This document shows positions 1-64,000 of a stretch of DNA of 64,000 bases, piece after piece (the stretch's first letter is position 1; each line of letters opens with the position of its first letter). This DNA comes from Anolis carolinensis. Taxonomy: Eukaryota. Location: positions 2,108,001 through 2,172,000 of the forward strand of contig NW_026943819.1 in assembly GCF_035594765.1 (NCBI RefSeq), in the 5' to 3' direction. The position numbers were made by a program, and so were the translations under genes. A model generated the notes under the pieces. The model made no database searches, was not told where the DNA came from, and worked only from the letters and a program-made list of their open reading frames with translations.

Positions 1-103
1 GCCCCCGCCGCCACCCCCAGGACAGCCAGGGAGACCTTGTCCATGTACCACCCGGTCATGGCCACGATGGTGCTGTACATGCAGAAGCTGCTGGGGAGGA
101 AGG
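1..103 (-). CDS. ALG9: ALG9 exon 6, truncated by window edge (AFLPSSFCMYSTIVAMTGWYMDKVSLAVLGVAAG)
   Basis: FLPSSFCMY motif; polypyrimidine tract plus CAG acceptor at 104-106. Confidence 0.95.
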
Positions 104-729
104 CTGGAAAGCAAGAGCAGCAGAGAAGGAAGGGTCAGGGCTGGACGTTCAAAATCCCACAAGGTGGGATATCTTCTTTTTGGCCTCAGAACATAGAAAG
201 GCCCTCAATTCATCAATCTGTATGCAGAGAGTCCCAGGTTCCGTTTCTGGCATCTCCCCTTGGAAGATAGTCTGGAGCAGAGCTTCTGAAACAACGAGCA
301 GAGCTTCAAACAGGGTCATCATAACCGTATGTTGGGGTCGCCTTTCTTTGTATCCTGTGCGCACACGTGTCCCTTCTTTCGCTCTCTTCTCTCTCTGCTT
401 TTTCTTCCCTCTCTTTCGAACACATCTCTTTCTGCTTCCCACCTCTCTCGTATGTGTCTCTCTCTCTGCTCTCCCTTTTCTCTCCTCTCTGCTTTTCCTT
501 CTCCCTCTGCTTTCCCTTCTTTCTCAAACATACCTCTTTCTTGAAATTTCAACAGAAAGGAGGAAAACCATGAAAATGAACAAAATCTGGCTCCCAGGAC
601 AGTAAATAAAAAACAACATTCAGAAAACAGGGGGATTCCAGACATGAATCAATCGGGGCCAGCTAACACCTCCCAACAAAAGATTCCCCAGGAAGGAATA
701 ATAACAACAACAACAACAACAACAACAAC

Positions 730-1080
730 CTGCCATCCCAGGTGACAGTCTCATTGATGAAAAACAACAGGAAAAACTCAGCCCTCTATCAGGATCGCAA
801 GATCGAACTTCAAAGACTCTGGCAGAAACCAGTACAGGTGATCCCAGTGGTGATCGGCACATTGGGTGCCATGCCAAAAGATCTCAGCCGGCATTTGGAA
901 ACAACAGACATTGACAAAATTACGTTCTGCCAACTGCAAAAGGCCACCCTACTGGGATCTGCGCGCATCATCCGAAAATACATCACACAGTCCTAGACAC
1001 TTGGGAAGTATTCGACTTGTGATTTTGTGAAACGAAATCCAGCATATCTATCTTGTTTGCTGTGTCATACAATAAAATAA
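730..1080 (+). mobile_element. R4/Dong-clade non-LTR retrotransposon 3' fragment
   Basis: Encodes ...IELQRLWQKPVQVIPVVIGTLG...KATLLGSARIIRKYITQS plus the family 3' UTR; preceded by (AAT/AAC)n. Confidence 0.75.
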
Positions 1081-1479
1081 TGATTTTGTTTTTATACCCC
1101 GCCCCATCTCCCCGAGAGGACTTGGGGCGGCTTACATGGGGCCAAGCCCAGGCAACAAACAATATAAAACTCAACAGTAGAAAACAAATCATAAACAGAT
1201 AAAATCACATATTCCAATAAACAATAAGAATACTTTGGTTTCAAGCCAGACCATGAAACTGAAAGGCTATTTGGTGTCAATCAAGCTGGCCAATTGCATC
1301 ATTCACACTTGCCTCAAGCAGACAAGAGCTTCCTCAGAAAATACATGTCCTCTGAAGGGTTCCATAGACAAAAAAGTTTGGGAACCCTTGACCTAGAGAA
1401 TCACTGCCAATCAAAGCAGATGTTAATAGACATCCAGACTACTTTATCAGTTTACAAGGTCAATTTTGTCTTAACTTAC

Positions 1480-1568
1480 CAGCCGCTGAGCAGAACATCC
1501 CAGTGCTGAGCACCAAGAAGGCCAACATGAGGCGGCTCACATGCAGCCCAAACTTCTTGCACACTGCC
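1480..1568 (-). CDS. ALG9: ALG9 exon 5 (AVCKKFGLHVSRLMLAFLVLSTGMFCSAA)
   Basis: Manual translation matches ALG9; CAG/GTAAGT boundaries; 89 nt; phases consistent. Confidence 0.95.
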
Positions 1569-1746
1569 CTGAGCAAACAGAAAAGGAGAACGAGAACAAT
1601 CCAGTTCACACAGGAACCAACGACATTCACCATGTTAACAGGCCACAGTGGGCCGGATGGGACAAGGGTTTAATGATGCAAAAGGAGTGGGACTCATGCA
1701 ACCCAGCCATATATTCACAACAGAACGAGAAGCAAAAAGTACTCAC

Positions 1747-1817
1747 TTATAGAAGTAAAGCTCACACACACAACTCAGGAAGGCCAAAAGACAGCGCAGG
1801 AAATAGAAGATCAGAAC
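1747..1817 (-). CDS. ALG9: ALG9 exon 4 (VLIFYFLRCLLAFLSCVCELYFYK)
   Basis: Manual translation matches ALG9; TAG/GTGAGT boundaries; 71 nt. Confidence 0.95.
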
Positions 1818-2050
1818 CTAGGAGGAAGGGTGGCAGTTATACTCCTTTCAAGAACAAAGAGTATCTCAGCCCATACTTCCCCAGCCTCTCATGAGACATA
1901 ATCAAACCTCACTGGGCAAATCAGGCCCTCAAAACAAGGAAGACTGCTTTGAAGAAGCAAAGGTGGCTTTCAGCTCCAGGAATTTCGACCAGACCCTAAC
2001 ACTGCCCCATTCGATATCCACCCAGCAGACAGCAAACACAGTGCACTTAC

Positions 2051-2185
2051 CTTGTTGGTTTGCAGAACTCTGGCATGGAAGACAGCCGGTAAGGCATGGA
2101 GCCACAGATATGCATAAGAGCGGATGGCATAGACAGGGGAATATTCCCACGTCTGGAAGCCTTTCCCGTAAACGAGGTAGTGCAT
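2051..2185 (-). CDS. ALG9: ALG9 exon 3 (MHYLVYGKGFQTWEYSPVYAIRSYAYLWLHALPAVFHARVLQTNK)
   Basis: QTWEYSP.YAIRSY motif; TAG/GTAAGT boundaries; 135 nt. Confidence 0.97.
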
Positions 2186-2405
2186 CTATCAGGATCAGAG
2201 CAAATATAAATCAGGAAAACGTCTGAAAGATTGTTCCTTTGGCAGTTCGAATTCATTTGCCAAATGAACATTGATCCCTGCCTTTTGTTATTTTCACTTG
2301 TCAGTTAAGATCAATGGGTACTTTGGGATTCTCTGAATTGAGTATTATGTATTATTATACATATAGTATTTAATTATACATATTTATTTAATACATATTA
2401 TAGTA

Positions 2406-2725
2406 CAGTAGAGTCTCACTTATCCAAGCCTCGCTTATCCAAGTCTCTGGATTATCCAAGCCATTTTTGTAGTCAATGTTTTCAATATATCGTGATATTT
2501 TGGTGCTAAATTCATAAATACAGTAATTACAACATAACATTCCTGCGTATTGAACTACTTTTTCTGTCAAATTTGTTGTATAACATGATGTTTTGGTGCT
2601 TAATTTGTAAAATCATAACCTAATTTGATGTTTAATAGGCTTTTCCTTAATCCCTCATTATCCAAGATATTCGCTTATCCAAGCTTCTGCCGGCCCGTTT
2701 AGCTTGGATAAGTGAGACTCTACTG
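2406..2725. mobile_element. Tc1/mariner (pogo/Tigger-like) MITE, TIR CAGTAGAGTCTCACTTATCCAA, TA TSD; further copies at 13544-13856, 14681-15207, 16888-17195, 24385-25000, 26250-26572, 28012-28334, 36842-37156, 53618-53931
   Basis: Terminal inverted repeats flanked by TA; at least 10 related copies. Confidence 0.88.
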
Positions 2726-2736
2726 TATTTATAGTA

Positions 2737-2790
<54 letters not shown>

Positions 2791-3258
2791 GTGCTTTCAA
2801 GTCACCTTTAAGTTGGCTTATTTATTATTTATTTATTTATTACATCATTTCTATTCCACCCTTCTCACCCATCAGAGGACTCAGAGCGGCTTACAATATA
2901 AAAACACATACATCAAAACAATTTACATCACGTTTAAAAATCCATTTAAATTAAAATTACATTAAATTAACAGCCTACATTAAAAAACCTACGTAGTTAT
3001 ACATATAAATATACATTCAAGGCGCCTTTCAAGTCCAAATGAGGTCTGTCATTGTCTGGCTTTTGGAGATCCCTGCCTTAAGCCGGGTAATAAATAAATA
3101 AAGTGTTATTATTATCATCATCACCATCACTATTACCATTAGCCAACTCAGAGCTGATTTATTGATGCCTCCTTCTGAAAATAACCTTGAATAATATCTG
3201 ATATTCCCCAGTCTTGCAACCCTGAAAGACCCTTCGCAGTGAAGCCAAACTCACTCAC

Positions 3259-3397
3259 CGGTTCCCAGTAATTGAAAGTCTCGTCGCAGTCGGAGATGTT
3301 GCTCAGGAGGGCAGCACAGAACCTGGCGGAGATTAAGCACTTGAAGGCTGTGGATCCTTCGGGGGCCCAAACGTGGCTGGCTTTGCCCCCAGTTGGC
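3259..3397 (-). CDS. ALG9: ALG9 exon 2 (PTGGKASHVWAPEGSTAFKCLISARFCAALLSNISDCDETFNYWEP)
   Basis: Conserved DCDETFNYWEP motif; CAG acceptor and GTGAGT donor; 139 nt. Confidence 0.97.
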
Positions 3398-4289
3398 CTG
3401 GAAGGCAAGCAAAAGGCACCTGAGTTCGCCCTATTTGGAGGTTACAGGAAATCGGGCGTGAGTGGGATATCCACTGAGGTCGACGGAAGGATAGCACACT
3501 CCGCATGTTACTCTGGATGTTTAAATAGCAGACCTAAAGCAAAGCTATATATAAAGGATGTCCCTTTAGCAGCTAACAGTAGCTATGCTGATTATTTGAA
3601 GGCTGAGCAAACATAGATATTTTAAAGAATATATATTATTGTTGTTGTTGTTGTGTGCCTTCAATTCATCTCCATAAACTGGAATATATAAATACATAAT
3701 TAGATGGGATATAAAAATAATGATGAGAATTATATAAATACATAGTTATATAGGATATAAATATAATTATTAGAATGTATTTATTTATTTCCATCATTTC
3801 TATCCCGCCCTTCTCACCTGAAGGGACTCAGGGCGGCTCACAATCTGGCAAAATTCAATGCCAATATACAATACAAAAAGATAAAACATAAGCACTTAAA
3901 ACAATTAGGTAATTTAACAAAATACAATAAATAGATTTAAAACCATACATTATAATACATTATAATAGAATAATACATATTTATATGTGACATAAATGTA
4001 ATGACTGGAATAATATATAATAATATATAATATATAATATTATAATATATTGTATATGCATATAATATTAATAATATTATTTTGTAATACAATATAATAC
4101 TAATAATACAATATAATATTAATTATATATTATATATTACAATATATTTATATAGTACAATATAGTAATTTATTGCTAGTATTGTGCTATGCTAATAATA
4201 TAATATTGTATGTAAATTTAATTTGTAAGCCGCTCTGAGTCCCCTTCGGGGTGAGAAGGGCAGGATATAAATGTATTAAATAAATAAAT

Positions 4290-6950
4290 AAATAATATAA
4301 ATACATAGTTATATGGGATATAATTATAATGATTGGAGTAAGTACAGAAATACACAGTTATGTGGGACATAAATATAATGACTGGAATAATATAAATACA
4401 TAGTTATATGGGATATAATTATAATTATTGGAGTAAGTACAGAAATACAGTTATATGGGACATAAATATGATTAGAATAATACATAGTTAAATAATATAA
4501 TATTATATATTATAATATCTATATATATATATATGTATTATATAATACATAGTTATATGTGACATAAATATAATGACTGGAATAATATAAATACATAGTT
4601 ATATGGGATATAAATATAATAATTAGAATAATGCACAGTTATATATGACATAAATATAATGACTGGGATAATATAAATACATAGTTATAGGGGATATAAA
4701 TATAATGATTGGAGTAAGTACAGAAATACAGTTATATGGGACATACATATAATGACTGGAATAATAAAATACATAGTTATATGTGACATAAATATAATGA
4801 CCGGAATAATATAAATACATAGTTATATGTGACATACATATAATGACTGGAATAATATAAATACATAGTTATATGGGACATAAATATAATGACTGGAATA
4901 ATATAAATACATAGTTATATGTGACATAAATATAATGACCGGAATAATATAAATACATAGTTATATGGGACATACATATAATGACCGGAATAATATAAAT
5001 ACATAGTTATATGGGACATACATATAATGACCGGAATAATATAAATACATAGTTATATGTGACATAAATATAATGACCGGAATAATATAAATACATAGTT
5101 ATATGTGACATAAATATAATGACCGGAATAATATAAATACATAGTTATATGGGACATACATATAATGACCGGAATAATATAAATACATAGTTATATGGGA
5201 CATACATATAATGACTGGGATAATATAAATACATAGTTATATGTGACATAAATATAATGACCGGAATAATATAAATACATAGTTATATGTGACATACATA
5301 TAATGACCGGAATAATATAAATACATAGTTATATGTGACATAAATATAATGACAGGAATAATATAAATACATAGTTATATGTGACATACATATAATGACT
5401 GGAATAATATAAATACATAGTTATATGTGACATACCTATAATGACTGGAATAATATAAATACATAGTTATATGTGACATAAATATAATGACCGGAATAAT
5501 ATAAATACATAGTTATATGTGACATACATATAATGACTGGAATAATATAAATACATAGTTATATGTGACATACCTATAATGACTGGAATAATATAAATAC
5601 ATAGTTATATGTGACATAAATATAATGACCGGAATAATATAAATACATAGTTATATGGGACATACATATAATGACTGGAATAATATAAATACATAGTTAT
5701 ATGTGACATACCTATAATGACTGGAATAATATAAATACATAGTTATATGTGACATAAATATAATTACCGGAATAATATAAATACATAGTTATATGGGACA
5801 TACATATAATGACTGGAATAATATAAATACATAGTTATATGTGACATAAATATAATGACCGGAATAATATAAATACATAGTTATATGGGACATACATATA
5901 ATGACCGGAATAATATAAATACATAGTTATATGTGACATAAATATAATGACCGGAATAATATAAATACATAGTTATATGGGACATACATATAATGACTGG
6001 AATAATATAAATACATAGTTATATGTGACATAAATATAATGACCGGAATAATATAAATACATAGTTATATGGGACATACATATAATGACCGGAATAATAT
6101 AAATACATAGTTATATGTGACATAAATATAATGACCGGAATAATATAAATACATAGTTATATGTGACATAAATATAATGACTGGAATAATATAAATACAT
6201 AGAATCATAGAATCATAGAATAGTAGAGTTGGAAGAGACCACATGGGCCATCCAGTCCAACCCCCTGCTAAGAAGCAGGAAATCGCATTCAAAGCACCCC
6301 CGACAGATGGCCATCCAGCCTCTGCTTAAAAGCCTCCAAGGAAGGAGCCTCCACCACGGCCCGGGGGAGAGAGTTCCACTGTCGAACAGCTCTCACAGTG
6401 AGGAAGTTCTTCCTGATGTTCAGGTGGAATCTCCTTTCCTGTAGTTTGAAGCCATTGTTCCGTGTCCTAGTCTGCAGGGCAGCAGAAAACAAGCTTGCTC
6501 CCTCTTCCCTATGACTTCCCTTCACATATTTGTACATGGCTATCATGTCTCCTCTCAGCCTTCTGTTTTGCAGGCTAAACATGCCCAGCTCTTTAAGCCG
6601 CTCCTCATAGGGCTTGTTCTCCAGACCCTTAATCATTTTATGTGACATAAATATAATGACAGGAATAATATAAATACATAGTTATATGTGACATAAATAT
6701 AATGACCGGAATAATATAAATACATAGTTATATGTGACATAAATATAATGACCGGAATAATATAAATACATAGTTATATGTGACATACATATAATGACTG
6801 GAATAATATAAATACATAGTTATATGTGACATACATATAATAACCGGAATAATATAAATACATAGTTATATGGGACATACATATAATGACCGGAATAATA
6901 TAAATACATAGTTCTATAGGACCTAAATATGACTGGAACAATAATAAAAC
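4290..6950. repeat. 46-bp AT-rich minisatellite (AATAATATAAATACATAGTTATATGTGACATAAATATAATGACYGG)n, interrupted by CR1
   Basis: Period of 46 measured directly; ~40 near-identical units. Confidence 0.95.
6198..6637 (-). mobile_element. CR1 LINE 3' fragment
   Basis: MIKGLENKPYEERLKELGMFSL...RGD...FKQRLD ORF2 C-terminus and (ATTCTATG)n tail. Confidence 0.92.
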
Positions 6951-7136
6951 CAATAAACATGGAGATAACAGTGTGAGGGAGGCCTTTGCGGGGCCCTTTC
7001 TGTGGGGTTTCCTCTCCTCGCCTCTGGCCTTTCAGGCGAAGCCTCCCCCGCGCTCCCCCTCCCTGTGTTCCCCTCCTGCGGGGCCCCTGACCCCAAAAGG
7101 CCACCCAACACCCTCACGGGAAGCCAGGCCCCTTAC

Positions 7137-7219
7137 TCGGCTCGAGGCTCCTCGGGAGCCGGGAGAGGTCCGTCCCCGCCGCTTCCTCGAGCCCGCAGCC
7201 GGGCCCCTCTGGCCGCCAT
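7137..7219 (-). CDS. ALG9: ALG9 alpha-1,2-mannosyltransferase, coding exon 1 (MAARGARLRARGSGG...)
   Basis: ATG at 7219 in a GC-rich island; N-terminus resembles vertebrate ALG9 (MASRGARQR); donor GA|GTAAGG; 83 nt, phase joins exon 2. Confidence 0.85.
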
Positions 7220-7345
7220 CTTGAGCGCGGGCAACAACAGGGCGATGGCTCCGCCCACTTTGCCGCCAGAGGGAATACACTTCAACGCAAGAGCCCGGAA
7301 GCCGCCATGATGAGTCCGGGCAGAGATCTCTGCGCATGCGCGACT
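7200..7345 (-). promoter_or_regulatory. ALG9 CpG-island promoter/5' region with NRF1 (TGCGCATGCGC 7331-7341), ETS (CCGGAAG ~7295) and YY1-like (AAGATGGCGGC over the ATG) motifs
   Basis: CpG-rich segment with typical housekeeping-promoter motifs read directly. Confidence 0.7.
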
Positions 7346-8720
7346 TATCCTGCCTCCTTCCTGGCTTGGAGCTGGAGCCCCCAAAGGGAACTTTCCCAAG
7401 CTCTGGGACTGGGAACACATCCTGCACTGTATATCTATATCTATCTTTCTATTTATCTATATTATATAGACCTGAATTTTACACTTACAGACATATATAA
7501 TTCAGGTCTATATAATATATGTAATTCAGATCTATGATTCAGGTCTGTGTGTGTATATATTTATTTATTTATTTATTTATTTACAACATTTCACCCGAAG
7601 GGACTCAGGGCGGCTTACAAAAATTGGCAAAATTTAATGCCCTGAATACAATCATAAAAACAAAACAGTAACAGATATATTAATAACATCGTTAAAACAC
7701 ATTATAAAACCTTAAAAACGTATATATAATTAATTCCATTCGTCCGAGATCCTCATTCTTCATCCTTAAATCAGTCCATGTCAACTTTGTCATTTACTCA
7801 TCAAAAGCTTGGGCACATAACCATGTTTTCACAGCCCTTCTGAATCCCAGCAGGGATTATATAAAATATAGACCTGAAATCAGGTGTGCGTGTGTGTGTG
7901 TGCGTGCATATAACACACACACACACATATCTGAATTACAGACCTGAATTATATAATATAAATATTGATTTGATAAATATATACACACATATAATTCAGG
8001 TAAATATGTAATTCAGGTCTATAATTCAGGGATGTGTGTGTATGTGTGTGTATACACATATGTATATATGTATACACACACACACACACACACACACCTG
8101 AATTACAGACCTGAATTATATGATATAAAATAAATATTAATATAAATAATATCTATGTTTATATAAATTCTATAGAAACAAACAAGCATATCTAGATATC
8201 TAATGTGAAATATATATATATTCAGGCAGGCTTTTACAGAAGTTTTTAAAGATCAAGTCAAGGGCTGCTGTGGTTTTTAGTTTTGGATTTTAACTAATTT
8301 TTTCAAATACCGATGATATTTAATTCTGTTTTAATGTTTCTATATTTCATATTGTATAGAAATGCTTTTAATATAAGCTACGTTGAGTCTCCTCGTGGTG
8401 AGAAAAAGTGGGGTATAAACAAACATAATAACCATATATTCCTTCATCCGATTTGTCTTCATTCCACTACTTTGGGCTTCACGCAAATATACCATTTGTC
8501 AAAATATATGATCCTGTGCTATCCTTTTCCATTTCGGGCCGAAGAGCTTAAACTTGGATAATATTTTGATAATATATTACATGTGTGTATATATTCGGTC
8601 AATGACCATGAAAACAAGCAGTTAAAAAAAACGCCGAGTATCAGAGTGACTGGTGAAATATTTACTTGGATCCGAAGCATTGGCAATGGGTTCCAGGTCA
8701 TGTGAAGGGTGCAGTTCAAT

Positions 8721-8853
8721 CAGATACGGGCCAGTTTGGGCCCTCCAGATGTTTTGGACTTCAACTCCCACAATTCCTAACAGCCTACCGCTGTTAGGAA
8801 TTGTGGGAGTTGAAGTCCAAAACATCTGGAGGGCCCAAGCTGGCCGATACCTG
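8721..8853. mobile_element. Palindromic hAT-type MITE just after the FDXACB1 stop; relatives at ~39551-39687 and 55627-55820 (TSD GTGTAGAT)
   Basis: Near-perfect self-complementarity; 8-bp flanks AGTTCAAT/AGTTAAAT. Confidence 0.8.
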
Positions 8854-8875
8854 AGTTAAATGCATACGGAAGGCG

Positions 8876-10013
8876 CTATCTGAGAGTCACGTGGAGGCGG
8901 CGCTGGACCTCTTTTCTCAGCTCAGCCTGCATGTTGGCTGCCTGCTTTTGACTGAGCGCCCGGTCGCAGGACTGGTAAGTGAGCCTGAAGCAGAGGCTGC
9001 TCTGGCCAGAGCCGGGCTGCAGGAAGCGGTCCAGAAGCTGGACAGAGACCACCATGTCATGGGATGCAGCCCTTGCAATGGCATGGAGCTGGACTTCACT
9101 GAATTCACTGGCTTTGGTGACCCAGAAGCTGATGTCATGCACATAGGAGGGCGGGTGGAGTGAGAAGGCTTCAAAGGGCCCCAAACGCCCTCCTGCAAAC
9201 TGCGCCAGGAAACGCTCATCCCACGTCCAGAGAAGGCGCCAGTCAGGGATCCCACATATCCACATAGTGAGAAGATCAAGGTTCAGTGAAACGCACACGA
9301 TTTCTCTATCCGTGTTCATCAACCGGCACGGGACTGTATGAATCACCCCCACGCAAAGCTTCTTCTTTGGAGCCTGGTTCAGAGTCATAGTGATAAAGTA
9401 TTTTGGATTAGGAGTTAAAAAGGCGAGCAATTCCGGCTCATCTGTTGCACAGTCCAACTCGAAACCTGCTTCTTGGAGCAAGGAGTTCAACGTCCTTGTG
9501 AGGTTTTTCACAAGGAGATGCGAAAACGCGTCTTCCGAGTCTTTGTTCGTCAAAATGGCGAAAAGAGCCTCGTGATAAACAGGCAGAGAATAGTCCGAGA
9601 TCGTGCAGTTCCTAAAGGCCAATCCGCTCAAAACCAACAAAGTCCCCAGAGGAAACTCTGCCTCTTCAAACACTTCATGAAGAGAAAGCAGCAGAGAAGG
9701 CCTCAAATAGTATTTCCCCGAGACACAGTCCCTTTCCTGGCCAATTAAATGGCTTCTCTGATCAGTATATTCCCAGCCAGGAAAGGATACGGCTTCGGTT
9801 TCCTTTGGAGTTTTGCTAACCACACCGTCTGGGTTTCCGTTTATTTGAACTTTCCAAAAGGCCTCCAGAGAGGAAGGAGAGCTGGAGCTTCCTTGGAAAA
9901 CCAAGGGAAGGGAAGAGTCTACTCTCTGAACTGGGAATGATTCATTGAGTCCGTCCACAAGCTTTTCAAGTATGGTTCTTATAGGATGTTCTGAATCCCT
10001 GTCTAGAAAGCCC
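8876..10013 (-). CDS. FDXACB1: FDXACB1 last coding exon (PheRS-like region plus ferredoxin-fold anticodon-binding domain, ends ...RLHVTLR*)
   Basis: Long ORF with HDISFW...SLCFRLTYQSCDRALS FDX-ACB signature; CAG acceptor at 10014-10016; spliced CDS 1845 nt. Confidence 0.95.
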
Positions 10014-10572
10014 CTGTTTGAAATAGCAAACAGACAAACAGGAAGTATATTAGAGAAAGCATTGAACCCACCATCTGTACATTTTAAAAGAAGAGCAAAT
10101 TATTATTCGTGCAATACCAAACTTGCAAAATGTTCCATCATACTCAAACCATTCACTATTGTTCCCATTTCACAGACAGAAAGGCTGTCTAGCTTCACAT
10201 CTCTCTTCCTGATTCAAGCCATATAGAGTGAATTTATCTCCTATGAGTGAATGAGTAACATGTTCAGAGTTGCATAATAATAATACCTGTAATAGTAATA
10301 TTCCAGAAGCCAGGATCTGAATCTCATTCTTCCTGGAATGGGAGTACATCAAGCCACGGTAACTTTTTTACATTATAATTTTTGATATTGAGTTCACTGC
10401 AATCCCAAATACATGGCTGTATATGCATTTGGAAGTCAGTGGAATTTACCCCCAAGAAAACATGGCATGAATTCGCTTGCAATTCCAAAGATACATCAAG
10501 GCTAAGGCCATCTGAATTTACCATTCCATGATTATGGACAAATTAATAGTATTTGGAAACTTGGGTACATAC

Positions 10573-10731
10573 CTGCTTATTTTATCTCGAAATACATCTG
10601 GAACCTGGAAGGAAATAGTCTCGCCTCCCAATTTTGTGTGACAGATCCCAGGTCCAGGGTTTTGCAAAGAGGAACTTCTTGTGAAGATGTGGTTCAAGGC
10701 GCCTTCTACGCAAAAGGACTTATCCTGACTT
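10573..10731 (-). CDS. FDXACB1: FDXACB1 coding exon 4 (SQDKSFCVEGALNHIFTRS...)
   Basis: Matches FDXACB1; TAG/GTATGT boundaries; 159 nt. Confidence 0.93.
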
Positions 10732-11203
10732 CTACAAATAAACAGGACGAGATTATTGTTGTGCTTTCCACTTGAACTACGAAGCTCACTGCCTGATTTG
10801 GCTGGCAACCAGTCACTAAGACTGAGAATCCCTATCAAACCAGTTGCGGTTTCCATTTGCACCAATCGATTGTGCCGATTTGAGATCAAATCAAAAACTT
10901 CCCATACACAATACTTTGCATCACAATAGGAACAGATTGCAGTATATTATCCCTAGAAATTCCCAGCGCTAGGTCCCTTAATTTCTTATATCTTGATGTA
11001 GTTCCTTTAGTAAAATTCTCTGATAACTTTTAAAGCTTGACTCTGCTCCTGAATTGCTGGAGCTCATTTGCTCTACTGCTATGCATTAGAAGGTTCTGAT
11101 CTGCTAAACTGCTGCTGCTGTGATTCTTGCTGATTTATCTTTTCAAATGCTTTTTCCTTCTTTTTGGAAATGACCCGACATCAGTCTGGTAGCCACAGCT
11201 TAC

Positions 11204-11407
11204 CTGTATCCTGTGCATGTATATCCACGTGCGTCCTTGTCGCAAAAGGGGTGGATGTCGCTGAGGATGAATCCGGCCTCTGCAGCCATGGCCACGACTT
11301 GCCAACTGTTGTGCCATTCCCTCCTGGGATGGTCAGCGGGGGTCCCGCCTTGCCCCCTGCAGAGCGCCACATGGACCTCTCCCTTCTCGGCCAGGACCTC
11401 TGCACAA
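11204..11407 (-). CDS. FDXACB1: FDXACB1 coding exon 3 (CAEVLAEKGEVHVALCRGQGGTPAD...GYTCTGYR)
   Basis: Matches FDXACB1; CAG/GTAAGC boundaries; 204 nt. Confidence 0.95.
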
Positions 11408-12238
11408 CTGAGCGAGAACAAGAGGCGCATGGATCGTGTCTCCCATGCAACAAGTCAACAAGTCTCTAGACAGGTTGGCTTCCATTGACTGGTTGGTGGT
11501 AATGGAAGGAAAGGGCAATGAGACATTGCGGAGCATTAGGAAATTGGAACTCTATGCAGGCAGTCCCCAAATTACAAACACGCAACTTACATTTGACTTC
11601 AATTGGGGCTGACCCAATTGAAGACCCATCTCTTCCAGCAACTTTGAATCATGAGTTTTGGATCTGCATTCTATTACTGCTGTATGTTGATTGCTGCATC
11701 TTGTGTTGGATTCAACATCCCTTTGAAGGCTATCATATGTGGATGTGGCCCTCTATGAACGTGAGTTTGATACTATTTTAGATAATCCATTATTTTGACA
11801 TTTCTCTCTAGTGTGTAGAGAGAAATGGACTACTATATAAATTGTAGATGGCCCTCTGTATTCACAGATTCTCTGTCTATGGATTCAACGTCCTGCTCTC
11901 ATTGAGTCTTGCTAAAGGTATGGCATATTGTGGCCTTGGCACCTTCCCTGTTTTCTTTAGTTAGTATTTCTTTTCCTGTTCTGATTTATCCCTCCTAAAG
12001 TGGATTATTAATTAGGGAGGACAGTGAAGAAGAATGGCAAACCACTTCCTTCATTCAGATACATCCAAATATTCCATCACATCCCACCACACTCTCTGAA
12101 GGACAAAAAGGATAGAAACAGAGAGGATCGTGAAATCATTACGATACGAAGTAGCAACAGCTCGGAAATTAAAAAGGAATCTTAGCTCAGGAAATAACGC
12201 TGCAACGGAGAAAGAGCATATTGCCATCTTGTCCTCAC

Positions 12239-12395
12239 CTGCAGAAAAACTTGGCAAGAAGCTCCCGGTTCTTCTTCACTCCGGCTTTTCTCCCACAATG
12301 GGGGAAATTGAAATAAATGCAATCGAAATCCCTCTCCGCAGGCAAGAAGACCTCCTGCAGTTTTGTGCAGTCAACACAGAAACGAACTTCAGCCC
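12239..12395 (-). CDS. FDXACB1: FDXACB1 coding exon 2 (AEVRFCVDCTKLQEVFLPAERDFDCIYFNFPHCGRKAGVKKNRELLAKFFC)
   Basis: VDCT and FNFPHCG motifs; CAG/GTGAGG boundaries; 157 nt. Confidence 0.95.
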
Positions 12396-12491
12396 CTGGA
12401 ATCCAAAGGGGAAAAATAATTGTGCAAGGCGTACCCTAAGGCAGGAATCAAAGCTGACACGTGCCACAGTTCTCTTTGCTGCCATTCTCAC

Positions 12492-12678
12492 CTCTGCTCC
12501 TCAGGTATTCCACATTGGATCGAGAAAGCGCTTGCCTGGAAACCACGTCTTCGCTCTCAAAGCAGGTTGCGATGATGCAGACCTTGCAGCCCTTTGCTTC
12601 ACACAAAGCAGCTGAGAAGGAGAAATTCCCTTCTCCCACAAAGAGAAGGCGAGGCTGAGGGCGGCGGAGGGGATTCAT
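12492..12678 (-). CDS. FDXACB1: FDXACB1 coding exon 1 (MNPLRRPQPRLLFVGEGNFSFSAAL...)
   Basis: LLFVGEGNFSF Rossmann-like (DUF2431/BMT5-like) motif; donor G|GTGAGA; 187 nt. Confidence 0.92.
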
Positions 12679-12802
12679 GGTTGAGGAAGCTCTGAGGGAA
12701 GGAGGAGGAGAAGAGGTCAGGCCGTATTCCAAAGAGATCATCATTACCCTGAGGACACAGCCCATAGTCTGGGGGGCAAGGTCGTCCTGGACTCAGCACT
12801 GG

Positions 12803-23508: not shown

Positions 23509-25339
23509 TTGCAACCTCTTGCGATTGGAAGACATAGACCAGAGTGACCCTTCTTTGTATCCTGGTTTCCTCCTGACCACTTTTTATGGTTAGATTACAC
23601 TAGGTAACAAAAAATGGGGGAAAATATTTTGTTCCTGGCTTGAAAGTGTCATTTCCTGTTTAATTGTGCGGCATTTACTTTGAAAGTGGTTTTTTACTCC
23701 AGAAACTTTGTTTTTGTGGCTGCCACAGACTCGATTGTTAAATTGGTTGAGATAGTCATAGAAAAACTATTGCAAAATGTGCTATAGCATGATGTCCCTC
23801 CCGCAGAAACAAAGTTTTTGCAGTTTAATAGACTTTTTTCCATGTCTTTATGCTAGAACCAATAAGGAAATGACCCTGAGAACCCAGGAACAAAAGTTGT
23901 GTCACATCAACATTCTGCGCAGAATTCCCCAGTGTTGCAACAATACCAGCGGATGCAAAGAGGGGCATTGTTTGTTATTATTACCGTATATACTCAAGTA
24001 TAAGCTGACCCGAATATAAGCCGAGGAACCTAATTTTACCACAAAAAAAACTGGGAAAACATTGACTCCAGTATAAGCCGAGAGTGGTAAATTTCAGAAA
24101 TAAAAACAGATACCAATAAAATTACATTAATTGAGGCATTAGTAGGTTAAATGTTTTTTGAATATTTACATCAAGCTCTAATTTAAGATAAGACTGTCCA
24201 CCCCTGATCAAATCATTATTCTCATCTTCTTCAATGTAAATGTGCTTATGTATACTTTTAATAATAATAAAGTAATATATGTAATAATAATAATAAATAC
24301 AGGAAAATAATACATTTAGTAATAAATAGAGTAAAATAATAAATATTATAATAATAATAAGATCAGAGTGAAATAATAAATGTACAGTAGAGTCTCACTT
24401 ATCCAACTCTCGCTTATTCAACGTCCTGGATTATCCAAGCCATTTTTGTAGTCAATGTTTTCAATGCATTGTGATATTTTGGTGCTAAATTCATAAATAC
24501 AGTAAGTACTACATAGCATTACTGTGTGTTGAACTACTACTTCTGTCGAATTTGTTGTATATAGTAGAGTCTCACTTATCCAACATAAATGGGCCGGCAG
24601 AACGTTGGATAATAAGGAGAGATTAAGAAGAAGCCTATTAAACATCAAATTAGGTTATGATTTTACAAATTAAGCACCAAAACATCATGTTATAGAACAA
24701 ATTTGGCAGAAAAAGTAGTTAAGTACACAGTAATGCTACGTAGTAATTATTGTATTTATGAATTTTGCACCAAAATATCACGATGTATTGAAAACATTGA
24801 CTACAAAAATGCATTGGATAATCCAGAACGTTGGATAAGTGAGACTCCACTGTAACATGATGTTTTGGTGCTTAATTTGTAAAATCATAACCTAATTTGA
24901 TGTTTAATAGGCTTTTCCTTAATCCCTCCTTATTATCCAACATATTTGCTTATCCATCGTTCTGCTGGCCCGTTTATGTTGGATAAGTGAGACTCTACTG
25001 TATATACATATCTATATATATAAAAGAGTGATGGCATCACGGCGACCCACAAAACAACAAAACTACAGGCCCCCCAACCCCTCCAGAAACTTCGTTTTTG
25101 TGGCTGCCACAGACTTGAGATATTCATTAAAAAACTATTGCAGGCTGTCCCTCCCGCAGAAACAAAGTTTTTGCAGTTTAATAAACTTTTTTCCCATGTC
25201 TTTATGGCTAGAACCAATAAGGAAATGACCCTGAGAACCCAGGAACAAAAGTTGTGTCACATTAACATTCTGCGCAGAATTCCCCAGTGTTGCAACAATA
25301 CCAGTGGATGCAAAGAGGGCCATTGTTTGTTGTTATTAC

Positions 25340-25561
25340 CTCTGCGAATCTGTTTTCCAGCCAGCCAGCGTTCCTGGGAAACCACGGCCTCCAAAAGAAA
25401 GAGCTAAAGGACCAGGAGGCGGGGAAGAGTTCGGACTCGGCCAGGTGTTCCCCGAACGTCTGGTGGTAGATGCGACTGGGCACGGCGGCAGCGGGGGCGG
25501 CGGGGGCGGCGGAGGAGAGCAGGGGCTTGCGGAAGAAGGGATAGTAAACGGAGATATCCAT
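25340..25561 (-). CDS. CRYAB: Alpha-B crystallin exon 1 ([13 protein letters not shown]...[20 protein letters not shown]...NRFAE)
   Basis: MDI start and FGEHL.ES.LFP motif; donor GAG|GTAATA; TATA box upstream. Confidence 0.93.
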
Positions 25562-25619
25562 CTGGGTTGGTCCCGGGGGAGAGGCAGGCAGAAACCGGCT
25601 GCCCGGCCGAGGCAGCCAG

Positions 25620-25900
25620 GAGGGCTTTATATGCTGCCCGGGTGCCAGGCGGTGCCCGGGGACGAACCCTCCAGAACGGCGAGCTCAGGCCTTTCCATTC
25701 TCTCCCTTTCCCCCCACCGGCCCCATTCAGCGGGAGATTTCACCCACGTTGCTGAAAAGAGAATGCATGCCGCTGAATTCCCGCCGGTCAGCATGAAACC
25801 GCCTCCGTCCCACACTTGATTATTATTTTATTCCCCCCCGCCCCCCCCCGGTCTTTATAAAAACACCAGCAGTCCATTTAGGCTGAGCTGGCCACATCGG
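25620..25900 (-). promoter_or_regulatory. CRYAB proximal promoter: TATAAA (25626-25631), imperfect heat-shock element cGAAc-cCTCc-aGAAc (25663-25677), Maf-type half-site TGCTGAC (25787-25793)
   Basis: Motifs read directly; position upstream of the CRYAB ATG fits known HSF/Maf regulation of crystallins. Confidence 0.6.
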
Positions 25901-25995
25901 ATGCCAATGCAAGTCACACGGTTGTGATCTCTTGTTGTGTCCCCTCAATAGAGCCCGGTTTGTCAACGTGACCCTTCTTCCATGCACATCAACAC

Positions 25996-27182
25996 CAGTG
26001 GTTCACAACCTTCCTAATGCCGCGACCCCTTAATACAGTTCGTCATGTTGTGTTGACCCACAACCATAAAACTATTTTCGTTACTACGGCAGAGTCTCAC
26101 TTATCCAAGATAAACGGGCCAGCAGAATCTTGGATAAGCGAAAATGTTGGATTAAGAAAAAAGCCTATTAAGGTGTTCCCTCACTACTTCGCAGTTCACT
26201 TTTCGCGGATTTGCTGTTTCGCGGTTTTTCAATAGACTCTAAAAGAGTACAGTAGAGTCTCGCTTATCCAAGCCTCGCTTATCCAAGTTTCTGGATTATC
26301 CAAGCCATTTTTGTAGTCAATGTTTTCAATATATTGTGATATTTGGGTGCTAAATTCATAAATACAGTAATTACTATATAGCATTACTGCGTATTGAACT
26401 ACTTTTTCTGTTAAATTTGTTGTAAAACATGATGTTTTGGTGCTTAATTTGTAAAATCATAACCTAATTTGATGTTTAATAGGCTTTTCCTTAATCCCTC
26501 CTTATTATCCAAGATATTCACTTATCCAAGCTTCTGCTGGCCCGTTTAGCTTGGATAAGTGAGACTCTACTGTATTATAAATCATAAAAAATACAATTTA
26601 CAGCCTAAGGAAGGGAGGAAGAAGAAGCCAAAGGGAGAGAAAAGGAGCCCAAGTGGCAACGGGAGGAGAAGGAGGTGATTTATCAACACAGAATTGGTTG
26701 ATAAAGACTTAAAATAGTGTACAACTACGAAAATAATGTATAAATATTAAAATAAATATAGTGTCCCTACTTCGAGGATTTTATTTATTTATTTATTTAT
26801 TTACAGTATTTATATTCCGCCCTTCTCTCCCCGAAGGGTGAGGGATTTTCACTTATTGCGGGTGGTTCTGGAACCTAACCCCGGCGATAAGTGAGGGAAC
26901 GCTGTAAACATCAAATTAGGTTATGATTTTACAAATTAAGCACCAAAACATCATGTTTTGCAAGAAATTGACAGAAAAAGCAATTCAATACACAGTAATG
27001 ATATGTAGTAATTACTATATTTACGAATTTAGCACCAAAACATTGCAACATTTACTACAAAATCATTGACTACTGAAAGGCAGACTGCGTTGGATAATAC
27101 AGAACATTGGATAAGTGAAGCTTGGATAAGTGAGACTCTACGGTATTTCATAACTATAGTTTTGCTACTGTTGTGAATCGTA
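25996..27182. mobile_element. SPIN/URR1-like hAT end split by nested MITE insertions
   Basis: CAGTGGTTCACAACCTTCCTAATGCCGCGACCC...ATTTTCGTTACTA resumes as TTTCATAACTATAGTTTTGCTACTGTTGTGAATCGTA at 27144. Confidence 0.65.
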
Positions 27183-28706
27183 TTTTCATTCATTGGACTA
27201 AATTTGGCACCAATACCCGATACACCCAAATTTGAATACCGGTGGGGTTGGGGAGGGATGATTTTGTCATTCGGGAGTTGTAGTTGCTGGGATTTATCGT
27301 TCACCTACAATCAAAAAGCATTCTGAACTCCACCAATGATGGAATTGAACCAACCTTGTCTCACAGAACTCCCATGACAAACAGAAAGTACCGGAAGTGT
27401 TTGCTGGGCATTGACCCTGAGTTTGGGAGTTGTAGTTCACCCACATCCAGAGAGCACTGTGGACTCAAACAATGATGGATCTGGACCAAACTTGGCACAA
27501 ATACTCAATATGCCCTGTAGAATGCATGCAGTCTGAAACCATTTTGACCACCCAAACCACTTTGTTGTTCTATAGCCAAGCTTTCCAAACTGTGTCACGA
27601 CATCTTTGTGTGTCGGCTGCAGTGTGTAGGTGTGTCGCGCAAACAATACAAAACCCCTGAGTCTGTATGAAATAATTGACTCAAATATATATATATATAT
27701 ATATTAAATTAGGTTTCCATGAGCTATGTCCCCATACGTTTCGTCCTCAACAATGTATGTATGTATTGTCGAAGGCTTTCAGGATCACAGGGTTGTTCTA
27801 TGACACGTTGTTTTGAGACCTGCAACATTTCGCGACACAGTAATTCGGTTATTCGCAACGCAGTCCCTTATAAGAAACAAAAACACATACATACATTGGG
27901 TTGTTGCATGTTTTCTGGGCTGTATGGCCATGTTCCAGATGTGGGTGAAACATCAGGAGAGAATACTTCTGAAACATGGCCCGGAAAACATACAACAACC
28001 CAATGTATGTACAGTAGAGTCTCACTTATCCAAGCCTCGCTTATCCAAGCTTCTGGTTTATCCAAGCCATTTTTGTAGTCAATGTTTTCAATATATTGTG
28101 ATATTTTGGTGCTAAATTTGTAAATACAGTAATTACAACATAACATTCCTGCATATTGAACTACTTTTTCTATCAAATTTGTTGTATAACATGATGTGTT
28201 GGTGCATAATTTGTAAAATCATAATCTAATTTGATGTTTAATAGGCTTTTCCTTAGACCCTCCTTATTATCCAAGATATTCGCTTATCCAAGCTTCTGCC
28301 GGCCCATTTAGCTTGGATAAGTGAGACTCTACTGTATGTGTTTGTGTCTCTTATAAGGGACTGCGTTGCGAATAAAACCGAATTACTGTGTCGCGAAATG
28401 TTGCAGGTCTCAAAACAACGTAAAATGTTTGGAAAGCTCTGATCTACACCACGAAATGAACGCAGCTTGACACCATTTGGAGCTATGGCTCCATGTTATG
28501 GAATCCAGGGAGTTGTAGTTTTGCAAGGCCAAAGAGGTTCGGCTGCCTCACCAAACTGCAACGCCTAGGATTGCACGGCAGCTCTAGCGACGTCAAAATT
28601 GCGTTCATTTCACAGATGCACCTAATGTGGCTCATGAAACCCATGGCTACAAGATGCTCAATTATTATGTTTACGCTTGGAAAAAGTTGCTTTGGAGGCT
28701 CTACAA

Positions 28707-29420
28707 CAGGGGTCTTCAAACTTTTAAAGAAGCGGGCCAGTCCACAATCCTTCAGACTGTTGAGGGGCCAAATTATCATTTGAAAAAAAATATGAACAAA
28801 TTTCTATGCACACTGCACATGTCTTATTTGTAGTGCAAAAAACAACAACAATGAAAGAACAATACAATATTTGAATATAAGAACAATTTTAACCAACATA
28901 AATCTATCAGGATTTCAATGGAAAGTGTGGACCTGCTTCTGGCCAATGAGATAGTCAAGTTAATTAGGATTGTTGTTGTTGTTGTGTGCCTTCAAGTCAT
29001 GTCAGACTTTGGCAGAGCCTAAGTATAAAATTAATTATTTATTTACTTACTGCATTTATTTACTACATTTATATCCCACCCTTCTCACCCCGATGGGGAC
29101 TCAGAGCAGCTGTATGTACATACAATATATTATATTATTAGCATAACACAATATTAGCATTATATATTACTATATTAAACTATACCACTATACTATTATA
29201 TAATATGTAATATATAACATATAATTAATATTATTATATGTTATTACTATTAGTATTATATTGTATAACATAAGATTATTATCAATATTATATGTATATA
29301 CAATATATTATATTATTAAAACTGATATAAAATATTATATTATAAAACTGAGGGCGGGGGCCAGGTAAATGACCTTGGAGGGCCGCATCCGGCCCCCGGG
29401 CCTTAGTTTGGGGACCCCTG
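28707..29420. mobile_element. hAT non-autonomous element (CAGGGGTC...GACCCCTG)
   Basis: TIRs as in the 20901 element; flanked by a 380-bp direct repeat. Confidence 0.85.
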
Positions 29421-30585
29421 CTCTACTGTATGTGTTTGTGTCTCTTATAAGGGACTGCGTTGCGAATAAAACCGAATTACTGTGTCGCGAAATGTTGCAG
29501 GTCTCAAAACAACGTAAAATGTTTGGAAAGCTCTGATCTACACCACGAAATGAACGCAGCTTGACACCATTTGGAGCTATGGCTCCATGTTATGGAATCC
29601 AGGGAGTTGTAGTTTTGCAAGGCCAAAGAGGTTCGGCTGCCTCACCAAACTGCAACGCCTAGGATTGCACGGCAGCTCTAGCGACGTCAAAATTGCGTTC
29701 ATTTCACAGATGCACCTAATGTGGCTCATGAAACCCATGGCTACAAGATGCTCAATTATTATGTTTACGCTTGGAAAAAGTTGCTTTGGAGGCTCTACAA
29801 CTCCCAAACACCCAAACCTTGCTTTCCTATGGCTCCCAGGGACTTTCGACACGGATGCTAAGAATAGACTCATTGCGCCAACTGGGTGGGTTCAATCCGG
29901 AACGTGGGAGCCGGCCGCCTGATCGTGGAAAGGCTCGGTTGCCCGCCTTGCGCCGCCTCCAGCTGAGCATGACATGAATGCGGCCAAACCTGTCTCTCTC
30001 TCTTCCTCTTTCCTCGCCCTCATGCCTTCTCTATGCGGCGCCTGGGAACTGCAAACACTGCCTTCGGTTTCATTGAAACCTTGCATCTCCCAAACCTTTG
30101 GCCGCTGAATGATTCCATCCAAACTTATAATAAGCCCATACAGTGGATGGTTGCCAACTTTGCAATTTTTCATTCGTTTGGAATATTGACGCAGCGTTGT
30201 TTTGTGTTTTACCTGTTGAATCATTAAACCAACAATATTACAAGTTGCTCAAATCTTTCACAAATGGAAACATTTTCATAAATACATAAAACAAGGAGTG
30301 ATGGGCATCATTTCCATGCCTCGTTTTACTATTTTTCCAAAGTTATTTGACTCAGTGGAAACTCAAACCGCCTCTGGACTCCAACTCCCCAAATCCCTAC
30401 GGCGTGAACCTTTTCTGTGTCAGGTTTAATGTTGCTATTTTAATGTTGGTGTATTTTTCGTTTTTAAAATCGGATCGGATTGGTTTTTTGCGAGCCAATA
30501 AAAGGTTTAATGTTGCTATTTTAATGTTGGTATATTTTCCTCTTATAGAGAGGAAAAATGGGAAACAAAAAATAATAATAACAGC

Positions 30586-30629
<44 letters not shown>

Positions 30630-30631
<2 letters not shown>

Positions 30632-30795
30632 GACATTGACAAAATCACGATCTACCAACTGCAAAAGGCCACCCTACTGGGATCTGCACGCATCATCCGA
30701 AAATACATCACACAGTCCTAGACACTTGGGAAGTGTTTGACTTGTGATTTTGTGATACGAAATCCAGCATATCTATCTTGTTTGCTGTGTCATAC

Positions 30796-30838
<43 letters not shown>

Positions 30839-31938
30839 GGATCTACGCACATCATCTGAAAATACATCACACTCATGACCATTCATCATTCACTGCACCC
30901 TCACAGTGATGTTGACCGGCTAGAACTGCCTAGAAGATCAGGGGGCAGAGGACTCTTACAAGTAAAACAAGCAGTCAAAGAAGAAGGACATGCCCTGGCA
31001 GAATATGGAAAGCAAAGTGAAGAACCTGCTTTGATTGAAGTCAAAAATCAGAAACTCCTCAAAGCACAGCAGACAAAGAATCAGTACAAGAAAACCGCAC
31101 TACAAACTAGGGCTGACAGCTGGCACAACAAAATACTGCATGGAAAGTTCCTTGACAAAATTGAAGGAAAAGCTGATAAGGAGAAGACCTGGCTCTGGCT
31201 CACGAATGGGACCCTGAAGGAGGAGACAGAAGGCCTGATCCTTGCAGCCCGGGAGCAAGACATCAGGATAAAGGCAATTCAGGCCAAGATCGAAAAATCA
31301 ACTGATGACCCAAAATGCAGACTCTGAAAGGAAACCGACGAAACATTGATCATATCCTCAGTTGCTGTAAGAAAATTGCACAGACAGACTACAAACAGAG
31401 GCACAACTATGTGGCCCAAAGGATTCATTGGAACTTATGCCTCAAGTACCACCTTCCAGCAGCAATGAACTGGTGGGATCACAAACCTGCAAAAGTATTG
31501 GAAAATGAGCACGCAAAGATACTGTGGGACTTCCGAATCCAGACTGACAAAGTTCTGGAACACAACACACCAGACATCACAGTTGTGGAAAGGAAAAAGG
31601 TTTGGATCATGGATGTCGCCATCCCAGGTGACAGTCGCATTGACGAAAAACAACAGGAAAAACTCAGCCGCTCTCAGGACCTCAAGATTGAACTTCAAAG
31701 ACTCTGGCAGAAACCAGTGCAGGTGGTCCCAGTGGTGATGGGCACACTGGGTGCCGTGACAAAAGATCTCAGCCGGCATTTGGAAACAATAGACATTGAC
31801 AGGATTACCATCTGCCAACTGGAAAAGGCTACCCGACTTCATCCGAAAAGACGCTTGGGAAGTGTTCGACTTGTGATATTGTGATATGAAATCCAGAATG
31901 TCTATCTTGTCTGCTGTGTCATACAATGTTGTTGTGTC

Positions 31939-31986
<48 letters not shown>

Positions 31987-32095
31987 TCCGAAAATACATC
32001 ACAGTCCTAGACACTTGGGAAGTGTTCGATTTGTGATTTTGTGATACAAAATCCAGCATGTCTATCTTGTTTGCTGTGTCATAAAATAAAATAAC
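30630..32095 (+). mobile_element. R4/Dong-clade LINE, 5'-truncated copies in a (TAA)n tract; largest piece encodes a CCHC knuckle and restriction-like endonuclease (frameshifted)
   Basis: ORFs 30875-31327 and 31315-31884: PKCRL...DHILSCC...HNTPDITVV...DVAIPGD...EKL. Confidence 0.85.
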
Positions 32096-32114
32096 AACAA
32101 CAACAACTTTATTC

Positions 32115-32405
32115 TTATCAGGAGCCAGTGGAGCTGCTTTAGTTGAGACGTTGTGTGCTGCCTATAGCTAGCTCCAGTTAGTAGCCTGGCTGTTGATTTT
32201 GTACCAATTGCAGCTTCCGAGCCGTCTTCAAAGGCAGCTCCACATAGAGTGCTTTGCAGTAGTTCATTCTGGATGTAACTAAGGTGTGGAAAATCAGGCT
32301 TTTCGAGGCCAATCTATACCCCGATCTGCCTCAGAAATGACTAGGAGAACCTCTGTCTTGTCTGGATTAAGCTTCAGCTTGTCAGCCCTCATCCAGTCCA
32401 TCAAC
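32115..32405 (-). mobile_element. Degenerate L2-like LINE RT fragment
   Basis: WMRADKLKLNPDKTEVLL motif. Confidence 0.7.
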
Positions 32406-33041
32406 ATAGGGAGAAAAATAGCAATGTATGTGCATGTTTTCCCTTTCCTAGGGGCCCCGTGAATGTTGGGCATGGATTGCAAAAGCAACAATAGAGGCAT
32501 CCTAGGGAGACGGAGGAATTCTCTCGTCTGAGCCAGACGCTTGCAGCTGGCAAGGATTTTTCGGAAGGGCCTCCTTCTCCGGTTTCGTCCCGTGTAAATA
32601 CCAAGGGAGCCCGTGCACCTGCTGCCTCGGAGGATGCACAGAACGGCTTTGGTTTCGCACGAGTATCGCTTTAAAGCTCCTTGGAAGCAATGCTAGGCTG
32701 GGCCCGGGGCCTCTCCTTGCATTCATTCCTTGACTCGATTGCCCAGAGCAAAGGGCACCGAAGCCCAATAAACGTCCCTGCTTTTGACAAGGAGGCTGAT
32801 AATACGCAGGTTTTATAGCAAAGGAAACTCAGGAGGTGGAATCTAAAACCAAGTTCCCCTTTGGCACACCTGACTTGATCCGAAACCCAAAGTATTGATG
32901 GCCTTTGTTTCCTTTCCTTCTTCCAGGGTTTCAGGACAGTGTGCTCAGGGATGGTCCTGTTTACCTTTGCAACGTCCTTATGTGGTTGGAGAGGATGGCA
33001 GAGAAGGAGGAGGCTGGCTCTGCCTTGCATCATATAGTCAA

Positions 33042-33438
33042 CTAGCTGTGCCCGGCCACGCGTTGCTGTGGCGAAGTGTGGTGGTATGGGAAATAAAGTA
33101 TTGAGGAATTGGTGATAGTTAAGGTAAAGGGTAAAGGTTTTACCTTACATTAAGTCCATTATAAATGGGTTATATAGCTGTGTGGAAGGGCCTTGAGTCT
33201 GCACTGCCATATAATCCAGTTCAAATCAGATAATCTGTATTTTATAGGCAATGTGGAAGAGGCCTAAGTGAGGCCTAACTCTGCCTGTCCCCTGGGCTGA
33301 GTGGGTTGCTAGGAGACCAAGTGGGTGGAGCTTAGCCTTCTAACTGGCAGCAATTGGATAAAAACAATTATTCCTCTCCCTCTAATGTATGTCCAAATTT
33401 TGTTGGCCAAAATTTCATTACCTTTTTATATATATAGA
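33042..33438 (-). mobile_element. Non-autonomous Helitron-like element (5' TC...CTAG 3', A|T target); relatives at 33693-34160 (-), ~59543-59718 (+), 63020-63395 (-)
   Basis: 5' TCTATATATAT start; subterminal GTGGCCGGGCAC hairpin, then CTAG followed by T. Confidence 0.75.
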
Positions 33439-33458
33439 TGTAAATCCAGTGACTAGAA

Positions 33459-33624
33459 CAGTGATGGCCAACCTATGACATGTGTGTCAACATTGACACG
33501 CCTAGCCATTTTTGCTGACATGCTGCTGCCTGCAGATTGATTGGATGACTATGTCTTTTGTGGCCAAATTTGGTGTGATTTGGTCCAATGGTTTTGTTGT
33601 TTACTCCATGAGAATTATGCACAT

Positions 33625-33693
<69 letters not shown>

Positions 33694-34151
33694 TAGCTGT
33701 GCCCGGCCACGCGTTGCTGTTGCAAAGTGGTGGTGGTATTGGTTAAAAATTGTTGTGTTATTTTTATTTGACGTTATTTGCATTTTTGAATTATTTTTAT
33801 TGTAAGTTATCTTTTTATTTATTATATTTTATTATTTTCTTGTATTATTTTTAGTTGTTTTCTGTTATTATAGTATTTTATTGTATTAATTTTTTTAGTG
33901 TTTTTAATTATTTTTAGTGTTTTTTAATTATTTTTTATTGGGTTGCTAGGAGACCAAGTTGGAGGAACTTAGCCTTCTAACTGGCAGCAATTGGATAAAA
34001 GCAATTATTCCTCTCTCTCTAATTAGGACTTTATTTTTCTTTTCTTTCTGTTGTATCAACCTAGAGGCGTGGATGATGGGTTGTGTTGTCAAATTTCGAG
34101 GTTGGGGGGCCTGTAGTTTTGTTGTTTTGTGGGTCGCCGTGATGCCATCAC

Positions 34152-34219
<68 letters not shown>

Positions 34220-34548
34220 CTATTATTATTCTATTATTATTGTAGTATGTTATCATATTATTACTATTATATTATTCATTATTCATGACTACATTGAAAC
34301 TAGAATAGAGAGAAATCAGCGTGGAAACTGCAAGAGGTACCATAGATTGTTGTACATGGAAATAAGGGTAGTAAATAGTTTTTGATTTATTAAATACAGT
34401 TATATATTGCAATTATACATTTTTGTTATTTAAACTATACATATTGCGCAATTATGGGTTTTTTCTCTCGAAGTGACACACCACCCAAGTCATGTTAGGT
34501 TTTTTGGTGAATTTTGACACACCAAGCGCAAAAGGTTGCCCATCATTG
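33459..34548. mobile_element. hAT element with 8-bp TSD GACTAGAA, containing a nested Helitron-like insert (33693-~34160)
   Basis: TIR CAGTGATGGCCAACCT / AGGTTGCCCATCATTG; perfect TSD. Confidence 0.85.
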
Positions 34549-34719
34549 GACTAGAAAGTAGAGATGTGCACAATATTTGCTTCATTCGTGTATTTGTTTA
34601 GTATCGTCCATCCGGATGCACGAAATGAAAGATGCCATTTTCAGACAAAACAAAGGCTGCTCAGGCACATTCGTATCCAGAATGCCTCCCTGGACACCTT
34701 TGATGTGAGAAGGTCTATA

Positions 34720-35670
34720 TGCCTTTGAGTCAGCTATTGACTCATGGCCAACGCATGCATTTCATTAGGGTTTCTCGCCAACGATTACTCCAAGGTGGTT
34801 TTGCCAGTTCCTTACTCTGAAATGTATTCTCCAGCATCTGGTCAGCCCATCCTTCTTACTAACTAGGATTGACCCTGTTTGACTTCCAACATCAGGTAGG
34901 ATCTGGTGCCTTCAAGTCTCTGTTGAGATATGGAGACCTCACACATTTTGTAGGGTTTTCTTCAACAACGAATACTCCGAAGTGGTTTGGCCAGGTCCTT
35001 CCTCTGAAACATATTCTCCAGCATCTGGTCAGTCCATCCTTACTAACTAGCATTAACCCTGTTTGGTTTCAAACATCAGGTAGGATCTGGTGCCTTCAAG
35101 ACTTTGTTGAGATATGGAGACCTCACACATTTTGTAGGGTTTTCTTCCACAAGGAATACTCCGAAGTGGTTTTGCCATGTCCTTCCTCTGAAACATATTC
35201 TCCAGCATCTGGTCAGCCCATCCTTCTTACTAACTAGGATTGACCTTGTTTGGCTTCCAACATCATGTAGGGTCTGGTGCCTTCAAATCTCTGTTGAGAT
35301 ATGGAGACCTCACACATTTTGTAGGGTTTTCTTCCGCAAGGAATACTCCGAAGTGGTTTTGCCAGGTCCTTCCTCTGAAATATATTCTCCAGAATCTGGT
35401 CAGTTCATCCTTCTTACTAACTAGCATTAACCTTGTTTGGCTTTCAACATCAGGTAGGATCTTGTTTGGCTTTCAACATCAGGTAGGATCTGGTGCCTTC
35501 AAGTCTCTGTTGAGATATGGAGACCTCACACATTTTGTAGGGTTTTCATCAGCAAGGAATACTCCGAAGTGGTTTTGCCAGGTCCTTCCTCTGAAGTACT
35601 AGTATTCCTTGGTAGACTTCCCATCAAAGTACTAAGCTGACCCTGCTTATCTTTCAAGATTCAAGAAGAT
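34720..35670 (-). repeat. Tandem array (~185-bp period) of a 5S rRNA-derived SINE-like unit
   Basis: 35600-35670 resembles reverse-complement 5S rRNA (GTATTCC...CCCATC.AAGTACTAA...GACCCTGCTTA); units repeat at ~34926, 35109, 35296, 35512. Confidence 0.65.
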
Positions 35671-36107
35671 CTTCAGGGACTTTAGGCTTGAGAAGGTTCA
35701 TACCAGCACCCCACAAAATGCACTTTGTGAAGTTGGACTCGTCTCTCCGATTCATGCTTTTGGCATTGCTCGTCCAGTTGTCCTTGCAGGCCTTGCTGGC
35801 TCGAGGGAGAGTTGCGTATTCCTGACATTTCTAACAGCTGCGCTCCCAATTGTTGGAGACAGGCTGCCTCTAAAGCATGGAAAGATGCCTCTTGGGTGGC
35901 ATGTTGATACGGCATTGGGGTCGTCCTGCCTGCGGTCTTGGCGTTCCACGGCCAGACGGTCTATTTCGGTCCCTGTTTTATCATGTTTTCCTCCTCCTCC
36001 TCCCGGAGGAATCCTCTCCGACGAAAACATTGAAATCTGGCCGCAGCCTTTGGACCGTAGAGGCCAAAACAAGGAGCTCGAGAGGTCCATTCCTCCTTGA
36101 GAAGACC

Positions 36108-36201
36108 ATGTCCGACCGAACCGTCCCTCACGCCCACCCCATGAGCACAGAATACGAGTTCGCCAACCCCAGCAAGATTTACGACCAGAATTTTGCAGAA
36201 G
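36108..36201 (+). CDS. HSPB2: HSPB2 exon 1 (MSDRTVPHAHPMSTEYEFANPSKIYDQNFAE)
   Basis: VPHAHP..EYEFANPS motif; donor G|GTAAGA; 94 nt. Confidence 0.96.
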
Positions 36202-38501
36202 GTAAGATGAGAAAGCTCAATCTGGATAGGTTTCCCTTTTATTCGGAGTAGAGATACCGACGTTTTTGTAGCTCCAATGTTGGGTTCATGTTTCTCATTC
36301 TGGGACATCTATGAGTGATGTAGAGTCGTGAATATCCATCAGACTCTATTATTCACAAATGAGTACAGAATTGTAGAAATATCACGGTGTGTTTGAACGG
36401 AACTTATGGGAGAATCCATTATTGAAACAACGTTGTTTTCCAAACTGATCCAACACTCAGGTCCAAACTTCACGTAAACATCCTGTCTCAGAAAGTTGTG
36501 TAATTTCCATGGCATCATTTTGTTGCCTTTCTAACCCTCTAGACATCACTTTCATGTGACATATTGTTTTTATATGTTTCTTCTGCTGCCTAAATGTTGA
36601 AAACCAACAATTTCCACATTTGGATTCTTTAACAACTGGGTGGCTATGGGTTTTCTGGGCTGTATGGCCATGTTCCAGAAGCATTCTCTCCTGACATTTC
36701 CATAAAAGTCAGATAAAAGAACAAGTTAAAAGCATGCTATAATAAAAACAAATTAAAAGCGGACTATTAGCAGGGTCAGCTAATAGTAAATATCGGTCCA
36801 CTAAGAGGCTCTGGAGAGGGATAGAGGGAGCATTTGCAGTACAGTAGAATCTCACTTATCCAACACTCGCTTATCCAACATTCTGGATTATCCAACGCAT
36901 TTTTGTAGTCAATGTTTTCAATACATCGTGATATTTTGGTGCTAAATTCGTAAATACAGCAATTACTACCTATCATTTCTGCGTATTGAACTACTTTTTC
37001 TGTCAAATTTGTTGTATAACATGATGTTTTGGTGATTAATTTGTAAAATCATAACCTAATTTGATGTTTAATAGGCTTTTCCTTAATGCCTCCTTATTAT
37101 CCAACATATCCAACATTCTTCCGGCCTGTTTATGTTGGATAAATGAGACTCTACTGTATTTCAGTTATAACAGATTGCTCTGGCTACAGGCCCTGCAGGG
37201 TCAGTCATCGTCCGTCTGATGGAAATTGCTGCCGCACAGAACCTGGAGACACTATAGGTTATCGCAGAACAGGAGTCTGAGAGCAGCAGAGAGGTGTAGC
37301 ATCTTTCAGTGCGGCCTGGATGTTTTAAAAGCCAAGGAGTGATGAAATTGATTCTAATATCTCTATAAAACATACACTGGAGGAGCACGTGCTCGATTGT
37401 TTCGGACCCTCTTCTTTGAAAACTACAGCAAATTACCCACTAAACAAGAACAAGATCTCTTCCAAATGCACCCATCGTCTGCTGATCCGGGGCAGTTTGT
37501 GGGCGTAGTTGGCAGGGAACGGCTTTGGGGAAATGCTGCCAACTGGGGATTTTTCCTTATTATTTTTGGGAAGCCCAGTTAAGCGACGAAAAGCTGAGCT
37601 GGTGAGTTGTACACAAAGGCCGGCTGGGAAAAGAATGCCGAAAGCAGCAGTAAACAGCACCATCCATGCCCATGAAAAGAGGAGAAGTGGTTGGCACGGC
37701 ATGAAAGGGGCTTTTGTTCTTTGTGCCAGTCGAGCAGCCCCTTGGCGAGCGGCCACGGACAGCTTTCACTTTGCTTACTGGAACCAACATTAAAAGGGGT
37801 CCAATGAAGGCGATGATGTAGGCTCAGAAGAGTGACAGCGGCAACAGTGGGGTATATGGGGGACGGCAAGGCAGGATTAGAAGGGAGAAGAGCATCACCC
37901 GAAACCATCATCAGAAGGAGCTTGGGAAAGGCGTTTCTTGTTTTGGAGTAAAGACAAGAGCGTCTCCTTCAGTTGAAGATCTCAGAGCCCGCCAACAACT
38001 CACCAATGAAAAGTGGGACCGATGTGGGGCAAAGCAGCATCAAGCTTCGTTCCAAAGGGCTGAGCAATAACAAGTCCAAACTTCATCAACGCGCAAAGTC
38101 TTAATACGGAAATCAGATAAGGATTGCCACATAGGTATTAGATATTGATCATATGTACTCGGTCTTTGCGGAGCTCTATAACGTATTGATTCTCAAAATA
38201 ATCTCCAGCTTTCTCAACCAGCGTTCTGAGTAGGTTGGATTTAACACAGTGGTGGGACTTGGTAGATCTTTTGGTTAATGTTTGTTATCTGCTTGCCTTG
38301 CAGAGCAATTTCAAGGCTCATCCTGGCTTTGTGTCTCANNNNNNNNNNNNNNNNNNNNNNNNNNNNNNNNNNNNNNNNNNNNNNNNNNNNNNNNNNNNNN
38401 NNNNNNNNNNNNNNNNNNNNNNNNNNNNNNNNNNNNNNNNNNNNNNNNNNNNNNNNNNNNNNNNNNNNNNNNNNNNNNNNNNNNNNNNNNNNNNNNNNNN
38501 N

Positions 38502-39000
38502 TCTTTTGATGTCCTCCTCCTCCATCTCCATCTTCCTCTTCCTTCTCCTCCATCTTCATCTCCATCTCCTTCTCCTCCATCTCCCTCCATATCCATCTCC
38601 ATGTCCATCTCTCTCCATCTCCATCTTCCTGCTCCTCTTCTATCTTCATCTCCACCTCCATCTCCTCCTCTTCCAACTCCATCTTCCTCTTCTTCTTCCA
38701 TCTTCATCTCCATCTCCTCCTTCTCCATCTCCCTCCAGATCCATCTCCATCTTCAACTCCATGTCCATCTCCTCTATCTCTCTCCATCTCAATCTTCCTT
38801 CTCTTCCATCTTCATCTCCACCTCCATCTCCACTTCCATCTCCTCCTCTTCCATCTCCAACTCCATCTTCCTCCTCTTCTTCCATCTTCATCTCCATCTC
38901 CTCCTCCATCATCTCCATCTCCATCTTCATCATCTCCTCTTCCTTCTTTCTCCTTCGCCTCCTCCTTCATCTTCCTCTTTCTCCCCACTTTCCTCTCTTG
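38502..39000. repeat. Pyrimidine-rich (CATCTC/CTT/CCT)n low-complexity tract in the HSPB2 intron
   Basis: Direct inspection; follows the N gap 38339-38501. Confidence 0.9.
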
Positions 39001-39044
39001 ATCGAGACCCAAAGATTAACCTTCCCTTCCTTCCCTTTCTCCAG

Positions 39045-39490
39045 GCATTTCTGCAGGTGACATCCTGGCCCCCACCTTGTACCACGGCTACTACATCCGC
39101 CCCCGGATTAATAAGCAGCTGGACCGGGGCATCTCGGAGGTCAGCCTCAATGACCACAAGTTCCAGGTCTTCCTTGACGTCTGCCACTTCACGCCAGATG
39201 AGGTGGCTGTCCGCACTGTGGACAACCTCCTGGAGGTGACAGCTCAGCACCCGCAGAAGGCCGACCGCCATGGCTTCGTCTCCCGCGAGTTCAGCCGCAC
39301 CTACATCCTCCCTTTGGACGTCAACCCACTCATGGTGAAGGCCACCTTGAGCCATGACGGCATCCTGTGCATCGAGGCCCTGCGGACGGGGAAGGAGGTG
39401 AAGGCCAGGGTCAACGAGGTGAAGATCACACAACAAGAACCTCCGCCGGAGAAGAAAGGGAGCACCGAGGAGGAAGAGAAGCAGGACTAA
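39045..39490 (+). CDS. HSPB2: HSPB2 exon 2 (GISAGDILAPTLYHGYYIRPR...HGFVSREF...LSHDGIL...EEEEKQD*)
   Basis: PTLYHGYY motif and alpha-crystallin domain; CAG acceptor at 39042-39044; phase consistent. Confidence 0.96.
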
Positions 39491-41109
39491 GTCTTCTTGA
39501 GGTGCACCAAGAGCTTGGGATTGCATTGACCTCTCAATGAGAACTTGGTGCAGCTACATTGGGCAAACTTGGGCCCTCCAGGTGTTTTGGACTCCAACTC
39601 CCACCATTCCTAACAGCCGGTAGGCTGTTAGGAATGGTGGGAGTTGGAGTCCAAAACACCTGGAGGGCCCAAGTTTGCCCATGCCTGCATAAGCATCTCT
39701 GGCAAACTACTACTCCCGGTGGTCAAAGTGTTGGAGACTAGCCTGGAAGGGAAGTAAACATGTGTAACAAAGAATTTATATCTCAGCTTATCTAAAATTG
39801 ACCAATGGCTGAGGATCTTCCTCACCTTCCACAACTACAAATGATACCTGTGACCTCACTTGTTGATTTCAAGCTAACTTTTGGTCTTGGAACTTTCTGG
39901 AGAAAGGCACCAGCTCACAGGAAGGGAGGGGCATATGTAGAGTCAAAGTTACATAGGCAATAGTTGAATATTTACATAAAGCTCAAATTTAAGATAAGAC
40001 TGTCCAATTCTGATCAAATCATTATTCTCATCTTCTTCGATGTGAATGTGCTTATGTATCCTTTTAATAATAATAGAGTAAAATAATGCATGTAATAATA
40101 ATAATAATAAATACAGGAAAATAATACAAGTACAGTTGAGTCTCACTTATCCAACTGCTGATGCCTCACCAAACAACAAATCCCAGGATTGCATAGCATT
40201 GAGCCGTATATACTTGAGTATATGCCGACCCGAATATAGGCCAAGGCACCTAATTTTACCACAAAAAAACTGGGAAAACATTGACTCCAGTATAAGCCGA
40301 GGCTGGTAAATTTCAGAAATAAAAATAGATACCAATAAAATTACATACAATAAATACAGGAAAATAATACATGTAATAATAAAATAAAATAATAAATGCA
40401 TTAATAATAATAATAAAATCAGTGAAATAATAAATGCATTAATAATAACAAAAATAGAGTAAAATAAATAATAGCAACAATAATAGAGAAAAATAATAAA
40501 TGTAATAATACCAATAATAATAGAGAGAAATAATAAATGTACCATATATTCTCGAGTATAAGCTGTCCCAAATATAAGCCGACCAGGACCCTCACCCGAG
40601 TATAAGCAAAGGGGGGCTTTTTCAGTCTTAAAAAAGGGCTGAAAAACTAGGCTTATACTCGAGTATATACAGCATGTCCTAACTCTGGTTTGGGGTCCTA
40701 CAAACCTATATTGTCATTTTATTACAGTTCAAGTATCAAGGTGTCCTGCAAGGAATCATTACAGTATGATTAAATATTTTCTTTTGGATCTCCCCAACTT
40801 TCTGTCTTAAAACTACAATTCCCAAGACCTCAATGGAAGAAGAGAAGGCTGCTAACCGATTGTCTTTTATAATAGGAACAAACCCACAACGAATGCACTA
40901 AGACATCCCTTCTGCTAACCACAAGTATTAAAAATGCTGTTCTGTCATCAATGGTCTTCCTTTTGCTCTCTTCCTGTGCGCATGATAAAGCACATGGGAT
41001 GTGTGGTTCCTTTTGATATGTGGTTGCGCTCAATTGCTAAAATGACACAGTTGGAATTCGTGGCATGCAATATTTGTAAACAGTTATTATTATTATTATT
41101 ATTATTATT

Positions 41110-41687
41110 ATTTTATTGTATGACACAGCAAACAAGATAGATATGCTGGATTTCATATCACAAAATCACAAGTCGAACACTTCCCAAGTGTCTAGGACTG
41201 TGTGATGTATTTTCGGATTATTATTATTATTATTATTATTGACACAACAACGTTGTATGACACAGCAAACAAGATAGATATGCTGGATTTCATATCACAA
41301 AATCACAAGTCGAACTCTTCCCAAGTGTCTAGGACTGTGTGATGTGTTTTTGGATGAAAATACATTATTATTATTATTATTATTATATTATATTATTATT
41401 ATTATTATTATTATTTACACAACAATGTTGTATGACACAGCAAACAAGATAGATATGCTGGATTTCGTATCACAAAATCACAAGTCGAACACTTCCCAAG
41501 TGTCTAGGACTGTGTGATGTATTTTCGGATGAAAATACATTATTATTATTATTATTATTATTATTGACACAACGACATTGTATGACACAGCAAACAAGAT
41601 AGATATGCTGGATTTCGTATCACAAAATCACAAGTCGAACACTTCCCAAGTGTCTAGGACTGTGTGATGTATTTTCGGATGAAAATA

Positions 41688-41730
<43 letters not shown>

Positions 41731-41980
41731 GACACAACGACATTGTATGACACAGCAAACAAGATAGATATGCTGGATTTCGTATCACAAAATCACAAGT
41801 CGAACACTTCCCAAGTGTCTAGGACTGTGTGATGTATTTTTGGATGAAAATACATTATTATTATTATTATTGACACAACGACATTGTATGACACAGCAAA
41901 CAAGATAGATATGCTGGATTTCGTATCACAAAATCACAAATCGAAACACTTCCCAAGTGTTTAGGACTGTGTGATATATT
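41110..41980 (-). mobile_element. Six tandem R4-clade 3'-end fragments separated by (TTA)n
   Basis: Repeated GACACAGCAAACAAGATAGATATGCTGG...GTCTAGGACTGTGTGATG units. Confidence 0.8.
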
Positions 41981-42051
41981 ATTATTATTATTATTAACAA
42001 CAACAACAATAACAAAAATAAATCAGCATTTTGGGGCATCTCATTCAGATC

Positions 42052-43360
42052 TGGAGCCCTCGGTGGTGCAATGGGTTAAACTGCTGAGCTGCTGAATTTG
42101 CACACTGAAAGGTTGACAGTTCAAATCTGGGGAGTGGGGTGAGCTCCCGCTGTTAGCCCCAGCTTCTGCCAACCTAGCAATTCGAAAACATGGACATGTG
42201 AGTAGATCAACAGTAGATCAATAATACACAATTATAGTTGTGTATTTATATTACATGTAATATTACTAATAATATTACAATATAGTGTTATAGTACAATA
42301 TAGTAATTTATAATGCTTCTATTGTGCTATGTTAATAATATAATATATTGTAGATAGAAACACATAACTTGTAAGCCGCCCTGAGTCCCCTTCAGGGTGA
42401 GAAGGGCGGGATATAAATGTTGCTAATAAACAAACAAACAAATAAATAAATAATCAATAGGTACTGCTCTGACAGGAAGGTAATGGCGCTCCATGCAGTC
42501 ATGCCTATGGCCACATGACCTTGGAGGTGTCTACGGACAATGCCAGCTCTTCGGCTCAGAAATGGAGATGAGCACCAACCCCCAGAGTGTGAGTAGAGTA
42601 ATAGGTACTGCTCCGGCGGGAAGGTAACAGTGCTCCATGCAGTCATGCCTATGGCCACATGACCTTGGAGGTGTCTACGGACAATGCCAGCTCTTCGGCT
42701 CAGAAATGGAGATGAGCACCAACCCCCAGAGTGTGAGTAGAGTAATAGGTACTGCTCCGGCGGGAAGGTAACAGTGCTCCATGCAGTCATGCCTATGGCC
42801 ACATGACCTTAGAGGTGTCTATGGATAACGCCGGCTCTTTGGCTCAGAAATGGAGATGAGCACCAACCCCCAGAGTGTGAGTAGATCAATAGGTACTGCT
42901 CCGGCGGGAAGGTAACGGCGCTCCATGCAGTCATGCCAGTGGCCACATGACCTTAGAGGTGTCTATGGATAACGCCGGCTCTTCGGCTCAGAAACGGAGA
43001 TGAGCACCAACCCCCAGAGTGTGAGTAGATCAATAGGTACTGCTCCGGCAGGAAGGTAACAGGGCTCCATGCAGTCATGCCAGTGGCCACATGACCTTGG
43101 AGGTGTCTATGGATAATGCCGGCTCTTCAGCTCAGAAACGGAGATGAACACCAACCCCCAAAGTGTGAGTAGAGTAATAGGTACTGCTCCGGCGGGAAGG
43201 TAACGGCACTCCATGCACTCATGCCTATGGCCACATGACCTTAGAGGTGTCTATGGAAAACGCCGGCTCTTCAGCTTAGAAATGGAGATGAGCACCAACC
43301 CCCAGAGTCGGTCATGACTAGACTTAACGTCAGGGATTTACACAACAGGGAAACCTTTCC
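42052..43360 (+). mobile_element. Sauria SINE with six 144-bp tandem units, interrupted at ~42210-42450
   Basis: Period 144 (AATAGGTAC at 42456, 42600, 42744, 42888, 43032, 43176). Confidence 0.85.
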
Positions 43361-43843
43361 AATCCAATGAGATTAAGTCATGGAGGCATCTCTTACAATA
43401 AGGAGCACCCAGCACACAAATTGGGCTTGTTTTCCCATTGCCAGTAGTGACCGATGCCTAACCTTTGGGCCGCTCCTTTTGGTCTCATTTTGACCGCCAT
43501 GGCTGTCGCAATGGTCACGAGACGGGCAAGAGGGCAAAGACCGAGAATAACTCTGACGTTTCGCAAGACTTCACATCCTGGCAGCCGAGAAGAGGGCGAA
43601 AGCATCCTTCCGCTTGGACGGGCTGCACGACTCGCCCGTAGATTTGCCTTTGGTCGTGTGTTTTGCAAATAAGGCAGATGGAAAAACCACAACTAAAAAA
43701 GTCAGCCCTGTCCACAGAACCCGCGTTGTTAAAAACGAAACGAAATCTCGAGGTCTGGAGGCTGGCAATATTGGAAGTGGCCTTGGGGAAATGGCATTTA
43801 TTTCATTTAGGAAGTTTGCCGGCGCTATTGATGTCGGTTTCCA

Positions 43844-43904
<61 letters not shown>

Positions 43905-43905
<1 letters not shown>

Positions 43906-44753
43906 TCACGATCTGACAACTGCAAAAGGCCACCCTACTGGGATCTGCACGCATCATCCGAAAATACATCACACAGTCCTAGACACTTGGGAAGTGTTCG
44001 ACTTGTGATTTTGTGATATGAAATCCAGCATATCTATCTTGTTTGCTGTGTCATAATAAAATAATAATAATAAGAAGAAGAATATATATATTCTTCTTCC
44101 TGACTTATCAGAGCTTGCATAATAGTGTGCCATTATTTTAAAAAGTACTAAATGTATGTGTGTATTTTTTTTAAAAAAATTGCTAGTAATATTTGTCTTT
44201 GCATTTATTTTCCTGGCTGTTGCATGCCTATGTGTTTTGTTTTTTTTTTTGCCTCCACTAAAACAATAATTGGAATATATAGTCTTTATTTTTTACTCGG
44301 AATTTTCTCCTGTCATTTCTTATTTTTTTTTCTTTCAGTATTGATTCAACAAAGAATTGGCACTTGATGAGCCAATTACAATTACAAAGTTTTTTGCAAA
44401 GTGATACGTTGTGCGTCTATTTTAAAGGTTTAAATCATTGTTTTGTTATGTATTTTAACCTTGTAATTTGTGTTGTGTTTTTATGTGTATGTCAACTGTT
44501 GTTTTAGAGCTTTGTCCCCATGTAAGCCACCCTGAATCCCTTCGGGGAGATAGATGCAAGGTATAAGAAATAAATTTTATTATTATTATTATTATTATTT
44601 TATTATGACACAGCAAACAAGATAGATATGCTGGATTTCATATCACAAAATCACAAGTCGAACACTTCCCAAGTGTCTAGGACTGTGTGATGTATTTTCA
44701 GATGATGCACGCAGATCCCAGCAGGGTGGCCTTTTGCAGTTGGCAGATCGTGA

Positions 44754-44755
<2 letters not shown>
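43905..44755. mobile_element. Two oppositely oriented R4-clade 3' ends (43905-44070 +, 44590-44755 -)
   Basis: Same 3' sequence as other copies; flanked by (TAA)n. Confidence 0.75.
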
Positions 44756-44813
<58 letters not shown>

Positions 44814-46491
44814 GAATATATATATATACCCATTAATCTTATAAAAGTATTTCCCCCTGAAATATTTGTTAATCTCTGCTACAGATATATAAGCATTTCC
44901 CCCTGCAAGCCTTTGCAATCCCTATGTACCTTTATATTTCTGCCTATCTATCTATCTACATTAATTTTATATATGAATTTCCCCCTCATATGTTTGCAGG
45001 TCTTTGCAAATCCTATACAGATATAATTATCTATATATAGAGAGAGATGTCTAGATAAATATATATGAATATAGATATATAGGGCTTGTAAAGATTGCAG
45101 GGGAAATCCAAGTGCGCACGCACACACATAGAGATTTCTAGATAGATATAAACATAAATATATAGGGCTTGCAAATATTGCAGGAGGGAATTGCACATAT
45201 ATAGAGAGGGGATTTGCAAACGTTTCAGGGGGAAATGCATATGTGAAATTAGTATATATAACCATAGATCTATATCTAGTTCTGCATTGTTTATGTAGGC
45301 ATTGAATGTTTGCCTGTTACTATGTTGGAAACCTGTCTGCATTTTCCACCTTCGGCTTATACGCGAGTAAATAAGTTTCCCCAGTTTTTTGTGGTGAAAT
45401 TAGGTGCCTCAGCTTATATTAGGATCGGCTTATACTTGCACTAACTTTGCACTACCAGTGCCTACAATGGCCTCAAGGATTGCTAGAGCTCAGGGCTCCG
45501 TCTCCTCCGAGAGGGAGGAATCCCAAGGCGAGAGCGGTGCCTTGAAAAGTGTATCATTTCCTCCTCTTGTGTTTCTGATCTAAATGGCACCAATGGACAC
45601 CCATCCCATGGATGTGGGGCTTTGCTTCCGGGCCCATCTCGCCCTGCGCGGAATCGTCCTCGGGCTTTGACCAGCTAAGCACAAAATCTCACACTGCGGC
45701 AATTGTTATGAGCCGAGACCCAGACGCTCTTTTGTGCCCGCAGACGTGTTATGAAAAGGGGAAATGCAGACTGGCAGCCAAGAATTGGACAAATCAGACA
45801 TGTTTGGGGTGCCGTTCTGTTCTCATAGTCAAGAGAGAGAAGAGAGAGGATGTGTGCATTCTGGAGAGTGAGTACATTTGACTCCACTTTCACTGCCGTG
45901 GCATCAGGAGAGCTGTAGTTTTACAAGATCCTTAGCCTTCTTGGCCTTGGCTAGTGTCCCCAAACTACAAATCCCAGGCAGCTAAAGTGGTGTCTGTTGT
46001 GACTCTGATGGGGATTGTGGGATTCAGGTTCCAGGTGTTCAAGATGATGGGATTCAGATTCAAGATGACTCTGATGGGAATTATGGGATTCAGGATCAGA
46101 GTGTCCCTGCTGTGAGAGATGAGGCAGGGAATGGTGTTGATGATACCGAAGCTAGCCAAGTGCAAAGGGAGGATAACTCTCAGTTAGATAGCATGCAGAC
46201 AGAGGCTGCTGCAAACGAGCTGTCTGGCCTTGACGAAATGACATCTCTGGGTCGAGCTGGCCGTTTGGAATTTCAGGTTCGCAGGAGCGTCAGAATAGCA
46301 AACAAGAAAGAGGTCAGAGGCCAAAGAAATGCATTCATGCTATGCAGAGAATATTAAAGGGTGTGCTGAGAGAGAAACCTTTGTCAAAACCAACGTCTCG
46401 TTTGAAGTAAGAAGTAGCTCTTGCTTTCCTGGATTATCTTGCAGTTTTGTGTATTCAAGTTCATGGGACTTTGTCATGCATTAATGGAACC

Positions 46492-47740
46492 TGATGTGTT
46501 GTGCTCCAGAACTTTGTCAGTCTGGATTCGGAAGTCCCACAGTCTCTTTGCGTGCTCATTTTCCAAGACTTTTGCAGGTTTGTGATCCCAACAGTTCTTT
46601 GCTGCTGGGAGGTGGTACTTGAGGCATAAGTTCCAATCAATCATTTGGGCCACATAGTTGTGCCTCTGTTTGTAGTCTGTCTGTGCAATTTTCTTACAGC
46701 AGCTGAGGATATGGTCCATGGTTTCGTCGGTTTCCTTGCACAGTCTGCATTTTGGGTCATCAGCTGATTTTTCGATCTTGGCCTGAATTGCCTTTGTCCT
46801 GATGTCTTGCTCCTGGGCTGCAAGGATCAGGCCTTCTGTCTCCTTCTTCAGGGTCCCATTCGTGAGCCAGAGCCAGGTCTTCTCCTCATCAGCTTTTCCT
46901 TCAATTTTGTCAAGGAACTTTCCATGCAATGTTTTGTTGTTCCAGCTGTCAGCTCTAGTTTGTAGTGCGGTTTTCTTGTACTGGTTTTTTGTCTGCTGTG
47001 CTTTGACTTCAATCAAAGCAGGTTCTTCACTTTGCTTTACATATTCTGCCAGGGCATGTATTATTATTATTATTATTATTATTATTGACACAACGACGTT
47101 GTATGACACAGCAAACAAGATAGATATGCTAGATTTTGTTTCACAAAACCACAAGTCGAACACTTCCCAAATGTCTAGGACTGTGTGATGTATTTTCGGA
47201 TGATGCGTGCAGATCCCAGCAGGGTGGCCTTTTGCAGTTGGCAGATCATAATTTTGTCAATGTCTATTGTTTCCAAATGCCGGCTGAGATCTTTTGGCAC
47301 GGCACCCAGTGTGCCCATCACCACCAGGACCACCTGCACTGGTTTCTGCCAGAGTCTTTGAAGTTCAATCTGAGTTTTTCCTGTTGTTTTTCGTCAATGC
47401 GACTGTCACCTGGGATGGCAATATCAATTATCCAAACCTTGTTCTTTTCCACAACTGTGATGTCTGGTGTGTTGTGTTCCAGAACTTTGTCAGTCTGGAT
47501 TTGGAAGTCCCACAGTATCTTGGCGTGCTCATTTTCCAAGACTTTTGCAGGTTTGTGATCCCACCAGTTCTTTGCTGCTGGCAGGTGGTGCTTGAGGCAT
47601 AAGTTCCAATGGATCATTTGGGCCACACAGTTGTGCCTCTGTTTGTAGTCTGTCTGTGCAATTTTCTTACAGCAGCTGAGGAGATGATCAATGGTTTCGT
47701 CAGCTTCCTTGCACAGTCTGCATTTTGGGTCATCAGCTGA
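46492..47740 (-). mobile_element. Rearranged R4-clade LINE fragments
   Basis: ORFs with CRLCKETDETMDHILSCC and HNTPDITVVEKNKVWIIDIAIPGD; (TAA)n at the junctions. Confidence 0.85.
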
Positions 47741-48334
47741 TTTATAATAATAATAATAATAATAATAATTATATCACCTAGATTATCAAGGCAAATAACC
47801 CACAATATCTGCTTTGAACTGGGTTATCTGAGTCCACACTCCGTGGATTTAATACAGCTGTATGGAAAGGGCTTGAGGAAGGATGCCACAGCCCTAGGGA
47901 AGGGGAGAGGTGTCAAACCGCATTAAGCCGGCAGTGTGGATGGGCTGCCTTTCAGTTCCCTTCGGAGGTGACCCAAATGGAAAGAAAGCGGGAGGAAGAG
48001 GAGGAGGAGGAGGAGGAGGAAGAGCGTCTCCTCCTTGCAAGGCACGCCTCCCTCCCTCCCTCCCTCCCTCCCTCGGAGCTGGCTTTGCGGTTGCCTTCCT
48101 TTCGCAAGGAAAGGGAAGGTGTGTGTTGTTTTCACCGCGACAAATCCGTATTTGTTGCCCAGGTGAGAGGGGGCCCTTCCCTCCCTGCTGGCCAGGGGCA
48201 GGGTGCCCTCCCCCTCCCCCTCCCCCTTGCCTGGAATTGAGAGAGAGAAAGAAGGAGAGAAAGAAAGAGAAAGGAAGAAAGAAAGAAAGAAAGAAGGGAA
48301 GAAACCAGGAAATGCGGCTTCTGCCGGAGAGGCG

Positions 48335-48372
48335 ATGGGCAACCAGTGCGGAGGCGCCTGTGCTGGGAAAGG
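48335..48372 (+). CDS. C11orf52: C11orf52 exon 1 (MGNQCGGACAGKG)
   Basis: MGN...C start like human MGNRVCCGG; donor GG|GTGAGT; GC-rich upstream region. Confidence 0.8.
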
Positions 48373-48736
48373 GTGAGTTTGGGTCTTATTAGGGGAGGAT
48401 CAAGGGGGGGTCTCATGCCCAGACCCCTTGGAGGACCCATGGCAGCTCATTTAGTGCCTCCACCCCATGCCAAGGGGGAGAAGGACCCTTCAAACTCCCT
48501 CAATCCCTCTACTAGGGAGATACTTGTTGGCCACCTTGCAGGAAGGAGAAGCCTCCTTATTCCCTATAGTTTGGAGGAGGGGTCCTCGAACTGTTGGGGG
48601 GCCGGACTAGGATGAAATAGTGAAAAATCAGGATTGTTGTTGTTGTGTGCCTTCAAGTTGTTGTGTGCCTTCAACCCCAAGTCTAAAGTTTATGGCAGAG
48701 GCCAGGTCAATGAGCCTTAGTTTGGGGACCCCTGAT

Positions 48737-49565
48737 CTAGACAATGTCACAAGACCATAGGTAAGCAAAGAGACCTTCAAAAACCATCTAGACAATCTCA
48801 TAAAACCATAGGTAAGGAAAGAGACCTCCAAAAACCATCTAGATGGTCTCATAAGACCATAGGTAAGCAAAGAGACCTCCAAAGGCTATCTAGATGGTCT
48901 CATAAAACCATAGGTAAGCAAAGAGACCTCCAAAGGCCATCTAGATGGTCTCATAAGACCATAGGTAAGCAAAGAGACCTCCAAAGGCCATCTAGATGGT
49001 CTCACAAGGCCATAGGTAAGCAAAGAGACCTCCAAAGACCATCTAGATGGTCTCACAAGACCATAGGTAAGCAAAGAGACCTCCAAAGGCTATCTAGATG
49101 GTCTCATAAAACCATAGGTAAGCAAAGAGACCTCCAAAGGCTATCTAGATGGTCTCATAAGACCATAGGTAAGCAAAGAGACCTCCAAAGGCTATCTAGA
49201 TGGTCTCACAAGACCATAGGTGAGCAAAGAGACCTCCAAAGGCTATCTAGATGGTCTCATAAGACCATAGGTAAGCAAAGAGACCTCCAAAGGCTATCTA
49301 GATGGTCTCACAAGACCATAGGTAAGCAAAGAGACCTCCAAAGGCCATCTAGACGATCTCATAAGACCATAGGTGAGCAAAGAGACCCTCAAAGGCCATC
49401 TATATGTTCTCATAAGACCATAGGTAAGCAAAGAGACCTCCAAAGGCTATCTAGATGGTCTCACAAGGCCATAGGTAAGTAAAGAGACCCTCAAAGGCCA
49501 TCTAGATAATCTCATAAGGCCATCAGAAGACCATAGATAAGGAAAGGGACCCTCAAAGGCCATCT
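48737..49565. repeat. 51-bp minisatellite, ~16 copies
   Basis: CTAGATGGTCTCATAAGACCATAGGTAAGCAAAGAGACCTCCAAAGGCCAT, period 51. Confidence 0.95.
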
Positions 49566-49761
49566 TTGAATGCCATGTCTCCATGAGATGGTCTTGGGAG
49601 TTGCAGTTTCCCAAGATCCAACCCCTTCTCTGGGCATGTTTGCACTAGAGAATAAATGCAGTTGGGACACATTTTAAATGCCATTATTATTTTTATTATT
49701 GTTGTTATTGTTATTATTATTAATAGTAGTAGTAGTATGCCATGTCTCCATGCTACGCAGT

Positions 49762-50100
49762 CCTGGGAGTTATAGTTTCCCAAGGTGCATACCCTTCTCT
49801 TGAATGCGTTTACACTATGAAATGAATGCTCTTGGACTCCACTTTAAATACCATAGGTCCATACTATACATTCCTGGGAGTTATAGTTTCCCAAGGTGCA
49901 TACCCTTCTCTTGAATGCGTTTACACTATGAAATGAATGCTCTTGGACTCCACTTTAAATACCATCGGTCCATACTATACATTCCTGGGAGTTATAGTTT
50001 CCCAAGGTCCATACCCTTCTCTTGAATGCGTTTACACTATGAAATGAATGCTTTTGGACTCCACTTTAAATATGTGTTCCTGGGAATTATAGTTTCCCAA
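49762..50100. repeat. 110-bp tandem repeat, ~3 copies
   Basis: CCTGGGAGTTATAGTTTCCCAAGG recurs at 110-bp spacing. Confidence 0.85.
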
Positions 50101-50345
50101 GGCCCATCATACCCTTCTCTGGGTCCATTTGCACTAGAGAATAAATACAGTAAGGACCCATTTTAAATGCCATTATTATTATTATTATTATTGTGACAAT
50201 GAAATATGATGTATACATTCAGTTTTATCATATTTATTTATTGTGTTGTTACAAGTGTTTTGTCTAGTTTTTGTATAGAATGTAATCAGGTCTTTTCAAG
50301 CCTGTTTGTTTGGCTTGGTACTTTGATATGGCCTTCCTCTTGTTG

Positions 50346-50382
<37 letters not shown>

Positions 50383-50955
50383 ACCATTCCTCCATGCTGT
50401 GCAGTCCTTGGAGCCATAGTTTCCCAAGGTCCATATCTTTGGACATGGCACGACCATGGCACTTAAAGCAGGGCTCAATCTGCATCCATTGTGCCGTGTA
50501 GATGCCCGCTTGGTCTCCTTTGGAGGGTCAGTTTGCAAAGGGAGCGGCCGGACCCTTGGCTGGGCTTCCCTTGTTCTAATTTGAGCGAATCCACCTGAGT
50601 TTGGATGGACGTTGCCAACCATCTATCTTCTCAGCCCGGGGATTAGTTTGCAGCCGGGCTCAGAATAACTCCTGTTGCGGGGAAAGGCACGGCCAGGCAA
50701 GACAAGGGGAGAGGAAACCGATACGGGGCCCGTTCTTCTCTCCCAAAACAGGGCCGGGTGGGGATGCCAGCCAGGATATTTAGAGACAATCTATTTTAAT
50801 GGCATGGCCACGGCTTGGCAGGACAGGAGGTGCGGAGGGACCCTTTGTGCTCCTCTCTTGGCCCCTTTGGATTAAGGGGTGGGCTGTGTGTGTGCTTCTA
50901 CACTGGAGAATTAAAGCACTTTGATACCACTGTAACCAAAACTCAGCCAGAACTA

Positions 50956-51010
<55 letters not shown>

Positions 51011-51249
51011 TCCAACATGTGATCCAATACAACAGCCAGCAGAGTGTCTACTGTGCACTCATCTTAAATATTGAAAAACATTTAATCTACTGGTGCCTCA
51101 ATTAATGCAATTTTATTGGTATCTATTTTTATTTCTGAAATTTACCACTCTTGGCTTATACTGGAGTCAATGTTTTCCCAGTTTTTTGTGTGGTAAAATT
51201 AGGTGCCTCGGCTTATATTCAGGTCGGCTTATACTCGAGTATATACGGT

Positions 51250-51317
51250 AATCATATGTGTCTATATGGATCCAATATCTATCTATCTGCCTGGTGATCG
51301 ATCGATCTATCTATCTA

Positions 51318-51348
<31 letters not shown>

Positions 51349-51445
51349 GCTACCTAGCTATCATATGGGTCTATATGGATTATCATCTATCTATCAATCA
51401 TATAGGTCTATATGGATCCAATATCTATCTATCTGCCTGGTGATA

Positions 51446-51497
<52 letters not shown>

Positions 51498-51974
51498 ATC
51501 TATCTACTTGTCTGTCAGTCTGTCTGTCTGCTACCTAGCTATCATATGGGTCTATATGGATTATCATCTATCTATCAATCATATGGGTCTATATATGGAT
51601 CCTCTATCTGTCTGTTTATATATCTGTTTGTTGATCTATCTATCTGTCTGTCTATCTATCATATGGGTCTAACTCTATATGGATCTAATATCTACCTATC
51701 ATATAGATCTATGTGGATCATCTGTCTGTCTATCTATCTGTTTGTTGATCTGTCTATCTATCTATAGTATCTATCATATGGGTCTATATATGGATCCTCT
51801 ATCTGTCTATCTATCTGTTTGTTGTTCTGTCTATCTATAGTATCTATCGTATGGGTCTATATATGGATCCTCTATCTGTCTATCTATCTGTTTGTTGTTC
51901 TGTCTATCTATCTATAGTATCTATCATATGGGTCTATATATGGATCCTCTATCTGTCTATCTGTCTGTTTGTTG

Positions 51975-52016
<42 letters not shown>

Positions 52017-52088
52017 AGTATCTATCATATGGGTCTAACTCTATATAGATCTAATATATATATATATCATTTGGGTCTGTGTGGATCC

Positions 52089-52155
<67 letters not shown>

Positions 52156-52705
52156 CTCTATCATATGGATCTATATATGGGTCCTCTATCTATCTGTTTG
52201 TTGTTCTGTCTATCTATCTATAGTATCTATCATATGGGTCTATATATGGATCCTCTATCTGTCTATCTGTCTGTTCGTTGATCTATCTATCTATCTATAT
52301 CTATCTATCTATCTATAGTATCTATCATATGGGTCTAACTCTATATAGATCTAATATATATATATCATTTGGGTCTGTGTGGATCCTCTATCTATCTATC
52401 TATCATATGGATCTATATATGGGTCCTCTATCTATCTGTTTGTTGATCTGTCTATCTATCTATAGTATCTATCATATGGGTCTATATATGGATCCTCTAT
52501 CTGTCTATCTGTCTGTTCGTTGATCTATCTATCTATCTATCTATCTATAGTAGCTATCATATGGGTCTAACTCTATATAGATCTAATATCTATATATCAT
52601 TTGGGTCTGTATGGATCCTCTATCTATCTATCTGTCTATCTATCTACTTAGCTGTCGTATGGGTCTGTATGCATCAAATATCTTTCTATCTATCTGTCTA
52701 TCTAT
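51250..52705. repeat. Composite (ATCT)n/(GTCT)n satellite with higher-order repeats
   Basis: Direct inspection. Confidence 0.9.
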
Positions 52706-54161
52706 TAAACCGCCGAGCTGCTGAACTTACTGACTGAAAGGTCAGCAGTTCGAATCCCAGGAGCACGGCGAGCTCCTGCTGTTAGCCCCAGCTTCTGCCA
52801 ACTTAGCAGTCCGAAAACATGCAAATGTGAGTAGATCAATAGGTACTGCTCCGGCGGGAAAGTAATGGTGCTCCATGCAGTCATGCCAGTGGCCACATAA
52901 CCTGGGAGGTGTCTACGGACAATGCCGGCTCTTCGGCTTAGAAATGGAGATGAGCACCAACCCCCAGAGTTGGACACGACTGGACTTAAGGAATAAGGAA
53001 ATTGTCATTTAACGTGTGTTTACACTGTAGAAGGAATGCAGTTTGTGACTTTGCCTGGACTGCCATGGCTCAATGCAATGGGATCCTGAGAGTTCTGGGG
53101 GGAATTAAACACCAGGGCAGTGACAAACCAAGGTTTCAGAGCAAGAACAAAGTCTCTTTTAGGAAAAATCCTTTAGCCGGGAGAGGAAAATATCCCCCCA
53201 AATGAGGACAAATTGTACTCAGTGGATACGGGCAGCGGACCAAGTTTTGGAACGGAAAAACCGGGTAGGAGGAAGACATAAAACGGAACGGGTGGAAATA
53301 CAAACAGGAGGACCTCGGATCATAACATTTCGCCGCACGTCCCGCTTATAAATATTGTTTGGAAAGTAGTCGTCACAACGTTAATAAAACCCAGCACGAT
53401 GTTGTCGTTTGAACATTAGGATTCGAATTCCTGCTCAACCCATGGGACGAGTCACACTCTCTCAGCCTTCAAGGGATGTGTGATTTCAGCTCTGCTATAA
53501 CTGCAGGTTCGGGGCCTGTGTGCCAAGTTTTCAAATTATTATTATTATTCTTATTATTTGCAACATTTATATCCCTCCCTTCTCACCGCAAAGGGGTCTC
53601 AGTGCGGTTTACAAGTACAGTAGAATCTCACTTATCCAACACTCGCTTATCCAACGTTCTGGATTATCCAACGCATTTTTGTAGTCAATGTTTTCAATAC
53701 ATCGTGATATTTTGGTGCTAAATTCATAAATACAGTAATTAGCATTACTGCGTATTGAACTACTTTTTCTGTCAAATTTGTTGTATAACATGATGTTTTG
53801 GTGCTTAGTTTGTAAAATCATAAACTAATTTGATGTTTTAGGCTTTTCCTTAATGCCTCCTTATTATCCAACCTATTCGCTTATCCAACATTCTGCCGGC
53901 CCGTTTATGTTGGATAAATGAGACTCTACTGTATATATACATACAATATATTATATTATACAATTATATTGCAATATTATTAGTAAAATTGCATGTAATA
54001 TAAATATACAATTATAATAGTGAATTATAATTATTATTACATTGTACTACATCATAATATTATTATTAATATTACATGTATATACAATATATTATAATAT
54101 TAGTATAGTATAATATTATTATATATTATTACTGTATATCATTAAATTGATACAGAAGACA

Positions 54162-54740
54162 TGTTGAAAAGATGATGGAAAGGACCAAATGAGACACAGT
54201 CAGTTGAAGGCAAAACCAGAGGTTTATTCTCAATGGCTGGAGAGGATGTCAGCAGAGACGGCACTCTAAAAACTCGCATAGCACAATTGCGAATATATAG
54301 TATATTTATTACATTTTGACAGCTATTGAAGCCTACAGTGCTTCCTTTTGATTGGCTCAGAAAGTGTCCAGCTAGGTTCCGCTCCCTGATTTGTCCTAAG
54401 CCGATGCTGATTGGTCTTTAAAGGGGAAACTGTAATAAACTGTCATTGGACTATTTAGAAGATATATCAATTTTCAATCCACCCATGCGGAGGGCTCGAT
54501 TGGGACAGAATGCAATGGAGCAAGCGATAATGGGCTTAATATTCTAGTCTTGGGTGATACAAGGTGTCAGTCCAGATAAACAATGGGTGCAAGAGGTGTT
54601 GTCCGTCTCAATGGGTGTCACAATTGTGGGTCTGGTTTGGGGGCATGGAAGAGAAAGCATTCCCAGATATATCAGATGAAACAGTTAAGAGGACCCAGGG
54701 GTTCTGATGCAGGTTCATTGTATGTCTCCCTTCTCGTCCA
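54162..54740 (-). mobile_element. Possible solo LTR
   Basis: Minus strand shows several CCAAT boxes, a TATA-like tract and AATAAA ~60 nt before a terminal CA; far boundary and TSD not identified. Confidence 0.35.
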
Positions 54741-55364
54741 TTGTGACAGTTTTATGGTAATTTGGGGAATCACTTGTTGAAGTCTGAGATGGGGTGAAGA
54801 GCGGTATATAAATTAATTAATTAAATAAATAAATCTTGAAATGTTATTATAGGGAAAAATGGAAAAAGGCAATGTGGGTGAGTGACATTGTTGTACCTCA
54901 GCAAGCAGCTGAGGATTTTTCTGACATTTCAAAGAACGAGGGATTTGATGGGCTTCAAAGTGTAATGAGGATTTTGATGGGTTTCAAAGTGAAGAGTCTG
55001 TCAGTGTTAGGAGAGAATTGCAGCCAAACGAGGCCAAAGTTTTGGATTCCTGTACTCAGGCAACTGGGGAAAGTTAAAGTCCCAGGTCTCTTGAGAAACG
55101 GCCTTCGGCTGATGGGGAGTTTTCCCGAGAAACCGAATTAGGCTTGAGAACAGAGGGAGTGAAAAATAGACTAATTAGAAGCTCTGAGAGAATCTGTGAT
55201 AATACCTTATAGCCTAGGTGCGTTCGGCATGATCATGGCACCAATCTTGCCATGATAGGCTTGCCTTGGGGTCACCATAAGTTGGAAATGGAAAGTCAGA
55301 GTACGTTCAGAGGAGTCGGGTCTTCCGAATGTGATGCATCTCTTTCTCCCGTCTTTTTCTTTAG

Positions 55365-55405
55365 GAGCTGTCCTTCGCCGTTCAAGAGAAAGAAAGAAAA
55401 ACCAG
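55365..55405 (+). CDS. C11orf52: C11orf52 exon 2 (SCPSPFKRKKEKP)
   Basis: Similar to human SCPSTFQKKKK; strong acceptor and GTGAGT donor; phase 2 to 1. Confidence 0.85.
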
Positions 55406-56355
55406 GTGAGTTTTTGGTTGTCAGTGGGAATCTTTCTCCGGGAGCTTTGTGATATTTCTGGGTTGAGTTCTCCATCCAGTGGGACCACCTTCGGGCTGCA
55501 TCTGCACTGTAGAATTAACACAGTTTGGAACCACTTGAACTGCTACAGTTAAGTGTTATGGAATCCTGGATGTTGTAGGTTGGTGAGGCACCAGGACTCG
55601 TTGACAGAGGAGGCTATGGTGTAGATCAGGCGTGGTTGAACTTGAGGCCTCCAGGTGTTTTGGATTGCAACTCCCACCATTCCTAACAGCCTCAGGCCCC
55701 TTCCTTTTCCCCCTCCGCCGCTTAAGCGGCGGAGGGGGAAAAGGAAAGGGCCTGAGGCTGTTAGGAATGGTGGGAGTTGCAATCCAAAACATCTGGAGGT
55801 CTCAGGTTCAACCATGTCTGGTGTAGATGCATCTGAGAGATCCTAAACAGGAGCAATAAACATGAAATCTACTTGACTTAGTCTTTGCAAAACATGTTCT
55901 GGGACGAAATACCCAACCTTGTAGATAAATAAACAGAATGTTCCAAAGTTGTTATTTTTCCTGTTTTTCCTAAGGAGACCTCTGTCCTTGCTTTCCTTCT
56001 GCAGGGTGTTTCCATGGACAACGTGGTTTTGTGTGCCTCGAACCAGCGCCCTTGTGGCAAGGGATTTGGGTATTATCAAGGGAGGGAAGGAGTCATGCGC
56101 TAAACATTGACAAAAAGGTTAAACATTGACAAAAAGGTCACAACAGGTTTCTGTTTCCAATGCAAGATCTCAGAGCAGAGAGTTAAAAAAAAGCACATGC
56201 TTGCATGTATAATGTAGACCGAATGCAGTACTTTGGCTGCCTCTACTCAATGGAGTCGTGGGAGTTGTAGTTTGGAGAGGTTAAAGACCTTGTAAAACTA
56301 TGCTCTACTGTGTCCCTTGTTATTTCCCAAATTATATCAACCGTTTCTTTTCCAG

Positions 56356-56402
56356 GATCCAGAATCGACAAGAAGAGTATTCAGCGCCCAGAGAGCAAAA
56401 AG
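56356..56402 (+). CDS. C11orf52: C11orf52 exon 3 (GSRIDKKSIQRPESKK)
   Basis: Pyrimidine tract/CAG acceptor and GTAAAT donor; restores phase 1 to 0. Confidence 0.7.
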
Positions 56403-58037
56403 GTAAATTCTTTCCCAAGAGATGTAATAATGCCAGTTGCAAAACCATAGTAGACCTGTAGTACGAATTTGAGTTGCATTATATGTCAGTGTAGAGCCAA
56501 CCTATGTTTAGGTCTATTTTAGTATTTATATATTATAGGCTTTCAATTATAATTTCTATCGTTTTCAGTGACATAAGCCACTTTGAATTTTGCTGTGGTG
56601 ATGGTGGTGGTGATGGTGATGACGATAATGATGGTGGTGGTGATGACGATGGTGGTGACGATGGTGGTNNNNNNNNNNNNNNNNNNNNNNNNNNNNNNNN
56701 NNNNNNNNNNNNNNNNNNNNNNNNNNNNNNNNNNNNNNNNNNNNNNNNNNNNNNNNNNNNNNNNNNNNNNNNNNNNNNNNNNNNNNNNNNNNNNNNNNNN
56801 NNNNNNNNNNNNNNNNNNNNNNNNNNNNNNNNNNNNNNNNNNNNNNNNNNNNNNNNNNNNNNNNNNNNNNNNNNNNNNNNNNNNNNNNNNNNNNNNNNNN
56901 NNNNNNNNNNNNNNNNNNNNNNNNNNNNNNNNNNNNNNNNNNNNNNNNNNNNNNNNNNNNNNNNNNNNNNNNNNNNNNNNNNNNNNNNNNNNNNNNNNNN
57001 NNNNNNNNNNNNNNNNNNNNNNNNNNNNNNNNNNNNNNNNNNNNNNNNNNNNNNNNNNNNNNNNNNNNNNNNNNNNNNNNNNNNNNNNNNNNNNNNNNNN
57101 NNNNNNNNNNNNNNNNNNNNNNNNNNNNNNNNNNNNNNNNNNNNNNNNNNNNNNNNNNNNNNNNNNNNNNNNNNNNNNNNNNNNNNNNNNNNNNNNNNNN
57201 NNNNNNNNNNNNNNNNNNNNNNNNNNNNNNNNNNNNNNNNNNNNNNNNNNNNNNNNNNNNNNNNNNNNNNNNNNNNNNNNNNNNNNNNNNNNNNNNNNNN
57301 NNNNNNNNNNNNNNNNNNNNNNNNNNNNNNNNNNNNNNNNNNNNNNNNNNNNNATGTTGTGGAATTTCATTTGGACGCGGGTGAAGAAAGCAGACTGACA
57401 GCAGAAGTTGTCTTCAAGATAGGGTTGTTGTATGTCTTTTGGGCTGTGTGGCCATGTTCCAGAAGTATTCTGGAAAGAATACTTCTGGAACATGGCCACA
57501 CAGCCCGAAAGACATACAACAACCCTGTGATCCCGGCCATGAAAGCCTTCGACAACACATTGTCTTCAAGATAGTTTACTTTTGGCCAAGAGCAGGTGAC
57601 AATGTTAGCTAATGCCCAAAAAACGCAATGCCACACCTTAAATTGGCTTTCCAATTTATAAAATTTTACAGAAGCATGCGCAGAAAGCTAACTGACAATG
57701 GAATTTGCTGACTATTATAATCCTTTTGGACATGCGTAGTTGCCTTGTAACTTATATAACTCATTACTCATCACATCAGGTGACGTGTCCATAGTTTGCT
57801 CCACGTATGCACTATCCTCAGGTGACATGTTCATAGTTCATCCCACGTATGCATCATCCAGCAGCCACATCATTACTGCAGTTTGCATGAGCTTATATTG
57901 TGAGCAAAGAGCAAATGTCAGGCAGAACATGTCCTGTCAACACTTTCATGGAAAAACAAGATTTTTGAGTAAGGGTCATCTAGGTAAGGGATTTTTAGGG
58001 TCTTTAAATAAAATATTAAAGAGCTGCTCCATTATTT

Positions 58038-59220
58038 ATGGTGATGACGATGATGGTGATGGTGAGATGACAATGGTGNNNNNNNNNNNNNNNNNNNNNN
58101 NNNNNNNNNNNNNNNNNNNNNNNNNNNNNNNNNNNNNNNNNNNNNNNNNNNNNNNNNNNNNNNNNNNNNNNNNNNNNNNNNNNNNNNNNNNNNNNNNNNN
58201 NNNNNNNNNNATGATGATGGTGGAGATGACAATGGTGATAGTGTTGACAATGGTGATGATAGTGATGATGATGATGGTGACGATGATAATGACGCTAGTG
58301 ATGATGATAGTGATGGTGGGGATGATGATGGTGATGGTGATGACCATGGTGATGTCAGTGATGATGATGGTGGAGATGACAATGGTGATAGTGTTGACAA
58401 TGGTGATGACAGTGATGATGATGATGGTGATGATGGTGATGACGATAATGATGCTACTGATGATGATGGTGATGGTGATGACCATGGAGATGACAATGGT
58501 GATAGTGTTGACAATGGTGATGATAGTGATGATGATGATGGTGATGATGGTGACGATGATAATAACGCTAGTGATGATGATAGTGATGGCGGGGATGATG
58601 ATGGTGATGGTGATGACCATGGTGATGACCATGGTGATGTCAGTGATGATGATGGTGGAGATGACAATGGTGATAGTGTTGACAATGCTGATGACAGTGA
58701 TGATGATGATGGCGACGATGGCGACGATGATAATGACACTAATGATGATGATAGTGATGGTGGGGATGATGATGGTGATGGTGATGACCATGGTGAAGAC
58801 CATGGTGATGTCAGTGATGATGATGGTGGAGATGACAATGGTGATAGTGTTGACAATGGTGATGATAGTGATGATGATGATGGTGACGATGATAATGATG
58901 CTAGTGATGATGATAGTGATGGTGGGGATGATGATGGTGATGGTGATGACCATGGTGATGACCCTGGTGATGTCAGTGATGATGATGGTGGAGATGACAA
59001 TGGTGATAGTGTTGACAATGGTGATGATAGTGATGATGATGATGGTGACGATGATAATGACGCTAGTGATGATGATAGTGATGGTGGGGATGATGATGGT
59101 GATGGTGATGACCATGGTGATGTCAGTGATGATGATGGTGGAGATGACAATGGTGATGATGTTGACGATGATAATGACGATGGTGATGATAATGACGATG
59201 GTGATGATGGTGGTGATGAT
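58038..59220. repeat. (GAT/GGT)n low-complexity satellite with higher-order repeats; similar tract at 56595-56668; adjacent to N gaps
   Basis: Direct inspection. Confidence 0.9.
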
Positions 59221-59263
59221 AAGACCTGCCGTGACATTACATCTTCTCATTTCCCATCTCCAG

Positions 59264-59515
59264 GGCCTTGAGGTGGCTCCGGTTTACGACGAGGTCTCCG
59301 AGTTCCCGGTCTACGCTAGTGTGAGCAAGCCCAAGCCCTCCAAGCGCGAGGACAGCAGCGTCCACTATGCGGACATCCAGGTTTTCAGCAAAGTCCGGGA
59401 ACGTTCGGCCGGCGAGGTGAAAGGCCTGCAGAGCCAGGCCGCCACCGAGTACGCCACTCTCAACTTCCCTCGCGTCGCCCCGAAATACGACAGCAAGAAC
59501 GGGACGCTGGTGTAG
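59264..59515 (+). CDS. C11orf52: C11orf52 last exon (GLEVAPVYDEV...HYADIQV...TEYATLNFP...YDSKNGTLV*)
   Basis: HYADIQV, TEYATL.FP and YDSKNGTLV match human C11orf52; CAG acceptor at 59261-59263. Confidence 0.93.
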   Translation, partial: GLEVAPVYDEVSEFPVYASVSKPKPSKREDSSVHYADIQVFSKVRERSAGEVKGLQSQAATEYATLNFPRVAPKYDSKNGTLV

Positions 59516-59724
59516 TTTTCCCTCTTGCTCTGGTCTCCATCTTCTATATATATAAAAGGGTACTGGAATCACGGCACCGGACAAAAGAACTAAACTAAAT
59601 GCCCCACAACCTCGAAAATTGACAGCACAACCTCTCATCCACGCCTCTACGTTCATACAACAAAAAGAAAAGAAAAATAAAGTCCTAGCCACAGCAACGC
59701 GTGGCCGGGCACGGCTAGTTATTA

Positions 59725-59781
<57 letters not shown>

Positions 59782-60494
59782 CAACCTGGATCTTGTGCCG
59801 GATGTCCGGACACGTTTGACATCTCCAGCACTTGTGACCCTTTTGGAGACTTTCTTCTTTCCGAGATATCTACCCAAACTGTTTCTCGGGTGTGCCAAGA
59901 AAAAGACTATTTGGGACATAATAACAGGAGACCAACCTAAAGACAGTGGAGCTTCTCTTGTTGTCCCTTTTTGGTACGAGATGGAACGGACAGAACTGGA
60001 AGCCTTGGAGCCCAAAGCGCTGATTTCTGGGCAGACGAAGGGTGCATCTAGACTTTAGTTTTATACCATTTTGATTGCTCCGACTTTTGGGCAGAGATGG
60101 CTAAAGACCTTGCGGAACTACAACTCCCAGGATCCCATCACATGGATCCATGGCAGTTTAAAGCGACATCAAACCACATTCATTCTACAGTGTGGATGCC
60201 CATTTATAATGAGTCATAATAATATAATATACTTTATTTATATTGAGCCCTCAATGGCGCGGCGGGTTAAACTGAGTTGCAGGACTTGCTGACCGAAAGG
60301 TTAGCAGTTTGAATCCGGGGAGCGGGGTGAGCTCTCGCTGTTAGCCCCAGCTTCTGCCAACGTAGCAGTCCGAAAGCATGCGAATGTGAGTAGATCAATA
60401 GGTACCGCTCCAACGGGAAGATAATGGTGCTCCATGCAGTCATGCCAATGGACACATGACTTTGGAGATGACTATGACAACGGCGGCTCTTTCG

Positions 60495-61405
60495 GTCTGC
60501 TAGGTGGGCAGGTGAACTGGGGCTGACGGGGGGGTGCTCACCCCGACCTGGGCTCGAACTGCCGACCTTTCAATCGGCAGGATTTTCAGCAGCATAGCGG
60601 TTTAACCCATTGTGCTAAGCCCAACCTCTTTATGCCACTTATCACATCCTTGCTAAAAGCGGTACCTATTTACCTACTCGCATTTCTGCTTTCGATCTGC
60701 TAGATGGGCAGGTGAGCTGGGGCTGAAGGCGGGTGCTCACCCCAACCCGGGCTTGAACTGCCAACCTTTCAATCGGCAGGATTTTCAGCAGCATAGCGGT
60801 TTGGCCAATTGTGCTAAGTCCAACCTCTTTATGCCACTTATCACCTCCTCGCTAAAAGCAGTACCTATTTACCTACTCACATTTCTGCTTTCGATCTGCT
60901 AGGTGGGCAGGTGAGCTGGGGCTGAAGGCAGGTGCTCACCCCAACCCGGGCTTGAACTGCCAGCCTTTCGATTGATGGGATTTTCAGTAGCATAGCGGTT
61001 TAGCCCATTGTGCTAAGCTCAACCTCTTTATGCCACTTATCACCTCCTCGCTAAAAGTGGTACTTATTTACCTACTTGCATTTCTGCTTTTGATCTGCTA
61101 GGTGGGCAGGTGAGCTGGGGCTGAAGGCGGGTGCTCACCCCAACCCGGGCTTGAACTGCCAGCCTTTCAATTGGTAGGATTTTCAGCAGCATAGCGGTTT
61201 AGCCCATTGTACTAAGCTCAACCTTTTTATGCCACTTATCACATCCTTGCTAAAAGCGGTACTTATTTACCTACTCGCATTTCTGCTTTCGATCTGCTAG
61301 GTGGGCAGGTGAGCTGGGGCTGAAGGCGGGTGCTCACCCCGACCCGGACTCGAACTGCCGACCTTTCAATCGGCAGGATTTTCAGCAGCACAGCGGTTTA
61401 GCCTT
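60495..61405 (-). repeat. ~200-bp tandem array (about 4.5 copies) of a diverged SINE-head-like unit
   Basis: CTGCTAGGTGGGCAGGTGAGCTGGGGCTG...GGGCTTGAACTG recurs; reverse complement resembles the Sauria SINE 5' part. Confidence 0.75.
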
Positions 61406-61952
61406 TTTATGTCACTTAAGGACATGTATTTCTGTATCGAGGACACTTTCAATATTACATATCTCAATGGATGAATTGTAATAGATTTTAGAGGTTTGGC
61501 CGGAATTAAATGTTTTGATTCTACTCCAAACTCTGTGATTGATGTAAATGACATTTTGCTGCAGCTCAACTCCAGAAGAATATGTTGAATCCTTTTTTGT
61601 GCTTATCCATGTTTACCTTACATTTTGAGCTTTAAGGCCATTAAATAAGAGACATAACTGATAAAGATGCATTATTTGTAGGCTGTGAGGAATGGTGGGA
61701 GTTGAAGTCCAAAACACCCGGAAGGCCAAAGTTTGCCCAGGCCTGGTCTAAAGCAACCGCAAAGCTGAAAATGCACAGAAATCTGTATATATATCTTTAT
61801 TATTCTGATTTGTACAATAAAGAGCTGGATAAGAAATGCCTGGAAAGCCTTTTTGAGTAGAATTTTTTTGGTAGGAAATAAATATTGTTAAAATAATTAA
61901 GACCAATAGGGATTGCTCTGGTTGGTTGGAAGACATGCCAGCAGGATGTTTG

Positions 61953-62004
<52 letters not shown>

Positions 62005-63589
62005 TTTATTTTTATATCCCGCTTCCATCTCCCTACAGGGACTCGGGGCGGCTAACATGGGGCCAAGCCCAATTTTCCACGATAAACAAGATAAAATACA
62101 TTCACAATAAAACAGACATCATTGACATTTAAAATTACAAGTTAAACCAACATTTTAAACAATAATGTAATGGTAAATAAACCGCCAAATAAGAACGATT
62201 TAATTCAAGACTAAGAAGCCTCTCACGTATTCTCTCAGATGAGCTAGTCTATTTTTCACTCCCTCCGTTCTCAAACCTAATCTGACTTCTCGGGAAATTC
62301 CAGGCCGTTTCGCATAATGTATTTATTATATAATTTAAAATATAATAACATAAGGCAATAATATACTAATAATATATTGTAATCATATAAAATAATAATA
62401 TATTATTATATATTTAAAAATATAATATAAAATATTATTATTATATAATAATATATAAATAATTATAAGAATATCTAATAATATGCATACATTTCTATGT
62501 ATCTAAGCTGAAGAGCCGGCGTTGTCCGTAGACACCTCCAAGGTTATGTGGCCACTGACATGACTGCATGGAGCGCCAATGTTACCTTCCCGCTGGAGCA
62601 GTACCTATTGATCTACTCACCTTTGCATGTTTTCAAACTGCTAGGTTGGCAGAAGCTGGGGCTAACAGCAGGAGCTCACCCCTTTCAGTCAGTAAGTTCA
62701 GCAGTTCAGTGGTTTAATCCATTGCACCACTGGGGGGGGGGGTCCAATCTAATAATACAGTAATATAAAAATAAATTATTATATTATTATTTTAATTGGC
62801 ACCTTGCCATTAAACCCTGCGATACGGATGCCCGTATTTTGGATGCAATTTTAAATTTGGAAGACAAGCATGTGCAAAGTGCATTTCCTCCCACAATGAG
62901 GCAAAGGCTTCAGTGCTAGTTACATCCAGATACGTATTGAATGTCACAGTGTTGTAAATGTTGATGTTGATCACTGTCCATATCTTTGGAAAGCTTTGTG
63001 TTCCGTGATTTATATAAAACTAGCTGCTCCCGGCCACGCGTTGCTGTGGCGAAGTGTGGTAGTATGGGAAATAAAGTATTGAGGAATTGGTGGTAGTTAG
63101 TATATGTTAGTATATGTTATTTCCTGTATTTTATAGGCAGTGTGGAAGAGGCCTAAGTGGAACCTTGTGTCGGATGGGGTTGCTATGATATGAAGGGGGC
63201 GGGGCCTAAAGGGGGCGGGGCCTTCCTTTCTGACTGGCAGCCAGGGGGAGAACGGCTCTTCCTCATCCTTTATTTTTCTAGGTTTTTTAAAATTGAATTT
63301 AATTTAAATGACTTTTGTGGCCAAATTTGGTTTGATTTGGTTCAGTGGTTTTGTTGTTTACTCCATAGGAAAAACACACATTACATTTTTATATACCGTA
63401 TATACTCGAGTATAAGCCGACCCAAATATAAGCTGAGGCCCCTAATTTCATGACAAAAAACTGGGGAAACATTGACTCAAGTATAAGCCGAGGGTGGTAA
63501 ATTTCAGAAATAAAAATAGATACAAATAAAAATTACATTTTTGAACATTTACCGTATATTTTCGAGTATATACGGTAAATGTCGCTAAT

Positions 63590-64000
63590 AAATAATATAG
63601 TACAATGTAGTAATGTAGTGATGCTTATATTGTGCTATGCTAATGATATATTGTATGTTCATTTGATTTGTAAGCCGCTCTGAGTCCCCTTCGGGGTGAA
63701 AAGAGAGGGATATAAAGGTAGTAAATAAAATAAAATAAAATAAAATAAATAATAAATAATATAGTACAATGTAGTAATGTAGTGATGCTTATATTGTGCT
63801 ATGCTAATGATATATTGTATGTTCATTTGATTTGTAAGCCGCTCTGAGTCCCCTTCGGGGTGAAAAGAGAGGGATATAAAGGTAGTAAATAAAATAAAAT
63901 AAAATAAAATAAAATAAATAATAAATAATATAGTACAATGTAGTAATGTAGTGATGCTTATATTGTGCTATGCTAATGATATATTGTATGTTCATTTGAT
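63590..64000. repeat. ~165-bp tandem repeat containing an L2-like 3' tail
   Basis: TGTAAGCCGCTCTGAGTCCCCTTCGGGG...(AATAA)n unit repeated. Confidence 0.8.

What the first reader, a model, noticed from the sequence alone, without database searches (positions are those of the whole stretch)
48335..59515. C11orf52 looks like a receptor-less, lipid-anchored ITIM+ITSM phosphatase adaptor with a PD-1-like switch motif
Seen: the spliced 125-aa protein starts MGNQCGGAC (Gly2 plus nearby Cys) followed by a polybasic KRKKEK patch, has no hydrophobic transmembrane stretch, and carries VYDEV, VYASV, VHYADI (59360-59377), TEYATL (59444-59461) and a terminal -GTLV. Known: Gly2/Cys/basic is the Src-family-type membrane anchor; V-x-Y-x-x-I is a canonical ITIM; TEYATL differs by one residue from the PD-1 ITSM TEYATI; -T-x-V is a class I PDZ ligand. 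The two motif tyrosines are 28 residues apart, similar to tandem SH2-engaging pairs. As I recall the human protein, these motifs are the parts retained while the linker is not. Inference: this poorly characterised gene encodes a membrane-tethered SHP-1/SHP-2 recruiter coupled to PDZ scaffolds, an inhibitory-receptor tail without the receptor.
Basis: partly seen in the sequence, partly recalled or inferred. Interest (0 to 1): 0.8.

Follow-up and report, generated by a model that had tools for sequence, protein, structure and literature searches.

The report
Lizard C11orf52: lipid-anchored ITIM/ITSM-like adaptor
This is the green anole copy of the uncharacterised gene C11orf52. It encodes a small, unfolded, lipid-anchored protein whose paired tyrosine docking motifs and PDZ-binding tail have been kept since the ancestor of jawed vertebrates, so a phosphatase-recruiting adaptor role is plausible and testable but still unproven.

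Summary
A four-exon, 125-aa gene on the + strand (48335-59515) is letter-for-letter the annotated Anolis carolinensis "C11orf52 homolog" (Pfam DUF4578). Both assembly gaps lie in intron 3 and do not touch the reading frame.

- **Motifs as described:** MGNQCGGAC plus KRKKEK, no hydrophobic segment, VHYADI (59360-59377), TEYATL (59444-59461), and a -GTLV end.
- **Conservation:** it is motif-restricted and reaches well beyond amniotes. From skate to mammals, every member read has [V/I/L]xY[A/S]x[I/V/L], then T-x-Y-A-x-[I/L] 26-32 residues later (28 in 115 of 120 amniote-dominated hits).
- **Anchor and tail:** Gly2 is kept, and -GTLV is lost only in teleosts.
- **Structure:** AlphaFold finds no fold.
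- **Published support:** phosphoproteomics reports human pY78 and pY103. The human tail peptide binds Scribble PDZ3 at 26.5 µM.

TEYATL is not a strict ITSM, because it has L at +3. SH2 or phosphatase binding is untested, and "inhibitory" is an assumption. No transmembrane relative exists, so "receptor tail" is an analogy, not ancestry.

I found no paper in the held library that proposes this role. Published ITIM screens filter for transmembrane proteins and would miss it.

Verdict: a real, annotated gene, and a credible new member of the membrane-anchored phosphotyrosine adaptor class.

The parts
48335..48372 (+). Coding exon 1: start codon, MGNQCGGACAGK plus two bases of a split Gly codon. 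Carries Gly2 (predicted N-myristoylation site) and Cys5 and Cys9 (candidate palmitoylation sites).
   Evidence: Sequence and GTGAGT donor. Exact match to residues 1-12 of P0176. The PROSITE-type pattern G-{EDRKHPFYW}-x2-[STAGCN]-{P} is met, and in 51 of 57 MG-start orthologues.
55365..55405 (+). Coding exon 2: (G)SCPSPFKRKKEKP(G). Contains Cys15 and the basic patch KRKKEK (55384-55401).
   Evidence: AG acceptor and GTGAGT donor. Exact match to residues 14-26 of P0176. C15, P16, S17, R21 and K25 are at least 90% conserved in 52 amniote proteins.
56356..56402 (+). Coding exon 3: basic, poorly conserved linker SRIDKKSIQRPESKK.
   Evidence: AG acceptor and GTAAAT donor. Exact match to residues 28-42 of P0176. 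Linker columns 26-47 have a mean entropy of 1.91 bits.
56669..58210 (.). Stretch of intron 3 that holds the two assembly gaps (56669-57353 and 58079-58210), embedded in a GAT/GGT minisatellite. Not coding. The gaps were not filled or looked up.
   Evidence: The CDS is continuous across E3/E4 in the identical database protein. Orthologues show no extra residues at K42|G43.
59264..59515 (+). Coding exon 4: 83 residues plus TAG. Carries all five tyrosines and the C-terminal tail. Matches Pfam DUF4578.
   Evidence: Translation. PF15147 at E = 3.7e-26 on this exon alone. Exact match to residues 43-125 of P0176.
59282..59296 (+). Y1 motif VYDEV (Y50), a Y-[D/E]-x-V type.
   Evidence: Y50 and V53 are at least 90% conserved both in amniotes and across 25 bony-vertebrate sequences. 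A Y[DE]xV-type motif is present in 97 of 120 hits.
59309..59323 (+). Y2 motif VYASV (Y59), preceded by the conserved Pro57.
   Evidence: P57 is invariant in 25 bony-vertebrate sequences. A PxYAxV-type motif is present in 85 of 120 hits, and the tyrosine is lost in mammals.
59360..59377 (+). ITIM-type motif VHYADI (Y77), continuing as QV.
   Evidence: Fits S/I/V/LxYxxI/V/L (consensus as given in PMC11085718). [VIL]HYA[DN]I is present in 120 of 120 hits, with only I, V or L at -2. H76, Y77, A78, I80 and Q81 are invariant in 52 amniotes. Y77 is invariant in 25 bony vertebrates and the motif is present in skate.
59444..59470 (+). ITSM-like motif TEYATL (Y105; 59444-59461) with its conserved extension NFP.
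   Evidence: TEYAT is present in 120 of 120 hits; +3 is L in 114, I in 5 and H in 1. T103, E104, Y105, A106, T107 and F110 are invariant in amniotes. T103, Y105 and A106 are invariant in 25 bony vertebrates. PD-1 has QTEYATIVFPS and IRS-1 has STYASINF (PMC7078208).
59486..59512 (+). C-terminal block YDSKNGTLV: Y117 plus a class I PDZ-ligand end, -T-L-V-COOH.
   Evidence: Y117, D118, N121, G122, T123, L124 and V125 are invariant in 52 amniotes. GTLV is the end in 120 of 120 hits. It is kept in skate, coelacanth, lungfish, amphibians, bichir and gar, and lost in teleosts. The human peptide RYDSKNGTLV binds Scribble PDZ3 with Kd 26.5 µM (PMC3189207).
59676..59681 (+). AATAAA, a candidate polyadenylation signal 161 nt after the stop codon.
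   Evidence: Read only. Usage was not tested.

Best explanation
The locus is the green anole orthologue of C11orf52 (Pfam DUF4578). It encodes a 125-residue, intrinsically disordered protein.

My best reading is a membrane-anchored phosphotyrosine docking adaptor, with four inferred steps:
1. **Anchoring.** The N-terminus is myristoylated on Gly2. In amniotes it is also palmitoylated on nearby Cys. The adjacent basic patch helps hold the protein on the inner leaflet of the plasma membrane.
2. **Phosphorylation.** Membrane tyrosine kinases, probably of the Src family, phosphorylate Y77 and Y105.
3. **Recruitment.** The resulting pair, [V/I/L]-x-pY-A-x-I...(28 residues)...T-E-pY-A-T-[L/I]-x-F, engages the two SH2 domains of one SHP2 (or SHP-1) molecule. 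This recruits the phosphatase and opens it.
4. **Placement.** The invariant -GTLV end ties the complex to PDZ scaffolds such as Scribble at epithelial junctions.

The upstream tyrosines Y50 and Y59 may dock Src-family kinases or Csk in non-mammals.

Shown: the gene model, its identity, the motifs, their conservation and spacing, the disorder, and (in human and mouse, from the literature) tyrosine phosphorylation and PDZ binding in vitro. Inferred: lipidation, the kinase, the SH2 partner and the cellular output. That output need not be inhibitory.
For: **Identity**
- Exons match P0176 exactly.
- PF15147 scores 110 bits against a cutoff of 27.
- Synteny with an FDX-ACB-domain ORF (probably FDXACB1) and CRYAB exon 1.

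**Anchor**
- The myristoylation pattern is met in the anole, in 51 of 57 MG-start amniote-dominated hits and in 12 of 13 MG-start non-amniote members.
- There are 2-5 Cys in the first 20 residues of 55 of 57.
- No transmembrane segment.

**Disorder**
- pTM 0.15 and essentially no secondary structure.

**Motif selection**
- The 20 invariant columns in 52 amniotes fall only in M1-G2, the ITIM, the ITSM-like motif and the C-terminus.
- Entropy is 0.08-0.30 bits in the motifs against 1.7-1.9 bits in the linkers.
- Position -2 of Y77 is only I, V or L, and position -2 of Y105 is always T. SHP-type SH2 domains read -2, which most SH2 domains and AP-2 do not (established knowledge).
- Spacing is 28 in 115 of 120 hits and 26-32 from skate to teleosts.

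**Match to validated SHP2 ligands**
- PD-1 TEYATIVFP and IRS-1 TYASINF.
- PZR VVYADI.

**Published experimental data**
- Human pY78 and pY103 in lung tissue (PMC2777383).
- A mouse pY site (PMC4303118).
- pY regulated during H. pylori infection (PMC4102909).
- PDZ binding of the human tail peptide.
- Epithelial co-expression (PMC4062414).
- Presence in urinary vesicles (PMC10296596).

**Sub-threshold leads**
- The only Pfam families hit by more than one member, apart from DUF4578, are LST1, HGAL and SIT.
- The nearest protein-language-model neighbours are GCSAML, GCSAM and TRAT1/SIT.
Against: - No binding, lipidation or localisation data exist for the lizard protein, and none on SH2 partners for any orthologue in the papers I could read.
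- TEYATL fails the strict ITSM consensus.
- In one pull-down study the isolated PZR VVpYADI peptide, the closest match to the ITIM here, did not retrieve SHP2 (PMC11085718).
- A SHP2 proximity-labelling study does not list C11orf52 in its supplements, although I did not check whether the cells used express it.
- The one affinity-purification study, known to me only through citation, pointed to Wnt signalling and desmoglein 1, not phosphatases.
- All four YxxΦ motifs also fit AP-2 sorting signals.
- The similarity to LST1, HGAL and SIT is below every curated threshold.
Confidence: 0.55

Rival explanations
1. It is a Csk/Src-family regulatory scaffold of the PAG/Cbp type. The lipid-anchored protein would dock a Src-family kinase on pY50 (YD/ExV) and Csk on pY59 (YA[S/T/V]V). 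The PDZ tail would link it to the cortical scaffold, as described for PAG and EBP50. SHP2 would be secondary or irrelevant.
For: - Y50, V53 and P57 are at least 90% conserved or invariant across bony vertebrates.
- The block Y-[D/E]-x-V-x5-Y-A-x-V is kept from skate to birds.
- The architecture (lipid anchor, several tyrosines, PDZ ligand) parallels PAG/Cbp (established knowledge; Csk-scaffold review PMC3492796 listed, not read).
- SIT is a weak Pfam neighbour.
Against: - Y59 is lost in all mammals read, and Y50 is lost in equids and rhinoceros.
- Y77 and Y105 are never lost.
- This reading does not explain the invariance at -2 and +5 of Y77 and Y105.
Confidence: 0.15
2. The tyrosine motifs act mainly unphosphorylated, as YxxΦ sorting signals. 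They would bind clathrin adaptor μ subunits and route a lipid-anchored cargo or adaptor into endosomes and extracellular vesicles.
For: - YDEV, YASV, YADI and YATL all fit YxxΦ.
- The human protein is repeatedly found in urinary vesicles.
Against: - Both tyrosines are found phosphorylated in tissue.
- YxxΦ recognition does not need the invariant T-E at -2 and -1, the aliphatic -2, A at +1, or hydrophobic +5 residues.
- It does not need a fixed spacing of about 28 residues.
Confidence: 0.1
3. The conserved C-terminal 50 residues form a composite binding region for a different partner, for example a junctional or Wnt-pathway protein such as desmoglein 1. The region would fold on binding. The resemblance to ITIM and ITSM would be incidental, and tyrosine phosphorylation only modulatory.
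For: - Conservation extends beyond the textbook motif positions: H76, Q81, V82, R89-S90-A91, and the whole of YDSKNGTLV.
- pLDDT rises to about 85 over the last 15 residues, with a small hairpin.
- An affinity-purification study is cited for Wnt signalling and DSG1.
Against: - There is no fold (pTM 0.15).
- In fish and frogs the inter-motif sequence diverges freely while the two motifs and their spacing stay.
- Teleosts drop the C-terminal block but keep both motifs.
Confidence: 0.15

Closest known systems
PD-1 (PDCD1) cytoplasmic tail
   Same: - An N-terminal ITIM followed by T-E-Y-A-T-[I/L]-x-F-P. The anole has ATEYATLNFP and PD-1 has QTEYATIVFP.
- The tyrosines are 28 residues apart, against 25 in PD-1.
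- Both lie in a disordered region.
   Different: - C11orf52 has no ectodomain or transmembrane helix.
- The ITIM differs (VHYADI against VDYGEL).
- L stands in place of I at +3 in most amniotes.
- Expression is epithelial rather than lymphoid.
- There is no detectable homology: the profile search found no receptor relative.
PZR/MPZL1 and IRS-1 SHP2-docking sites
   Same: - V-x-Y-A-D-I is identical to the PZR C-terminal ITIM core VVYADI.
- Residues +1 to +5 of the Xenopus orthologue (ASINF) equal those of IRS-1 pY1222, half of the classic bisphosphoryl activator of SHP2.
   Different: - These are short-motif matches only.
- PZR is an Ig-type transmembrane receptor and IRS-1 is a large PH/PTB docking protein.
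- The isolated PZR C-ITIM phosphopeptide did not pull down SHP2 in the study read.
LST1/A and SIT (small transmembrane adaptors that recruit SHP-1/SHP-2)
   Same: - Both are about 100-200 residues, membrane-proximal and palmitoylated, with disordered tails carrying ITIMs that bind SHP phosphatases (PMC8111073; PMC2193021).
- Fish members give weak Pfam hits to LST1 (E = 0.0034) and SIT (E = 0.078).
   Different: - LST1 and SIT are transmembrane, disulfide-linked dimers expressed in leukocytes.
- The Pfam hits are below the gathering thresholds.
- For SIT, SHP2 binding did not explain its inhibitory effect.
HGAL/GCSAM and GCSAML (lipid-anchored lymphoid adaptors)
   Same: - No transmembrane helix, and membrane attachment by N-terminal lipidation (established knowledge).
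- A disordered body with tyrosine motifs.
- They are the nearest protein-language-model neighbours (score 0.88, 191 of 256 shared features).
- Weak Pfam HGAL hits from the coelacanth and bichir members.
   Different: - HGAL uses an ITAM-like pair and a Grb2 site and is activating (established knowledge).
- C11orf52 has an ITIM-type pair with a spacing of about 28 residues.
- The similarity scores are below significance.
PAG/Cbp and FRS2
   Same: - Lipid-modified membrane docking proteins with several phosphotyrosine sites.
- PAG also ends in a PDZ ligand.
- FRS2 is myristoylated and recruits SHP2 (established knowledge).
   Different: - Both are much larger.
- PAG has a transmembrane helix and recruits Csk.
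- FRS2 has a PTB domain.
- There is no sequence relationship.

Membership tests
C11orf52 / DUF4578 (PF15147) | Match to the Pfam model above its gathering score | tested here: met
   110.4 bits against a cutoff of 27 for the full protein. 92.7 bits for exon 4 alone.
C11orf52 / DUF4578 (PF15147) | Orthology: identity to the annotated protein, and conserved gene neighbourhood | tested here: met
   All four exons match XP_008119278/XP_062816878 exactly. An FDX-ACB domain ORF lies at 8876-9958(-) and CRYAB exon 1 at 25262-25561(-) upstream. The human gene order it is compared with is from memory.
ITIM-bearing recruiters of SHP-1/SHP-2 | Sequence S/I/V/L-x-Y-x-x-I/V/L in a cytosolic, accessible region | tested here: met
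   VHYADI is present, and the motif is kept in 120 of 120 hits and in every non-amniote member read. The region is disordered in the model, with 10-residue block pLDDT means of about 70-72.
ITIM-bearing recruiters of SHP-1/SHP-2 | The motif tyrosine is phosphorylated in cells | not testable with these tools
   There are no lizard data. Human pY78 and pY103 are reported in lung tissue (PMC2777383). Y103 is assigned from the fixed 20 residues that follow it. Assigning Y78 to the ITIM is an inference from position.
ITIM-bearing recruiters of SHP-1/SHP-2 | Phosphorylation-dependent binding of SHP-1, SHP-2 or SHIP | not testable with these tools
   No report was found.
ITIM-bearing recruiters of SHP-1/SHP-2 | Transmembrane receptor or transmembrane adaptor context, as required by published ITIM catalogues | tested here: not met
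   The highest Kyte-Doolittle 19-residue window is 0.52. The catalogue pipeline in PMC11460946 filters for a predicted transmembrane domain.
ITSM (immunoreceptor tyrosine-based switch motif) | Strict consensus T-x-Y-x-x-V/I | tested here: not met
   The anole has TEYATL. Only 5 of 120 amniote-dominated hits have I at +3. TEYATI or TEYASI is present in skate, gar, most frogs and teleosts read, and marsupials. The extended consensus (V|L|I|S|T)xYxx(I|L|V) of PMC11460946 is met.
ITSM (immunoreceptor tyrosine-based switch motif) | Binding of SAP/EAT-2, giving the switch behaviour | not testable with these tools
   No data.
N-myristoylated, palmitoylated Src-family-type membrane anchors | Met-Gly start with a permissive N-myristoyltransferase context, nearby Cys and/or a basic cluster | tested here: met
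   MGNQCGG fits G-{EDRKHPFYW}-x2-[STAGCN]-{P}. Cys5, Cys9 and Cys15 are present, and residues 18-42 hold 11 K+R against 3 D+E. G2 is invariant in amniotes. Actual lipidation was not tested.
Class I PDZ ligands | C-terminal [S/T]-x-Φ-COOH, with measured PDZ binding | tested here: met
   The protein ends in -T-L-V. The last nine residues are identical to the human peptide, which bound Scribble PDZ3 at 26.5 µM and did not bind PDZ1 or PDZ2. PDZ3 bound 38 of the 56 peptides tested, so specificity is low.
ITAM | YxxL/I, then 6-8 residues, then YxxL/I | tested here: not met
   Y50/Y59 has V at +3 and only 5 residues between the motifs. Y77/Y105 are 28 residues apart.
LST1 (PF05083), HGAL (PF15666), SIT (PF15330) | Match to the Pfam model above its gathering score | tested here: not met
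   The best scores are 18.0 bits (LST1, cutoff 22.3) and 15.7 bits (HGAL, cutoff 27). SIT reaches E = 0.078. Each family is hit by only 2 of 25 members.

The most novel reading that the evidence does not exclude
C11orf52 is the epithelial, receptor-independent counterpart of inhibitory-receptor tails. It would be a lipid-anchored ITIM-ITSM module, as old as jawed vertebrates, that is phosphorylated by membrane Src-family kinases and loads and activates SHP2 at PDZ/Scribble polarity complexes. It may also share ancestry with the small lymphoid adaptors HGAL/GCSAML, LST1 and SIT, which would define one old superfamily of membrane-anchored phosphotyrosine adaptors.
Probability: 0.2. Interest if true: 0.75.

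Novelty: new member of a known kind. Interest (0 to 1): 0.55.

Why it matters
C11orf52 is an understudied gene with no accepted function, yet its two tyrosines rank among the sites that differ most between normal lung and lung tumours.

The analysis gives a concrete, cheap-to-test mechanism with clear mutants: G2A, Cys-to-Ser, Y77F/Y105F and deletion of TLV. It also shows that the relevant residues, and the spacing between them, have been kept from skate to mammals.

If confirmed, it would add a lipid-anchored, non-receptor member to the set of proteins that position SHP2, which is a drug target. It would also expose a blind spot in ITIM catalogues, which consider only transmembrane proteins.

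Tried and rejected
**Steps that led nowhere**
- **RNA reads across E2-E4.** Splicing evidence therefore rests on the identical database protein and on transcript-size contigs from another squamate.
- **Sequencing runs.** The look-up of sequencing runs listed 20 runs that hold exon 4, none on record as RNA. This gives no expression claim for the anole.
- **Encoding contigs.** The look-up of encoding contigs for P0176 returned only one genome record, with the same gene span as the window (L001). I did not read it, so no gap letters were looked up.
- **Literature.** No paper in the held library links C11orf52 to SH2, SHP2/PTPN11, ITIM/ITSM or myristoylation. The 2021 J Proteome Res affinity-purification paper is not held. 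The supplements of a SHP2 proximity-labelling study lack the gene.

**Readings rejected**
- **ITAM.** The spacing and residues do not fit.
- **Homology to a receptor tail.** There are only 60 hits in 1.84 billion representatives, none a recognisable transmembrane receptor, plus one marginal 2138-aa hit at E = 6e-4.
- **Membership in LST1, HGAL or SIT.** All scores are sub-threshold.
- **The 591-aa ORF 57740-59515.** It is an artefact of the stop-free minisatellite frame running into exon 4.

The exons were searched by reference, and the identical database protein P0176 stood in for the whole protein.
- No human contig or human protein was fetched.

Full report
**1. What is in the sequence**

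On the + strand there is a clean four-exon gene.
- Exon 1 (48335-48372) starts at ATG and reads MGNQCGGACAGK plus two bases.
- Exon 2 (55365-55405) reads SCPSPFKRKKEKP.
- Exon 3 (56356-56402) reads SRIDKKSIQRPESKK.
- Exon 4 (59264-59515) gives 83 residues and TAG.
- All introns are GT-AG. The first three exons total 126 nt, so exon 4 is entered in phase 0 and the product is 125 aa.

Each exon was handled by reference. The whole-codon translation of every exon matches one database protein exactly, at residues 1, 14, 28 and 43, and the split codons GG|G and G|GA give that protein's G13 and G27. The protein is the Anolis carolinensis "uncharacterized protein C11orf52 homolog" (XP_008119278/XP_062816878, here P0176). 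It served as the stand-in for the full-length product.

**2. The assembly gaps**

Both N runs (56669-57353 and 58079-58210) lie in intron 3, inside a GAT/GGT-type minisatellite. They do not touch the coding sequence.
- The E3/E4 join (K42|G43) is the same in the database protein.
- No squamate orthologue has extra residues there.
- Two transcript-size contigs from a skink-like squamate carry an uninterrupted 128-aa CDS.

A genome record with the same gene span as the window (L001) was returned by a tool, and I left it unread.

There is therefore no direct RNA evidence for the anole itself. Twenty public runs hold exon 4, but none is on record as RNA.

**3. Identity and neighbourhood**

Exon 4 alone hits Pfam DUF4578 (PF15147) at E = 3.7e-26, and the whole protein scores 110 bits against a cutoff of 27. 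Upstream lie an FDX-ACB-domain ORF (8876-9958, -), probably FDXACB1, and CRYAB exon 1 (25262-25561, -). This resembles the human 11q23 gene order as I recall it.

**4. The motifs and chance**

- The start fits the PROSITE-type N-myristoylation pattern.
- Cys5, Cys9 and Cys15 follow, and residues 18-42 hold 11 K+R against 3 D+E.
- The most hydrophobic 19-residue window scores 0.52, so there is no transmembrane helix.
- In composition-preserving shuffles, an ITIM plus T-x-Y-x-x-[VIL] pair 15-40 residues apart occurs in 0.087% of cases. With a class I PDZ end as well, it occurs in 0.0015%.
- Using the permutation test of a published ITIM screen, at least two motifs arise in 1.4% of shuffles.

These tests are post hoc. 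The stronger argument is conservation.

**5. Conservation**

A search with exon 4 found 142 proteins, all C11orf52 homologues of squamates, tuatara, birds, crocodilians, turtles and mammals.
- In 52 full-length amniote proteins the invariant columns are M1, G2; H76, Y77, A78, I80, Q81; T103, E104, Y105, A106, T107, F110; and Y117, D118, N121, G122, T123, L124, V125.
- Mean column entropy is 0.30, 0.20 and 0.08 bits in the ITIM, the ITSM-like motif and the C-terminal block. In the linkers it is 1.7-1.9 bits.
- Over the 120 listed hits, [V/I/L]HYA[D/N]I, TEYAT and a terminal GTLV are present in all 120.
- The residue at -2 of Y77 is only I (55), V (34) or L (31). The residue at +3 of Y105 is L (114), I (5) or H (1). 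The spacing is 28 in 115 of 120.
- The two anole species differ at 8 residues. None lies in a tyrosine motif or in the tail.

**6. Reach beyond amniotes**

A profile of the amniote alignment was scored against 1.84 billion representative proteins and found only 60 hits. The named ones include coelacanth, lungfish, frogs, axolotl, bichir, reedfish, gar, teleosts and a skate.
- Every member I read has [V/I/L]-x-Y-[A/S]-x-[I/V/L].
- T-x-Y-A-x-[I/L] follows 26-32 residues later, and exactly 28 in the skate.
- Across 25 bony-vertebrate sequences the invariant columns are M1, P57, Y77, T103, Y105 and A106. G2, Y50, V53, A78 and E104 are at least 90% conserved.
- Skate, gar, most frogs and teleosts read, and marsupials carry the strict TEYAT/SI form.
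- Outside amniotes the N-terminal Cys are mostly absent, while Gly2, the myristoylation pattern (12 of 13) and 6-12 basic residues in the first 40 remain.

This suggests an ancestral myristoyl-plus-basic anchor, to which amniotes added palmitoylatable Cys. Teleosts replace the GTLV end.

**7. Structure**

AlphaFold2 on the 52-sequence alignment gives pTM 0.15, mean pLDDT 61 and essentially no secondary structure. The protein is best read as a disordered string of short linear motifs. The 10-residue pLDDT block means over the two motifs are about 70-72, below the cutoff of 80 used for functional ITIMs in PMC11460946.

**8. How it most likely works**

The conserved positions are the ones that SHP-family SH2 domains read: an aliphatic residue or Thr at -2, Ala at +1, I/L at +3 and a hydrophobic residue at +5. 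This specificity rests on established knowledge, not on a test here.

The motifs match validated SHP2 ligands.
- PD-1 has QTE(pY)ATIVFPS, against ATEYATLNFP in the anole.
- IRS-1 has ST(pY)ASINF, against TEYASINF in Xenopus.
- The PZR C-terminal ITIM is VVYADI.

An N-terminal ITIM followed about 25-30 residues later by a T-x-Y motif is also the layout of the PD-1 tail.

Published phosphoproteomics supports use of the sites.
- Human pY103 and pY78 rank 4th and 16th among the sites that differ most between normal lung and tumour (PMC2777383).
- Y103 is assigned securely, because 20 invariant residues follow it in a 123-aa protein. Assigning Y78 to the ITIM is my inference from position.
- A mouse pY site marks PyMT mammary tumours.
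- The phosphorylation falls during H. pylori infection.

The human tail peptide RYDSKNGTLV, which shares its last nine residues with the anole, bound Scribble PDZ3 at 26.5 µM and did not bind PDZ1 or PDZ2. PDZ3 bound 38 of the 56 peptides tested, so this shows competence rather than specificity.

The human gene is co-expressed with epithelial genes, and the protein is found in urinary vesicles. This fits an epithelial, membrane-bound protein.

My model is that a lipid anchor holds the protein at the membrane, a kinase phosphorylates Y77 and Y105, the pair engages the tandem SH2 domains of SHP2 or SHP-1, and the PDZ ligand places the complex. I give this about 55%. Only the sequence features, their conservation, the phosphorylation and the in vitro PDZ binding are shown.

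The sign of the output is open. SHP2 docking proteins are often positive regulators. For SIT, SHP2 binding did not explain inhibition.

**9. What does not fit, or is left over**

- TEYATL is not a strict ITSM. It fits only the extended consensus.
- The isolated PZR VVpYADI peptide did not retrieve SHP2 in one study.
- Y50 (Y-D/E-x-V) and Y59 (P-V-Y-A-x-V) form a second conserved block, with P57 invariant even in mammals that have lost Y59. They resemble Src-family and Csk SH2 sites, which supports a PAG/Cbp-like rival or an added function.
- The invariant YDSKNG stretch ahead of TLV is longer than a PDZ ligand needs.
- All four tyrosines also fit YxxΦ sorting signals.

**10. Comparison with known systems**

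By function it most resembles small membrane-anchored phosphotyrosine adaptors: the transmembrane LST1/A and SIT, which recruit SHP-1/SHP-2, and the lipid-anchored HGAL/GCSAM.
- Computed leads agree with this. The only Pfam families hit by more than one member, apart from DUF4578, are LST1, HGAL and SIT.
- The nearest protein-language-model neighbours are GCSAML, GCSAM and TRAT1/SIT.
- All of these are below threshold, so membership is not claimed.
- There is no transmembrane relative, so "receptor tail without the receptor" is an analogy.

**11. Novelty**

The gene and family are annotated, and the phosphosites and the PDZ measurement are published. I found no paper in the held library that proposes an ITIM/ITSM or SHP-recruiting role. 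The one functional study is not held.

A recent genome-wide ITIM/ITSM screen required a predicted transmembrane domain, so this protein was excluded by design.

I rate it a new member of a known kind. It is a well-supported, directly testable functional hypothesis for an orphan gene, not a new mechanism.

Noticed in passing
window 57740-59515 (minisatellite roughly 56590-59225): A GAT/GGT codon-like minisatellite fills intron 3 on both sides of the two N gaps. It has no stops in the frame of exon 4, which produces a spurious 591-aa ORF that runs into the real exon.
   Followed up: partly
window 48747-49523: A 51-bp minisatellite with 15.2 copies at 92% match, in intron 1 just downstream of exon 1.
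   Followed up: no
window 51297-52646: An array of about 1.35 kb, rich in ATCT, with higher-order 77-bp and 242-bp periods, in intron 1.
   Followed up: no
window 55622-55825 and 57421-57526: Two near-perfect palindromes in introns 2 and 3. One has 102-nt arms with no spacer (92% complementary). The other has 51-nt arms with a 4-nt spacer (98% complementary). They look like back-to-back copies of short interspersed elements.
   Followed up: no
window 48312-48314: An out-of-frame upstream ATG lies 23 nt before the start codon, just after a purine-rich GA/GAAA microsatellite (about 48240-48300). It could form a short upstream ORF if the transcript starts further upstream.
   Followed up: no
window 8876-9958 (-) and 25262-25561 (-): An FDX-ACB domain ORF (probably FDXACB1, E = 1.5e-14) and CRYAB exon 1 (Pfam Crystallin, E = 1.7e-14) lie upstream of the gene. 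HSPB2, which as I recall lies between CRYAB and C11orf52 in human, did not show up in the ten ORFs I scanned between them, but I did not search for it properly.
   Followed up: partly
window 46474-47163 (-): A 229-aa ORF about 1.2 kb upstream of exon 1 has a weak match to the zinc-binding region of reverse transcriptases (zf-RVT, E = 5.8e-4). It is probably a retroelement remnant.
   Followed up: no
protein P0141 (from the profile search): A 257-aa mammalian protein appears to join a small heat-shock protein (HSPB2-like) body to the C11orf52 C-terminal exon, which would make it a read-through type fusion. I judged this by eye only and did not check the domain.
   Followed up: no
proteins P0154 and P0172 (bichir, reedfish); P0155, P0159, P0167, P0168 (teleosts or teleost-like): The bichir and reedfish members have a proline- and basic-rich repeat insert of about 230 residues between the ITSM-like motif and GTLV. 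The teleost members lose GTLV and instead share a conserved ADI[F/L]IPPG block after the ITSM.
   Followed up: no
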